This document shows positions 1 to 64,000 of a DNA stretch of 64,000 bases, in pieces. Each line of letters begins with the position of its first letter. Within the stretch, counting starts at the first letter, position 1. Under the pieces are notes generated by a model that saw only the letters and a program-made list of their open reading frames with translations, was not told the origin of the DNA and did not search any database. This DNA is from Gemmatimonadota bacterium (GTDB lineage Bacteria; Gemmatimonadota; Gemmatimonadetes; Gemmatimonadales; GWC2-71-9): contig JBDHKN010000001.1 in NCBI GenBank assembly GCA_039586365.1, forward strand, positions 92,964-156,963, given 5' to 3'. The translations under genes were made by a program, and so were the position numbers.

Positions 1-9
1 TGCCAAGGC

Positions 10-1635
10 CTAAGGGCCTCCCTCGATTACGCGCAACTCCACCCTGCGATTCAGGGCGCGCCCATCTCGCGTAGTGTTGGTGGCGATCGGTTGGTTTGAA
101 CCATAGCCATGGGCCTCCATCCGCTCGGGTGGGATTCCCTTGCGAGCGAGGTAGGCCATCACGGCCCTGGCACGTGAGAGTGAAAGCGGATTGTTGATTG
201 CGTCTGTGCCGGTCGCGTCTGTGTGTCCCGCGACTTCGATTCTAACGTCAGGGTATTCGAGCAGCGACGCAGCCACGGCGTCCAGGATCGAGTACGAATC
301 CTGAGTCAATCTGGATCTACTGGTCTCGAAATTGACCCCCTGAAGAACCAACGGGCCCCTTTCCCCTTGCCCTGTGACGAATTGGCCTTGCTCGATCACA
401 AACAGGACGGGGCATCCGCCAGAATCGACGGGATGGCCTGGTGCGGTGTTCGGGCAGCGATCGTTGTGATCAGGTACGCCATCTCCGTCGCTGTCCAGAC
501 CAGGTTCGCACCCGCGATCATCCACCTCCGTCCCTGGTGGTGTGCCTGGGCATTGGTCAATCGCGTCCAACACTCCGTCAGCGTCACTGTCCTCGGGGCA
601 GCCAGTCTCGCTAACCGGAACTCCAAACGGAGTGCCGGGGCATACGTCCAATCCATCGAACACTCCGTCTCCGTCACTGTCCACGGGACATCCCCTAACG
701 TTCACCTCAGCACCTGCAGGGGTATCGGGACACTGGTCCAATCCGTCAAACACCCCGTCCGTGTCTCCGTCTAGTGGACATCCTCGGGGATCTACGACAG
801 CTTCGGCAGGCGTGTCCGGGCAGCTGTCGATTCCGTCCAAGACTCCGTCCTCGTCGGTGTCGCTGGGGCAGCCTTGGGCGTCCACCGTTGCGCCGGCCTG
901 CGTGTCAGGACAGGCGTCTAGCCCGTCAAACACGAGATCCCTATCGGTATCTAGCGGGCAGCCACCGTCATCTACGGTAGCACCATGCGGCGTGTCAGGG
1001 CACCAGTCATTCTTGTCACCAACGAGATCACCGTCGGCGTCGCGCAGGCGACCTCCGAAAGCGTAGACTGACAACCCCACAACGGCGCTGAAATTGAGCT
1101 CCTTTTCCGAGCCTGCGACGAGATACGACCCACGTGCCTCCACGCGAAGCGCGGCGCGGCCGCCGACTGAAAGCCGGTCACCCAAAACGACGTGCGGACC
1201 GCTGTCTTCGTCGCGCCGGGCACCGCGGAAAAAGATCTTCTCGTACCCGGCTCCGCCGTAGACTGCATTCCACGGTGCCAAATTAGCGTGTGCCAACAGG
1301 GTCCCGCCGATCCGCGCAACGTTGACCGTGTTTTCGGTGCCAACGAAGCGGGTCCGCGTATAGTCACCGTTGCCTTCGAGCGAGAACAGACGGTGCAGGA
1401 AGAAGCCTAGCCTACCACCAGTGCCGAACTCGTTGTCGAAGCCGATGCTTTCGTCAAACGCTGTGAGCGCTCCGAGGGCCCCCAACTCCACTTGTCCGGC
1501 AGTGCCAACTTGCGCCGTGCACGGGGCAACCGCAGCCAAGTAGCTGAACAGGAGAGCGAGAGCGGTCACGCGACCGGGGAAACGCAGGTGTCTCGGCATG
1601 TCACACAATCTAAGGTTTCTAGGTTTCGCTGCCAC
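10..1635 (-). CDS. OmpA family outer membrane protein with thrombospondin type 3-like Ca-binding repeats
   Basis: Signal peptide, beta-barrel-like N-terminal region, seven DxDxDGVxDxxDxCP repeats, C-terminal OmpA motifs (GHTD, LSxxRAxAV, NRRVE). True start may lie downstream. Confidence 0.9.
   Translation of the reverse strand: MAAKPRNLRLCDMPRHLRFPGRVTALALLFSYLAAVAPCTAQVGTAGQVELGALGALTAFDESIGFDNEFGTGGRLGFFLHRLFSLEGNGDYTRTRFVGTENTVNVARIGGTLLAHANLAPWNAVYGGAGYEKIFFRGARRDEDSGPHVVLGDRLSVGGRAALRVEARGSYLVAGSEKELNFSAVVGLSVYAFGGRLRDADGDLVGDKNDWCPDTPHGATVDDGGCPLDTDRDLVFDGLDACPDTQAGATVDAQGCPSDTDEDGVLDGIDSCPDTPAEAVVDPRGCPLDGDTDGVFDGLDQCPDTPAGAEVNVRGCPVDSDGDGVFDGLDVCPGTPFGVPVSETGCPEDSDADGVLDAIDQCPGTPPGTEVDDRGCEPGLDSDGDGVPDHNDRCPNTAPGHPVDSGGCPVLFVIEQGQFVTGQGERGPLVLQGVNFETSRSRLTQDSYSILDAVAASLLEYPDVRIEVAGHTDATGTDAINNPLSLSRARAVMAYLARKGIPPERMEAHGYGSNQPIATNTTRDGRALNRRVELRVIEGGP
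406..1041 (-). repeat. Seven tandem coding repeats of about 90 bp (30 aa, TSP3-like)
   Basis: Units such as DSDGDGVFDGLDVCPGTPFGVPVSETGCPE in the translation. Confidence 0.9.
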
Positions 1636-1711
1636 GCTGTTTGGTCCAATCAGTTACTTCCTTACGAATCGGAATTAACATAATTGGAGGCCGACATTTC
1701 TGCGGCAGAGA

Positions 1712-3853
1712 TCACAAGTTGGCGTCTGCTTCAGGAGGCGATCTGTCCGCTTCCGGGTCGCGACCATCCAGCTTTCCCGTGGCGCTTGCCAACTCTTTCG
1801 CCAGCCTTGCGATCTCTCGGCTCCCGGTGATAAGCTGTTGTACCGCCTGGGCTTGTCCTGCAGAGGCGGTGGAGACGAGTGCGGCCTCGTTGGCGGACCG
1901 ATCGGCAGCCGTCAGTGCCTCGATCAGCATTCGGCTAGTCTCACGTGCCAAATCGATGTTGTCCTTGGGCAGCGTGGCCAGGTGACTCCCAGCTTCACGG
2001 GTGGCCTCGGCGGAGTCGACGACTTGGGCTAGGTCGCCGCTCCATTTGGCGGAGGTATCTGCCAACTGGCTGAGCTGGCTGCCCAGATCTTCCAGTACCT
2101 GGGCCGCACGATCAATGGCCTGGCGAGCGTCCCTTGCGCTGCGGCCGATGCTTTGCGCCGCTTCAGCGCTTTGTTCCGCGAGCTTCCTGACTTCGTCCGC
2201 AACCACAGCGAAACCCTTGCCATGACTTCCGGTTCTGGAAGCCTCAATCGTCGCGTTGAGTGCCAGGAGGTTGGTCTGGTTGGCAATTACGGCAATTGTA
2301 TCCGAGAATTCCTCAACGTCCTTCGCGGCGTCTCGCAAGTGGCTTACCTCTGCCACTCCCATCTCGATGGTTGAGCCGAGGCGTGACAACTCTGCAACCG
2401 CACGCGAACTCGTTTGGTGAACATCGAGAGCTATTTGTGAGACGGAGGAAGTCGTTGCTGCAGTTCGGGTCGCGGCTTGAATCGTGTTCTCAAGACCCCC
2501 GATCAATCTCTCGAGTATCTCTGCAGCCTGCTGTGCTTGGTCCATTGCGCGCTTGGCATCTGTTTCCGCTTTATCAGCGCTACTGGCCACTACTCCGGCC
2601 TTCTCCCTGATAGCTTCGCACGCAGCCGTGAGCTGCGTCGCGTATTGGACCGTCCTGTCGGAAGACCGCAACGCAGGCTCGAGGGCTGAAAGAAGGTTCA
2701 AGGACAGTGCGAACTGCGGTGCCAGCAAGCTAAGGAGCTCGCCGTCTGCACTGCGGTAGACGGCGGGATCTGAATGGCGCACACTCCAAGTTCCCGCCAA
2801 GCGCGCCCCCTGTAGCAGTGGGACTACGATCTCGGAACCCAGCGCGTCTCCGGCTGATGGGATGAAATCGTTCCGGTTCAAGACGCTCGCGACGACTGGC
2901 CGACCCCGCCGAACGGCTTCCGCTACCGTCCCGCTGGTTGCGTCGAGCCGGGTTCCAGCAAGCAGTTCTGTATCTGCTATAACGAGAAGTTCGCCAGCCG
3001 CGGCGTCGTACCGCGAGAACCCCATGTTCTCCCACGGTACCAAGCGGGCAGTCAGTTCCTGGATGCGGGGAAGACTGCTCTGGATGTGGACTTCGGCCGC
3101 AACTGTGTCGGCCAATCCTTGGACAAGGCGGAGTTCGTCAGCGCGAACTGCCGAACGGATTACCCAATAGGCAAGCCAGCCGATACAGAGGAAGACGACG
3201 GAGATAGTGGCGGTCGGTCCAATAGGAATCCCGGCGGTGAGCAAGCCAACCCACGCAATTGCGAGCGCGCTTCCGGCGAGGGATGTGACCGCCTCCCACC
3301 TCAGTGTCACCTGCGCATCTATCCAAGCCGATCTCGTCGACTGCGACAGTTCGAGGTAGAAGGTCGCGTTCACGACGAACGGGAGCAATACGATAGCTGC
3401 GGCAAGGGGCAGTAGGTTCTGTATGTCCACTGCCGCGGATCCTGTTGCTCCACCTATGTTGACATACAGCAGGCCGATTAGGCCTGTGGCCAGGGCTAGG
3501 TGTCCAGTGTTTCCCAAAGCTTCCCAAGCGGGAATGCGCCGCAATCCCATCTCGCCAACGATCATTCCAACGCTCACGACCACGACCGCGAACTCCCAGC
3601 CGCGAAGTAGCAGGCTAGCCACCGCAACGCCGGTGACGAAGGATGCGACTCCACGACCAGGGAGAGGGATGCTGAAGAGACGGCTGCCTGCCGTGGCTGT
3701 GCCAAAGATCAGGAATTGAAGTGCGAATCCGCCGGTTCGTAGCTCTGGGTTCACTAGGATACCTACAACAGCTAGTGCGAAGAGGCTCGAGCCGCCGAGT
3801 TCTACTACAAGCCGGAGCCAGCGAGTCCGTGGGGTCATGGTTGGCACAGTCAC
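1712..3853 (-). CDS. Methyl-accepting chemotaxis protein with multi-TM N-terminus and GAF-like domain
   Basis: MCP hairpin signature [38 protein letters not shown]; GAF-like SEIVVPL segment; several hydrophobic helices. Confidence 0.85.
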
Positions 3854-4007
3854 CTAGTCGTCTCGCACTCAGAGATTCGGGGTAAGCGGCGGGAATCTTG
3901 TGCCACTGAGGGAAAAGTGCAAGCGTCGTTGGAGTCATGCGAGCCAGATGGCCGTGCGGCAGTTGAAACCATTACTTTACTCTTTGAATATGGAGATGGA
4001 GGCAAGC

Positions 4008-4238
4008 ATGAAGGTCAGCATTCAGTATTGCGTTGTCTGAAATTATGAACCGCGGGCCGTCAGTCTGGCGGCCGAGATAGAGCAGGCGTTCCCCGGGACG
4101 GAGGTTGAACTGATTGGTAGCTCGGGTGGTGCCTTCGAGGTAACGGTGCACGGGGCTTTGGTCTTCTCCAAACTACAGATCGGACGCCATGCTGAGCCAG
4201 GCGAAGTGGTTGGGCTGATCCGAGGACAGATCAACTAG
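4008..4238 (+). CDS. SelW/SelT/SelH (Rdx family) selenoprotein, 76 aa, Sec codon TGA at 4038-4040
   Basis: Manual translation MKVSIQYCVV(U)NYEPRAVSLAAEIEQAFPGTEVELIGSSGGAFEVTVHGALVFSK...; CxxU and GxFEV...VFSK Rdx motifs; GGAGG RBS upstream. Confidence 0.9.
4055..4073 (+). promoter_or_regulatory. Candidate bacterial SECIS hairpin
   Basis: GGCCGTCA-GTC-TGGCGGCC stem starting 14 nt after the in-frame TGA, with a G-first apical loop. Confidence 0.7.
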
Positions 4239-4258
4239 TTCAGAGGGAGATTCGGACT

Positions 4259-5371
4259 ATGACGGGGGCATACGGCGTGTTCTCTGGCTCGAAGCGAATC
4301 GCAGTCTCAACAGGCGGTGGCGATGCGCCAGGTTTGAATGCCGTTATTCGGGCTGTGGTTCATGCGGGCCTGAATCGCGGTTGGGAAGTCATGGGCGTAA
4401 AGCGAGGCTTTGGCGGCCTGCTCGGGGAGACCCAGGTGTGGTCCTTGGACCGGGAAGATGTCCGAGGCTTGACCAATGAAGGGGGGACCATTCTCGGCAC
4501 CACGAATAGGGGCAATCCTTTCCGGTGGCCCAGCAGACAACCGGATGGCACCTGGGTGGAGGTTGACCGATCCGACGAGGTCGTCGAGACAGCCAGGCTG
4601 CTTGGTATCAACGCGCTCATTGCAGTGGGCGGCGACGGGACCTTGAGGATTGCCAGTGATCTAGCCGAGAAGGGTCTCCCTGTGGTTGGGGTGCCGAAGA
4701 CTATCGATAACGATGTCGCAGGTACCTGGATGACGTTCGGATTCGACACGGCGGTGAACACAGCGACGGATGCCTTTGACAAGATAGAGTCCACTGCAGA
4801 GAGTCATGAACGAGTCATGGTTGTCGAGTTGATGGGCCGTTATGCTGGGTGGATAACGTTGCATGCAGGCCTTGCCGGGAGCGTTCATGTCATTCTGATT
4901 CCGGAGATCCCCTTTGATCTCGAGAAGGTCTGCGACAAGATACGTCAAAGGGAGGCTCTGGGACGTCACTTCAGCGTGGTGGCGGTCGCCGAGGGCGCGG
5001 TCCCGGCGGGTGGAGCGGCAGTCCTCAAGGCAGAGGCGATATCCGGCGGCGTGGAGAGACTGGGCGGCATAGCAAATCTTGTCGCTGAGTATGTTCAGAA
5101 GCGCACCAACAAGGAGGCCCGTACTGTCACTCTTGGTCACCTCCAACGAGGTGGCAGGCCGACCACTTTTGACCGACTTCTTGCGTTGCGCTTTGGCGCT
5201 GCAGCGGTGAGGGCTGTTGAAGAGGGACGCGTCGGCCACATGGTGGCTTTTCATCCCCCCGACGTCACCACGGTTCCGCTTCAGGAAGCCCTGGCGGCGC
5301 CTAAGCTAGTTCCCCTGGATTGCGATCAGATAAGGACGGCAAGGGACCTGGGCATCTGTCTGGGAGATTGA
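4259..5371 (+). CDS. pfkA: 6-phosphofructokinase (probably ATP-dependent, group III type)
   Basis: GGGDAPGLN, GGDGT, PKTIDND, MGR and LGHLQRGG motifs. Confidence 0.93.
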   Translation: MTGAYGVFSGSKRIAVSTGGGDAPGLNAVIRAVVHAGLNRGWEVMGVKRGFGGLLGETQVWSLDREDVRGLTNEGGTILGTTNRGNPFRWPSRQPDGTWVEVDRSDEVVETARLLGINALIAVGGDGTLRIASDLAEKGLPVVGVPKTIDNDVAGTWMTFGFDTAVNTATDAFDKIESTAESHERVMVVELMGRYAGWITLHAGLAGSVHVILIPEIPFDLEKVCDKIRQREALGRHFSVVAVAEGAVPAGGAAVLKAEAISGGVERLGGIANLVAEYVQKRTNKEARTVTLGHLQRGGRPTTFDRLLALRFGAAAVRAVEEGRVGHMVAFHPPDVTTVPLQEALAAPKLVPLDCDQIRTARDLGICLGD

Positions 5372-5447
5372 GAGGGTGGGAGGGCGCAATTTGTTCCGCA
5401 CGCCCTCTCATCTCCAGCCCCTGGCCTCACTACATCGTTGTGTTGAG

Positions 5448-6770
5448 CTAGGCAGCTGCGGCCGTAGCCTCTGCTGGTATCTCGAGTTCACCCTCCGTCT
5501 TGGCCACCCACACGGCACAAGTGGTGTCACCGGTCACGTTCAGCATCGTCCTGGCCATGTCGAGTATTCGTTCCACGCCGACCACGAGCGCAATTCCTTC
5601 GAGCGGGATTCCCAGTTGTGTCAGAACGATGGTCAAGGTGACCATGCCGATTCCAGGAACACCGGCCGCACCAATGGAAGCCAGGGTAGCTGTCAGCACC
5701 ACGGTCAGTAGATCAGTGAACCCCAGGGAGATCCCGAACACCTGTGCTATGAAGATGGTGCTTACGCCCTGGTATATCGCCGTGCCGTTCATGTTCACGG
5801 TAGCACCAAGCGGCAGCACAAAAGCCGCAACGTCATTGGAGACGCCAAGTTCTTCTTCGGTCACCTGAAGGTTGATTGGCAGCGTCGCATTGCTCGACGA
5901 CGTGGAGAACGCGAACACCATAACCTCATAGAATTTCCTGAAGAAGAACAGGGGTGACATTCCTGAGAGCTTGATCGACGTCGGATAGAAAGTGATCGCA
6001 AACAGAGCCATAGTACCGATGGTGACCAACACGTACTTGAGCAGCGTGAGTAGGACGCCATATCCAAACTGAGCAGATACTGCAGCGATCAGTGCGAACA
6101 CACCGTAGGGTGCGATCTTCATCACCATCTTCACCAGCACGATCATGGCGTCGTTCACCGCGTTCAGGACATCCATGATCGGTTTTCGGCGATCTTCAGG
6201 CAATATGGTCAGCGAGACCCCGAACAGGAGTGCAAAGAATATGATCTGCAGGAAGTTGGTATCCGCCATCGCTCGAAACGGATTCCTAGGGATGATCCGC
6301 ACAAGGAGATCGGTGATCGAAGGCTTCTCGGTTACCCGCTCGAGTTGCTCTGCAGTGACGCCGGCGTAGTCGGTCAGCATCCGCGCCTTCACGTCTTCGT
6401 CCATGCCGGCGCCTGGGTTGAATGTCTTCCCAGCTGCGAGTCCGAATGCAACAGCCAGTGCAGTCGCAACCAAGTAATATCCGACCGTCTTCATGCCGAT
6501 CCTGCCCAGCTTGCGCAAATCACCCAGGCTTGCCGTACCCACTATCAGTGAAGCCATCACGAGTGGTACGACAATCATTATCAGCATATTGATGAAGGCA
6601 TCGCCGATCGGCTTGATCCCAACCGCCACGTTGCCCAGCAGCGGGACGTCGCGAAGCGCCGGACCCATAACCGCTCCGAGTATCAGGCCGATCAAGATCT
6701 TCGTATGCAGCTTCATGCCCCGGATCTTACCGAGCATGCTCCTGGATTGGGATCTGTTGTCGCTGTCCAC
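5448..6770 (-). CDS. Dicarboxylate/amino acid:cation symporter (DAACS)
   Basis: FSTSSSNATLP, LPLGATVNMNGT and DMARTMLNVTGD motifs. Confidence 0.92.
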   Translation of the reverse strand: MDSDNRSQSRSMLGKIRGMKLHTKILIGLILGAVMGPALRDVPLLGNVAVGIKPIGDAFINMLIMIVVPLVMASLIVGTASLGDLRKLGRIGMKTVGYYLVATALAVAFGLAAGKTFNPGAGMDEDVKARMLTDYAGVTAEQLERVTEKPSITDLLVRIIPRNPFRAMADTNFLQIIFFALLFGVSLTILPEDRRKPIMDVLNAVNDAMIVLVKMVMKIAPYGVFALIAAVSAQFGYGVLLTLLKYVLVTIGTMALFAITFYPTSIKLSGMSPLFFFRKFYEVMVFAFSTSSSNATLPINLQVTEEELGVSNDVAAFVLPLGATVNMNGTAIYQGVSTIFIAQVFGISLGFTDLLTVVLTATLASIGAAGVPGIGMVTLTIVLTQLGIPLEGIALVVGVERILDMARTMLNVTGDTTCAVWVAKTEGELEIPAEATAAAA

Positions 6771-6911
6771 AAGAGATTCCTCGTTAGCTGAATGGGATGC
6801 AATCTATCACCGCGGAACGGTCGTGGGGACTTAGGCTGCAAATCAGGTCCGGTCGGAGTATAGACCGAGATCATCAGGTGGAAAGGCGTTAAAGCTAGTA
6901 TTGTTGTCCAT

Positions 6912-9458
6912 ATGTCGGTGCAATCCAAGATCCGAGACCATTATCTCCCGCCGAATCCGGAGGAATACCTCCGGGCGGAGCCAGCCACTGGTCGAGTCAT
7001 CGTTATCGCACCAACGCGAGCTGCATGTGAGACCATTGAACTGGCCATGCAGCTGAGTATCGAGACCGTGCTTGAGCGCGAGCACGGGTCGGAAATCCGA
7101 CAGCTGGCGCGTCGGGGAGAAGGGTTCGGTATCATGGCCGGCACCGGAACGGGCAAGACTCTGAGTATTAGACCAATCGCCGCGGAGATCCTCCAGACGG
7201 AGCTCCGCGTGGGAGTAGTCAATCGGGAACGTGAGGCTACTCCTGAAACACCGACCTGGAATGTCGTGATAGTCACGACGGGCATAGCCCGACGCTGGTT
7301 CCAGGACAACCTGATAGTCCCTCAGGACACGTTGGTGGTTGATGAGATCCATCAAACCTCCGCGGAACTGGAACTATGCCTCGCACTCGGGAGGCGCGTT
7401 GGGTGTCGATTCATCTGGCTCTCCGCGACGGTGGATCCATCCTTCTATGCAGAGTACCTGAATTCATCTTCAGTACTGGAGACCACGGCCTTCGATCCGG
7501 AACGGGCCGCCCGGGTCGTGGTAAGAGCCACAGAGCCACTTGAGTTCCTCGACACCAAGTTCGTTAGGAGGCTGGTGAAGGGAGGGCGAGGCGCTGCCGT
7601 CTTCTTACCGACACGCGCTGAAGTAGAGCAGGTGGCTGCAGAGTTGGGTTGGCGTTGGGACCGTCTCAACGCTGCCTTCTACCACGGTGGCGAGCCCATA
7701 CGCGCGATTAGGCCCTTCTTGGAAGGAACGGCTGAGAAACCCTTCGTTCTAGCGATGACCCAAGCGGGACAGTCAGCGCTGAACATCCATGGTCTCGACA
7801 CGGTAATCATATACGATGCCTGCTATAACACCGTTGTTGATAAGGGCCGCAGAGTACTCACTCGCCAGTACCTGGGGGCCAATGAGATCCTTCAGATGGC
7901 AGGCCGGGTCCACGGAAGAGTACCGAACGGTGAGGTCTATATTCTCACCGATCGCGAGGTCGATTTCCCATCCCTGATTCCAACACCGCCGGCATTTCAG
8001 CTCGCTGGTGACAGCGAGAGAGTTGCCCTCACGGCCGCGGCGCTGAACATCGATCTGGCTGAGCTGGACCTCCCTGTGCCGCTCGACCGCAAGGCCTACC
8101 GCGAGTCACTGAAACGACTTACCGCCAGGGGTCTGGTCAAGAATGGGCGTCTGACGAGCTATGGACACGACGTGGAGACTATGCCGGTGGACCGTCCCTG
8201 GGCAGAGCTGCTGGTACACGCTGACGACGACCTTATTCATTACGTGGCGGTCTGCGCCAACATCGATTCGCTACATCGGATGACCCGTGACGAGCCTGAC
8301 CTGGGTGGGTTGATCGTTCCGGGTAGCGATCATTTGACCGGCTACACCGTTTTCGCCGAAGCAGTGGAGAAGTGTGGCTTTCTGGGGCAGGTGTACGGCC
8401 TGGCGCGACACCTCTTCGTGGAGGAAGTGGATGACTGGGCTGAAAGGCGTGGCGTGTTGGTCAAGGTGCTGGAAGATACAGCCCTCGGGCTGGCGTCTGT
8501 GATGCGAACGCTTGAGAGGCCTTTGAGGCGAAAACTCCCGCACGTCACTCGGGAAGGTGTATTGCGTTTTCGCGACCTGGTCGCTCGCATCATGCCGTTT
8601 GAACTGGCAATCGAAAACGAGACGGTGAGCGGGGAACGTGTCCGGCTCTCCCGGTCATCGGTATGCAGTGGGAACTCGGCAGTTGCAGGTACCGTGACCT
8701 ATTTTGCGGATCGGTTCGGTATCCCGCGAGCAGCCATAGAAGGAACCGACATCCCGTTTAGTCTCATCCAGAAATATGCGAGTCTGAGTACACCCACTGT
8801 GGAGTTCCGCAGCGGTTCCAAGCGGCCGGGACTATTCGTCACGCAGACCAAGGAGTACTTCGGCTTCGAACTGAGCCTTGAACATAGGCCGTTGACGGGC
8901 GAGTTCCCAAGCCAACTGGCGGAACGGTCTCGTGATGCGCTGGTTACAGGATTGCTGGCGGGCGCAACGTCGCACACCGACCAGCAGCGGCTCTCGAGGA
9001 CGCTCAGTCGAATAAACGAATACTGGCGTCGGTCAGGAGGGACCCTGGAGGAGGTTCGGCCCGAGCGGGCGGAGCGGCTCCTCAGGGAGCAGGTGCAAAA
9101 GGTCGGGAGTTGGAATGAGTTCCTCAATACGGCGATAGGGCTTGATCTCGAGGGCTCAGTTCCGTTGTCTCGCAAGAGCGACCTGGACGCATTGCCAACG
9201 TCAGTTCGGTTGCTGGGCGATCGGGTCCCGCTCTGCTACGACTTTGAAGCCGGACAACCGATCGTTCGGATCAGGTTGAGAGAGGGCCAAGCCAGAAGGC
9301 TCAGAGCACGCGACCTCCCTGGCCTGGACAGGCCTGTGAGGTTCAGTGTGTACCGGGGCAAGCGGGAGGTCGTTCGAGCTTCGTCCCTAGAAGAACTGCA
9401 GCAGCTCGTACGCGAGCTGCCCGACCACCGCCCGCGGAGACGTAGCCGCGGCCACTAG
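6912..9458 (+). CDS. DEAH/RHA-type SF2 helicase (HrpB-like)
   Basis: AGTGTGKT, DEIH, SAT and QMAGRVHGR motifs; HrpB-like C-terminal region (inferred). Confidence 0.8.
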   Translation: MSVQSKIRDHYLPPNPEEYLRAEPATGRVIVIAPTRAACETIELAMQLSIETVLEREHGSEIRQLARRGEGFGIMAGTGTGKTLSIRPIAAEILQTELRVGVVNREREATPETPTWNVVIVTTGIARRWFQDNLIVPQDTLVVDEIHQTSAELELCLALGRRVGCRFIWLSATVDPSFYAEYLNSSSVLETTAFDPERAARVVVRATEPLEFLDTKFVRRLVKGGRGAAVFLPTRAEVEQVAAELGWRWDRLNAAFYHGGEPIRAIRPFLEGTAEKPFVLAMTQAGQSALNIHGLDTVIIYDACYNTVVDKGRRVLTRQYLGANEILQMAGRVHGRVPNGEVYILTDREVDFPSLIPTPPAFQLAGDSERVALTAAALNIDLAELDLPVPLDRKAYRESLKRLTARGLVKNGRLTSYGHDVETMPVDRPWAELLVHADDDLIHYVAVCANIDSLHRMTRDEPDLGGLIVPGSDHLTGYTVFAEAVEKCGFLGQVYGLARHLFVEEVDDWAERRGVLVKVLEDTALGLASVMRTLERPLRRKLPHVTREGVLRFRDLVARIMPFELAIENETVSGERVRLSRSSVCSGNSAVAGTVTYFADRFGIPRAAIEGTDIPFSLIQKYASLSTPTVEFRSGSKRPGLFVTQTKEYFGFELSLEHRPLTGEFPSQLAERSRDALVTGLLAGATSHTDQQRLSRTLSRINEYWRRSGGTLEEVRPERAERLLREQVQKVGSWNEFLNTAIGLDLEGSVPLSRKSDLDALPTSVRLLGDRVPLCYDFEAGQPIVRIRLREGQARRLRARDLPGLDRPVRFSVYRGKREVVRASSLEELQQLVRELPDHRPRRRSRGH

Positions 9459-10039
9459 CCACGCCCAGTAGTCAGATTGAGAATACCTAACCATGCCGCA
9501 GCGTAGGCACCTTCCAGTTCTGTCCTGTTCGCTCCGCTCAACAGTTGTAGCCCCATCCCGTTCAGCACCGCTCCCAGCAGCCAACCAATCTCGTTGGCGG
9601 GTACAGTTAGCGCCAAGTCCATTCTGTCCCGCAGCATTCGTACTAGTGCATCCCCAAGCGAGTGGCTGAACTCGCTATACATAGTTTTGGCCGTCTGGTC
9701 AGTCAATAGATCTTCGCGACTGAGCAGTGAGTTCCAGGCTCGTATAGTGCCGGATTCTGACTCTTCGGTCAGTAACGTCCAGGTGCGTTCCAGCGCGGCC
9801 GTGGGTGTCTCGGCATCGAACGCCGCCGACCAACTTCTAGCTCTCGCCGCTGCTATCCGATAGGCCACCGCCTTCATGAGTCCCTGCTTAGTCTTGAAAT
9901 GGTAGTGGATCAGACCCTTTGCCACGCCGGTCGATCGGGCCACGTCTTCAACCGTGACCGGTTCAGACCCTTTCCGCTTCACTAGTTCCTCGGCCTTTTC
10001 CAAGATACCTTCCCTCGCCTGCCCTCTTCGTGCCACCAT
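9455..10039 (-). CDS. TetR/AcrR family transcriptional regulator
   Basis: N-terminal HTH VTVEDVARSTGVAKGLIHYHFKTK; GGAGG RBS. Confidence 0.92.
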   Translation of the reverse strand: MVARRGQAREGILEKAEELVKRKGSEPVTVEDVARSTGVAKGLIHYHFKTKQGLMKAVAYRIAAARARSWSAAFDAETPTAALERTWTLLTEESESGTIRAWNSLLSREDLLTDQTAKTMYSEFSHSLGDALVRMLRDRMDLALTVPANEIGWLLGAVLNGMGLQLLSGANRTELEGAYAAAWLGILNLTTGRG

Positions 10040-10101
10040 GGCTTACCTCCTAACTGGCTGACCAGACAATATGGGACGAGTGGGCGTCCGTCGGCAATAC
10101 T

Positions 10102-10115
10102 TGACTAGGCGGTCA
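10102..10115. promoter_or_regulatory. Candidate TetR operator palindrome TGACT-AGGC-GGTCA
   Basis: Imperfect inverted repeat in the divergent intergenic region, overlapping a TTGACT hexamer. Confidence 0.4.
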
Positions 10116-10223
10116 CGTTTGGTGAGTTGGCGTCCCCGGGTGGCCGGACCTTGCGGACGGTTAATTCTGAAACCTGTGGTCTCTTGGCAGCGTACAGACT
10201 GTTGCACAACCATAGGGAGTGCG

Positions 10224-10667
10224 ATGACCGTGTCTTCTGTCTTCTCTCCGCTTGTCCGTGCGGTAATCGACTCTTTTACAGAGGGAGTGATCGTCTTCGA
10301 TCACCAGGGCGCCATCGTCTACGCAAACTGTCATGCCGAGGCGGCACTGAGGACGTTGGACGGCGAGGCCGGGCGAGAGGAGAAGGTGCTGTGGCCGCAG
10401 TTAGCACGGTTGGGGGCCCGGATCGCACCGCTCAAAGTGGGTGAACTGCAGGTGGGGGAGGCGATATTCATACCGGCGAGCGAAACGAGGGCCAGCACTC
10501 TGGCGGACAGAGAGCGAAGCGCAATCTTGGAGACTCTGGAGCAGACGGGGTGGAGGTTGGCTGAGAGCGCGCGCAGGCTGGGCATCTCGAGGACAACACT
10601 GTGGCGCCGCCTCAAAGAGTACGGTCTGCAGCAGGACGGTGGCGGCGGATGGTCGCAGGTGTTCTAA
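10224..10667 (+). CDS. PAS-like plus Fis-type HTH small regulator
   Basis: EGVIVFDHQGAIVYAN PAS-like start; ESARRLGISRTTLWRRLKEYG HTH_8; start chosen at the ATG after GGGAG. Confidence 0.8.
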   Translation: MTVSSVFSPLVRAVIDSFTEGVIVFDHQGAIVYANCHAEAALRTLDGEAGREEKVLWPQLARLGARIAPLKVGELQVGEAIFIPASETRASTLADRERSAILETLEQTGWRLAESARRLGISRTTLWRRLKEYGLQQDGGGGWSQVF

Positions 10668-12627
10668 CAGGTCTTCTCCTTATCACATCTCCCCAACAGG
10701 GAGACTCCTCCACTTTTAGAGACGGCGCAACGGCCGAACTGTACGCCAGGGCGCGGGTGCGGCACGTGAGACAGAACTCTCTGGTGCGTGATTACAGGGC
10801 CACTGTGCGGACACGGATGGACGTTACTGCGGGCCGCAGTCGCTTCTCACGTCAGACAGCCCTTCTCGTACATGAGACGGTAGCGCTCGTCACCTGGCGT
10901 GCTCCCAACGATCTCAAAGTGGAAGCGCTGGGGGCCCGGTCCGCGGCCCCGGTATTCGGCATTGTCGCGGACATGGGCGCGGGAGCTGACCGGGAGCTGA
11001 GGGAGGATTTCCGGCAGGAAGTTCTACTCGACCGACCATGGTTCATTCCGCGAGCGTTCGGTGACAGTATCACGCTCATGGGCGTGCCCGAACACGCCGC
11101 GGTGCATCCATTAGCTTCAGGCGCATCGGAGTTCTACCGGTACGCGATCGTCGACTCCCTCACGCTTGTCGTTCCGGGCCGGACAGTCAGGGCTATCAGG
11201 ATGGACGTTCGGCCCAAGTCACCTGGAGCTTCGCTGGTTGCTGGCGAGATGTGGATCGATGGCGAATCGGCGGATGTGGTTCGCTTGGTGGTTGTCTTTA
11301 TAGGGGAGCGGCTCTGGTCGGCTGAAAGGGGAGACTTGCCGCGCGACAGTGCGGTGGCCAGCAGAGACAACCAATGGGCGAATCGCTTCATTGACGTAGA
11401 AGCCGAAGTCGAGTACGCCCTGATCGAAGGCAGATATTGGCTGCCACACCGGCAGTTGCTCGCCATCACTGTTGACATTCCCTGGTTCATCAATGCCTCG
11501 CTGCCGGCCCGCGCCGTGTCGACCTTCATTCGCTGCTGGCATACCCGTGGGACCGAGAGTTCGACGTCTCAAAGGACGAGGAAGAGCACAAGAGATTGCG
11601 AGAGTCTCTGGTTTCGTTGGCCAACATCTCCGAAGCACTGCCTCCTGAGTGGATCGGACGACGGTCCTTCCATCTCGCATGGGAAGACTTTGCGGACGTG
11701 GCTCAGTACAATCGAGTTCAGGGAGGGTCAGCTGGAGTGGGTGTACAGCTTCGTCCGGGACCGGTGTTCACCAGTGTGCTGGCCATGGGTCGATTCGCTT
11801 TTGGCGACTTGAGACCCACTGCATCGGTAGTGTGGCGACGGGACAGTCCTGGTGGGCGTCTCGATTTGGCCGCATACGCTGACGTCAAGGAGGTGGAGCC
11901 GTGGACACGGGGCCTGGGTATGGGGAACTCGCTGAACGCAATGTTCGCAGGTCACGATGACGCAGACTACTATCTGGTTTTGGGGGGTGGCTTCACCTAT
12001 CGGTGGTACCGTGGTCCCTTAACCGATGTCGAGTTCGGAGCCTACATAGAGCGCCATGAATCCAAGACAACCGAAGTTCGGCCGCTCGTACCCGGTCTGT
12101 TTTCCGAGGCTACTTTCAGACCAAATCCGCCAGTGGTGGAAGGGGGCTTTGCGCGCGTCAGCGTGAGGCACGTGGGGCCTGTGGGTTTCATGGAAGTGCG
12201 CCAGGGAGCGGATCTCGTCGCGGGCGGGGATAGCTTGGGAGCACGGCTTTGGGCATCAGCGTCGACTCGGTTCAGAGTGCTTGGGCGAGGTAGCGCCTTC
12301 ACAGTCCGCGCAGGGATCGTGCGAGGCGATGAGTTGCCGCAGCTCAACTTCAGTGTAGGTGGTCAGCAGACAGTGAGAGGGTATGAGTATGGTCGCCGCC
12401 GGGGTCGCGAGTTCTGGTCTGCCCAGCTTGACTACGCGCTCCGGAATTCCATAGGGTTCACACCGGTGTTGTTTGTAGATGTGGGCGATACGTTCGATTC
12501 GAATCCACTCCTCAGTACGGGTGTGGGAATATCGCTGCTCAACGGGCTGTTTCGATTCGATTTGTCAAAGGGATTGCGGCCGTCCAGTGACGTTAGGTTC
12601 GACCTTGTGGTAGGCTCGCTGCGCTGA
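10649..12627 (+). pseudogene. Outer membrane beta-barrel protein (BamA/TamA-like C-terminus), frameshifted near 11525
   Basis: Signal peptide from ATG 10649. Protein-like sequence switches frame at ...AVSTF / HSLLAYPWDREF. C-terminal part has VGGQQTVRGYEY and barrel-like strands. Confidence 0.6.
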
Positions 12628-12726
12628 GCAATTCAGCAGCTTCACGCGATCGACTCGGCGCTTCTCAGTGGTGCTTCAGTAGTTCGCTCTTTCGCATATC
12701 CTGACTGCTGTCTAGCTTCCGCGACC

Positions 12727-13197
12727 ATGGTACGTGGGCCGTTCACAATCGATGAGTACGTCCGCTGGTCGGACGTAGACCGCGCAGGGATTATCTTCTA
12801 CGGTGCGTACGTTCGTTTTTTCGAGATCGCCGAGATGGAGCTCTTGCGCGAGGCTGGCGGTTCCTATAGTGAGGTGCTCGACAAGTTCGACATAGACCTG
12901 CCGCGAGTTCATTTGCGTTGTGACTTCAAATACCCCGCCCGCCTCGATGATCAGCTCAGAGTGGCAGCCTACTTCACACGATTCGGCACAACGTCGCTGG
13001 GAATCAACTTTGACGTTATACATCTCGGAACTGGTAAGTTCGCAGCCTTGGGCCACGAAATCTTAGTCTGTACTGATCGGAACGTGACGCAATCGCGACC
13101 GGTGCCAGCAGACCTCCTGGAACTCCTCATGCCCTATCAGTGCGACGAAGCCGAGGTTCGAGCATTGCTATCCGGGATGGCTGGCGAGATACGATGA
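12727..13197 (+). CDS. Acyl-CoA thioesterase, YbgC/4HBT family
   Basis: VRWSDVDRAGIIFYGAYVRFFE hotdog motif. Confidence 0.88.
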   Translation: MVRGPFTIDEYVRWSDVDRAGIIFYGAYVRFFEIAEMELLREAGGSYSEVLDKFDIDLPRVHLRCDFKYPARLDDQLRVAAYFTRFGTTSLGINFDVIHLGTGKFAALGHEILVCTDRNVTQSRPVPADLLELLMPYQCDEAEVRALLSGMAGEIR

Positions 13198-13847
13198 AAC
13201 TAGTGATGCCCGTGCTTGCAGCTGCTCTGCTCTCTGCGTGCGGTGCAGAGACTGTGTCAGAGGACGAGGAAATAGTCATACCGGATAGAAGGAATCGTTT
13301 GACCGTGGAGCAACTGCCCGCGATGCCTGAATATCCTGTTGCGGAGCAAGGGCATCTGGTTGCGGTGAGTGCTGGTGATTTCACCATGGAGGGGAGCTGG
13401 CCGGCCCAGGTCGGCGTTTGTGAACCAGCCGGCCCGCTCGAACTGTATACGGACGACCTGCGCCGGGGCACGGCTGTTGTGCTCCATTTTGCGGAGCATC
13501 GAGTAGAGGGTACCTATGCAGTTCTCTCACCAGACTCTGCAGTCGGGCAAGAACGTGTGGCGCACATAGGTGTTCAGCTATATCGTGACCGTCAAGCGTT
13601 CGGATTTCGAGCGATCGACGGTCAGCTGGTGGTGTCTGATTTTGGCGATCACCTTAGTGGCCGTTTCGCCACTACGATCCGTGAAACGCAGAACGAGATT
13701 CTGACGAGATACGTCGGCGTCTTTACGAAGCTCCCGGTCGAGCGACTGACGGTTGATTATTGTCTTTCTCTTCGTGCTGACACCCTGGCTGTGCCAGGGA
13801 CCGCAGAGGACACTGCGGCTGCTGAACCTGACGGGGGGCGTCAGTAG
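13194..13847 (+). CDS. Hypothetical lipoprotein
   Basis: MKLVMPVLAAALLSAC lipobox; ATGA overlap with the upstream gene. Confidence 0.7.
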   Translation: MKLVMPVLAAALLSACGAETVSEDEEIVIPDRRNRLTVEQLPAMPEYPVAEQGHLVAVSAGDFTMEGSWPAQVGVCEPAGPLELYTDDLRRGTAVVLHFAEHRVEGTYAVLSPDSAVGQERVAHIGVQLYRDRQAFGFRAIDGQLVVSDFGDHLSGRFATTIRETQNEILTRYVGVFTKLPVERLTVDYCLSLRADTLAVPGTAEDTAAAEPDGGRQ

Positions 13848-13852
13848 ATAGG

Positions 13853-15049
13853 ATGGAGCAGACCTACTTTCGTAAGGGCTTTGGCCTGAGGGGAGAGATT
13901 GCTGGCTCCCTCTCCCATGACTATCACAGCGCGCTGGTCGACAGCATCCGCAATAGTGGCTATGCATTGACCGTCGGTGGATTGACGATTCGACTGGCCA
14001 AAGAGTTCGGATTCTGCTACGGTGTCGACCGGGCGGTAGAGTACGCATACGAGACGAGAACCAAGTTCCCGTCTAAAAGCATCTTCTTGATCGGCGAGAT
14101 CATACACAATCCGCACGTCAACAAACGTCTTGAGGCCATGGGGATTACGATCCTGCAGCCACAGGCGAATGGGCAGTTTGACTACTCTCCAGTTGCGCGC
14201 GACGATGTCGTGATCATCCCGGCGTTTGGCGTGCCACTCAGTGACTTCGAGTATCTACACAAGCTGGGTTGCCCTTTGGTCGATACGACCTGTGGCTCTG
14301 TCCTGAACGTGTGGAAGCGAGTGGAGCGATACGCGAAGGACGGTTTCACGGCCCTCGTGCACGGAAAGGAGTTTCACGAAGAGACAAAGGCCACGACTAG
14401 TCAGGTTGCGAAGTATTCGGATGGCAAGTACATCGTCGTGCGAGATATGAAGGAGACAGAAGTAGTCTGCAGCTTCATTGAGGGAAGTGGTGATGCTACT
14501 GAACTGGAGAGGCGCTTCCGTGGCAAGGTGTCAGACGGTTTCTGTTTCGATCGAGACCTAGTGAAGGTAGGGATCGCGAATCAGACAACAATGCTAGCGG
14601 CGGAATCGCTCGCGATCGCGGAGCGTGTGGGCCAGGCTCTTGGCAAGAAGTACGGTGCCGACATGCTTGATGAACACTTTCGGTCATTTGATACGATCTG
14701 CTCGGCAACGCAGGAACGCCAGGATGCAGTGCTCGAGTTGATAGAGGAGCCAATCGATGTGATGATCGTGATTGGTGGTTACAACTCGAGCAACACAAAT
14801 CACCTCGCCAAGATCTGTTCAGCCAAGCGACGCACGTACCATATCGCCGACGCGTCGTGTATCGATCCTGAGAGTGGGGCGATCCGGTACAAGCCCGTGC
14901 TCCAAGTCGACGAAGTACAGCAGGAGAACTGGATCGATGAATCGGTGCGAATGGTGGGAATCACGGCTGGCGCGTCGACCCCGAACAACAAGATTGGGGA
15001 GGCCATCGAGCGAGTGTTACGCACGAAGGGCTTAGTAATCCCGATCTAG
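13853..15049 (+). CDS. ispH: 4-hydroxy-3-methylbut-2-enyl diphosphate reductase
   Basis: FGFCYGVDRA, IIHNP, DTTC, DTICSATQERQ, SSNT and GASTP motifs. Confidence 0.96.
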   Translation: MEQTYFRKGFGLRGEIAGSLSHDYHSALVDSIRNSGYALTVGGLTIRLAKEFGFCYGVDRAVEYAYETRTKFPSKSIFLIGEIIHNPHVNKRLEAMGITILQPQANGQFDYSPVARDDVVIIPAFGVPLSDFEYLHKLGCPLVDTTCGSVLNVWKRVERYAKDGFTALVHGKEFHEETKATTSQVAKYSDGKYIVVRDMKETEVVCSFIEGSGDATELERRFRGKVSDGFCFDRDLVKVGIANQTTMLAAESLAIAERVGQALGKKYGADMLDEHFRSFDTICSATQERQDAVLELIEEPIDVMIVIGGYNSSNTNHLAKICSAKRRTYHIADASCIDPESGAIRYKPVLQVDEVQQENWIDESVRMVGITAGASTPNNKIGEAIERVLRTKGLVIPI

Positions 15050-18000
15050 CCCCAGTCCCTAGATCCAGGAGCTGAGCGACGAAGGCTTCTGAGGAACGAG
15101 TAAGGGGAGGGTGTTGTGGACGTGTCTGGAGTGGTTAGAGGTGCCAAGCGCGGATGTCGTAGTCGGAGAGGCCGCACCTCCTCCGCTATCACGTTCACCG
15201 TGCCATCGTCCTTCGCCAGTCTTCCTACAATCCATATGAACGGTTCTTCTCGGATAGTGACACGGCACTGGTCGTAGAGATCCGGGTGGACGATAGCGTT
15301 TATCATACCAGCTTCGTCCTCAAGTAGAATGAATGTGAAACCTTTTGCCGTGCCGGGTCTTTGTCGTGCCACCACGAGACCAGCGACGTGCACTGGGATA
15401 TTGTGTTCGCTATCTGCCAACTGATCACTGCGGACAACTTCAGATGGTAACGCATCGGCTAGGAGGCTGAACGGATGACCGCTCGCAGCAAACCCAAGAA
15501 CCTGGTACTCAGCCAAGAGTCGCTCTTCACTTGGTACATCACCAAATGGCAGATTCTCGTGAGGATGATCCAATGGCAGTTCTAACTGCCGCCTCACACG
15601 GTTCTTGTTAGCTCGATCAGCTTTTGGGGGTAGCCACAATCCCACTTGCCATAGTAGGTCACGTCGAGTGAGTCCAAACGAATCGCAGCCCCCAACCCAC
15701 ACCAGGTTTTCGATGGCATCCCGCAACAACCGGGGTGGGGCGCGACGTACAAAGTCACCGAGGCTGAGGTAGGGGCCATTACGTTCACGTTCTACAACGG
15801 TCGCGTCGGCAACATCGAGCCCCCAGTCGCGTATGAACGAAAAGCCGATGCGTATCGCATCTCCCTCGACTGTGCAATAGACACTGCTACAATTGATGTC
15901 GGGGAGCTTCACCTCTACATCATGGCGCGCCGCGTCTCGACCGAGGGCGTCGAGTGAGTAAAAACCCATTGGCTGATTGTTGAAGAGCGCGGTGTAGTAC
16001 TCGATGGGGTAGTAGTGACGTAGCCAAGCGGACTGATACGCAAGCAGACCGAACGCAGCTGCATGAGACTTGGGAAAACCGAATTCTGAGAAGGCTATTA
16101 CCTGCTCAAAGACTCGTTGCGCAATTGCTTCGCTCACACCTCTTGTGGCGGCACCATCACGGAACTCCTCCCAGAACCCTTCCATCAATTCACGAGAGCG
16201 TCGGCGGCTCATTGCGCGCCGTAGTGCTTCTCCCTGCCCGGCGCTAAACCCTGCCAGGGCTTGGCAAACTTGCAGCACTTGATCCTGATAGATAATCACT
16301 CCCAATGTCTCGGCCAGTGGCTCCTTGAGCAATGGATGATCTAACGGGGGCTCATAAGAAATGTTGCGAGAGCAGGCTGCGCGCTGTGCCTCGCGCCGGC
16401 GCACGAAGGGGTTCACTGCTCCACCGACTATCGGACCAGGGCGTACAATAGCGACTTCTACGCAAAGATCCTCCAGGTTGCGCGGTCGAGTGCGTCGGAT
16501 CATCTGTATCTGCGCGCGACTCTCTATCTGGAAGGTCCCTACTGTGTCGCCAGTGCAAATCTGATCGTATACAGCTTCGTCAGTGAAGTCGATCCGACTC
16601 AGGTCCGGTGGTGTACCCTCACGTTCAGCGATCAATTCAACGGACTCCTCAACCAGAGAGAGCATGCCCAGTGCCAGGAAATCGATCTTGATGAACCGTG
16701 CATCGTCACAGGAGTCCTTGTCCCATTGACACACGACCCGGTCAGGCATGGCAGAGCGTTCCAAGGGGACCAACTCGAGCAAAGGACGACTGGAGATGAT
16801 CATGCCGCCTACATGTTGTGAGATATGCCGTGGCAGGTCCGCGATTTCCGCTGCCAGACGACACAGATCCCGCCAAAGAGGAGCATCCACTCGGCCTGCA
16901 AAGGCAGGCAACTTCTGCAGCTCGTTGCGCAGTTCGGTTGCTGGGCTGTGTCCGACAAGTCGTGCAATCTGTTCGATTTCTCCGCGGGGTAGGTCGAGAA
17001 CCTTCCCGAGTTCACGCACAGCAGATCGAATGCGGTAAGTGGGAAAAGTACAAACCAAGCCAACGTGTTCGGATCCGTATCGCTGGTAAACACGTCGGAT
17101 CAATTCCTCCCGAATGTCGCGGGGGAAGTCCAAGTCGATGTCGGGTACAGATGCGAGCGATTCGTTGAGAAATCGGCCGAGGAAGAGCCTGTTGCTGATT
17201 GGATCGATGTGCGATAGCCCAAGGAAATAGCAGACTACGGATGAAACCGACGAGCCGCGTCCGCGGCCCGGTAGCAGATTGCCTCTAGCCCGTTGCGATC
17301 CACGTCGCACATCTGCTGCCACCTCGCGTGCCAGCTCCAGTAGATCGTGGTAGACGAGAAAGAAGCCACATAGTCCATGATGTTCGATGAGCTTTAGTTC
17401 CTGCTCCATTCTGCTCTCGGCCTCGGCGCGATGGGGCGACTCGGGAGAAAAGAGCTCTTCGAGTTTGGTTCGTGACAAGTCGGCTAGTGCCCGAGCGGCA
17501 GTCTGCTGGGTGGAACCGCGAAAGTCAGGGAAAGTGTACCCAAGGTCCTTGGTTAGATCGAAAGAAGCACAGCGTTGTGCAATCACGAGGGTATTGGCGA
17601 TAGCGTCAGGTCGGTCATGGAATGCTGCCGCTACAGCTGTAGGTGTCCGAAGATAAAACTGGCAGTTAGGACGGCGGATATCGTGTGAGGTGTCGAGTGT
17701 CGTACGATTACGGATTGCTATCAAGGCATCGTGTAAGCGGTATCGCTCGCGGCGGTGGTAGTGAACGTTACCTGTCGCGACCACGTGCAGTCCGGCAGTG
17801 TCAGCGATATTGGACAAGGTGCGGGTGAGCGTCTGGTCGCCTCGTACAAGATTGCGCTGCAGCTCGACAAAGAAACTGTCTCGTCCAAATACCGCGCGAC
17901 AACGGTCCGCAAGCTGACAAGCAGCCTTGAGACCTTCTTGCTGAAGTACGCGAGGGATAATGCCGTTGCGGCAACCTGATAGTATGATTAGGCCCGCATG

Positions 18001-18348
18001 CCGTTGTTCCAGTGAAGTGAAACTGAGGCGCGGATCACGGCGATCTGCTGTCTCCAAGTGTGCTTCGGTGATAAGGCGACAGAGGTTCGCGTATCCTTGC
18101 GGCGTTTCTGCTAAGAGAGTGATGTGTGAGCCGTCGCGTAGAGTGATTTCAGCGCCAGTGATCGGCTGGATATCCATCTGCTTGGCTGCCTGTGCGAAAA
18201 TCATCGAGCCATACACACCGTTATGGTCTGTGAGTGCGAGGGCGGGATAGCCAAGCGCATGAGCTTCTAGGACGAGGTGCTCGGGAAGCGAGCTGCCATC
18301 TAAGAAGGAGAAGGCAGAATGGGAATGAAGTTCGATGTATTGGCTCAC
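15046..18348 (-). CDS. dnaE2: Error-prone DNA polymerase DnaE2 (ImuC)
   Basis: PHP motif ELHSHSAFSFLDG, GRGS, catalytic PDIDLDF, FGFPKSHAA, RQRPGTAKG OB fold and SRDWG tail; start reassigned to the GTG overlapping the upstream TGA. Confidence 0.93.
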   Translation of the reverse strand: MSQYIELHSHSAFSFLDGSSLPEHLVLEAHALGYPALALTDHNGVYGSMIFAQAAKQMDIQPITGAEITLRDGSHITLLAETPQGYANLCRLITEAHLETADRRDPRLSFTSLEQRHAGLIILSGCRNGIIPRVLQQEGLKAACQLADRCRAVFGRDSFFVELQRNLVRGDQTLTRTLSNIADTAGLHVVATGNVHYHRRERYRLHDALIAIRNRTTLDTSHDIRRPNCQFYLRTPTAVAAAFHDRPDAIANTLVIAQRCASFDLTKDLGYTFPDFRGSTQQTAARALADLSRTKLEELFSPESPHRAEAESRMEQELKLIEHHGLCGFFLVYHDLLELAREVAADVRRGSQRARGNLLPGRGRGSSVSSVVCYFLGLSHIDPISNRLFLGRFLNESLASVPDIDLDFPRDIREELIRRVYQRYGSEHVGLVCTFPTYRIRSAVRELGKVLDLPRGEIEQIARLVGHSPATELRNELQKLPAFAGRVDAPLWRDLCRLAAEIADLPRHISQHVGGMIISSRPLLELVPLERSAMPDRVVCQWDKDSCDDARFIKIDFLALGMLSLVEESVELIAEREGTPPDLSRIDFTDEAVYDQICTGDTVGTFQIESRAQIQMIRRTRPRNLEDLCVEVAIVRPGPIVGGAVNPFVRRREAQRAACSRNISYEPPLDHPLLKEPLAETLGVIIYQDQVLQVCQALAGFSAGQGEALRRAMSRRRSRELMEGFWEEFRDGAATRGVSEAIAQRVFEQVIAFSEFGFPKSHAAAFGLLAYQSAWLRHYYPIEYYTALFNNQPMGFYSLDALGRDAARHDVEVKLPDINCSSVYCTVEGDAIRIGFSFIRDWGLDVADATVVERERNGPYLSLGDFVRRAPPRLLRDAIENLVWVGGCDSFGLTRRDLLWQVGLWLPPKADRANKNRVRRQLELPLDHPHENLPFGDVPSEERLLAEYQVLGFAASGHPFSLLADALPSEVVRSDQLADSEHNIPVHVAGLVVARQRPGTAKGFTFILLEDEAGMINAIVHPDLYDQCRVTIREEPFIWIVGRLAKDDGTVNVIAEEVRPLRLRHPRLAPLTTPDTSTTPSPYSFLRSLRRSAPGSRDWG

Positions 18349-18680
18349 GGCTTTTGTATATACCAGTCGCCAGTCATCAAATCTTCGTATAGAACCACAT
18401 GCATTCCTCCATCCAAAACCACTTCTGCATACCATCGTGAGATCGGTTGCCGCCACCACTCGTCGTCGACTCTCCAAATCTCCAATATGGACTCCACTGC
18501 TCTTCCTACTTCTTGTCTGTATCCTTTCTCTCGCTGTTCCACTGTTCCACTGTTCGGTTGCTGTATGGCGAACACTGCCGTCGGATGTCCCTGACTGTTC
18601 AGTTCGACCTTTGCTGGCTGCGGAAGGTTCAAAGGCCGCAGACGGTCAGCCGGTCCAGGTTTTGGAGGTTTAGGGGTCAT
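18345..18680 (-). CDS. Small ImuB C-terminal-like (DUF6504-like) protein
   Basis: LRPLNLPQP and WRVDDEWW...RWYAEV...LYED...W pattern; lies between imuB and dnaE2 with overlapping start/stop codons. Confidence 0.75.
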   Translation of the reverse strand: MTPKPPKPGPADRLRPLNLPQPAKVELNSQGHPTAVFAIQQPNSGTVEQREKGYRQEVGRAVESILEIWRVDDEWWRQPISRWYAEVVLDGGMHVVLYEDLMTGDWYIQKP

Positions 18681-20097
18681 AATCAATCAACGCATATCGT
18701 CGCTCGGGAAGGCGTGACTGCGGGTGTACTTTGACAACTTGGTAGAGTGAGGAATGTCTGAACCTGTTCTTTATCTCACGAACCGCTGCACGAAGCGCCC
18801 GTCTGCGTCCCGCACGTGCAGAGCTAGCAGCATCGCGCGCAAAGAGCTGCAATTCGTCGGTTCCACGAACGAAGGCTGTGAATTCCACTGCAAGAGTTTC
18901 CACGGCAGTAGTTGGGGGTGCCTGCTCTAAACGCGTTTTGAGCGGTGCGGCTATGTGATTTCGATCGGCAGAAGGACACTTCAGATTGACATGTACCTTC
19001 CACGAAGTGGCGTGTTCTTGCCGCGCGTGCACGCCTACCTGAAGTACGCGCCAGCCGGTACGCTTTGGGTGGCGCAGTGCACGTTCGATTAGCCGGTCCA
19101 GGGCATGCAGGAGCATTGCTCGATCCGTGACCGGTGTGGGAAAATCGATCTCTGCTACTATGGGTTCTAGTGTCTCGTGGCCTACGACTGGGTCAGCTAT
19201 TTCACCACTCGCCAGCAACCAGAGGTGATGGCCCTCTCTCCCGAATTGAGAGATGAGGGCGACAGCAGGCAACCGGACCAAAGCTCCGAGTGTTGTGATG
19301 CCGAGTTGTCGTAACCGTCTACACGTATCCGGGTCGATGGGTAGAACCTCGACCGGCTGTGACGCCAGGAAACCAGCCCGTTCTGTGTCAGGGACAATGG
19401 TTGCCTCTCCTTGCTTAGCTTTGGTTGCGGCCACCCCGGCGACGAACTTCCCCCGGGCCCAACCCAGGCGGATCCCCTCCCAACGCGACCACACAGGACG
19501 GTCAGTGGTGGAAAATGACGGCAAGGAGTGATAAGGGCACCTATTGCCAGCTACCGTCATGTGACCGCCCTTTACCGCCCTTGCTATGGCATTAACCTGC
19601 TCCTGAGGTGACCCGTTTAGCCCCTCGAGACCATCCACCCCGATGAACACCCGTCCCAACTCCGCCGGCTCGATTACAGGGCTCACATCACCGAGTGCCA
19701 AGATCAGGTTGGAAAACTGCTCGTCGTAATAAACGGGATCGGGTTCGCGGAGTTTGATTTGAGGGCAAAGCCCTACTGCTTGGCTCACGGTCATGCCGGG
19801 CCTAATGCCAGCGCGACGGGCTTGGGGTGAGGTCTCCCATATCCGGCGGGCGTCATCGTTGGAAAGAAGAGCTACCGCCTGGCCATACAGTTCCGGCTGG
19901 CGCTGTACCTCACAGCGGATAGCGAACAGGGGGATCCAGAGGCAGACCGCGTGTTCACTGGACAACCCTGCCGTGCCAACCTTGCCACTGTCCCTCCCCA
20001 GGTGGGGGGGGATAGCAGGCGGGAAGGGACGGTAGGTGATGGGTGGTCCCTTGCCGTCTCTTGCCGTCCTCTTACCCACCATTACCGTCTCGTTCAC
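18670..20097 (-). CDS. imuB: Catalytically inactive Y-family polymerase-like protein (ImuB/ImuY)
   Basis: ARRAGIRPGMTVSQA, LRQLGITTLG HhH and SRLPERR motifs; catalytic carboxylates absent (CLWIP, ELGRVF); ELQLF clamp-type motif. Confidence 0.85.
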   Translation of the reverse strand: MNETVMVGKRTARDGKGPPITYRPFPPAIPPHLGRDSGKVGTAGLSSEHAVCLWIPLFAIRCEVQRQPELYGQAVALLSNDDARRIWETSPQARRAGIRPGMTVSQAVGLCPQIKLREPDPVYYDEQFSNLILALGDVSPVIEPAELGRVFIGVDGLEGLNGSPQEQVNAIARAVKGGHMTVAGNRCPYHSLPSFSTTDRPVWSRWEGIRLGWARGKFVAGVAATKAKQGEATIVPDTERAGFLASQPVEVLPIDPDTCRRLRQLGITTLGALVRLPAVALISQFGREGHHLWLLASGEIADPVVGHETLEPIVAEIDFPTPVTDRAMLLHALDRLIERALRHPKRTGWRVLQVGVHARQEHATSWKVHVNLKCPSADRNHIAAPLKTRLEQAPPTTAVETLAVEFTAFVRGTDELQLFARDAASSARAGRRRALRAAVREIKNRFRHSSLYQVVKVHPQSRLPERRYALIDYDP

Positions 20098-21119
20098 AGC
20101 AGGCTCAATTGCATTTTCTGTTTTACCACTCGATGTTCTCTCACCTGCAACGGGTCGTCTGGATCAATCCCATGCTTCCGTGCAATTCGCTGAAACCGGC
20201 GCTGGACTGCAGTGACGTAGCTGGATGGTGCGTCCCAGTTACCTCGGTATGCCACACGGTATCGTGGGATGAGATTCGGGAAATGCTGTGCGATGATTGA
20301 TAAGAAGTGGTCTCGCGCTGCCGGATAGAAGCGCAACACCGAGGGGTGTACGAAAGCAGTATCTGCTGCACGTGCCGCAAGCATGAGAGCATCGATCTGA
20401 AAAACGGAGTCCGTGACGCCTGGTAGGATTGGCGCGGCGTTGATCCCTGCTCTGATACCCGCCTTGTTCAGCTTCTGGAGGGTACGAAGCCTTGCGTGGG
20501 GCATGGATGCGCGGGGCTCGAACAGCTTGATAGTCCGTATGTCCGTACTGATTAGAGAGATATAGACCGTCACGCGGTGTCTGCGTCCCAATTCGCCTAG
20601 TAGGTCGGTGTCGCGGCAGATGAGGGGACTCTTAGTAATGATTCCGATGGCCAGGCCACGGGCATCTAAAAACCTCTCGACGATTGCTCGCGTGATTTGA
20701 AACCGTCGCTCGGCTGGCTGATAGGGATCAGTCGCAGTTCCGATGATGATAGGGTGAGGATCGTCAAGAGTGTTCTTCAAGTGGATCCGGACGAGATCGC
20801 GCTCGAGTGCAGTCAGAACAGCTTGGCGTCGTTTGACGAAGATGTGTCTTTCGAACATCTCCCAATTTCCTGAAGCTCGAAACTGAGCGACCGCTTCTGT
20901 GGAGGCCTTTCCAGCGTAATGTGCGCGTTCCACCGCATACCGGTGTGTAACGCGGGCGTAGCAATAGGTACAGCCGAACTCGCAGCCTATGTAAGGATTG
21001 ATCGACCAAAAGCCCATGCCAGTGCTTGCGGGGGAGTTAACGACCGACTTGACCTCGTGTTCGAGGAAGGTGACACTGCAGTGGCGTTGGTCGTATGCTG
21101 GGCGTCCCCTGTTACCCAC
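20094..21119 (-). CDS. Radical SAM protein, SplB-like (PA0069/Rv2578c type)
   Basis: INPYIGCEFGCTYCYAR CxxxCxxC, GTATDPYQPAE and ITKS motifs; start tentatively the GTG at 21119. Confidence 0.88.
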   Translation of the reverse strand: MGNRGRPAYDQRHCSVTFLEHEVKSVVNSPASTGMGFWSINPYIGCEFGCTYCYARVTHRYAVERAHYAGKASTEAVAQFRASGNWEMFERHIFVKRRQAVLTALERDLVRIHLKNTLDDPHPIIIGTATDPYQPAERRFQITRAIVERFLDARGLAIGIITKSPLICRDTDLLGELGRRHRVTVYISLISTDIRTIKLFEPRASMPHARLRTLQKLNKAGIRAGINAAPILPGVTDSVFQIDALMLAARAADTAFVHPSVLRFYPAARDHFLSIIAQHFPNLIPRYRVAYRGNWDAPSSYVTAVQRRFQRIARKHGIDPDDPLQVREHRVVKQKMQLSLL

Positions 21120-21300
21120 ATTTCCCCCATCCACACGCGGGGCAGACGAAACATCCGGAGGCCGGATACACAGTACTGCCACAGTCCGGACACAGATGTG
21201 CAGGGTTCCAGCCAGGAGGTTGGTCAACCTCTTTGGTGTTGGAGACAGGCGAAGATGGGCTAGGTGACTTCGTTTGTGTGTTCGGGTAAACTTCGGTCAT
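21112..21300 (-). CDS. 62-aa Cys-rich zinc-ribbon protein
   Basis: CPDCG-x7-GCFVCPACGWGKCG; stop overlaps the probable radical SAM start. Confidence 0.65.
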   Translation of the reverse strand: MTEVYPNTQTKSPSPSSPVSNTKEVDQPPGWNPAHLCPDCGSTVYPASGCFVCPACGWGKCG

Positions 21301-21319
21301 ATACCGAATATATACCGAA
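21281..21319. promoter_or_regulatory. Candidate SOS-type repressor operator array TTCGG-N6-TTCGG-N7-CCGAA-N6-CCGAA
   Basis: Half-sites at 21281, 21292, 21304 and 21315; 11-bp direct-repeat spacing and overall dyad symmetry; heads the dnaE2 cassette. Confidence 0.7.
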
Positions 21320-21334
21320 TATACCTTGGCGCAA
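21307..21334 (-). promoter_or_regulatory. Candidate sigma70 promoter TTGCGC-N16-TATATT
   Basis: Read on the minus strand; the -10 ends 6 nt before the ATG at 21300. Confidence 0.5.
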
Positions 21335-21475
21335 GATGCGCCTTATGTGGTTATTTTAAATGAACTTACGCACTGTTGTTGCGTTCATGCTGTTGCCTGA
21401 CGAGATTCCGCCCCCTTGACAGTAAGTGCGTCGGATATCTGGGAAAGCCGTAATAACTCCACCACGATTGAGCCA

Positions 21476-22648
21476 ATGACAGGGCGTCTACTGCCACCAT
21501 CGAAAACCGCCGCATCTTTTGCCAGCCACCCACTGGTGCGTGCGGTAGCGGTTCTGGTACTGCTTTTCGTGTTTCTGGTGGGAGTCAATGGCCTGAGCGA
21601 TGGGTTCAAGTCGCTTGGCAGCGACATACTGGATTCGTTCTTCGCCGCAACCGAAAATCCGTTCGTGGCGCTGATGGTGGGTATTCTTGCCACCACCTTG
21701 GTGCAGAGTTCTTCGGTCACGACGTCAATGATCGTCGCGTTTGTAGCGGCACCGGAGAATCCCCTCCCAATAGCCAACGCCGTACCAATGGTGATGGGTG
21801 CCAACATCGGCACTACGGTGACGAATACGATAGTCTCCCTCGCCCACATGAGACGGCCGGATGAGTTTCGCCGTGCTTTCTCGGTAGCCACCTGCCACGA
21901 CTTCTTCAACTTCTTTGCCGTGGCCGTACTCTTACCGCTGGAGATGCTGACGGGGTATCTGCGGCACGCAGCTACTATCCTTTCGTCGTTCCTCACTGGG
22001 CTTGGTGGAATGGAGTACGACAGTCCGATCAAAGGGGCTCTAAAAGCTGCACTGACGCCTATCAAACAGCTGATAGCCACGGTTTTTGAGCCGCCGAAGC
22101 TGGAGGCCGTCATTTTGATAGTTGTCTGTGCTCTTTTGATCTTTGGAGCCCTGATGTCCCTTGTTAAGGTCCTACGTTCTATTATGGAGACACGTGTTGA
22201 GTCGATCGTCGCCGGGGCTCTGGAACGTAACGCCATGGTGTTGATGAGTGTGGGACTGGTAGTGACGGCGCTGGTTCAATCGAGTTCTATCACCACGTCG
22301 CTCTTGGTGCCGCTAGCAGGCGCTGGGCTCCTCACGGTTGAGCGTGCATTCCCGATCACCATCGGGGCTAACATAGGGACGACTGTTACGGCACTTCTCG
22401 CCGCGTTGGCCGCAGCCGGAGTGAACGCCCGGGCAGGTGTAACGATTGCACTGGTGCACCTCTTGTTCAATATCAGTGGGACTCTATTGATTTATCCTGT
22501 GGAGAGGATTCGGAGCATCCCGATAACAGCGGCCAAGCGACTGGCAGGTCTGGCGGTGAGATCTCGTCGTTGGGCCCTGATCTATGTTGTCGTGTTGTTT
22601 TACGCACTTCCGGCGCTTTTTGCCATTGCTAACAGGCTGTTCAAGTAG
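21476..22648 (+). CDS. Na/Pi cotransporter family protein
   Basis: Duplicated VQSSS and GANIGTT motifs. Confidence 0.92.
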   Translation: MTGRLLPPSKTAASFASHPLVRAVAVLVLLFVFLVGVNGLSDGFKSLGSDILDSFFAATENPFVALMVGILATTLVQSSSVTTSMIVAFVAAPENPLPIANAVPMVMGANIGTTVTNTIVSLAHMRRPDEFRRAFSVATCHDFFNFFAVAVLLPLEMLTGYLRHAATILSSFLTGLGGMEYDSPIKGALKAALTPIKQLIATVFEPPKLEAVILIVVCALLIFGALMSLVKVLRSIMETRVESIVAGALERNAMVLMSVGLVVTALVQSSSITTSLLVPLAGAGLLTVERAFPITIGANIGTTVTALLAALAAAGVNARAGVTIALVHLLFNISGTLLIYPVERIRSIPITAAKRLAGLAVRSRRWALIYVVVLFYALPALFAIANRLFK

Positions 22649-22662
22649 TCTTGGGGGCAAGT

Positions 22663-23358
22663 ATGCTGCGTGAGTTGATCAAGATCTTCCGCGCCGAGGA
22701 ACCGCTCGGGAAGATGGGTACGAATTTCGCTCAGATGCTCAAGATCACTTTTGAGACCACCGTGAGAGCTGGCGATATCTATTTTGGTAAGCCAGCGACA
22801 CCGGAGGAACGAACCTGGATCTACAAACAGGACGTGAAGGTCAACAAGCTGCAGCGGAAGATCCGCAAGCAGGTAATCGCTCATCTTTCCCTGGCGGGCA
22901 ACGCCCTTGACCTGCCGTACTGCTTGCTCATCATGAGCCTGGTCAAGGACGTGGAGCGGCTGGGAGACTACGCCAAGAACCTGTCGGAGATTGTAGATGC
23001 CCACTCTGGCCCTCTGCCTGACGATGAGATCGTTGCAGAACTTCGGGAGATCCGTTCAGGTGTTGAGGCGGCGTTCCAGGTAGTGGCGGAAGTCTTCCAG
23101 CAGTCCGATACCGAGCGAGCGGTCGAACTGATACGCCAGGGTCAGGATCTTGCCCGAAGGTGTGATATGCTGGTTGTGAGAATTGCTCGCAGCGACCATC
23201 TTGCTGGTCCGACAACCGCGCTTGCCTTGGGGACCCGGTTCTACAAGCGAATCGGTGGTCATGTCCTCAATGTCCTCTCTAGTGTCGTGATGCCACTCCA
23301 CAAGCTGGATTACTATGATGAGGACGCTGTCCCACCTGAGTACCGTACTCAGGCTTAG
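22663..23358 (+). CDS. PhoU domain protein
   Basis: DVKVNKLQ and KDVERLGDYAKN motifs; follows the Na/Pi transporter. Confidence 0.85.
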   Translation: MLRELIKIFRAEEPLGKMGTNFAQMLKITFETTVRAGDIYFGKPATPEERTWIYKQDVKVNKLQRKIRKQVIAHLSLAGNALDLPYCLLIMSLVKDVERLGDYAKNLSEIVDAHSGPLPDDEIVAELREIRSGVEAAFQVVAEVFQQSDTERAVELIRQGQDLARRCDMLVVRIARSDHLAGPTTALALGTRFYKRIGGHVLNVLSSVVMPLHKLDYYDEDAVPPEYRTQA

Positions 23359-25712
23359 TTCGCTGTCCTCTCAGTACCGTCACCAAACAGGGCAGCCAAG
23401 ACCTGAGGGGTCGGCCTACTCCTCCTAGCGGGCGGTAGCTCGTCGAGGCACTGGGTGAGCGTTTTGTGGCCCGACTGAGCCGCAAGTAGGCCAGCGAGTT
23501 CTCGCTCTCCGCCTACGGTAAGACCCGCATGTACCCGGTCAAGCAATCGATCCAGGATGTAGAGCCGTCGATAATCCCGCAGTCCACTTGCTATGTATGC
23601 CTCGCCCATGATGTTTCGGCCCAGACGGCGCGCAGCCGGATTGACTGGACCAACCTCGAAATCGGCCAGTCTGCGACGCACGAGGTTCAGGAATCCCGCC
23701 ACCAGCTCGTTAGGCGGTGCAGCCGGAGATAGCTCGGCTGACAGCAGTCGTCGCAGAATTGTGTCGGCCAGTGCGTAGTCGGTCTCCAGTTGGAGCGGCT
23801 GGTTGCGGAGCACGATTAGCTCAGGAATGTCACTGCCGTCGACTGCCCAGCGGATTGCGAGCGCAGCGGCCAAAGGACCCTGCACAACCGCGAATGCTGG
23901 ACGCGTCCCGCTCTCTGCTCGAACTGCCCCGCGTCCCAACCGCTCTCTGTCCTCCAACATCACGTTTATCAGGTGACCCTTTCCCACCAATGTCGTCGCT
24001 GGTACACCCACCCCAAGTTGACAGCGGGCCTTTTCAGCCAGGCGGGCCTCGATTTGCAGACGTCTGTCAATTGCGTGTGGCGGGGCGAACCAGCAGACGT
24101 CCGCCACTCCATGTTTTGAACCCAACCGCACCACACGGCCAATACGCTGCTCGAGAGTGAGAGGTGTCCACGGAAGGTCGTAGTGCACGACGCCATCCGC
24201 GTCCTGTAGGTCGAGGCCCTCGCTGGCGAAATCTGTGGCAATGAGGGTGGTCACTCGCGTAGCCGTGTGAGGCTCGGGCATTCGACGTGCCTTCGGCGCA
24301 AAGAGAGCTAGTGCCTCTTCTACTGGTATTCGGCCGGATGCAATCCAGCCCTTGCCCGCTCCTACCACCGCGACGCGGTGCCAACTCAGGCTATGTGCTA
24401 GGTCTAGCGCCGTAGCCACAGCAGCCGTGAACACAATCGTCTTGTGATCTCGCCTCCGCTTGATCAGCCGAGCGAGGACGGTAGCCTTGGGATCAGCACC
24501 ACTCTTGCTCGGCAGCTCCTTCAACAGATTGCTCAGTCTACTCCGCTCTCGGTCCAGCGATTCCAGATCTACGTCCGTGAGTGAATGTCGCTCGGCTAGA
24601 TCACAGAGTTGCAGCTGCAGTTCGTACTCGGAACCGAAGATCCGGCGCGCCCGGGCTCGTGATAGCTGGTTGCCAGATCGGGCTTCCTGCAAGGCCCGCT
24701 CAATGTAGACGAGATGTTTTCGTACGGTCTGGCGAAAGGCAGTCGCGGAGGAGGCGAGCCGGAATAGCAAGTGTAGTCTCAATAAAGCAGCTGCTTGCTT
24801 TTCGCTTGTTGGCGGGAACTCTAGTGCATCTGTCATCCGGAGCAAGCTGGTTAGTTTTCCCGGCGTAACGGGCGGTGGTCGCATGATCGCTCCATCCCTC
24901 ACTGCGGGAGGCAGGTGAGAGGCGGTGTCCAGCGTGCTGCGTGAGCGAGCAACAATAGCCGGCGCCGTCGCTCTCCCGAGCTCTCGATAAACGCGCGCTC
25001 CAGTTGCAGCCTCCAATGAACGGACTCCAAACAAGGCGAACGCGTGATCAGCTGCAAAGAGCCGCAGCAAGTTCACCAAATCTGCCGCTCGGTTGACCAC
25101 GGGCGTAGCGGTGAGGAGTAGGACATGCGCCAACTTGACAGCCCGGGCTAGCGTGTCATAGCGGCGCGTCAATGGGTTCCGGAATCGGTGCGCCTCATCA
25201 ACTATGAGGAGCTCTGATGGTGGTATGTAGCATCCGTGGCTCAGTGCCTCATGTGATAACAAAGACACAGTGCTGCTGCCGACTCCTTCGCATGCGCGAC
25301 GCCATTGTGGTAGGATCGCGGCAGGTACGAGTGCCGTTGCTGTTCTGTAGGTCGTAGCGATGGCGAGGGCCACATAGGTCTTCCCCAACCCGACAGCGTC
25401 AGCGACGAGCGCACCGCGTAGAGCTAGCAGGCTGGCGCGGGCTCTCCGGGCCGCCTGTCCCTGGTGGAGCATCAGCCAACGAGGGGGCTGCCACTCGGTA
25501 TCGATGGGACCGAGTGCCGCGGCCCGGAGCGCTGCCTCAAGTTTATGTGGCGCGACTTGGTACCCAAGATCGATGTTCCAAAGCAATGGCTCGCAGACGG
25601 CGTGCAGCTGCTCAGCCGTGATGCGTGGCCACTGAACGAAGGAAGCGGCGCGCCTTGGCTGATAGCCCGAGTGCGTCGGCGACGGCCTCGTCCAGGTCAG
25701 TGTTACTGACAT
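23355..25712 (-). CDS. SNF2-family helicase
   Basis: ADAVGLGKT, VDEAHRFRN, LTATP, SEGLDLQ and YDLPW...EQRIGR motifs; start uncertain (101-bp overlap with the MTase). Confidence 0.85.
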   Translation of the reverse strand: MSVTLTWTRPSPTHSGYQPRRAASFVQWPRITAEQLHAVCEPLLWNIDLGYQVAPHKLEAALRAAALGPIDTEWQPPRWLMLHQGQAARRARASLLALRGALVADAVGLGKTYVALAIATTYRTATALVPAAILPQWRRACEGVGSSTVSLLSHEALSHGCYIPPSELLIVDEAHRFRNPLTRRYDTLARAVKLAHVLLLTATPVVNRAADLVNLLRLFAADHAFALFGVRSLEAATGARVYRELGRATAPAIVARSRSTLDTASHLPPAVRDGAIMRPPPVTPGKLTSLLRMTDALEFPPTSEKQAAALLRLHLLFRLASSATAFRQTVRKHLVYIERALQEARSGNQLSRARARRIFGSEYELQLQLCDLAERHSLTDVDLESLDRERSRLSNLLKELPSKSGADPKATVLARLIKRRRDHKTIVFTAAVATALDLAHSLSWHRVAVVGAGKGWIASGRIPVEEALALFAPKARRMPEPHTATRVTTLIATDFASEGLDLQDADGVVHYDLPWTPLTLEQRIGRVVRLGSKHGVADVCWFAPPHAIDRRLQIEARLAEKARCQLGVGVPATTLVGKGHLINVMLEDRERLGRGAVRAESGTRPAFAVVQGPLAAALAIRWAVDGSDIPELIVLRNQPLQLETDYALADTILRRLLSAELSPAAPPNELVAGFLNLVRRRLADFEVGPVNPAARRLGRNIMGEAYIASGLRDYRRLYILDRLLDRVHAGLTVGGERELAGLLAAQSGHKTLTQCLDELPPARRSRPTPQVLAALFGDGTERTAN

Positions 25713-28683
25713 GGTCGCCTTTGTGAGCTTGCGCGCTCAGTTCACGCAGGGCTGAGCGCTGGGGTCCGGGCTTCGGCACAGGTATCTGTCCGGCGACCCG
25801 GGCGTTGATGCGGCGGTAACCACCCCGGGCCTCGTCTGCAATAGCATACGTCAGCGCTCGAGCCCAGCAGGAGTTCAGCACTCCCGTGATCGTGAGTGCA
25901 GTGTCCCTATTAGGCGCGGACGCCAAGTAACAAGTGTTCAGGGGGATGGCTCTGTTTGCGTCGGTTTCGTCCAATGCCACTGCGCGTGGATGTGTGGCTA
26001 TGTCTGCCCAGACTACCCGGTTTTCCGACAGTGCGGGTTTCACTCGGAACAAACTCCAGAACGGACCGCCCCGATAGTCGGCGCGTTTCGTGAGCTTCAT
26101 CGAGTACCGTCTCAAGTAGCTCGCTGCTTTGCGCGGAATCGTGTCGAGTGGGGCGCCGGATTCGGCATGAGTCCACACTATGACGTGTTCTGGATGAGCC
26201 TGAAACGGTGTAACGTCCCGACCTCTGAGTGCAGGGCGCAACATCGCTGACTCGATTGCGACGCTCCGATCAGCAAACTCCACGTGGCCGAAGTCTCCAT
26301 TCGCTCCGGCCGTGTGGCCAATGAAGATCCTGTCTGCTCCGGTCTTTACTCCCAATGCGGGAGTCGCGACCTCAGCTAGTGGCTGACCTGCGGACCGAAG
26401 CTCCTCAAGAGCGTCTCGGACGTTATTGGGGAGGAGGATCCAGGGTCCTGAGCCATTTAGTGCTGCCTGTGACAACGAGCAGTTTGGTGTGAAGCCGAGT
26501 TGGACAGTGTGCGTCGGCTTCGGTGGTTCCTTCCTAACCACGAGGCCCAAGGGGTATGTCGTGGCCCCGAAACGCTCCGCGTCTCGTTCGGAAACACGGT
26601 GTACGAAAGTGATAGACGTTTCCCGTACCAGCCCCCTCCGCGCAGCCTCACCGTAGGTAGCGGATGTCACCTTGCTGGGAAGTAGGAGTCCGACTGTACC
26701 TCCCGGAGCGACCAATTCCAGGGCGCGTTGAAGAAACGCTACCGAGAGGTCGGGGAGGTGTGCGTAGCCACGTGCTCCACTGCTGCGCCACCAACTGAAA
26801 CGCTCCTGCAGGGTGCGTCGCAGGGGTGGTGATAGGCGTTCCGCTCGCACCCATGGAGGGTTACCGACTACTGCACAGAAGCCTCCGTCTGCGATGACAT
26901 CGGGTGCCTGTATCTCGAATGAGAAGAAGGGGATCCGTCCTTCAGATACCTGCTTCTGTGCGCGCACCAGGTCCCTTTTCGTCGACCTGAGCACCCGGAG
27001 ACGCTCTGCCTGTGCACGCGTGAGGCCGGAAGGGTCACCGAACAGATCGCGACCGGATAGGATTGCTGTGAGGTCTCCGATCGCGTACTGGATGCTGGTG
27101 ATTGCTTGCCGAAGGACACATCGTGCAACCTTGATCTCAGTCTGTCGTAGTCGACGGAGATCCTGTTGCTGGGCTCCGCCTCCAGAATCGAATAGGGTGC
27201 GCCGGGCTGCACTCACTGAACGAGTAGCGTCGTTCCACGCGTTGCCTATGCCGTGAAGTAAACGTCGAGCTGCTCCGACTGGATCGAGGAGTGTGTCGCC
27301 CTGTCGGACGACACCATCGAGATTGGGTAGAGGCGCTACCTGCGGGATCTCTGTCGTGGGATCGTCCGCTACAACTGCGAGCCACAGCCTGAGTTCAGCG
27401 AGATGTACTGCCACTGGGTTTATGTCGATTCCCATGAGGTTGTCACGCATTATGTCTCTCCTGATCCGGGACCTATCCTGGTGTCGCGGTCCGAGGAGAG
27501 CGCTGCGTATCCGGGTGAGAGTCTCAAGAACTCCAAGTAGGAAGGCACCGGAACCGACCGCAGGATCGAGAATGCGGAGTCGCTGCAGTGCAATGCCCGC
27601 AGTCCGCTTTTCGTCCTCTGTCAGGTGTGCGCCGCTCGCTACGGCATGGGCCAGCCGGTGCGGCATTTGACGTGTCAAGGCAGATTCGATGGTGGCCTCG
27701 ACCAACTGTTTGACGACCGCTTCCGGAGTGTAGAAGGTGCCGCTCTCATGGCGTTCCGTTCCCTCCATGAGCCTCTCGAACACCCTCCCCAACATGTCTG
27801 GAGCTATGGCATCGACCTCATCATCCTCCCGCACACAGAATCTGAATCTCTCGAACAGACCATCAAATGCGTCACGCCACAGCTCGTTGGGATAGTGGAT
27901 CCGTCCCACCCGTCGCTCGATCGGATGAGGCTCAAAGAGACCGCCGTTCAAATAGGGAATGGTCCCGAGCTTGATTTGCCGATTTCTTTGCCGCAGTGGG
28001 CGGTTCAGCGTGCCGAAGAACAATGGATTGAGCTTCGTGCGGTGGAAGTCGCTACGGGTTTGGAGCGCTCTGTCGAAAAGAGACCGCAGATAGCAGGAAT
28101 CTCGGTTGAGCCAGCCTTTCTGTTGTACGAAGTAGAGAAACATGACTCGCGTGAGGCTCAACAGGGCCAGCATCCTGCGTTCTCTACCGGTTGCCGCACC
28201 ACCGGGGGTTGTAGCCATGCGCTCATAGATCTGCCTGAATGCACAGAAGAACCGCTCAGTTACCTTTTCGCTGCTCAGCACCTCAGCAACCCACAGGGCA
28301 TGCGAGAGCGCATTGGACGATTTCTTCGGTCTGAGTCTTTCCAGTTGTTCAAGGGTGAACCGAGAGGGATTGTTGAGCTGGACTGTGAGTGCGCGCGTGG
28401 TGCCTGGTCGACCAATGCGCGGAGCGGCAAGCGTCAGGGTGCCTGCTCTTGCAAGAACCACTGCCAACCCACGCTGTGAGTTCCGTGCAAGCTTGGCTGC
28501 GAGCTGACGTACTGCTTGTAACGGGTCATCGCCTGCCGCGGCCACCACCTTGAAACCCTGCCAGTGGGCCACTACAAGTGCTTCACCGTATACTCCGATG
28601 TGGTCGGGCTTGTATCCCAGTGCCACAAACAGCCGGCTGACTTCTGCGGTTGTAGCAATGCCCTTGAGTACCTGCTTGACCAT
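25612..28683 (-). CDS. Large N6-adenine DNA methyltransferase (Eco57I/type IIG/DrmMI-like)
   Basis: IPYLNGGLFE, GTFYTP, DPAVGSGAF (motif I) and GNPPW (motif IV); TaqI-like C-terminal recognition region. Confidence 0.88.
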   Translation of the reverse strand: MVKQVLKGIATTAEVSRLFVALGYKPDHIGVYGEALVVAHWQGFKVVAAAGDDPLQAVRQLAAKLARNSQRGLAVVLARAGTLTLAAPRIGRPGTTRALTVQLNNPSRFTLEQLERLRPKKSSNALSHALWVAEVLSSEKVTERFFCAFRQIYERMATTPGGAATGRERRMLALLSLTRVMFLYFVQQKGWLNRDSCYLRSLFDRALQTRSDFHRTKLNPLFFGTLNRPLRQRNRQIKLGTIPYLNGGLFEPHPIERRVGRIHYPNELWRDAFDGLFERFRFCVREDDEVDAIAPDMLGRVFERLMEGTERHESGTFYTPEAVVKQLVEATIESALTRQMPHRLAHAVASGAHLTEDEKRTAGIALQRLRILDPAVGSGAFLLGVLETLTRIRSALLGPRHQDRSRIRRDIMRDNLMGIDINPVAVHLAELRLWLAVVADDPTTEIPQVAPLPNLDGVVRQGDTLLDPVGAARRLLHGIGNAWNDATRSVSAARRTLFDSGGGAQQQDLRRLRQTEIKVARCVLRQAITSIQYAIGDLTAILSGRDLFGDPSGLTRAQAERLRVLRSTKRDLVRAQKQVSEGRIPFFSFEIQAPDVIADGGFCAVVGNPPWVRAERLSPPLRRTLQERFSWWRSSGARGYAHLPDLSVAFLQRALELVAPGGTVGLLLPSKVTSATYGEAARRGLVRETSITFVHRVSERDAERFGATTYPLGLVVRKEPPKPTHTVQLGFTPNCSLSQAALNGSGPWILLPNNVRDALEELRSAGQPLAEVATPALGVKTGADRIFIGHTAGANGDFGHVEFADRSVAIESAMLRPALRGRDVTPFQAHPEHVIVWTHAESGAPLDTIPRKAASYLRRYSMKLTKRADYRGGPFWSLFRVKPALSENRVVWADIATHPRAVALDETDANRAIPLNTCYLASAPNRDTALTITGVLNSCWARALTYAIADEARGGYRRINARVAGQIPVPKPGPQRSALRELSAQAHKGDHVSNTDLDEAVADALGLSAKARRFLRSVATHHG

Positions 28684-28778
28684 GGACCGTTCTTGTCGGA
28701 GGACGGTCCATCGTAGTACGGGATTGGGGAGCTCACAGCATCATATGATTGCGGATCTAATCGTACTGACGCGGGAAT

Positions 28779-29309
28779 CTAAGTCGCTAGGAGATCTCGC
28801 ACTTGTCCAAGATCCATGTCTCGAGCGATAGGTGGCGGCCAAGCTTCTTGCCTCAACTGCAGATCAATCAGAGTACGCTCGTTTGAGACACGCTGCCGGG
28901 TTGCGGCATCGATCAAACCTGTTCTTATGGCCGTATCGAACTCGTGTTCGTCCAGCCAGACGGGATCACCGTTTGCCGGCTGCCAGAGATCCAAGAACAG
29001 GTCGTTCCCGATCCAGTGATCACCCTTGAACTCGACGGGCTTCGAAAGGTTGGTGTACCAGCCAGTGAACGTACCGTCAGCAAGGTGGAACCGCCCGATG
29101 TCGTGCCAGGAATCTGTGATGATGAACCAGACAATGGGGGCGCCGCGCTCGAGGGTGAGAGTATCTGCAACCAGAACGTTGTCGCCCGAGAAGTGTTCCT
29201 GCAACAGAACCTTCACGTCCGGCCGATCGAGTACGAGGGCTTCCCTGTAGACGACCGTCTCCTTGCCCGGTCGATGGTACTCAAAGTGGATCTGTCGTGA
29301 CAGGAGCAA
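28779..29309 (-). CDS. DUF402 family protein
   Basis: GWYTNL, DLFLDLW and WLDEHEF motifs. Confidence 0.8.
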   Translation of the reverse strand: MLLSRQIHFEYHRPGKETVVYREALVLDRPDVKVLLQEHFSGDNVLVADTLTLERGAPIVWFIITDSWHDIGRFHLADGTFTGWYTNLSKPVEFKGDHWIGNDLFLDLWQPANGDPVWLDEHEFDTAIRTGLIDAATRQRVSNERTLIDLQLRQEAWPPPIARDMDLGQVRDLLAT

Positions 29310-29320
29310 CCTGGGTCTCG

Positions 29321-32300
29321 CTATGGAGATGCGCTAGGATCTACACACGCGAGAATTCGAAGCATGGAGCCAAGAAACAGGCGATCCAGTACGCGCATCA
29401 GTTTGGGCGTTTCATTCGGTGCTGCCCTGGCGGAGGTGAACGGCCAGCGCCACCTCGCCTCTGACGACCTGAAGCCTTCTTGGGCGAACGGTAGGTGGCC
29501 CACGGAGTCGGCTACAGCCTGCATTGCTGTGATGCGCTCCCGACTCGGACCGATCAGAATCTCGCGGGGGTAGGCACAGAGTCCAGCCCAGCCTTGTTGG
29601 AGCCACAGAATACGGTAACCGCTCGGTAGCTTCTCCTCGGTAACCGCTTTAGTGAACTCGCCGAATTCGGACGGATCTGTCGCGAGGCCGACAGCGTCGC
29701 CCAGATTCCGCACCAAGCCTAGCTGCTCCGCTGCTCTGGCAAGTAAAACTGCGCGGTCGATCTCTCCACGCGCCCGCTCGACGGAAGCGAGGGGAAGAAG
29801 CGCGTGATTGCTGAGCAAGTACATTCCTTCACGGTTTATGGCATTCAGCGGTGCCTGCAACAGATGCTCGCTGAAGCCGGCGTTCTCCCCAAGCCTGGCA
29901 ACCGCACCAAGGGGATTTCCCTGGGCAGCATCGAGCACCGCTGCTAATACATTCGCTCGCACTGCCTCCATTACAATCGGCCGGAGGGATAACCACTGGG
30001 GTGATACTGCCGAGTCTCTGCTGGCAGCATCTGCAACGAGCGCATTCCAGACATCAATCCGAGGTGTGGCAGCTAACCGGCGTAGCAGACCGGTTCGTGG
30101 ATGGTTGGCCAGTTGCGACAGCATTTCGAGTGTGTCTGCAGGAATCTGTTGTCTGAATGCGCGTTCAAACGCGATGTCCGTACCGGTACGCCCCTCGACG
30201 GCATCCCATTCGAAGAGCGACGGAATCTCTATCCCGTACGCGGGCAGGCCGCCAGGTGTCAGAGGGCTAAGGTTCAAAACACGCAGGAGCTCGGTAGCAA
30301 CTTCTACCGGCGTCGAGTCACGCTGCGGCAGATACCGCATCCAGGATGAGCGGGCATACTCAATCGGGTCATGTCGCGCGACGTGCTCCAGACTGGAGAT
30401 GAGGCTCGCGGCACCGGGTCCATGCAACTCGGGAAACCGCGTAGCCGTGAACGTGGCTAGACTGGCGACCACGAGTCCTATGAGCGTTACTGGTGCGAGC
30501 ATGAGAAGGGCGGCGATGTTGAGCCGCGAACTCCAAACGGCGAGGCGATCTTGCTTGTATGTCAAGGCCGACGCCGGACAGGCGCCTTCGGCGGGATGGC
30601 CTTCGTACCATCTCGCGATGTCCTCAGGTTCCGCGTCAAAGGAGTGTGCCCGGCTCAGTCTTCCCAGCAACAGTCTTTCCCACATGATGCAGGCCAAGGC
30701 GCCTAGCAGGCACGCTCCACCTGGTGCGAGCACCAGAGTGACGTCTGTCGCGCTGAGAAGTGTGGCAGTGGTCTCGGGCTGTGCGAATCCGAGAGCGAGA
30801 CACAAGAAGTGAGCGCCCAGAGCTACTACGATCCAAGCAGAACCCGCAAGCACTGTCGCGCTGCGCCCCCGACGTGACAACAGGATCTTACGGCGCGTCG
30901 ACTCACGAAAGGATGCGAAGTCGCCACTACCCGCGACGATCATGCCCGTCCGGCCATCGTGATCTGCCGCTACGTCCAGCAAGGTATCAGTGTTCCATCC
31001 TCTCATGCGTTGGCGCACGGCCCGGTCCAAGAAGCGCGCCGCCGAGAAGAGAAACGAAACCCCAGCGACGCAGTAGGTTACGAGTCCCACGATCACCGCT
31101 GTCTGCCACAGGTACATCAACATGAGTGGTCCACCCGCGATGCGTTCACGGCCACGTTGCACCGTGGCAGCCAGATCTGAAGCAAAGTCAAATCGTGCGA
31201 GCAGACCCTTACTCATAGCTACTATGTCGGGGTAGAAGCTCAGAGCTGCAGCAGCAAGGGTAGCGCCTGCCACAGCAGTCAGTGCCATGCGAATCAGTCC
31301 ACGCGAGCGTCCGCGCAGCCAGAGCAGCCCCGGCGGAGGCCACTCGATCTCCGTTTCCAACGAGGGGAGCATTCCGCGAGCGATCTCGTCGGCCTCCGGC
31401 CGGTCTTTCGGCGCCTTAGCGAGGCAACGGTCGACCATTCTGCCGATGGCCGGTGAGATTTCGGGACGACGCTCGCTAGTTGCGCTGGGTCTGTCCCGCA
31501 GATGAGCGGCTGCCCATCCCATCGCAGACTCCGCGCTAAACGGCAATTGACCCGTTAGGAGCTGGTATGCCACGACCCCAAGGCTGTACACGTCACTCTT
31601 CGGGGTGACAGGATCGCTGGTACCCTGTTCTGGGCTCATGTATGTCGGCGTCCCGACGACCACGCCGGTACTCGTAAGCTTCGTCTCGTTGTCGTGTGTA
31701 GCAGAGGAGAGTGCCGCGCTCACACCGAAGTCGGCCACAAAAGCGCGTCCCGAATCCTTCTCTATCAGAACGTTGCTCGGTTTCACGTCTCGGTGCACGA
31801 AGTCCCTTTCGTGCGCAGCCGCCAGTGCCGCTGCTATCTCACCGATCACGCGCCGCGCCTCACGTTCGCTCACTCTACCCCGTCTCAACCGCCATTCTTC
31901 GAGGTTCGGACCGTCGACATACTGCATGACTATGTAAGGCAGCCTGGATCGCTTGGTCTCACCGACGGCGTAGACCTGGACAACATTGGGGTGAGAGATT
32001 GCAGCAGCAGCTCGTGCCTCCCTCTCGAATCTGACGCGGGCCCGGTTGTCTGCCGCAAAGCTTGGAGCCAGGACCTTCACCGCCACCAGTCGCTTGAGAG
32101 CGGGTTCCCGTGCAAGATAGATCGCCCCCATGCCACCCTGGCCGAGTGGTCTCAAGACTTCGTAGTTCGGTGCCAGAGAAGTGCTTAGAGTTGCTTGCAG
32201 GCGATCAAGGTCCCACCTGGGCTGTTCCAACCCGTCAGGCTCAGTGGTGGGGGTGGACTGTAGGGACGCTCCACATGTGGGGCAGCATGTGACGTCGTCA

Positions 32301-32335
32301 GGTACAGCTATGGAGCATTCAGGACAGTATGGCAT
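29321..32335 (-). CDS. Membrane Hanks-type Ser/Thr kinase with N-terminal Zn ribbon
   Basis: CPEC..CPTC, GQGGMG, VAVK, HRDVKPSN, DFG and GTPTYMSPE motifs; TM helices follow. Confidence 0.92.
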   Translation of the reverse strand: MPYCPECSIAVPDDVTCCPTCGASLQSTPTTEPDGLEQPRWDLDRLQATLSTSLAPNYEVLRPLGQGGMGAIYLAREPALKRLVAVKVLAPSFAADNRARVRFEREARAAAAISHPNVVQVYAVGETKRSRLPYIVMQYVDGPNLEEWRLRRGRVSEREARRVIGEIAAALAAAHERDFVHRDVKPSNVLIEKDSGRAFVADFGVSAALSSATHDNETKLTSTGVVVGTPTYMSPEQGTSDPVTPKSDVYSLGVVAYQLLTGQLPFSAESAMGWAAAHLRDRPSATSERRPEISPAIGRMVDRCLAKAPKDRPEADEIARGMLPSLETEIEWPPPGLLWLRGRSRGLIRMALTAVAGATLAAAALSFYPDIVAMSKGLLARFDFASDLAATVQRGRERIAGGPLMLMYLWQTAVIVGLVTYCVAGVSFLFSAARFLDRAVRQRMRGWNTDTLLDVAADHDGRTGMIVAGSGDFASFRESTRRKILLSRRGRSATVLAGSAWIVVALGAHFLCLALGFAQPETTATLLSATDVTLVLAPGGACLLGALACIMWERLLLGRLSRAHSFDAEPEDIARWYEGHPAEGACPASALTYKQDRLAVWSSRLNIAALLMLAPVTLIGLVVASLATFTATRFPELHGPGAASLISSLEHVARHDPIEYARSSWMRYLPQRDSTPVEVATELLRVLNLSPLTPGGLPAYGIEIPSLFEWDAVEGRTGTDIAFERAFRQQIPADTLEMLSQLANHPRTGLLRRLAATPRIDVWNALVADAASRDSAVSPQWLSLRPIVMEAVRANVLAAVLDAAQGNPLGAVARLGENAGFSEHLLQAPLNAINREGMYLLSNHALLPLASVERARGEIDRAVLLARAAEQLGLVRNLGDAVGLATDPSEFGEFTKAVTEEKLPSGYRILWLQQGWAGLCAYPREILIGPSRERITAMQAVADSVGHLPFAQEGFRSSEARWRWPFTSARAAPNETPKLMRVLDRLFLGSMLRILACVDPSASP

Positions 32336-32391
32336 GCCTAGCCTAACGTATAACAGATCCGATGATTCCCGCCAGTCTCAGGATTCGAGGG

Positions 32392-34245
32392 TCACACCTC
32401 GACCCGGCCACCCAGGTGCTTGGCCAAGAACTTCTCAGCTGCTTCATAAAACCGCAGCCGATTCTCTGGCTTGGCAAATCCGTGGCCCTCGTCAGGGAAG
32501 AGCATGTACTCGTGGTCGATTCCCTTGTCTGTCATGGCAGCTACGATCTGCTCCGACTCGGACTGCTTCACGCGTGGGTCGTTGGCACCCTGCGCGATCA
32601 ACATTGGAATCTTGATGCGGTCGACATGAAACAGCGGTGAGCGCGACTTGAGGAAATCCGGCTCCGTTGCTGGATTCCCAACTCTGCGATGTATCATGGC
32701 GAGATACGTGGACCAGTAGGGAGGAATAGTCTCAATGAAGGTGAGCAGGTTACTCGGGCCAACTATGTCCACCGCGCACGAGAATAGATCCGGAGTGAAC
32801 GTCGCCCCAACGAGGGCTGCGTATCCGCCGTACGAACCGCCATATATGGCGATTCGTTTTGGATCGGCTATGCCGGTCTCGATGGCCCACTGCACCCCAT
32901 CGACTAGGTCGTCGTGCATCCGGCCACCCCACTCCCTGTCCCCAGCATTCAAGAAGTCCTTGCCGAACCCCGTCGAACCACGGAAGTTGACCTGCAGTAC
33001 CGCGTACCCACGGTTCGCAAACCACTGCGACTCAGGATCGTAACCCCAGGTGTCTCGGTGCCACGGCCCGCCGTGGACGTTCAGCACCATCGGCAGGCTG
33101 TTTCGCTCCGCCCCATACGGGGTATGGAGGTATCCCTGAATAGTCAGCCCGTCACGTGCCTGGAACGAGATGGGTTCCATGGCTGTGAGGGTGTAGTTGG
33201 CCAATTCAGGTCGGTTATAGAAGAGGAAGGTGCCTTCCTGTAAGCGGCGATCATAGACGTAGTACGAAAACGGTTGCTGGTCTTGAGTGAATCCCACCAG
33301 CCAAATGTTGTCGTCGTGGGTGCGGTTGTATATACCAAAGTCACCTACGTTCAGCCTGCTGATAGCTGCAATGTCCTCCTCGATGGTTGGGTCCACGACT
33401 TGGTGTTGGATCCGCGCCTTCACAAAGGAGACCATCTGGACTTCGTATGTGTCCGGATGGATTGTCACGTCGCTAACGTCGTAATGTGGGTCCTGAGCTA
33501 TGATCTCCTTATTACCGGTTGCGATCTCAAGTTTCACCAGTGCAGCAGCGTTGACTCCATGCGAATCCAGTATGCAGATCGATTCACCATCCAAGGTGAA
33601 GCCGACCGGCCCACTGTTGAGAGCATCCTCGGCATCCCATGACAACAGCGTACGCCAGTCGGTTCCCTGACTGTCGCGGATAAGGAGATCAAAACCTCCC
33701 TCGGCTGTCGAAGCGACAGCACCCCGTACAGTCATTGCGGCATCGATTACCCAGCTTGCCACATTCCCCGGATTCTTCGCCACCAGCTTGAGCTTGCCGG
33801 ACTTCAAGTCCAGCCAGTAAACGTCGTGTAACCGTTCGTCATCCTTATTCATCGCGATCAGGAGTTCGTTGGGATGTCGCTTGTCATGGTGAACGATGTG
33901 GACTTGTACGTTCTCGAACGGTGTGAGGTCAGCCTCCTTGCCCGTATCCAGATCCACACTGAAGAGTCTCCAGTTTTCGTCGCCACCCACATCTTGGAGG
34001 TATAGGATGTGCCGTGCATCATGGGCCCATGAGAAGACGCGCACGCCGCGCTCGGTATCATGCGTGACCGGTCGGTAGTCGTCTCGGCCTACGTGGCCGA
34101 CCCATACGTTCAGGACGCCGTCCCTGGGTGCCAGATACGCCATCCTGTCTCCATCCGGCGAGATCTGCGGTGTGGCCTTCTCGGGATTGCCGAACAGCGT
34201 TTCCCGCGGGATGAGGGGTGCTTCGAAGATCTTCGTGTCAGTCAT
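32392..34245 (-). CDS. S9 family peptidase (dipeptidyl aminopeptidase/acylaminoacyl peptidase)
   Basis: HGGP, GGSYGG, DPRV and EGHG catalytic motifs. Confidence 0.93.
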   Translation of the reverse strand: MTDTKIFEAPLIPRETLFGNPEKATPQISPDGDRMAYLAPRDGVLNVWVGHVGRDDYRPVTHDTERGVRVFSWAHDARHILYLQDVGGDENWRLFSVDLDTGKEADLTPFENVQVHIVHHDKRHPNELLIAMNKDDERLHDVYWLDLKSGKLKLVAKNPGNVASWVIDAAMTVRGAVASTAEGGFDLLIRDSQGTDWRTLLSWDAEDALNSGPVGFTLDGESICILDSHGVNAAALVKLEIATGNKEIIAQDPHYDVSDVTIHPDTYEVQMVSFVKARIQHQVVDPTIEEDIAAISRLNVGDFGIYNRTHDDNIWLVGFTQDQQPFSYYVYDRRLQEGTFLFYNRPELANYTLTAMEPISFQARDGLTIQGYLHTPYGAERNSLPMVLNVHGGPWHRDTWGYDPESQWFANRGYAVLQVNFRGSTGFGKDFLNAGDREWGGRMHDDLVDGVQWAIETGIADPKRIAIYGGSYGGYAALVGATFTPDLFSCAVDIVGPSNLLTFIETIPPYWSTYLAMIHRRVGNPATEPDFLKSRSPLFHVDRIKIPMLIAQGANDPRVKQSESEQIVAAMTDKGIDHEYMLFPDEGHGFAKPENRLRFYEAAEKFLAKHLGGRVEV

Positions 34246-34298
34246 GGATCATTGTCACTCTTTCGGTCACTCAGGCTCGGATTTCCTATACCAGCACG

Positions 34299-34670
34299 TC
34301 AGGTTCTTCTGCGTCTGAAGTATATCGTGTACACGAATGCGTTGAAAAATAGGACGACAATTCCTAGTCCCGCCTGGACGGCAGGAGTGAGGCCCGGCGG
34401 ATAGACGATTGGAATGACGTAATGTGCAACGAAGCCACCTTCGTAACCGGCTTGGCCCGCTAGTCGACGCCATTGGTTCTCCAGGGGCGTAAGCGGGCAT
34501 GTCCAGCCTACAAACTCGATCAGTATGCCCCACACAGCTGCTGGCAAGTGTATCCATGCCAGCCGCGGCCAGCGCCACACCAGGAGTGCGCCCAACGCAA
34601 CGAATAAGATGAATCCAAGGTGTATGACGACGAGTGCGTCAGCCGCTAACCTGTACAGCATCTGTCCCAC
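34299..34670 (-). CDS. DUF2784 family membrane protein
   Basis: HLGFILFV, CPLTPLE and GGFVAHY motifs. Confidence 0.85.
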   Translation of the reverse strand: MGQMLYRLAADALVVIHLGFILFVALGALLVWRWPRLAWIHLPAAVWGILIEFVGWTCPLTPLENQWRRLAGQAGYEGGFVAHYVIPIVYPPGLTPAVQAGLGIVVLFFNAFVYTIYFRRRRT

Positions 34671-35874
34671 CTACGATCCTGTCCATCACCACAGCTGCAA
34701 CGAGAATGCCCGCAACGTTTGTGGTCGTTCGGGCCATGTCTGGAATACGGTCAACGCCTAGGAGTACTCCGAGGCCGTCCAGCGGAACGCCTACCGTGCC
34801 CAGAGCTGGAGCGAGGCTGACGACCCCTCCAGCTGGGATACCGGCGACAGTGAAGGACACGATGAATGTCGCCAGTACCGCGCCACCGATGCTGGCCGCT
34901 GGTAGCGGTATCCCAAATAGCCAGGCTAGGAACACGATGCCGGCACCCTGGAAGAGAGCGGTGCCCATACGGCCGATACCGGCGCCCAGCGGAATCACGA
35001 AACTCGTGACAGGGCGCGATAGCCGCAGTTGCTCGGTGGCGGCCTCCAGCATGGCAGGCACCGTCGCAGCCGTGCTCGACGTGCTGGCTGCAATCAACAA
35101 CGGGTTTATGACGGCCTTCAGGAAGACCCGGACCGGCATACCGCCCAGGAACCTGACTGCCGGTAGGAAGACCACCCCGACCAACACCAAGAGCCCCAAG
35201 AGAACCGCGAGGATGAAGGCACCAAGGCTCTGCAGCATCGCCCACCCCGCGCGGGCGGTAACCGGGGCGGCAAGCGCGAACACACCGACCGGTGCGAGCC
35301 AGAGAATCCAATGGACCAGTCTAATTAATGCCGCGGTGACCGAACTCCCCAAAGAGAGCAACTGATCGCGCTCTTTGTCGGGAAGGGCACCGGTGGCTGC
35401 GGCAAACAGGACGGTGAACACGATGAGTGGTAGCAGGTCTCCTTTGGCGGCTACCTGGAAGGGGTTACTGGGAATGAGCGAGAGCAGGAACTCGATGGGT
35501 GCCGGAAGCACGGGTGCCTCCGGTTCAACAACAGCAACGGCTTGGGCAGCAACCTCACTGGCGAGCGGGAGCATCAGCTGCATGATACCCATACCGATGA
35601 GTACTCCAAGCGCGCTGGTAGCCGCGAAGAAGGCCAGTGTGGCCACACCGATCTGTCCCAGTCGTTTCAGATCGCCGAGCGCGCCCACCCCCACGAAGAT
35701 CACAGCGGCCACCAGAGGAATGACCACCATCTTGAGCAGATTCACGAACGCGGTACCGATGGGCTCAATGCCCACGGCAATGTCCAGGAGGAGCGACGAG
35801 CCAGAAAGCGCAGCGACCAACCCCAGTAAGAGGCCGCCAATCAGACCGATGGCGACCGCGACGTAAAGTTTCAT
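34639..35874 (-). CDS. DAACS family symporter
   Basis: STSSTAATVP, IPLGA and DRIPDMARTTTNV motifs. Confidence 0.9.
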   Translation of the reverse strand: MKLYVAVAIGLIGGLLLGLVAALSGSSLLLDIAVGIEPIGTAFVNLLKMVVIPLVAAVIFVGVGALGDLKRLGQIGVATLAFFAATSALGVLIGMGIMQLMLPLASEVAAQAVAVVEPEAPVLPAPIEFLLSLIPSNPFQVAAKGDLLPLIVFTVLFAAATGALPDKERDQLLSLGSSVTAALIRLVHWILWLAPVGVFALAAPVTARAGWAMLQSLGAFILAVLLGLLVLVGVVFLPAVRFLGGMPVRVFLKAVINPLLIAASTSSTAATVPAMLEAATEQLRLSRPVTSFVIPLGAGIGRMGTALFQGAGIVFLAWLFGIPLPAASIGGAVLATFIVSFTVAGIPAGGVVSLAPALGTVGVPLDGLGVLLGVDRIPDMARTTTNVAGILVAAVVMDRIVGGTDAVQVSG

Positions 35875-37097
35875 CGCTGCGTCGTGTCTCCCTCGAATCT
35901 GTTAACGAGCACAGTAGCGGTCATGGTTCCTGTCACGTTGGTGGCCGTTCGCGCCATGTCCGGAATCCGATCGATGCTCAACAGAACTGCCAGTCCATCG
36001 AGCGGAATGCCGATTGTGCTGATGGCGGGAGCCATGCTCAGCACACTCCCGCCAGGTACGCTGGCCACGGCAAAGGAAACGATGAACGTGGCCAGTATGG
36101 CACCTCCTACGCCCGCTGCAGCCAACGGCACTCCGTAGAGCCACGCCAGGAACACGATACCGGCTCCCTGGAACACGGCGCTACCACCACGTCCGATCCC
36201 AGCTCCCAGCGGGATTACGAAACCAGCAACCGCCTTGGATACCTTCAGTTCGCCTGCGGCCTCCAACATCGCCGGCACTGTGGCCGGTGATGACGTCGCC
36301 GCCGCGGCGATGGCCTGGGGGCTAACACACGCGCGCATGAAGGATCCCACTCCCCGCCTAGCGAGGAACCTCACGGTGGGCAAATAGAGGACTCCGATGT
36401 ACAGAGTAAGGGCCAGGAGCACGGCAAGCACGAACGTGATCAGACTCTGCAGCACGGCCCAGCCTGCGCGGGCTGTCACCGGCGCGGCGAGGGCGAATAC
36501 CCCTACCGGTGCTATCCACAGAATCCAGTGAACGAGCTTGATGAGTGCAGCTGCCACGGCCTGCGCCAAGTTGAAGAGCCGGTCCCGTTCCGCATCTGGA
36601 AGAGCCCCTGCTGCCGCAGCGACCAAGACCGTGAAGACAATCAACGGTAGCAGTGCGCCTTCCGCCGCCACCTGGAACGGGTTGCTGGGGATTAGGTCCA
36701 AGAGGAATTGGATCGGTTGGAGGGAGGTAGATGCCTCTACCGAGGCAGCTGTGACGGCTTGAGTCGCAGCTTCGCTGGCCCAGGGGAGCATTACGCGCAT
36801 GATCCCCATGCCCATGAGCACGCCGACGATGGCCGCAGTAGCAAAGAAGCCCATCGTGATAGCCCCCATTCGGCCCAGGCGCCGGAGGTCACCGAGAGAG
36901 GATACACCTACGAACACCACAGATGCAATGAGTGGGAGGACGACCATCTTCAGCAGATTGACGAACGCATCACCGATTGGCTCGACACCTACCGCGATCC
37001 ACATTAGAACCGGTGAATTCGTTATCGCGGCCGCGAGCCCCAAGGCGAGGCCTCCAATCAGGCCCAGCGCAATCGCGAAATGGAGTCTCAGCGGCAC
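35871..37097 (-). CDS. DAACS family symporter (tandem paralog)
   Basis: ATSSPATVP and DRIPDMARTATNV motifs; ATGA overlap with the next paralog. Confidence 0.9.
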   Translation of the reverse strand: MPLRLHFAIALGLIGGLALGLAAAITNSPVLMWIAVGVEPIGDAFVNLLKMVVLPLIASVVFVGVSSLGDLRRLGRMGAITMGFFATAAIVGVLMGMGIMRVMLPWASEAATQAVTAASVEASTSLQPIQFLLDLIPSNPFQVAAEGALLPLIVFTVLVAAAAGALPDAERDRLFNLAQAVAAALIKLVHWILWIAPVGVFALAAPVTARAGWAVLQSLITFVLAVLLALTLYIGVLYLPTVRFLARRGVGSFMRACVSPQAIAAAATSSPATVPAMLEAAGELKVSKAVAGFVIPLGAGIGRGGSAVFQGAGIVFLAWLYGVPLAAAGVGGAILATFIVSFAVASVPGGSVLSMAPAISTIGIPLDGLAVLLSIDRIPDMARTATNVTGTMTATVLVNRFEGDTTQR

Positions 37098-37159
37098 GTT
37101 CGCCTCCTCACCTCAAGGGGAAAGTATCTGAACAATCGTACCACGGATGGCTCCAGGGG

Positions 37160-38323
<1,164 letters not shown>

Positions 38324-38515
38324 ACCATGGCATCCCCGGTCGGGTTGAAAACGTACACGCGGTCAAAGGTGTTCACCGGCTCCGCAACATAACGCGTTGC
38401 ATCGGTTCCGGCTGCCCCTTTCAGGCGAACGGACATTCCTTCGTTCCTTACCGGACTCCGTTGGCAAAACCGCACTTTTCTACTATTTTCGGGCCCTTGC
38501 TGACCGGAGGTAGTA

Positions 38516-39313
38516 TTGAGACACGCGCAGACCGTTACACCACGCTGGGCGCTCATATTGGGTGCGTCGAGCGGTTTCGGAGAGGCCACTGCCAAACACT
38601 TGGCCAGGGCCGGCTATCACATTGCAGGCGTTCACCTCGATCGCAGCTCGACTATGCCGCATGTGGAGGATGTCATCGCCGAAATCGAGGCGACAGGACA
38701 TCGGGCGATGTTCTTCAACGTCAATGCGGCTCACGAAGGTAACCGGATTGAGGTACTTGAGTCTCTAGCAGCCGACATCGACGAGAATGGCGGTACAGTT
38801 GCGGTCCTCATGCACTCGCTTGCTTTTGGCACTCTCAAGCCTTTCATCTCACCCGATGCCCTGAGCAAGAGAAACATGGACATGACGCTTGACGTGATGG
38901 CGCACTCGCTGGTCTATTGGGCGCAAGGCTTGGTTGAGAGGGGACTCATGGGCAAGGGCGGACGCATTTTCTCAATGACTTCTTCGGGCTCGAATCGGGT
39001 GATTCACTCATACGGTGCGGTTTCAGCAGCTAAGTGTGCTCTTGAATCACACACCCGTCAGTTGGCGGTGGAGCTGGCGTCGCGTGAGATCACCGTCAAT
39101 GCACTGCGCGGTGGTGTGACGAGAACACCAGCTGCCGAGAAGATTCCTGAAAGCGATCAGCTCTTCGTTGAAGCGGTGCGACGGAATCCTCACAAGCGGC
39201 TCACAACTCCAGATGATGTGGCTCGGGCGGTGATGGCCTTGTCAAAGCCGGGCACCGATTGGATCACTGGAAACGTGATCAACGTCGATGGAGGTGAGGA
39301 CGTGATGGGGTAG
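38516..39313 (+). CDS. SDR oxidoreductase (enoyl-ACP reductase FabL-like)
   Basis: GASSGFG, YGAVSAAK and ITGNVINVDGG motifs. Confidence 0.85.
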   Translation: MRHAQTVTPRWALILGASSGFGEATAKHLARAGYHIAGVHLDRSSTMPHVEDVIAEIEATGHRAMFFNVNAAHEGNRIEVLESLAADIDENGGTVAVLMHSLAFGTLKPFISPDALSKRNMDMTLDVMAHSLVYWAQGLVERGLMGKGGRIFSMTSSGSNRVIHSYGAVSAAKCALESHTRQLAVELASREITVNALRGGVTRTPAAEKIPESDQLFVEAVRRNPHKRLTTPDDVARAVMALSKPGTDWITGNVINVDGGEDVMG

Positions 39314-39322
39314 TGCGCACGA

Positions 39323-39895
39323 TCAGTCCCGCTTGTCTCTCAGCGCCGCCAGTTCTTCTTCTAGCTGTGACAACCGCGCGACCACCATATTCTCACCTGG
39401 TTCCGAGGCGTCCAGGACGATTCCGCGCTTGTTGAGTAGCGTCTCGACAAGCACGTCGGTGTACCCGACAACTGAGTATGATATCCCGCGATCTAGCAAA
39501 CGGTTCAACCGTAGCACGGTGGCCAGGGATTGTCTGGCAGGAAGAGCTGCGATGATCTCAGAGATATCACGTATCAGCAGTTCTCTGAGGTGTTGGATCT
39601 CTTCCACCACCTCTCCGGCCGCCAATCCCCGAGCTGCCGCAGCCCGACCGTACGCATCGCAAGCGTTGAACCACAGTTCGGCCACGTGGCGCCGCAGAGG
39701 GCTAGCCATCTCGATCATGATATCTACGAGTAGTGCAAGCTGGCGATCAATCGTAGATCGATCGAGGAGCGGAGCATGGTTGCCGCGACCGAATATCCAG
39801 TCTCCCCACTGGCGAATCAATCTGTCTCGGCTGGAAACCAGAGAGCGGCCAACCGCGGCTAGGGCCGGGCTGGAGGGACGCGCTGTGAGACCCAT
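39323..39895 (-). CDS. Hypothetical all-alpha protein (RsbRD N-terminal-like)
   Basis: Fills the gap between two plus-strand genes; YGRAAAARG...EVVEEIQHLRE pattern. Confidence 0.6.
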   Translation of the reverse strand: MGLTARPSSPALAAVGRSLVSSRDRLIRQWGDWIFGRGNHAPLLDRSTIDRQLALLVDIMIEMASPLRRHVAELWFNACDAYGRAAAARGLAAGEVVEEIQHLRELLIRDISEIIAALPARQSLATVLRLNRLLDRGISYSVVGYTDVLVETLLNKRGIVLDASEPGENMVVARLSQLEEELAALRDKRD

Positions 39896-39964
39896 CCTGC
39901 GTTCCCTGCGAGGTGAATTAGGTGCACAATTTACTCGGGCGGCTCCTGCACGTCAAAAGGCTCC

Positions 39965-40813
39965 ATGTCCACTGTAGCGAAGCAGCCTTTTGAACTCCGC
40001 GGAGCCGATGGGGGACCGCTGCGCGGAGAAGTGCGAACCGCGGGTAGTGGGAGTGATCGGCCTGCCGTCATCATCTGTCACGGTTTCAAGGGCTTCAAAG
40101 AGTGGGGTTTCTTCCCCCACTTAGCGGATCGTCTGGCCAGGGCTGGCCTGACGGTGATTTCGTTCAATTTCAGTGGTAGTGGCGTGGGCCCGGATGGCGA
40201 GAGATTCTCGGAGCCCGAGCGGTTCGGCCATGCTACGCTGTCCAACGACCTGAGCGACCTGCAGCTCGTGGTGGCTGCGTTGCAAGAGGGTGCGCTCAGT
40301 GATGGTCTGGCGAAGCAAGACGGCTACGGGCTGTTCGGTCACAGCCGGGGTGGTGGAACCACCATCATACACGCAGCCAGCACGGATTCCGTAAAAGCCA
40401 TGGTAACGTGGGCTGCGATCGCGACCCCGCTGCGGTGGGATGACGCAACGGTTACTCGCTGGCGGAGCGAAGGGAGAATTGACGTAGTCAATCAGCGCAC
40501 CGGAGACGTGTTGCCGCTTTACACCGACTTCTTGGACGACCTTTCTGCGAGGGGCCACGAACTTGATATTGCGCGAGCTGCCGCGCGGGTCAGAGGCAAG
40601 TGGTTGATCGTACATGGTGCTGAAGACGAGGCAGTCCCATATGGCGATGCCATGAAGCTTCACGCCGCGGCGCAGCCCACAGTTTCACAGCTGACAGTGA
40701 TCCCCGGAGCAGGTCATACATTCGGAGCACGCCATCCATGGACCGGCTGTACGACGGAACTCGATGCGGCATTTGAGGCCACCGTCGGCTGGTTCTCCGA
40801 CAACCTTCTGTGA
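39965..40813 (+). CDS. Alpha/beta hydrolase
   Basis: HGFKGFK, GHSRGG, HGAED and GHTF motifs. Confidence 0.9.
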   Translation: MSTVAKQPFELRGADGGPLRGEVRTAGSGSDRPAVIICHGFKGFKEWGFFPHLADRLARAGLTVISFNFSGSGVGPDGERFSEPERFGHATLSNDLSDLQLVVAALQEGALSDGLAKQDGYGLFGHSRGGGTTIIHAASTDSVKAMVTWAAIATPLRWDDATVTRWRSEGRIDVVNQRTGDVLPLYTDFLDDLSARGHELDIARAAARVRGKWLIVHGAEDEAVPYGDAMKLHAAAQPTVSQLTVIPGAGHTFGARHPWTGCTTELDAAFEATVGWFSDNLL

Positions 40814-40818
40814 CTCAC

Positions 40819-40849
40819 AAAACAAACGGGGGCTCCGAGAGGAGCCCCC
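40819..40849 (-). terminator. Rho-independent terminator
   Basis: 9-bp stem GGGGGCTCC/GGAGCCCCC with 4-nt loop, followed by GTTTGTTTT on the minus strand. Confidence 0.75.
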
Positions 40850-40858
40850 AGGGGCCAA

Positions 40859-41044
40859 CTAGAGCCCGGCCGCGTATAGCCGGTCTAGCCTACGTCGCTC
40901 CCGCGCAGATCTGCCTTGCGCAGAGGGTTGTCGACGGCGGTGCAGAAGGAAACCCGCCGCAGCGAACGTAGCGAGCGCGAGAAGTCCGACACCGAAGCTT
41001 CGAATAATCGCCTCCCAGTTGTGGTGAACCGTCGCTGCAACCAC
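40859..41044 (-). CDS. Small membrane protein (61 aa), tentative
   Basis: One hydrophobic helix and a basic tail; stop is directly followed by a same-strand terminator. Confidence 0.4.
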   Translation of the reverse strand: MVAATVHHNWEAIIRSFGVGLLALATFAAAGFLLHRRRQPSAQGRSARERRRLDRLYAAGL

Positions 41045-41154
41045 CCCGTCAGTCCCATCTCAATATAGTGATGGCCGCAAGTGGCATGTCACGTTGTGGT
41101 ATCGTGTGTGTATCTATAAGTACGGTTGTGCACCTCGTTGTCTCCACAAGGGAG

Positions 41155-41739
41155 ATGCGCTCGACTTTGACGAGCCCAACATTCAATCACATCCGCAATC
41201 ATCTGCGAAGTCGGCAGCCACGGCGGATAGTGGAATCCAATACCGTTGAGGCCGCCGTCGCCATAGTCCTCGCCGCCGGTAAGACTGGCGGCACGGCTGT
41301 GCTGTTGATCAGGCGCGCTGAGAACGAGCGCGATCCGTGGTCTGGACAAATGGCACTTCCAGGCGGACGTCGAGCGCCCGATGACATAAACCTTCTGCAG
41401 ACTTCATGCCGTGAGACATATGAGGAGACTGGCGTTGTCTTGCCGGAAAAAACGCTGCTTGGTGAGCTAGACGACCTCCACCCGAGAACGCCTGTCCTTC
41501 CGCCGATAGTGGTCCGACCATTCGTGTTCGGTCTGACTGAGCGACCAGCTGTGCGGACGAATGAGGAAGCTACGCTGCACCTCTGGACATCTCTTGAATC
41601 TCTCAGAGCCGGGGCGACCACCTCTCGAGTAGAGATAAGGGGCCATTGGTTGGAGGTCCCATCCTATGTGGTCGGTAGCCATGTTATCTGGGGAATTACT
41701 GAGCGTATTCTAAAGCCAATCATAGACTTAGCTGCCTGA
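41155..41739 (+). CDS. Nudix CoA pyrophosphatase
   Basis: SGQMALPGG and RETYEETG Nudix box; IWGIT motif. Confidence 0.88.
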   Translation: MRSTLTSPTFNHIRNHLRSRQPRRIVESNTVEAAVAIVLAAGKTGGTAVLLIRRAENERDPWSGQMALPGGRRAPDDINLLQTSCRETYEETGVVLPEKTLLGELDDLHPRTPVLPPIVVRPFVFGLTERPAVRTNEEATLHLWTSLESLRAGATTSRVEIRGHWLEVPSYVVGSHVIWGITERILKPIIDLAA

Positions 41740-41781
41740 TCCCGAGCTGGTGTCTTGCCCTTGGGCGCGGCTGGCCTGATG

Positions 41782-41797
41782 TTTAGGCAAGCTTAAA
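41782..41797. promoter_or_regulatory. DtxR/MntR-type operator TTTAGG-CAAG-CTTAAA
   Basis: Imperfect palindrome 18 bp upstream of the DtxR-family gene. Confidence 0.65.
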
Positions 41798-41815
41798 TCT
41801 TGGCTGGAGTGTGCC

Positions 41816-42511
41816 GTGGCTGTGCGCAAGAAAGACCTGACCAGGTCGATAGAGGACTATCTCAAGGCGATCTACGAGCTTGAGCAAGATGGAATGCCAG
41901 CTCAGACCAACGCAATTGCCACGGCACTTGACGTGGCGCCGCCTTCGGTGAGTGGCATGGTGAGACGCCTATCGGAGGCTGGTTTGCTGCAGCACGCCCC
42001 GTACAGAGGAGTGCAGTTGACTAGGGACGGACGGAATGCTGCGCTCAACATGATCCGCCGTCACCGAATCGTAGAGACCTATCTCACCTCCAAGCTGGGC
42101 TACGATTGGGACTCGGTGCACGAAGAAGCTGAGCGGCTGGAACATGCGGTTTCGGACGAGTTAATAGAGCGAATGGCCATGGCGCTGGGGAATCCGCGAT
42201 TCGATCCGCATGGGGCTCCGATACCCACAAGGGACGGGGCTGTGGAAACGCTTCAATATGTGCAGCTATCGGACGTAGCCGTTGGCGATGTAGCAGAACT
42301 GCGGCTGGTGAGCGACAAGGATCCGGAGCGGCTCCGTTTCGTCGCATCCCTGGGGCTCAAGCCGGGAGTAATGTTTGAGGTGCTTGCGCGGCAACCGTTC
42401 CGCGGACCCACAACGATTCGGATTGTCGGGCCGTCTTCCAAGGAGCAAGTGATCGGGCACGAGTTGGCCGGCTCGTTGCGGTGCTCGGTTGTGGAGCGGG
42501 TCGTGGGCTGA
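41816..42511 (+). CDS. mntR: DtxR/MntR family metal-dependent regulator with FeoA domain
   Basis: EDYLKAIY, RRHRIVETYL, EAERLEH and DPHGAPIP motifs. Confidence 0.9.
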   Translation: MAVRKKDLTRSIEDYLKAIYELEQDGMPAQTNAIATALDVAPPSVSGMVRRLSEAGLLQHAPYRGVQLTRDGRNAALNMIRRHRIVETYLTSKLGYDWDSVHEEAERLEHAVSDELIERMAMALGNPRFDPHGAPIPTRDGAVETLQYVQLSDVAVGDVAELRLVSDKDPERLRFVASLGLKPGVMFEVLARQPFRGPTTIRIVGPSSKEQVIGHELAGSLRCSVVERVVG

Positions 42512-42519
42512 GCAAGCCG

Positions 42520-43512
42520 CTACGTCTCTGCTGCCTCGCCCAGACTCTGACGGCGGGTCGCCATCGTGCGTCTGGTCTGTTCAAGACCTCGCAATATCGC
42601 CGCGAGCCTCCGGTCTCGGAGGGGGCGAATCTTCTCGAGGTTGTCCTTGTAGCTCCTCTCTATCGCGTGTATCAGCTTGGTGCGTTGCTCCGGTTCCAGG
42701 CTGGACCAAGTCGCGAGATCGGCCCATGTGTTCTCAAACATGTGGATCAGGTTCTGGAGGAATCCGTCAACGCCTCTCTGTCCAGCGGCGAGGTGGTATG
42801 AGAGGTGGGGTCCGGCGGCCGCCCAACCCAAGGCCGGACCCAGGGACACCGCTCGGTCGAGGTCCTCGACACCAATAACGTCGTTGAGCACCAGGTCGAT
42901 GGCCTCTCGCCATACGGCAGCCGCGATACGGCCTGCCACATTCCCAGGAACCTGCTTGTTGAGTGTCACCGGGATCCTACCGAGTGCCCGCAACCAAGCC
43001 TTGAGAAGCTCTACCAGCGCTTTGTCAGTGTGAGGGCTCGGTGCCAACTCAACCACAGGCACGAGCTCAACGGGAGTCAGTGGATGTGCCACGAGGCAGC
43101 GATCCTGGCGTACACAACGGCCAGCTATGTCCTTGGCAGCGTAACCACTGGAGGAGCTGGTAACGATTCGAGCTTTGCCGGCTACCGACTCTATCCCTTC
43201 GAACGTCTTCTGTTTGGTCAACAGATCTTCTCGCACGGCCTCGATTATCCAGTCCGCATCGCCACACGCCTGTAACAGGCTGCGACCGACCTTGACGGAG
43301 GCGAGACCCTCGTCCACTTCCTCGGCTGTCGCCTGAGCGAGTGCAACCAGTGAGCGCGCACGGGTCGCGATCTCGTCGGGTGCCTCACGGAGTGCCTGTG
43401 CTTCAGTGTCGTAAATCGCTACGGGCCAGCCACTAGCCGCGCACAGGGCCGCCCACCCACGACCGATCTCACCCATACCTACGACGGCGACCCGCACCTG
43501 TCCCCCGGACAT
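42520..43512 (-). CDS. 3-hydroxyacyl-CoA dehydrogenase family (carnitine dehydrogenase/lambda-crystallin-like)
   Basis: GMGEIGRGW Rossmann motif, EAVRE, SSSSG and HPLTP motifs. Confidence 0.85.
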   Translation of the reverse strand: MSGGQVRVAVVGMGEIGRGWAALCAASGWPVAIYDTEAQALREAPDEIATRARSLVALAQATAEEVDEGLASVKVGRSLLQACGDADWIIEAVREDLLTKQKTFEGIESVAGKARIVTSSSSGYAAKDIAGRCVRQDRCLVAHPLTPVELVPVVELAPSPHTDKALVELLKAWLRALGRIPVTLNKQVPGNVAGRIAAAVWREAIDLVLNDVIGVEDLDRAVSLGPALGWAAAGPHLSYHLAAGQRGVDGFLQNLIHMFENTWADLATWSSLEPEQRTKLIHAIERSYKDNLEKIRPLRDRRLAAILRGLEQTRRTMATRRQSLGEAAET

Positions 43513-43522
43513 TCAGCTCCTC

Positions 43523-44491
43523 CTATCTCTTCTGAGCGGACCAACCATCTCCGAACAGAGCGTCGAGTGTACCTCTCAGCAGATTCACATCCACGTCGCT
43601 GGCAACTCGAGTTGAGGTGCCAGTCGGCTGTGCCCTCGTATGCCCCCGGTGCTCTCCCTCGTCAAGGTCGACCGACATCAACAGCGTATCCCATGTGAGC
43701 AGTCCCGGAGCGATCAGCTCACCAACCGGTAGTATGTCGTTCAGCACACAACCGTCCAATCGCGCCCGACATCGATAGACTTCCACATAGAACTGCAGAG
43801 CCTTGCCGAGCCAGTTGATCAGTGTGTTCTGACTCGTCGTGAGCCCCCAAACCTCGGCAGCTGACAGGGTCATTCGCCGAGTCACATCGAGTCCGACCAT
43901 CAATGTATTGAGCCCGGCGCGCAATACGAGATCGGTCGCCTCAGGATCGCACCAAGCGTTGAAGTCAGCCCAGCGGTTCGCGTTGCCCCGCTCTCCTACA
44001 GTGCCGAACGTACCAATGTGTTGCACGACCCGTGCTTTCACCAGTGGGGTGTCGGTTTCGAGCGCGTGGGCCAGGTTTGTCAGGGGGCCCAGCGTCACGA
44101 GAGTGAGGGGACAGCTTACCGCAGAGAGAACGTCTATCAAGACCAGAGAGTTCTGCTGTACATCGTTGGGCGTGCTATCGGGGACAAGTGCGTGTCCAAC
44201 GCCCGTCTCCCCGTGAGTCTCCGGTGCAGTAACCAGGGGCCTTTTAAGAGGACTAGCCGAGCCAGGTAGGACAGTGACGTCGCTGCGGCCGGCCAGCCTC
44301 AACACCTCCACGGCATTCCGGCTGGTCATGTGTAGCGGAGCGTTGCCGTATGACGTTGTTACAGCTAGGACGTCGAGCTTGGCTGAGCGAGCTGCGAGCG
44401 CGAGAGCGACCACATCGTCGATGCCGGGATCCGTGTCGATCACTATGGGATGGCGCTCGGGATCAGAGCTGACAACCACTTCCTGATACAC
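43523..44491 (-). CDS. Nucleoside hydrolase (IUNH family)
   Basis: DTDPGIDD, GPLTNLA and FNAWCDPEA motifs. Confidence 0.88.
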   Translation of the reverse strand: MYQEVVVSSDPERHPIVIDTDPGIDDVVALALAARSAKLDVLAVTTSYGNAPLHMTSRNAVEVLRLAGRSDVTVLPGSASPLKRPLVTAPETHGETGVGHALVPDSTPNDVQQNSLVLIDVLSAVSCPLTLVTLGPLTNLAHALETDTPLVKARVVQHIGTFGTVGERGNANRWADFNAWCDPEATDLVLRAGLNTLMVGLDVTRRMTLSAAEVWGLTTSQNTLINWLGKALQFYVEVYRCRARLDGCVLNDILPVGELIAPGLLTWDTLLMSVDLDEGEHRGHTRAQPTGTSTRVASDVDVNLLRGTLDALFGDGWSAQKR

Positions 44492-44630
44492 TGAGACTCC
44501 TTATCTGGCTCCGAGACCACCAACAACAGCTGCTCGGTCTGCACCATGCTGGTCGACTATCTCGGTCCGATCGGCTGACTCCAACGGTGTCCTGATACTG
44601 GCGTGTTGCCCCATGAGGACCTAAGCTTGG

Positions 44631-45059
44631 ATGCGAGATCAACGGAGTGACTTTGTTGCCGTGACCGCCAACTGGTCCACAGAATCGAAGGAGCTGGTCG
44701 AAGGGTACGGCTCGCTCATCCAGCGATTCGGCGAGAGCTGGGAGTGTGGTGAGGGAGAGGAGATAGCAGACCTCTTTGTGGAGGACGGTGTCTTCGTGCC
44801 CGGACCCTTCGATCCCCCCCTCCGCGGTAGAGAGGCGATCCGCGAATACTGGAAGGACATATCCCTAGAGCAAGCGGAAATATCGTTTCGGTTTGGCGAG
44901 ATCTACCTGGCTGGCCCATGGTTCGCCACGGAGATTAGGTGTACCTTCCGCCGCCGCCGGAAAGGCGAGATGGTCGACATACGCGGCGCGCTTTTCTGCG
45001 AAACCCGCGACGGGAAGATAGCCGAGATGCGTCTGTACTGGCACCGCACTACGCGATAG
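44631..45059 (+). CDS. NTF2/SnoaL-like protein
   Basis: LFVEDG...GREAIREYW...DGKI pattern. Confidence 0.8.
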   Translation: MRDQRSDFVAVTANWSTESKELVEGYGSLIQRFGESWECGEGEEIADLFVEDGVFVPGPFDPPLRGREAIREYWKDISLEQAEISFRFGEIYLAGPWFATEIRCTFRRRRKGEMVDIRGALFCETRDGKIAEMRLYWHRTTR

Positions 45060-45073
45060 GCGATCCGTTTACA

Positions 45074-45886
45074 ATGACCGAGATTCTGCTGGGATGCCAG
45101 GATTGGAGGCACTCAGAATGGGTTGGCTCGTTCTATCCGAGTGATATGAGAGACCCTGACATGCTGCGCTGGTATGCGGCCGGATTCAACACGGTCGAGG
45201 TGAGTGATACGTTTAGAGGAATCCCACCTGAGCCACTGGTCCGTGAGTGGCGAGACGCGGTACCAGGGGGCTTCGTCTTTGCTTTAAAGGTGCCTCGACA
45301 GGTTACCCACGAGCGGCGCTTCGTGGGTGCTGATGAGATCCTGCGGCGGTTCCTGGATCGCGTAGCCATACTCGGTGATTGTCTGGGCCCGTTGTTGCTC
45401 ACGATCAGCCCCGGCTTCACTGCCACCGACGAGGCTCGAGCAGCTGTCATCAGCTTCGTTTCGTCACTTCCGGAGAGCTTCAAATGGGCAGTTGAGTTCC
45501 GTCATGCCGACTGGCTCAAGAGTGACATGGTGGAGGCGTTGTCTGCACGCCGCGTGGCGACCGCGCTTGTGGAGGGACGCTGGATTCGTCGATCCCGTAT
45601 GTTGGAATTGGCTCGTGCACCCACGGCAGACTTCGCCTATGTGCGCTGGAGTGACCCACCGCGGGGTTCCATGGCACGGGCAGAAAATGTGGTGAATCAC
45701 GACGAGGTTTGGTCTAGCTGGACTGAGATTCTGCGACGGGTAGGTGCATTGGTAGGGACCATATACGGGTACTTTGGCAATCGGTTCAGTGGAAACGCCC
45801 CACACGACGTTAAGGATTTCTACCGTTCGACATACGGCGCGGGCGGAGAAATCCAGAACTGGAGACACTGTGCCGATACCGATTAG
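45074..45886 (+). CDS. DUF72 family protein
   Basis: W...FYP, FNTVEVSDTF, KVPRQVTH and VEFRH motifs. Confidence 0.87.
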   Translation: MTEILLGCQDWRHSEWVGSFYPSDMRDPDMLRWYAAGFNTVEVSDTFRGIPPEPLVREWRDAVPGGFVFALKVPRQVTHERRFVGADEILRRFLDRVAILGDCLGPLLLTISPGFTATDEARAAVISFVSSLPESFKWAVEFRHADWLKSDMVEALSARRVATALVEGRWIRRSRMLELARAPTADFAYVRWSDPPRGSMARAENVVNHDEVWSSWTEILRRVGALVGTIYGYFGNRFSGNAPHDVKDFYRSTYGAGGEIQNWRHCADTD

Positions 45887-45917
45887 GTAGAGAAGTCGGG
45901 CAGAGGAGGGTCCACCA

Positions 45918-46508
45918 GTGGCCAGCTACAAGATTTTGTTCATCGACGACGACTCCGGCATCTTGCGGTCGCTTGGCAGCCACCTCGAAAGACTGGGCCA
46001 TGCCGTCTTCCGTGCGGTAACAGGCGAGTAGGGACTTGCCATCCACGAGAAGGTGCGGCCGGACGTAGCGGTGCTGGATCTTGTCATGCCTACTATGTCC
46101 GGCATGGAAGTGTTGGAGATCCTGGGCCGCCGGCAAGCGACGGTAATCGTGCTCACGGGACAGGGTGAGATCGAGACCGCGGTTGAGGCCATTAGGTTGG
46201 GTGCGGAGAATTTCCTGGTCAAGCCGGTCGATCTCGGCCAACTGAGTGCGGCAATCGAAAAGGCGAGCGAGAAGAGCTTGCTGCGCCGCGACAATGTGGC
46301 TCTCAAGCGCCAGCTCAATCCGTCAGCGAAGCGATGTCTCACCAGGTTGGCGCTTCTGCCGCTTCTCGTGCTGGTGTCGGCGGGAGTTGGCAGGGTATTC
46401 GGAGATAGCGGGGGGACGGATCGGCTGCGGAACCCCATTCCAGTACCGTTGGATTCTGCCGACACGCTCAGAAATCGGCAGCGGGATCAATCGCCGGATT
46501 CACGCTAG
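45918..46508 (+). pseudogene. Response regulator (REC plus C-terminal TM helix) interrupted by an in-frame TAG at 46029-46031
   Basis: GTG after GAGGAGG gives MASYKILFIDDD...RAVTGE*GLAIHEKVRPDVAVLDLVMP in a single frame. Confidence 0.8.
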
Positions 46509-46664
46509 TCATGTAACACAACAGAGCAACACCTAGTCAGGCACACTGAGGTCAACGCCATCTGCGCTTTGGTACATCACGTTACTATCGGCCGGAAGCT
46601 GGGTCGCAGCACTACCGCCAGACCTCTCCAAACGCATGCCGCACGGCTATCTTCTCCTGTGACC

Positions 46665-48467
46665 ATGATCCGGGTGGCACTTGCACAGATCCATCCTGCT
46701 AAGGCTGACTACGCCGAGAATCTGCGGCGTGTCGGTGGCGTGCTTTCCACCGTGAGATCATGGGAACCCAGCCCGGACCTGGTCGTGTTTCCGGAGAGTG
46801 TAATGTCGGGCTACTTTCTCGAGGGCGGGGTGCGCGAAGCGGCGGTCCCGGCTGGGGCGCTGTTCAAAGACCTCCAGGCGCAACACTCCGCCTCCCATGC
46901 ACCACCACTCGACGTCGTGGTTGGGTTCTACGAGGAGTTTCGCAGCCGTTATTACAATTCCGCGCTGTACGCTACGCTGGGTGGCCCTGGCTCTCAGATC
47001 CGGCATATTCACCGCAAGGTCTTCTTGCCAACGTACGGGGTCTTCGACGAAGGGCGCTTCGTTCGGTCTGGTGACTCGATCAGAGCTTTCGATACTGCAT
47101 GGGGTCGGGCAGCGATTCTCATATGTGAAGACTCGTGGCACTCACTTACGAGTACCCTTGCCGCATTAGATGGCGCGCAGGTGTTGATAGTGCCGAGTGC
47201 TGCGCCGGCCAGAGGAATCGAACCGGAGGCGGGAAGGGATCGCGAGCTGCCGTCACGCCCCACCAGCGTGTCCCGCTGGGAGCGATTGATACAGCGTTTG
47301 GCGGAGGAGCATGGCGTCTACGTGATCTTGACTCAGCTAGTTGGATTCGAGGGTGGCAAGGGATTCCAGGGTGGGTCATTGGTTGTGGGGCCAGATGGGA
47401 ATACAGTGGTCGCTGGGCCTGTCTTCGAGGAGGCTCTCATCCAGGCCGAACTAGATCCGGAGGCGATCACCAGGGCCCGGGTGGAACAACCTCATCTCGC
47501 CGACTTAGAGGTGCAGCTCCTGAACCTCCTCCGGTTGCATGATGGCACCGCCGCGACCACAGCTCAATACGATGACGGGAAAACCGACAGCCGTTCTGTG
47601 GAAAGGGTGGCAGCCGCCGAGATACCGATAGTCGTTCGCGATGAGCGCGATGACCCCATGGCTATGGACTGCGAGCTGACAGCTCAGTGGCTCACGGCCT
47701 TTCTCAAGGATGAGGTTGTCCGCCGGCGGGGATTCAGTCGGGGCCTCGTTGGGATGTCGGGTGGCGTCGATAGTTCACTCACAACGCTCCTTGCATCACG
47801 CGCTCTTGGGTCGGAGCAGGTGATCGGGGTGAGGATGCCATACCGTAGTTCCAGTGCCGAGAGCCTGGATCATGCCGAGTTGCTGGCAAAACAACTCGGT
47901 ATTCGCATGGTAACCGTGGACATCTCCGCTGCGGTAGACGGTTACCTCAAAGCTGTAGGTGACGACACTACTCCAGCGCGCCGCGGCAACGTGATGGCAC
48001 GCCTCCGCATGGTAACCTTGTTTGATCTATCAGCGAAATACCAAGCACTGCCAATCGGTACCGGCAACAAGACAGAGCGACTGTTGGGTTACTTCACTTG
48101 GCACGCAGACGACTCTCCACCGGTCAACCCCCTGGGTGACTTGTTCAAGACACAGGTTTGGGAACTTGCACGGCACGTGGGCGTGCCGAAGGAGATTCTG
48201 TCCAAACCGGCCACGGCAGACCTAGTAGCTGGCCAGACTGACGAAGGGGACCTAGGGATATCGTACGCAAGGGCTGACCTGATCCTCTACTGGCTACTCA
48301 AAGGACTGCGTCGAGAGCAAATTGCAGCTCTGGGGTGCGCTTCCGAGGAAATCGATCTGGTTAGTAGCCTATTGCGAGGCACCCACTGGAAACGCCGGCT
48401 ACCGACAGTCGCAATGGTGAGCGGGACCGCGATCGGGCAGTCGTATTTGAGACCAGTGGATTACTGA
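46665..48467 (+). CDS. nadE: Glutamine-dependent NAD+ synthetase
   Basis: Nitrilase triad (FPE, HRK, ICED) plus SGGVDS, GTGNKTE and PTADL-like motifs. Confidence 0.93.
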   Translation: MIRVALAQIHPAKADYAENLRRVGGVLSTVRSWEPSPDLVVFPESVMSGYFLEGGVREAAVPAGALFKDLQAQHSASHAPPLDVVVGFYEEFRSRYYNSALYATLGGPGSQIRHIHRKVFLPTYGVFDEGRFVRSGDSIRAFDTAWGRAAILICEDSWHSLTSTLAALDGAQVLIVPSAAPARGIEPEAGRDRELPSRPTSVSRWERLIQRLAEEHGVYVILTQLVGFEGGKGFQGGSLVVGPDGNTVVAGPVFEEALIQAELDPEAITRARVEQPHLADLEVQLLNLLRLHDGTAATTAQYDDGKTDSRSVERVAAAEIPIVVRDERDDPMAMDCELTAQWLTAFLKDEVVRRRGFSRGLVGMSGGVDSSLTTLLASRALGSEQVIGVRMPYRSSSAESLDHAELLAKQLGIRMVTVDISAAVDGYLKAVGDDTTPARRGNVMARLRMVTLFDLSAKYQALPIGTGNKTERLLGYFTWHADDSPPVNPLGDLFKTQVWELARHVGVPKEILSKPATADLVAGQTDEGDLGISYARADLILYWLLKGLRREQIAALGCASEEIDLVSSLLRGTHWKRRLPTVAMVSGTAIGQSYLRPVDY

Positions 48468-48564
48468 TTCCTTGTGTGCAATCACCTTTTCAATCTGCGC
48501 TCACCCCTGTCATCTCGGGTGGTGTGGCAAACCCTGAGAGTTCTAAGGAAGTAGGGGAAGTCGA

Positions 48565-49059
48565 ATGCCCGAAAGCGGTCTAACCCCGCGGGCCGCTCGT
48601 GAGTCACGCGCCACTATGACTGAACTTATGATGCCAAACATGGCCAACACATTGGGCAACGTGTTCGGTGGCGTAGTGCTATCGCTCATAGACCGCGTAG
48701 CCGCGGTAGCAGCAATCCGCCACGCGCGCGGGCCCTGTGTGACGGTGTCAGTTGATCGAGTCGATTTCCGGTTGCCAATTCATGTTGGGGAACTCGTGAC
48801 GGCGCAGGCAAGCGTGAACTTCGTTGGGCGTACATCAATGGAAGTTGGTGTTCGGGTTGAGGCAGAGAACATAGTCACCGGGGAACGGCGTCACACGAAT
48901 AGTTGCTACCTCACCTTTGTGGCTATCGATGAGGAGGGTAATCCTACACCGGTACCCCCCATCGTTGTCGAGACTGCTGAAGAACGCCGATGGCACGAAG
49001 GTGCCAAGCTTAGGCGTCGTGGGCGAGAAGAGGCGCGAGGGGTAGGTTGGCAGCTTTGA
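48565..49059 (+). CDS. Acyl-CoA thioesterase (YciA-like hotdog fold)
   Basis: ANTLGNVFGG and GRTSMEVGV motifs. Confidence 0.9.
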   Translation: MPESGLTPRAARESRATMTELMMPNMANTLGNVFGGVVLSLIDRVAAVAAIRHARGPCVTVSVDRVDFRLPIHVGELVTAQASVNFVGRTSMEVGVRVEAENIVTGERRHTNSCYLTFVAIDEEGNPTPVPPIVVETAEERRWHEGAKLRRRGREEARGVGWQL

Positions 49060-49922
49060 TACACTCACGGGTGGTGTGTGTTTTGAGCGGAGGTGGCGCT
49101 AAGGCCACGGCCCATCTGGGCTCGATCGAGGCGTTGGCCGAGCGGGGCATTCATCCGGCGCACTACGTCGGCACTTCCATGGGTGCCGTGATGGCGGCAT
49201 GTTTTGCGAGTGGTCTGACATACCGGGAGGTCCTCAAACGGGTCGCTGGCATATCGCGCCGGGACGTGGCGGTGTTCTCACCTAGCGCAATTCTGGGTCC
49301 GTTAGCTGCACACCTGTTCAAGTCGGAACCACTGAAGAAGACGATAGGCCGCATCGTCCCGGTTGAGACTTTTGACGAGCTAGAGGTGCCGCTTTCGGTT
49401 ACGAGCGTGGACGCTGATACTGGAGAGTTGGTGATCTTCGGCGCCGGAGGCCGCCAGGATGTGGCCCTCGCTGACGCGCTGTACGCGTCCTGTGCACTGC
49501 CTCTGTACTACCCGCCAGCCCGTATTGGCGGGCAGACTCTCGTGGATGGTGGCATGCGTGCTGTTCTGCCGCTTGAGGTTGGCGAGAGGTTCGATCCCGA
49601 CATTCTCTTCGCGGTGGAAGTCGGGCCGTCTCTCTATGCCGAACCATCGGACAAGCAGTTCCCGGTCCCGGCCATGCTGCGAGCCTATGGGCGGGCCATT
49701 CGGATTCTCATGGCCACTCAAATAGAGGAGGCCATTGCCCGGTGTAGACGCAAGCGTATTCCGCTGGTGCTGGTCCGGCCACTGAGGGAACAGGACGCGA
49801 CATTTGCCGTCGACGCAATCGTGCGCTTTGTGGAGGAAGGGTATCGGGCAACTCACCGCGCTCTCGACGAGTGGTTCAGCGAGGGCCACGAATCACAGGC
49901 CCCAGAAATCCCGCAGGAATGA
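49047..49922 (+). CDS. Patatin-like phospholipase
   Basis: SGGGAK, GTSMG and DGG motifs. Confidence 0.9.
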   Translation: MAALIHSRVVCVLSGGGAKATAHLGSIEALAERGIHPAHYVGTSMGAVMAACFASGLTYREVLKRVAGISRRDVAVFSPSAILGPLAAHLFKSEPLKKTIGRIVPVETFDELEVPLSVTSVDADTGELVIFGAGGRQDVALADALYASCALPLYYPPARIGGQTLVDGGMRAVLPLEVGERFDPDILFAVEVGPSLYAEPSDKQFPVPAMLRAYGRAIRILMATQIEEAIARCRRKRIPLVLVRPLREQDATFAVDAIVRFVEEGYRATHRALDEWFSEGHESQAPEIPQE

Positions 49923-50234
49923 GATTATACCCGAGCCTGGCTGGTCCACGATTTTGTGACAATCATCTCCCTCCAGACAGCTACCAGGACACATCATGGA
50001 GGTAGGGCGAACATCATGGCGATGGTTGCTCATCCTGCGGTTTGCTCCGATCGTCGTAGGTGCCAGGCGTGGTTAGTATTCTGTGTTGACCGCGTTGTTC
50101 ATTTTGACCGACCAACGCATCCAGTTTGCCGCGCAGGCCAATGCAGCGGCATCGGCGGCTGCGCAGCTTGCGTCTCGATCCGAACGCACGGGGTGGGGCT
50201 GCTGGTTGAAGGAGATCGGAAGATGGGAGCTTAG

Positions 50235-50669
50235 ATGGCGGACGAGCGGATGATCCAGCACTTCACACTTGAGGAGGCGAATCGAACGCTGCCGTATGTA
50301 GGACCTATCGTCCAAGACATCGTTCGGGCCCACCAGAAGTGGCGCAAAGGCATGCGGGAACTTGAGTTGCTAACTGCCCGATGCGGCGGAGGCGCCGGTG
50401 AGTTGATGCAGCAACAGTCACTACGAGTCGAGGTCGATGGGGTAGCGCAGCGGATACAACGGTATCTCGATGAACTGTCGGCCGTGGGATGTGTCTTCAA
50501 GGGCTTCGACGACGGGCTGGTCGACTTCCTCTCAAAGCTGGAAGGGCGTGACGTTTACCTGTGCTGGAAGTTGGGAGAGGCCCAGGTCGGGTACTGGCAC
50601 GAACTGGACGCGGGGTTCGCCGGCCGAAAAGAGCTGGTCCCCGAGCTAGTAGAGGGGAAAGCCGAATGA
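50235..50669 (+). CDS. DUF2203 family protein
   Basis: FTLEEAN, GLVDF and LCWKLGE...WH...GFAGR motifs. Confidence 0.88.
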   Translation: MADERMIQHFTLEEANRTLPYVGPIVQDIVRAHQKWRKGMRELELLTARCGGGAGELMQQQSLRVEVDGVAQRIQRYLDELSAVGCVFKGFDDGLVDFLSKLEGRDVYLCWKLGEAQVGYWHELDAGFAGRKELVPELVEGKAE

Positions 50670-51130
50670 TACTCATAGTGCGGTTCGTTCATTTCATGGG
50701 GTCGGCCCTCTGGATTGGTGGGGCTGTGACGGCGCTGGTCCTAGCATTCGGTGCCAGAAGGGAGTCAGTGGAAGTGCGCGTAGGCCTATTCAGGCTGCTC
50801 ACGCAGGTTCAGACTCTGGTGATAGGACTTGGTGCTCTTCTTACAGTCGGGACGGGTATTGTCTGGAGTATGTGGCTCGTGCAAGACGGTGGTGAATCCG
50901 GCACACACTCAATTGGCTTGTGGCTCATGCAGGGCCTAGGACTGTTGGGTGCGGTGTTAGTTCTGTTTGTGGCCGTGCCAACGGCGGTGAAGGTGGGAGG
51001 CCTTGCGGTAGCGACTGACGACGGTCAAGTGCTTCCGGCCTTCGATTATCTGCGGCGCCGTCAGGTCTTGGTGTCCTCGGTGGCAACCGTCCTTGCGATT
51101 CTGTCGCTGTTCACAGGAGTAGTACTCTAA
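50666..51130 (+). CDS. Four-TM membrane protein
   Basis: ATGA overlap; VHFMGSALWIGG and four hydrophobic segments. Confidence 0.75.
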   Translation: MILIVRFVHFMGSALWIGGAVTALVLAFGARRESVEVRVGLFRLLTQVQTLVIGLGALLTVGTGIVWSMWLVQDGGESGTHSIGLWLMQGLGLLGAVLVLFVAVPTAVKVGGLAVATDDGQVLPAFDYLRRRQVLVSSVATVLAILSLFTGVVL

Positions 51131-51332
51131 CCCTGCCAGGCAACGCCCATTTCTGCTTGCCATGGTTCGTTCGCCATCGCCTGGTTCTTGATGATTTCTT
51201 GAGCCACCGGAGTTATGTAATTTGGGGGGGACTGGACTCCGGGCCCTCCGTCCACCAACATTCGGACGTTTTCTGCAACCCTGCGGCGGTGGTCCTTTCA
51301 TTAATGTGGTTGACGATTGTGACAGTTTGGGC

Positions 51333-52157
51333 ATGACTAGCTGGCGTCTGACTACTTCATATGCTGTTGAGCGGAGTGGTGCGCTCCTCGACCTGAGACG
51401 GGTCGTCGGTCGTTTCACTTTGCGGATGGCCAGCCACGTGGGTCGCGTCACATATCTAATGTGGGAGTTCGCTCGCGGATTGACTGAGTGGCGCGTGTGG
51501 GTATCCCGAGCGGCAGAGCAAGGCGTACACGTGGGATACGGGTCGTTGTTCATCATAATCCTCACGGCGGGGTTTGCCGGTGGGGTCACCGCTCTGCAGG
51601 CCGGCTACCAGTTCACGGGTGGGATCCCAGTCTATTTCGCTGCAGGTGTAATTGTCGAGTCGATAATCCTCGAATTGGGTCCAGTGCTAACCGCGCTCAT
51701 CCTCGCTGGCCGAATCGGTGCCCGGTATGCCGCAGAGCTCGGAACGATGAGGGTGACCGAGCAGATCGATGCTCTGGAGAGTCTGGGCAGGTCGTCGATC
51801 TCTCACCTAGTGATCCCGCGGGTCGTCGCTGGTACAATCATGCTGCCGGTGTTGGTGGTATTTGCCGATGCAGTGGGTATCGGGGTGGGATGGATCGCTG
51901 CGAAAGGGTCGCTTGGAATCAGCAACGCTGACTTCATCTACGGAGCTCGATACTTCTTCAAGCCGTTTGATCTCTGGTACTCGATGATCAAGTCTTTTGC
52001 CTTCGGTCTGGCCATTACCATCATCCCGTGCTACGTAGGCTTCAGTACGAAACAGGGCGCTGAGGGGGTCGGTCGATCCACAACCGCCGCCGTCGTGAGT
52101 GCTTCGGTGCTCGTGCTCTTCCTAGATGTGGCTCTGGCGAAGATACTGCTACAATGA
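51333..52157 (+). CDS. mlaE: MlaE family ABC permease
   Basis: ELGPVLTA, AELGTMRVTEQIDALE and GAEGVGRSTT motifs; start uncertain. Confidence 0.92.
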   Translation: MTSWRLTTSYAVERSGALLDLRRVVGRFTLRMASHVGRVTYLMWEFARGLTEWRVWVSRAAEQGVHVGYGSLFIIILTAGFAGGVTALQAGYQFTGGIPVYFAAGVIVESIILELGPVLTALILAGRIGARYAAELGTMRVTEQIDALESLGRSSISHLVIPRVVAGTIMLPVLVVFADAVGIGVGWIAAKGSLGISNADFIYGARYFFKPFDLWYSMIKSFAFGLAITIIPCYVGFSTKQGAEGVGRSTTAAVVSASVLVLFLDVALAKILLQ

Positions 52158-52215
52158 GAGCTGCACAGCCTAGGAGGGCCTGCCGCGGTGCCGCGCCGCC
52201 CCACGTGGGCAAAAG

Positions 52216-52977
52216 GTGGCGGTCACCATGATCCAGCTCAAGAATGTCCACAAGCGTTTCGGCGACCTCATCGTGCTGGATGGGGTGGATTTCGAGGTGC
52301 GGCGGGGCGAGACCGTGGCATTGCTGGGTCCATCGGGCACGGGAAAGAGCGTGCTGCTGAAGCACATGAATGGTCTCCTTCGTCCCGATAGTGGTACCGT
52401 GACCGTCGACGGCTTGGACGTGCCGAATCTAAAACGCAGGGACCTTGCGAAGCTGAGAAGCCGCATCGGTTATGTCTTCCAGTTCGGTGCCCTGTTTGAT
52501 TCGATGACGGTGTTCGAGAACATAAGACTGGGGATAACGGACGACGCTTGTGCAACAGACAGGGACTACTGTCGAATGAGGGTCCTCGAATGTCTCGACC
52601 TGGTGAATCTGCCTCGAGATACCGTTTCCAAGTTCCCAGATGAACTCTCTGGTGGAATGAAGAAGAGAGTTGGCCTGGCGCGGGCCATCGCGGGAAACCC
52701 GTCATACTTGTTGTATGACGAACCTACCACAGGGCTTGACCCGGTAAACGCAGACATCATCGACAAGCTCGTTGAGAAGTTGCAGGATGAATTGGGGGTC
52801 ACCAGTGTCATGGTGACTCATGACGTGCGGGGATCGTTCGGTGTGGCAGACAGGGTGGCGCTGCTTTCGGGTGGCACGATACACGCCATGGGGACTCCGG
52901 AGGAGTTGCTCGCGAGTACTGATGGGGCGGTACGGGAGTTTCTTGAGCGCGATCTAGGTGGGGCCTTCGTGACCTGA
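52216..52977 (+). CDS. mlaF: MlaF ABC ATPase
   Basis: GPSGTGKS, LSGGMKKRV and YDEPTTGLDP motifs. Confidence 0.92.
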   Translation: MAVTMIQLKNVHKRFGDLIVLDGVDFEVRRGETVALLGPSGTGKSVLLKHMNGLLRPDSGTVTVDGLDVPNLKRRDLAKLRSRIGYVFQFGALFDSMTVFENIRLGITDDACATDRDYCRMRVLECLDLVNLPRDTVSKFPDELSGGMKKRVGLARAIAGNPSYLLYDEPTTGLDPVNADIIDKLVEKLQDELGVTSVMVTHDVRGSFGVADRVALLSGGTIHAMGTPEELLASTDGAVREFLERDLGGAFVT

Positions 52978-52990
52978 GAGGTCGGATTTC

Positions 52991-53878
52991 ATGGATCTAT
53001 ACTACAAGCAGGAAGTATCTGTTGGGCTCCTGGTCATGGTAGCCGTGGCGGCGTTCTTCGCCGGGTTAATGTGGCTCACTGGTCGGTCGTTCGGGGCAAG
53101 CAATGTGGAAATGTCCGCGCAATTCCTTGATGTAGGGACTCTGACGGTTGGGGACCCCGTCCGGATATCCGGAGTTCGGATCGGACGGGTAGCCGGCACG
53201 ATGCTGGAGGATGCGGGGAGAGTGCTCGTGACGCTGGAAGTAATGGAGCGCTTCCGACCCAAGGTGGACGCTAAGGTCTCCATCAAGTCGCTCGATTTTC
53301 TGGGTGCGAAGTACATTGACTACAGTCCGGGTAGCTCCTCGACTTATCTGGAGGACGGCCAGACGATAGTGGGGACCACCACCGGCGATATTGCCGACGC
53401 CGCGGCGGGACTGACCGACGAAGCTGCCGACGTGCTCATCGGTGCCCAGAGACTCCTGACGGAGCAAATGGCGGACGAAGTGCAGCAGACCCTAGCAGCG
53501 GCGCAGCGGGCGTTGAACGCCGTAGCCCAGGTGGGAGAAAGCCAACTAGCCGACAACGCCCAGGCTTCATTGCTTGCGCTCCAGCAGGTCGCGGTGAGGC
53601 TGGACTCTACGTTGGCCAATCCGGCGATAGACGAGTCTCTCAGCCAACTGGACGAACTGACTGAGAACGTGACCGAGATGGCCGAAGGGCTCGCCGGTGC
53701 CACCATGGCACTCAGTGCCATGCTCCAGCAGGTGAGCGATACATCCGGCACAATCGGCAAGTTGCTCACAGACCAGACCATTCACACCGACCTCCACGAA
53801 CTGCTCGGCTCGCTGACCAAGCTGTTGGACGATGTTAGGGAGCGGCCGGGTCGATATACCTTCGTATCGGTATTCTAG
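52991..53878 (+). CDS. mlaD: MlaD/MCE family protein
   Basis: N-terminal TM helix, GDPVRISGVRIGRV MCE motif and helical tail. Confidence 0.9.
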   Translation: MDLYYKQEVSVGLLVMVAVAAFFAGLMWLTGRSFGASNVEMSAQFLDVGTLTVGDPVRISGVRIGRVAGTMLEDAGRVLVTLEVMERFRPKVDAKVSIKSLDFLGAKYIDYSPGSSSTYLEDGQTIVGTTTGDIADAAAGLTDEAADVLIGAQRLLTEQMADEVQQTLAAAQRALNAVAQVGESQLADNAQASLLALQQVAVRLDSTLANPAIDESLSQLDELTENVTEMAEGLAGATMALSAMLQQVSDTSGTIGKLLTDQTIHTDLHELLGSLTKLLDDVRERPGRYTFVSVF

Positions 53879-53959
53879 GGGTGAGTGGGTCGAAGGGGGG
53901 TAGCGGCACTCCACAGTCTGCCCTTTCGCCCTTGTACGCTGCTGCCTTACTTTCGCCCC

Positions 53960-54880
53960 ATGCTCTCGCTGACGTTTCTCGGTACGTCTGCCGCTCGTCC
54001 CACAGTCGAGAGATCAGTCTCGTCTGTTGCAGTTTCGCGAGAAGGCGAGACCCTGCTGTTCGACTGCGGCGAGGGGACCCAGCGCCAGATGATGCGCTAC
54101 GGCGTGGGCTTTGCTCTGTCCGAGATCTTCTTTACTCACTTTCATGCTGATCACTATTTGGGCGTTGTCGGACTCATACGGACTCTGGCGCTGCAGGGAC
54201 GTACCGAGTCCATGTGTCTCTACGGTCCCAAGGGGGCCAAACAGATACTTCGTGCGGCGGTCGACCTGGGACTGGAGCGCCCCACCTTCCCAATCGAGAT
54301 CGAGGAACTGACCGTCGGCGAGCGACTGAAGCGGCCGGGATACGACCTTGAGGTCATCGGCGTGGAGCACGGCCGCAATGCCGTGGGTTACGCGTTGCGC
54401 GAGCATGAACGTCTAGGGAAGTTCGACCCGGACAAAGCGCGCAGGTTGGGCGTTCCAGAGGGTCCGACCTGGGGCCGGATCCATCGCGGTGAGGCCGTGG
54501 AACTCGAAGATGGGCGCGTTGTGAGCCCTAACGACCTGGTCGGACCTGCCCGTCCAGGGCGTTTGGTTGTCCTTAGCGGCGACACGAGGCCGTGCGGGGG
54601 GGTGGTTGAAGCCTCTCACGGAGCTGACCTGTTGGTACACGACGCCACGTTTGGGGAGGATGAGAAGCAACGTGCTTGGGACACTGCTCACTCCACCGCT
54701 TTGGAGGCTGCGCAAGTAGCGCTGGCTGCCAGGGTGAAGCGACTGGTTCTGACCCATTTGTCAGCACGCTACTCGGTCAGTGCGCAGCAGCTACTGGATG
54801 AAGCACGGTCGGTGTTCGCTGAGACCGCGGTGGCCAAAGATGGTCTGGCACTCGAGGTGCCGTACTCGGGTGAGGAGTGA
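53960..54880 (+). CDS. rnz: Ribonuclease Z
   Basis: FLGTS, DCGEGTQ, THFHADH, GP exosite, SGDTRP and THLSARY motifs. Confidence 0.95.
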   Translation: MLSLTFLGTSAARPTVERSVSSVAVSREGETLLFDCGEGTQRQMMRYGVGFALSEIFFTHFHADHYLGVVGLIRTLALQGRTESMCLYGPKGAKQILRAAVDLGLERPTFPIEIEELTVGERLKRPGYDLEVIGVEHGRNAVGYALREHERLGKFDPDKARRLGVPEGPTWGRIHRGEAVELEDGRVVSPNDLVGPARPGRLVVLSGDTRPCGGVVEASHGADLLVHDATFGEDEKQRAWDTAHSTALEAAQVALAARVKRLVLTHLSARYSVSAQQLLDEARSVFAETAVAKDGLALEVPYSGEE

Positions 54881-54934
54881 GGGCAGGCTGCCGTGTTGCT
54901 GCGTGGAAAGGGTTGTGTGCTGTTGAATTGTGCC

Positions 54935-54963
54935 TTGACTGGACTTGACGATATTTCTACGTT
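54935..54963 (+). promoter_or_regulatory. sigma70 promoter of the tRNA pair, TTGACT-N17-TACGTT
   Basis: Near-consensus hexamers with a 17-nt spacer, 39 nt upstream of tRNA-Ala. Confidence 0.7.
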
Positions 54964-55002
54964 GCCTACCCCGTCTGCAGTGACCGGGACGGGCTGACGT
55001 CT

Positions 55003-55075
55003 GGGGCTGTAGCTCAGCTGGGAGAGCGCCTGGATCGCACCCAGGAGGTCAGGGGTTCGAGCCCCCTCAGCTCCA
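55003..55075 (+). tRNA. tRNA-Ala (anticodon CGC), CCA not encoded
   Basis: Cloverleaf with G3:U70 pair, CCTGG-ATCGCAC-CCAGG anticodon arm and TTCGA T-loop. Confidence 0.95.
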
Positions 55076-55082
55076 TCATCGC

Positions 55083-55155
55083 TGCCCCGTGGTGTAACTG
55101 GCAACACGTCTGACTCTGGATCAGAAGAGTCCAGGTTCGAGCCCTGGCGGGGCAA
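55083..55155 (+). tRNA. tRNA-Gln (anticodon CTG), CCA not encoded
   Basis: TGCCCCG/CGGGGCA acceptor stem, TCTGA-CTCTGGA-TCAGA anticodon arm and TTCGA T-loop. Confidence 0.95.
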
Positions 55156-55163
55156 TTGAGAGG

Positions 55164-55192
55164 GCGGCCCATTGAGGGCCGCGTTCTTTTTT
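55164..55192 (+). terminator. Rho-independent terminator after the tRNAs
   Basis: GCGGCCC-ATTGA-GGGCCGC followed by GTTCTTTTTT. Confidence 0.85.
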
Positions 55193-55198
55193 GCCACC

Positions 55199-55296
55199 GC
55201 CGGTCTCGCCGTCGCGTCTCACTGTGTTCGACGCATTGGAGCCGAGCCGGTCGTGCCTTCGCGTCTCACTCCGTTCGACGCATTCTGGGCCGAGCC
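55199..55296. repeat. Two imperfect tandem repeats of about 47 bp, each with an internal hairpin
   Basis: TCGCGTCTCACT(GT/CC)GTTCGACGCATT at 55212 and 55259. Confidence 0.85.
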
Positions 55297-55308
55297 CTGG
55301 CGGGGCAA
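55291..55308 (+). repeat. 18-bp direct repeat of the tRNA-Gln 3' end (att-like)
   Basis: CGAGCCCTGGCGGGGCAA identical to 55138-55155. Confidence 0.85.
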
Positions 55309-55482
55309 CTAAGGGCCGGTCAACCTGTTAGGTGGGCTCGCTTTGCCATTCTGAGGGGCTGCTGCCCCGACATCTGACCGAAGTTGATCCGGAAGACCGG
55401 AGCCGGTCGCCGCTGCTGTGGCCATGTGCGTCATCGAGCGCGAACGCTCTCAGCTGAGCAGCGGGCGCTGGCTGCCGCATCA

Positions 55483-55896
55483 CTAGGTGCCCGGGCGCCG
55501 CAGCTCGAGCCCCCGAACGATCACGTACGCTACCAATGCGAACAAGAACACGACAAGCAGCACCCAGGTGATACCCTGGAGCGCGCCGAGCAGCGTGCGG
55601 AAGATCTCCCAGGACCAGAGTTCGTTCGTGAGGCTGACGACCTGCGCTTCAGGATCAGACGGCGTGATGTACCGGTCCAGCTGCCAGATCCGGACACCGC
55701 CCGTTATCCCCACGACGTAGATCGCGAATTTGATGTACCGCACCCACGCCACGCTGATCTCGTCAGCGATGATCCGATCGAAGATCCGGCGGAGCGGCTT
55801 GTCGAAGACCTTGGCCACAACGTACGCGACCACGATGGAAACGATGGTAGTCACGACTAGGAGCGTGATGAACATGATGACCTCCTCGGCCCGCAC
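55483..55896 (-). CDS. Hypothetical three-TM membrane protein
   Basis: Hydrophobic helices and GC3-rich codons; the ATG of MFITLL follows GAGGAGG and is the likelier start. Confidence 0.75.
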   Translation of the reverse strand: MRAEEVIMFITLLVVTTIVSIVVAYVVAKVFDKPLRRIFDRIIADEISVAWVRYIKFAIYVVGITGGVRIWQLDRYITPSDPEAQVVSLTNELWSWEIFRTLLGALQGITWVLLVVFLFALVAYVIVRGLELRRPGT

Positions 55897-56277
55897 GGGG
55901 GCCCACGTAGAATAGGCCGTGCGTTGCGTGGCGACCAGTAGGATCTACAACACACACCCCTACAAGTTCTCGATTCGCCCAAAAACGCGATCCGTGTCTC
56001 CTTTGATCTGTGTCATGCGCGCCGCCAGGAAACTGTACTGCTGCGACCCGTCGACACAGGTCCCGCCCAAGGGCTCAGCTACGCACAGAGCGGTTGGGCA
56101 TTGTCGACGATCCGGCAGCTCTGGGCCTGGACATCCTCGCTCCCGACGGCATGTTTCCGCCAGATGAGCAATCACACCCGTGGTCCCCACGGAAGCCATG
56201 CAACGTGAGCCGACAGCGACTGGCAGGTCGGCCGCTTCGCGGTGCTCGTTCGCGAAGCAGGAATAAGGAGATCCATC

Positions 56278-56775
56278 ATGCGTTCATCCAGAACGGTACC
56301 GGTCGTGATCACTGTCGTCGCGGCGGCGCTCACAGCGTGCGGAACCACGGCTCCAGCGGTGCTCACAGAGGCTGACCGAGATGCCATCGGTGACGTGACC
56401 GAGGCCGCCGTCCAGATGGCCAACGAGGCGACAGAATGGACGGCGTACACCGACCTCTATTACGCCGAAGACGCCATCATCCTTCCTCCAAACGCTGAGG
56501 CAATCAGGGGTAGAGAGCAGATTGCTTCGTTCTTCGGGACTTTCCCACCGATCAGCGATATGCGATTCGAACAGATCGACGTCGGTGGGGCCCGCGACGT
56601 CGCTTACGTGTACGGCACGTACTCCATGGTCATGACGCCGGAGGGCGGGGAGCCGGAGCAGGACTCCGGCAAGTATATCGAGGTCTGGAAGCGGCAGGCC
56701 GACGGATCCTGGAAGGTAACGCTCGACATCTTCAATTCAGATCTGCCGCTGCCAAGCTCTGAGAGTCAGATGTAG
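56278..56775 (+). CDS. DUF4440/YybH (SnoaL-like) lipoprotein
   Basis: AAGGAG RBS, LTAC lipobox, YAEDA and GKYIEVWKRQADGSWK motifs. Confidence 0.87.
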   Translation: MRSSRTVPVVITVVAAALTACGTTAPAVLTEADRDAIGDVTEAAVQMANEATEWTAYTDLYYAEDAIILPPNAEAIRGREQIASFFGTFPPISDMRFEQIDVGGARDVAYVYGTYSMVMTPEGGEPEQDSGKYIEVWKRQADGSWKVTLDIFNSDLPLPSSESQM

Positions 56776-56852
56776 GGATCGGACGCGCTGCCGGAGCCTA
56801 GCCCGCTCAAGAAGCCGCCGAACTCTATCCGGGTCATTCAAGCACCTCGGAG

Positions 56853-57119
56853 GTGATGGAGAGTCCACGTGGTCCGGCGGTCTCTTTCGTAAGCTGGTCA
56901 GGCTATACGGACGGTGGCCTGGAGGCTTTTCGACGTGGGAAACCGACCAACATCATCTGGATGGACGGTCTGGGCGTGAGCCACGTGATCAGTGGTAACC
57001 TAGATTTGCGGGAAGTCATCGAGCGTCTGGCTTTGAAGGGCTTGCAGAACTCCCTACACTGGCCGTTAGCAGGTCCTGTCTGCCGAATTGGCGGCGACAG
57101 TCTCCGCAACAGATTTTAG
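56853..57119 (+). pseudogene. C-terminal remnant resembling an Mrr-like restriction endonuclease
   Basis: FVSWSGYTDGGLEAF...IIWMDG...LDLREVIER resembles Mrr_cat C-termini from recall; catalytic N-terminus absent. Confidence 0.5.
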
Positions 57120-57230
57120 CTTGGCTCAAGCTGGGTACGGAGGGCAGAAACCTCGGTTTGCGGTGCGTAACTGTTCCCGCTTATCCGTGACGCTGGGGAG
57201 CCGGGGCAATGCCGCCAGTGGGCTGTCTGT

Positions 57231-58238
57231 TCAATGCTCTCTGCGCGTACCTTGCTCTTCCAGCCAGGCTGCAGCAGCAGGGTGTAGGGGTATGGGTGCC
57301 GTGAGCAGTGCTTCTACGTGAATCTGATTCGCGATTGCGTTGACTTGGATCAGCTGGTCACGTTGATCTCGCAGTATGTCCAGGAGGAGCCGTACGACGC
57401 TGCCGTCCAGCGCCTCAGTTGCGACAATCCAATTCATCACAGCAACGGTGGGGATGTCTGTCTCAACGCCAGGATATGCGTGAGCGGGAATCGTCCCAGG
57501 CGCATAGTACGGATACCTCTCAGCAAGAAGCTGCTGAGTGGCGCTGTCGATCTGCAGTATGCGCGCCTTTCCTGTAGTCGTCGCTTCGAGTACCGCAGCA
57601 GCAGGATAGCCTACGGAGATGAGGGCTGCATCGATAGCCCCGTCTCGTAGCGCATTGGCCGATTCACTGAACGAGAGGTAACGGGTCTCGATATCTTCGT
57701 AGCCGATGTCGTAGGCCTCCAGCACTTGGCGGGCGAGTTGCTCCGTACCGCTTCCGGGCGAACCGACCGAGACCCGCTGGCCAGCCAAGTCCACTATCGA
57801 GTTAGCATCCGAACCCCTGGAAACGAGGACGTGAGTCACGTTCGGATAGAGAGGTGCGATGATTCGCAGCGTTTCTAGAGGCTCCGGATAATCGCTGCCG
57901 CCAGAATACGCCTCGTACACGGTTGTGGCCATCGAGAAGCCGAAGTCCATCTCTCCATTCACCACCCGGTTTACATTCTCCACTGATCCACCGGTAACCT
58001 CGGCTGTGTATTGATGGCTAGGATCCGCGACCGACAGTCGGCTGGCAATTGCGCCGCCCAGAGGATAGTAGATCCCACCGGTGCCTGCAGTGCCCAGGCT
58101 GAGGAAGCGGCGTGCGCCATCCGTTTGCCCGGATCCGCACGACGTGGAGATCGTGGCAGAGACTGCAAGGAGCGCAGCGACTAGCGTAGCCCTCTTGAGA
58201 CTACGTCCCTGGGTCATAGAGCTGGTCATGGTCACCAC
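57231..58238 (-). CDS. TAXI family TRAP solute-binding protein
   Basis: GTAGTGGIYYPLG, TGGSVEN, GSPGSGTE and IPLHP motifs. Confidence 0.92.
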   Translation of the reverse strand: MVTMTSSMTQGRSLKRATLVAALLAVSATISTSCGSGQTDGARRFLSLGTAGTGGIYYPLGGAIASRLSVADPSHQYTAEVTGGSVENVNRVVNGEMDFGFSMATTVYEAYSGGSDYPEPLETLRIIAPLYPNVTHVLVSRGSDANSIVDLAGQRVSVGSPGSGTEQLARQVLEAYDIGYEDIETRYLSFSESANALRDGAIDAALISVGYPAAAVLEATTTGKARILQIDSATQQLLAERYPYYAPGTIPAHAYPGVETDIPTVAVMNWIVATEALDGSVVRLLLDILRDQRDQLIQVNAIANQIHVEALLTAPIPLHPAAAAWLEEQGTRREH

Positions 58239-60108
58239 CAGCGACCTCCTTGAGTTGGCTCAGAAGTGTGACGGCAACGATCCCGAAGCCCACTGCGTCA
58301 GTCAAGAGTCCGGGTCTTACAAGGGCCACCGCTGCCAGCAGGAGGAGAACTCGCTGCCAAGCCACGACGGGTCGACGGACGTACCCAACTACGGCTCCTG
58401 CCAACGTCATTACGCCCACACACGCGGTGACTACTGCACCAATCACGGCCAGAGGTGAGGCCTGGAGTAGCAGTGCCGGTCCGTATACGAACATGAACGG
58501 AATCAGAAAGCCGGCGCTGGCCAGCGTGAGCGCGGTAAATGCGGTTCTCAGTGGTGGTGCCCCGGCGATGCCGGATGCCGCGTACGCCGCGAGGGCCACT
58601 GGTGGGGTGACGTTCGATAGGCAACCGAAGTAGAAGATGAACAAATGCGCGGCGAGTAGAGGCACACCCAAATCCGTGAGCGCAGGCGCCCCCAGGGCCG
58701 CTAACACCACATACGCCGCAGCCGGTGGTAGTCCCATTCCCAGTAGGATCGATCCGAGGGCAGTGAGAACGAGGGCGACTGGGAGGTGACCGCCCGACAA
58801 CGTGATGATGAACTCCGACATCCGCAGGCCGATGCCAGTCAAAGACACCACACCGACGACGATTCCGGCGGCGGCGCATGCAGCCGCGACCTGAACAGTG
58901 CCCTTTGCAGCACCGACGAGAGTGTTGCCGACCTGCCCCGACGTGAGGCGCGTCTGTTTGGGCCCCAAGGTCACAACCGCTGCCACGATGACTCCCCAGA
59001 ACGCGGCCCTCATAGGTGAACGGCCGAGCACGAGGAGTACCACGATGACACCAATGGGAAGCAACAGGTGCAACCGCGACAGAGTCTCGCTGTCGAGGTG
59101 GGTAGTGCCCGGTGGCAGTCTCATCTTGTGTGCCTGGAAGTGGATCGCCATGAGGAGGGCAACGTAGTAGAGGAGAGCCGGGATGGCCGCAGCCAAGGCC
59201 ACTTCGACATAGGGGATGTTCGTCCAAGTGGCTAGGATGAAGGCCCCAGCTCCCATGATCGGAGGCATTAGCTGCCCGCCCGTGCTCGCGGCCGCTTCGA
59301 TGGCACCCGCGAAGTGAGGTCGGAAACCAGACCGCTTCATCACAGGTATTGTGAGCGAGCCGGTTGTGACGACGTTGGCCACGGCGCTGCCGGAGATTGA
59401 GCCCATCAACGCGCTGGCGACAGCCGCGGTCTTGGCGGGACCGCCCCGCGTGGATCCAGCTATCTTGGCCGACAGCCCGGTCAGCAACCTTCCCCCTCCC
59501 GCTACATCCAGCACTGTCCCAAACAAGACGAATAGGTAGATGAAATCGGCCGACACCCCCAGCGGAACGCCCCAGATCCCTTCGGTTGTCAGGTATAAGT
59601 GCTCGATCAAACGTTGAACGCCGTAGCCACGGTGCGCGAGAAGACCAGGCAAGTACGGGCCCAACAATACGTATGCGATTGCCAACAGAGCGACGGTCAC
59701 CAGACCCCAGCCGGAGGTGCGTCTTGCTAACTCCAGTGTAACGACGATGGCCATCGCCCCAGCTGTGAGGTCGAGCACCGTCGCTGCTCCTGCGCGCCGC
59801 ACCAGCTCTTGATGGATCACCGCGATGTAGCAGCAGGAGATCAGGGTTGCGCCGATCAGCAGGGCGTCGATCGTACAGTTGAGCTGCTTCCTGCGCCTGC
59901 CGGCCGGTTCGTTGTCGGGCTCGTCGTCCGTGTCCTGTCGTCCACGCTTCCAGCGAACGACGCCCACCCCGAGGAATCCCATGACGGCCATGAAGGCCAG
60001 GTGGACGGGACGCTGGACGAATGCGGTGAACGGCTCGACGCCCGCGCCGTACAGGTGGAACAGCGCCGCCCCCAGAGCGAGGGCGGCGACAACGGTGCGG
60101 TGAATCAG
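58201..60108 (-). CDS. TRAP transporter fused 4TM/12TM permease
   Basis: GGPAK, SGSAVANV, ASTGGQLMPPIMGAGAF, GMGLP and TPPVA motifs; frame stays open and TM-like up to a CTG at 60108. Confidence 0.88.
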   Translation of the reverse strand: MIHRTVVAALALGAALFHLYGAGVEPFTAFVQRPVHLAFMAVMGFLGVGVVRWKRGRQDTDDEPDNEPAGRRRKQLNCTIDALLIGATLISCCYIAVIHQELVRRAGAATVLDLTAGAMAIVVTLELARRTSGWGLVTVALLAIAYVLLGPYLPGLLAHRGYGVQRLIEHLYLTTEGIWGVPLGVSADFIYLFVLFGTVLDVAGGGRLLTGLSAKIAGSTRGGPAKTAAVASALMGSISGSAVANVVTTGSLTIPVMKRSGFRPHFAGAIEAAASTGGQLMPPIMGAGAFILATWTNIPYVEVALAAAIPALLYYVALLMAIHFQAHKMRLPPGTTHLDSETLSRLHLLLPIGVIVVLLVLGRSPMRAAFWGVIVAAVVTLGPKQTRLTSGQVGNTLVGAAKGTVQVAAACAAAGIVVGVVSLTGIGLRMSEFIITLSGGHLPVALVLTALGSILLGMGLPPAAAYVVLAALGAPALTDLGVPLLAAHLFIFYFGCLSNVTPPVALAAYAASGIAGAPPLRTAFTALTLASAGFLIPFMFVYGPALLLQASPLAVIGAVVTACVGVMTLAGAVVGYVRRPVVAWQRVLLLLAAVALVRPGLLTDAVGFGIVAVTLLSQLKEVAGGDHDQLYDPGT

Positions 60109-60117
60109 CGCGCTGTC

Positions 60118-61722
60118 CTACCGTCCTGATCCACTCCCAGCGCCGGTCGGCGGTGGCGCAGGAGGCGGATAAGGAACACCCAGCTGTGCCAGGTACGTGT
60201 CGTACTTGGTCGGATCGTAAATGAGCTTCTCCAGCTCCGGACGGTACAACTTCATCTTTTCCTCGTTGAGGTGGATCGGCGGGTCGGTTCCTTCGGGGAT
60301 GAGTGAGACCCACTGGTACTCCTTGGTTTGCACTTCCCGGTGGTAGCGCCAGGCCTCGTCCACTAACTCGGGGTCCATCAGAACGTCTATAGCGGTCATG
60401 GCGATTACCCGGGCACCGTAGTTGGAGCCCTTGTGTGCAATGGGAGTCGCCGCCGCGATCCCAGCCGACCAGTGGTGGCCGATGGTTCCAGGTATGTTCG
60501 CCGGGTACCGGAGCCGGATGGTGGGCACGTTCCAGGACACCTCGGCGATGTCGTCACTGCCGCCCCCCATCCCCTGGTCGGACTCGCTCAGCGTGTCCAC
60601 TTCTGTCCGTAGTCCGGTTTCCTCCCGATCCAGCATCTTCTGTACTGCCTTTGCTAGGACCTGATCAGCCTCGTCCCACTCGGGCATGCCGACCCGGTCG
60701 ATGTTGGCCTGCATCCGTTCGGCGAGGGGCTTGCTCATGGTGGAAGGCCATGCCGAGCCCAGCACGCGCTCCTCGACGGTGGTCGACGTCATCATCGAGG
60801 CGGCCTTGGCCATCGTCTGACCCAGTTCGTGCAGCTCCTTGATGCGGGGATAGTCGAGTTCTCGGAAGTAGTACCAGACGGACGCCTCAGATGGGACAAC
60901 GTTCGGTTGATTGCCGCCGTTGGGAATCACGTAGTGGGATCGCTGCTGGAGCCTCAGGTGCTCACGGCGGAAGTTCCACCCAGTGTTCATCAACTCCACT
61001 GCATCCAACGCACTGCGGCCGGCCCACGGCGCTCCCGCTCCATGTGCTGACGTGCCGCTGAAAGTGAAGATCGTCGACACGAGTCCGGACCCCGAGATGC
61101 CCCATCCGGTAGTCATCCGGTTGCTCACGTGGGTCGAGAGCATGATATCCATGCCCTCGAACAACCCGGCGTTCACCATGTAGGTGCGCGAGGCCACGAG
61201 TTCCTCGGCCACACCCGGGATCACCTTGAGCGTTCCCTGCAGACCGTGTCGCTCCATCACGCGCTTCACGGCTATCACAGCAGTGATGTCAACTGCCGGT
61301 GTGGTGTTGTGGCCCTCGCCGTGCCCCGGTCCTCCCGGAATCAAAGGATCGTGATATGGTACGCCGGGCCGCTGGGATGTTTCAGGCAGGCCGTCGATGT
61401 CACCCATGAATCCAACCACCGGGCTTCCGCTGCCCCAGGTAGCGACATAGTTGGTGGGCATCCCGGCGCCACCCATCTGCACGTCGAAGCCCTCCTGGCG
61501 GAGAATGCCGGTCAGATATTCAGCGGTCCAGATTTCCTGGAAACCCAGTTCACCGTGGCTGAATACCTTGTCCACTATCTCCTGGGTGAGCTTCCCCATG
61601 GAAGCAACTTCCTGGCGCACCTCTTCACGGACTTGATCGACTGACTGTCCTTGAACGGCGAGCGGTGTCAAAAGAAGGCTGCAGAGAGAGGCAGCAAGCA
61701 CCGAAAGACGGCATTTCTGCAT
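60118..61722 (-). CDS. M20 family amidohydrolase (AbgB-like) with signal peptide
   Basis: ELGFQE, DIDGLP, GHGEGHN, AEE, GRSALDA and GSDDI motifs. Confidence 0.9.
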   Translation of the reverse strand: MQKCRLSVLAASLCSLLLTPLAVQGQSVDQVREEVRQEVASMGKLTQEIVDKVFSHGELGFQEIWTAEYLTGILRQEGFDVQMGGAGMPTNYVATWGSGSPVVGFMGDIDGLPETSQRPGVPYHDPLIPGGPGHGEGHNTTPAVDITAVIAVKRVMERHGLQGTLKVIPGVAEELVASRTYMVNAGLFEGMDIMLSTHVSNRMTTGWGISGSGLVSTIFTFSGTSAHGAGAPWAGRSALDAVELMNTGWNFRREHLRLQQRSHYVIPNGGNQPNVVPSEASVWYYFRELDYPRIKELHELGQTMAKAASMMTSTTVEERVLGSAWPSTMSKPLAERMQANIDRVGMPEWDEADQVLAKAVQKMLDREETGLRTEVDTLSESDQGMGGGSDDIAEVSWNVPTIRLRYPANIPGTIGHHWSAGIAAATPIAHKGSNYGARVIAMTAIDVLMDPELVDEAWRYHREVQTKEYQWVSLIPEGTDPPIHLNEEKMKLYRPELEKLIYDPTKYDTYLAQLGVPYPPPAPPPTGAGSGSGR

Positions 61723-62016
61723 AATGACGCTCCTGTTGGTTGGGGAGAGTGGCGGATGCCAATGAATATGGCACCTGTGAAGTCTATCCGGCAGGAGACA
61801 TGATGCCGCTCGCCGCCCCCCCAGGGGTCGGGAACGGCGGCGACCAAAACAATTTTGAATCCTACTCTATCGGCCCAGGTCTGTCTCCGGCTCGGTGGTT
61901 GATTCGGCCAGCGGTGGATAGGGCACTCCCGTTTGCTCGAGATAGGTGTGCCAGCTCGGCGAGCAAGCACGTGCTGCTGTCAGGGTGGGCCAAGAGGAGA
62001 GATCGTAAGCAGGGTG

Positions 62017-62793
62017 TCAAGTCGCAATCAACACGAGCCATGTCGCCAGGTTCGATGCTACCAGTGACCATCCCACCGTTTTGAGTTGCCGCGGATGAAC
62101 GTGTACCGCAGTGATAATGAGAGCGGTCACGCCTGCCGGTACCAACGCCAGCGCTGCCTTGGGAGGGAGCGGACCGACGGTGGTTATCACAACGCCGGCA
62201 GCGATGGTGAGCAATCCCAGCAGGGGTGCGGCAACAATGGACCAGGATGAGCGAGTGGCTGGTTTGTGCTTGGCCTTTATGGCGTGAACCGCAATCGTGC
62301 CGAGCAGGAAGCTCACAAACCACACTCCACACGCGAGCCATGCCAAGGCCCACTCCACGCCCCCAGACACTGCAACGGGCATTACAATGCTCGACATCGC
62401 CGCTATCACCAGAGTCTCCGGCACAAGACCCTTCAATCTCCCAGTCGCGAAGGCTGGAACCAAGACACCGCTACAGGCCAGTGGTGCCAGGACTGCAAGT
62501 CTGCCCTCGGGGGAAGCTGCTACCATAGCTATCAATCCGGCCGCCGTCCCTGCAGATGCCAGCAAGACAATCCGCATGGTTGCTCTTCTGGTCCACAACT
62601 CCCGCAACCGCTCTCCCCTCACGCCGTTGATGATCGCAACAGGTTCGTGCAGGAAGAAGAACACCACAGCGGCGAAAGCGAAGCAGTACGAGGGTACTGT
62701 GGCGCGGCCAAGCGACAATCCTGTGGCAAGCGGAAACAGGAGTTCCGCGTACGCACCGTGCTCGCGCGGGAGCAAGGACTGATAGCGAGGCAT
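62017..62793 (-). CDS. YwiC-like membrane protein
   Basis: N-terminal LPREHGAY motif and multiple TM helices. Confidence 0.8.
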   Translation of the reverse strand: MPRYQSLLPREHGAYAELLFPLATGLSLGRATVPSYCFAFAAVVFFFLHEPVAIINGVRGERLRELWTRRATMRIVLLASAGTAAGLIAMVAASPEGRLAVLAPLACSGVLVPAFATGRLKGLVPETLVIAAMSSIVMPVAVSGGVEWALAWLACGVWFVSFLLGTIAVHAIKAKHKPATRSSWSIVAAPLLGLLTIAAGVVITTVGPLPPKAALALVPAGVTALIITAVHVHPRQLKTVGWSLVASNLATWLVLIAT

Positions 62794-62859
62794 TGATCGG
62801 CGTGGTCTCCCTCTGGGAGCTTCTGTCTCTTGATTGCAGTCAGGGGTGCCCAGTCATCT

Positions 62860-63083
62860 CTGGGGCATCGGTGGCGTTCAGTGCGTACCTCTGGTTGATG
62901 GGTGCTACGACCCCTGCACCTGCACCCACCTATGCGTACGTGAATCCCTTGGTTGCTGTTGTACTGGGTTGGCAGCTAGCAGCCGAACCGATGAACCCTA
63001 TAGTGGTTCTTGCCGCAGCGGTAGTCGTAAGTACCGTGGCTCTCATCGTCTCCCGGCAGGCTCGGGTTGGCTCCCCGGCATAG
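62860..63083 (+). pseudogene. C-terminal fragment of an EamA/DMT transporter
   Basis: AFSAYLWL...TYAYVNPLVAVVLGW...EP; no room for the N-terminal part. Confidence 0.65.
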
Positions 63084-63205
63084 AAACGTCTACTCCAGCA
63101 GCACAAGCCCCCGGTATGGCAATGCTGCCTTCGGCGTGTGACGGCCCCTTTCCCTAACATAAAGTCAGGTCTGGAGCGGTGAGCAGTCAGATAGAGAAGC
63201 GTCCC

Positions 63206-63394
63206 CTATTTGCTGCCTCTCTCTTTCATCACTATGTCCACTATCACCTTCATGAGCTTGTCTCGAGCAGTATCGACATCTTGCTGCAGAGGCACCTTGC
63301 TCCCAATTAGCTTCTTCTCTCGGCGCACGACTGCGTCCTCAAAGTGGTTCAATGCCTCTACGATCATGTGCTGATATTCCAGGCCTGAACTCAT
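63206..63394 (-). CDS. Small hypothetical helical protein (62 aa)
   Basis: ATG after GGGAGA; protein-like sequence MSSGLEYQHMIVEALNHFEDAVVRREK. Confidence 0.55.
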   Translation of the reverse strand: MSSGLEYQHMIVEALNHFEDAVVRREKKLIGSKVPLQQDVDTARDKLMKVIVDIVMKERGSK

Positions 63395-63507
63395 TGGTCT
63401 CTCCCGGTTGGCGTTCTCCATGCTCTCAGATAACATTGGGGCCGATGGTCGGCAAGTGTTGCCCGGGTGGTCGCGGTTCCGGACGGTTGCTTTCCCAGTG
63501 TCGAACC

Positions 63508-64000
63508 TCAGAAGATCCTGACCAACGCGATTCTCCCATCCGGTCCGACAGCCCAACCGACTTCACGGGAGGAGAACGCTACACTCCAATAGGCAAGCGT
63601 GTCCAGCAGGGTCCAGTTGATGCCGTTGTCCAGCGTGTAGGCGGCTCCCTTGGGACCGACGGCGACAAAGCTATGCGGTGATCCGGGTATTGATGCGACT
63701 CCGTAGATCGCTCCGGAAAAGGCCGGCCTCCCCGCCAACGTCCAAGTGGAACCTCCGTCCCCAGTCCGGGCAATATTGTCCGCGTAGGTATCGGGACTGT
63801 TGATGTCACCTCCGACCGCGAGACCCCGTGAGGCATCCTCGAACGCCAGCGCAGTGATTCCTCGTCCCGTTCCGCTCACCACTGGAGTGTCGTGCACAGA
63901 CCAACTGTAGCCCCTGTCAGCCGTGACCAAGATCCGGGCCCGGTCGCTCGAACCCGTTCCGAACCACGCTGTGCTGTCACCGAAAGTCACCAGGCAATCG
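63508..64000 (-). CDS. BNR/Asp-box repeat beta-propeller protein (5' end outside the window)
   Basis: TADRGYSW, TGDGGSTW and TLDNGINW repeats; frame open to the window edge. Confidence 0.85.
   Translation of the reverse strand, partial: DCLVTFGDSTAWFGTGSSDRARILVTADRGYSWSVHDTPVVSGTGRGITALAFEDASRGLAVGGDINSPDTYADNIARTGDGGSTWTLAGRPAFSGAIYGVASIPGSPHSFVAVGPKGAAYTLDNGINWTLLDTLAYWSVAFSSREVGWAVGPDGRIALVRIF

Follow-up and report, generated by a model that had tools for sequence, protein, structure and literature searches.

The window analysed here, a stretch of 64,000 nucleotides, is part of contig C125 of a 132-contig assembly (GC 0.60), a Gemmatimonadales MAG that is 86% complete. Its minus strand carries five tightly packed ORFs: in order of reading, a Zn-ribbon ORF, a radical-SAM gene, an imuB-like gene, a 113-aa ORF and a dnaE2-type gene. 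Start and stop codons overlap at every junction, and therefore one promoter probably serves all five. The genes, together with the elements predicted in front of the first of them, are as follows.

15046-18348, minus strand: dnaE2-type error-prone polymerase; likely GTG start at 18348 (GTGA overlap), with the open frame extending to 18477
18345-18686, minus strand: 113-aa ORF with ATG at 18680, overlapping the imuB stop and the dnaE2 start
18670-20097, minus strand: imuB-like Y-family polymerase homologue (IMS 63.9 bits, IMS_C 30.2 bits)
20094-21119, minus strand: radical-SAM gene (PA0069 / Rv2578c-like, 'SplB-type'; PF04055 at 35.2 bits, above cut-off)
21112-21300, minus strand: Zn-ribbon ORF of 62 aa (CPDCG...CPACGWGKCG), the first gene; weak Zn-ribbon Pfam matches only
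21281-21296, plus strand: predicted LexA box B, TTCGGGTAAACTTCGG; exact motif match, inverted with respect to the operon
21304-21319, minus strand: predicted LexA box A, TTCGGTATATATTCGG; exact motif match in the orientation of the operon
21307-21312, minus strand: predicted -10 hexamer TATATT, read from the sequence; a TAnnnT lies after or inside the boxes at the lexA and recA genes of relatives
21329-21334, minus strand: predicted -35 hexamer TTGCGC, read from the sequence, 16 nt upstream of the -10 hexamer

Residues 22-62 of the Zn-ribbon ORF match the last 41 positions of NF006417, the model for B12-dependent ribonucleotide reductase, with an E value of 4.9e-08; the matched region is the Cys-rich C-terminal tail of that enzyme. 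In 22 of 29 loci the radical-SAM gene is immediately preceded by an ORF of this kind, ending in CPxCGWG(K/R)CG, and one may speculate that the product of this ORF assists the radical-SAM enzyme as a redox or metal partner. The start of the radical-SAM gene is uncertain; a GTG at 21119 would give an overlap of 8 nt with the end of the Zn-ribbon ORF. Its best family models are NF033668 (178 bits) and NF038135 (171 bits), both scoring below their cut-offs.

The GTG of the imuB-like gene overlaps the radical-SAM stop (GTGA). All DNA polymerase IV models score far below cut-off against its product, which has L-G-R-V-F-I where the DNA polymerase IV with PDB code 6jum (chain A) has W-D-E-A-Y-L, so that G-R replaces the D-E which we take to be the catalytic acidic pair. 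By sequence, the product is a Y-family homologue without this pair, as expected of an ImuB. The following 113-aa ORF matches no Pfam family up to an E value of 10; its C-terminal part is rich in Trp, and it could be a detached C-terminal or adaptor piece of ImuB. Among 17 models, the dnaE2 product matches NF004225 ('error-prone DNA polymerase') best, with 916.7 bits against a cut-off of 939; its residue 44 matches profile position 3, and it has PHP, pol3 alpha, finger, HHH_6 and OB domains.

A LexA-regulated mutagenesis cassette of the form imuA-imuB-dnaE2 was reportedly described by Abella in 2004 and by Erill in 2006. The present operon resembles it in having a gene for an apparently dead Y-family protein followed by a probable dnaE2, under a putative LexA-type operator. 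It differs in that no imuA lies in the cluster, where the Zn-ribbon ORF and the SplB-type radical-SAM gene come first and occupy the place of imuA, and in that the 113-aa ORF is inserted between imuB and dnaE2. The first-pass annotation had called the cluster an imu cassette; it is not a canonical one. Genome-wide, the ImuA model NF033429 matched recA only, below cut-off, in a genome that is 86% complete and with a model that passed its cut-off in none of 14 control genomes. In the SOS response, imuB-dnaE2 are known members (PMC3919608), and SplB-type radical-SAM genes are reported to be SOS-regulated in other bacteria (PMC8565304).

The third-position GC content of the operon genes (15046-21119) is 0.55-0.60, compared with 0.66-0.68 in the neighbouring lytB and phoU-like genes, and a crude GC3-based gene caller missed all of the operon genes. 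The low values may reflect low expression or a foreign origin.

The operon promoter contains four short words. On the plus strand, TTCGG stands at 21281-21285 and 21292-21296 and CCGAA at 21304-21308 and 21315-21319, with gtaaac, tcatata and tatata as the successive spacers between them. On the minus strand the order is TTGCGC (21334-21329), 16 nt, TATATT (21312-21307), cggtat, the ATG of the Zn-ribbon ORF (21300-21298) and then CCGAA-gtttac-CCGAA. The two pairs of words with an 11-bp pitch, laid over the -10 hexamer of a TTGCGC-N16-TATATT promoter and the first ATG, are exactly as they had been described before. Box A consists of two copies of the 11-mer TATATTCGGTA; it occupies the promoter spacer on its 3' side and extends over the predicted -10 hexamer. 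Box B spans the predicted transcript start and codons 2-7 of the Zn-ribbon ORF, and its spacer, GTAAAC, departs from the T-rich spacer of relatives. With the preceding base included, the words read GTTCGG/CTTCGG and ATTCGG/ATTCGG. The intergenic region has a GC content of 0.46 compared with 0.59 for the window. A single DNA sequencing run spans 21100-21314; it differs from the window at two positions, neither of which lies in a box.

A generic sigma-70 scan does not list TTGCGC-N16-TATATT, because its -35 hexamer agrees with TTGACA at only three of six positions. We call the promoter because the TTGCnn / TAnnnT layout is conserved at lexA. The ATG of the Zn-ribbon ORF follows the predicted -10 hexamer after 6 nt (7-10 nt in relatives), a distance at which the mRNA of the first ORF may be leaderless or nearly so.

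Further out, a terminator-like hairpin with a T-rich tail lies at 21368-21384 on the minus strand, ∼35 nt upstream of the -35 hexamer, in the gap that separates the operon from the divergent genes for a Na/Pi-cotransporter and a PhoU-like protein. A metagenome contig (run X2) matches the window at 21281-21320 only, with four changed letters, and diverges on both sides; this 40-nt match is probably the homologous operator of another organism.

We compared the same promoter in 28 related loci with the radical-SAM gene, leaving out the locus of genome G021. Five have the exact head-to-head pair and six have the pair with one mismatch; eight have the inverted box only, five the forward box only (four of these five belong to family f2) and four have no box, one of the latter having just 50 nt of upstream sequence. 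An inverted box at the place of box B is exact in 18 of the 28 loci and has one mismatch in one more. Where two units are present the gap between them is 7, 8, 9, 10 or 11 bp, while the spacing inside the units is always 6. Because the inner spacing is fixed and the gap is not, the working unit is a 16-bp direct repeat rather than a rigid dyad. The four words had been presented as one symmetric operator with four half-sites; the words are there, but the 'dyad' is two independent boxes, one of which is inverted. The inverted unit falls in codons 2-7 of the Zn-ribbon ORF in this genus and in the 5' leader in family f3, so that the conservation of box B is not a coding constraint. A close imuB follows the radical-SAM gene in eight of 29 loci, those of this genus and three neighbouring genera. 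Set against the 22 of 29 loci with the Zn-ribbon ORF, this indicates that the operator pair belongs to the Zn-ribbon/radical-SAM module, to which imuB-dnaE2 is attached in this lineage.

The same unit occurs at lexA and recA. The lexA promoter of this genome has two exact TTCGG-N6-TTCGG units in the orientation of the gene (G000:C126:64790-64831), in the layout TTGCGC-[box]-GTATATT-cag-[box], 20 nt before the ATG. The recA promoter has one exact unit, in which TATATT straddles the junction between the spacer and the second word. This is the same register as in box A of the operon (the last four spacer bases plus TT), and in relatives it recurs both at recA and before the Zn-ribbon/radical-SAM genes. 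At the operon and at lexA the boxes overlap core promoter elements, which are themselves predictions. It had been proposed that the regions upstream of lexA, recA, uvrA and ssb be scanned for the motif: lexA and recA have it in exact form, conserved in relatives, and within 300 bp upstream of uvrA (two copies), ssb, recN and a dinB-like gene of this genome no site with up to one mismatch was found.

In the order, each of 30 lexA loci has an exact unit in the 200 bp before the gene, and 28 have two. The unit is likewise present in all of 80 further loci with a gene for a close relative of this LexA, twice in 69 of them; these loci come from MAGs whose titles read Gemmatimonadota, Gemmatimonadetes, Gemmatimonadales or Gemmatimonadaceae. 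Combined, at least one box is present in 110/110 loci and two boxes are present in 97/110; the unit is also found in 18/18 loci from other orders of the class. As a control, boxes were counted throughout the 109 loci of relatives: 205 fall in the 21,770 bp that precede lexA, and the remaining 349,411 bp of these loci have none. In the relatives, the distal unit fills the TTGCnn-TAnnnT spacer and is followed after 8-14 nt by the proximal one; the hexamers found most often immediately in front of the distal box are TTGCCC, TTGTCC, TTGCGC and TTGCGG. At recA, an exact box lies within 200 bp in 23 of 29 loci, and four genomes of family f2 without an exact unit (G029, G033, G037 and G039) keep TTCGT-N6-TTCGG, with one mismatch. 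Over 169 distinct sites, the base before TTC is A in 24%, C in 39%, G in 26% and T in 10% of cases; G precedes 26% of the first repeats and 25% of the second, and the GG that follows TTC is fixed, although by the way in which the sites were selected.

In the window, TTCGG-N6-TTCGG with up to one mismatch has 11 matches compared with 4.28 expected, a number reached by none of 100 shuffles, and boxes A and B are the only exact copies. The whole 5.44-Mb genome has 20 exact copies compared with 14 expected from a first-order Markov model, which is no enrichment, and other spacings (3-10 were scanned) give 11-24 copies. Five of the 20 fall in the promoters of lexA, recA and this operon, and about 12 are located inside ORFs and have the look of chance matches; the head-to-head pair is present only once. 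The significance of the site thus rests on its position and conservation. A genome scan that allowed one mismatch gave 455 matches, too noisy for naming further members of the regulon. We make no claim of an intergenic enrichment across the genome, since the gene callers missed the operon or mislabelled sites; a longest-ORF caller wrongly labelled the sites at lexA and on contig C122 as coding.

The genome has one strong LexA gene (77.5 bits), as well as a weak LexA_DNA_bind match in a 401-aa ORF (22.8 bits, below cut-off). The LexA product matches solved LexA repressors over its full length (PDB entry 3k2z, E value 4.9e-36; PDB entry 3jso, E value 3.8e-25). Residues Ala86-Ala87-Gly88, Ser122 and Lys160 are invariant in ten sequences; the protein has the sequence features of a cleavable LexA, namely the Ala-Gly site and the Ser/Lys dyad, together with a winged-helix DNA-binding domain. 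A second LexA-like gene with ∼30% identity is present in part of families f2, f4 and f8. It was not found in this genome, where there is a single LexA match, and the TTCGG repeat is absent from the upstream regions of all nine of its loci. The unpublished genome G021 is included in the genome tallies and G083 and G121 in that of the second LexA; no sequence-level claim is drawn from them.

Beside a TTGACC hexamer, several of the f2 loci with the second gene (L211 and L213, of L210-L218) have a palindrome resembling GTAC-N6-GTAC; this hints at a second regulon that uses a separate motif.

In other classes of the phylum the lexA promoter carries TTCGC-N6-TTCGC, exact in 9 of 13 loci, and TTCGG in none of the 13. 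The four loci without an exact TTCGC unit comprise one with a TTCGT variant, one at a contig end, one at the edge of the fetched sequence and one with no site in 300 nt. The change in the fifth base is matched in the protein: helix 3 of LexA reads ATVHKHL in 12/12 sequences from the other classes (lexA genes L220-L231) and ATVHEHx (where x is Leu, Val or Ile) in 9/9 sequences from this class, including that of the present genome. Glu44, the variable residue, aligns without gaps to Glu45 of Escherichia coli LexA (PDB entry 1lea), which PMC3091678 lists as one of five DNA-contacting residues of helix III. A Glu opposite a G:C pair and a Lys opposite a C:G pair would be chemically sensible. The covariation of Glu/Lys with G/C may be a single split between the classes, and would then count as one event and not as 21.

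The lexA promoters (L197-L209) of these other classes are arranged in the same way as those of this class, as TTGAC-[unit]-TATAAT-[unit].

We conclude that the two 16-bp units at the operon promoter are very probably LexA operators, that is, SOS boxes, of class Gemmatimonadetes. The two exact boxes in the lexA promoter, a signature of autoregulation, lead us to this reading, and the covariation of the operator's fifth base with a DNA-contacting residue of LexA points to LexA itself as the protein that reads them. The first-pass annotation had advanced the repeat as a candidate SOS box, and the exact units at lexA and recA and their retention in relatives support this proposal at the level of sequence. 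The same facts bear on whether a different damage-responsive regulator, one that also controls lexA and recA, might own the repeat. Binding of LexA to the boxes is a prediction, a second LexA-like protein exists in some families and the 401-aa ORF of this genome has its weak LexA-type match, all of which would leave room for such a regulator; but two boxes in 97 of 110 lexA promoters, and at least one in every promoter, are the classical mark of autoregulation, the fifth base follows LexA, and the paralogue is neither found in this genome nor preceded by the repeat at its own loci elsewhere. We therefore regard a regulator other than LexA as unlikely.

The uniqueness of the head-to-head pair in the genome, and its recurrence at this promoter in 11 of the 28 related loci with up to one mismatch, would be in keeping with a single rigid palindrome that is read as a whole by a tetramer or a dimer of dimers. 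Against this, the gap varies from 7 to 11 bp at an invariant inner spacing of 6, 13 of the 28 loci have one unit only, and lexA has two units in the same orientation and recA has one; we consider this arrangement very unlikely. Least credible of all is that the feature arose by chance or low complexity, with TATATTCGGTA duplicated in tandem within an AT-rich promoter. Box A is indeed two copies of an 11-mer in a region poorer in GC than the window, and ∼14 random copies of the 16-mer are expected per genome, but the feature is kept across three families while its spacers and flanks diverge, the same words stand at lexA and recA, and the 349 kb of control sequence has no copy. The boxes are best read as two separate LexA operators.

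If so, each TTCGG-N6-TTCGG unit, with its 11-bp pitch, would bind one LexA dimer. On box A the repressor would sit on the promoter spacer and the -10 hexamer; on box B, which lies 7 bp further downstream in inverted orientation, it would cover the transcription start and the first codons. Because the boxes lie on the promoter and the start, bound LexA would be expected to block the binding of RNA polymerase or its escape from the promoter. DNA damage would lead to RecA filaments, and these to the self-cleavage of LexA and its release from the boxes. Release would turn on the operon and produce the Zn-ribbon protein, the radical-SAM repair-type enzyme, the dead ImuB, the 113-aa protein and the mutagenic polymerase DnaE2. 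LexA binding, one dimer per unit, repression, induction by damage and the leaderless start are all inferred here.

Direct-repeat LexA boxes are known from other groups of bacteria. The alphaproteobacterial motif is GTTC-N7-GTTC (PMC8565304, PMC9578287). The box described here is likewise a direct repeat; it shares the 11-bp pitch and the TTC core and is located at the promoters of lexA, recA and a dnaE2 operon; unlike in the alphaproteobacterial box, the conserved word is TTCGG and the GTTC tetranucleotide is not conserved in both repeats. The recognition helix of alphaproteobacterial LexA probably also differs in sequence from that of the present protein. A box of the GTTC-N7-GTTC type is said to have been found in Acidobacterium capsulatum by Mazon et al. 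in 2006. In the Balneolaeota, the LexA box TTACACATATTTTWTACATA is a direct repeat that was defined by comparative genomics and then confirmed by EMSA, and the regulon comprises lexA, recA, translesion polymerases and a radical-SAM protein; the same source cites the LexA of Patescibacteria (Sanchez-Osuna, Barbe and Erill 2017) among the cases of independently evolved direct-repeat recognition (PMC7739468). The Balneolaeota box and the present one share the direct repeat, and the sequences of their half-sites are unrelated. In the openly accessible full-text literature on Gemmatimonadota together with LexA or SOS boxes we found no description of a LexA box from this phylum. The earlier suggestion of a new SOS box is therefore apt for the Gemmatimonadota, as far as the searched literature shows, but not for the kind of box, given the direct-repeat boxes in PMC7739468 and PMC8565304. 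The finding is best described as a well-supported putative LexA operator pair, predicted from sequence, and as a new variant among the direct-repeat LexA boxes.

A broader reading would take TTCGS-N6-TTCGS as a phylum-wide, previously undescribed LexA code of the Gemmatimonadota with a switch of one residue and one base (helix-3 Glu with TTCGG in class Gemmatimonadetes, Lys with TTCGC in the other classes), and the Zn-ribbon/radical-SAM pair as a conserved SOS module that stands in the place of imuA before imuB-dnaE2 in this genus and its neighbours. We judge this combined reading equally liable to prove right or wrong. If the phylum-wide code is true, the conserved inverted box B would show that orientation is irrelevant for repression.

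Unusually for a bacterial regulator, LexA has switched binding motifs many times, and every motif that is added helps in tracing the history of these changes. We know of no explanation, for any LexA of the direct-repeat type, of how a symmetric dimer binds a direct repeat; the covariation of Glu/Lys with G/C offers a direct handle on the recognition code and on how such a dimer reads a head-to-tail repeat. The Gemmatimonadota are abundant in soils and sediments, yet the searched literature has no account of their SOS system. With the box defined, the SOS regulon becomes predictable in any genome of the class. Here it looks small, comprising lexA, recA, the Zn-ribbon/radical-SAM module (alone or together with imuB-dnaE2) and a few small genes peculiar to single lineages.

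Three further exact boxes stand before ORFs in this genome. In front of a genus-specific ORF of 63 aa (L144:2580-2768, minus strand, on G000:C112), which matches no Pfam family, an exact box stands 13 nt upstream of the ATG. Four of the five loci of the genus (the C112 copy and three orthologues) have this box in exact form, and the fifth has it with one mismatch; a paralogue in the same genome (L246, G000:C18:9468-9629) is without a box. The product is a candidate small SOS protein. Another exact box precedes a Lys/Ala-rich ORF of 208 aa, again without a Pfam family (L145:1765-2388, minus strand, on G000:C122). The third lies at G000:C73:6681-6696, and the ATG of the ORF downstream of it follows 2 nt after the box.
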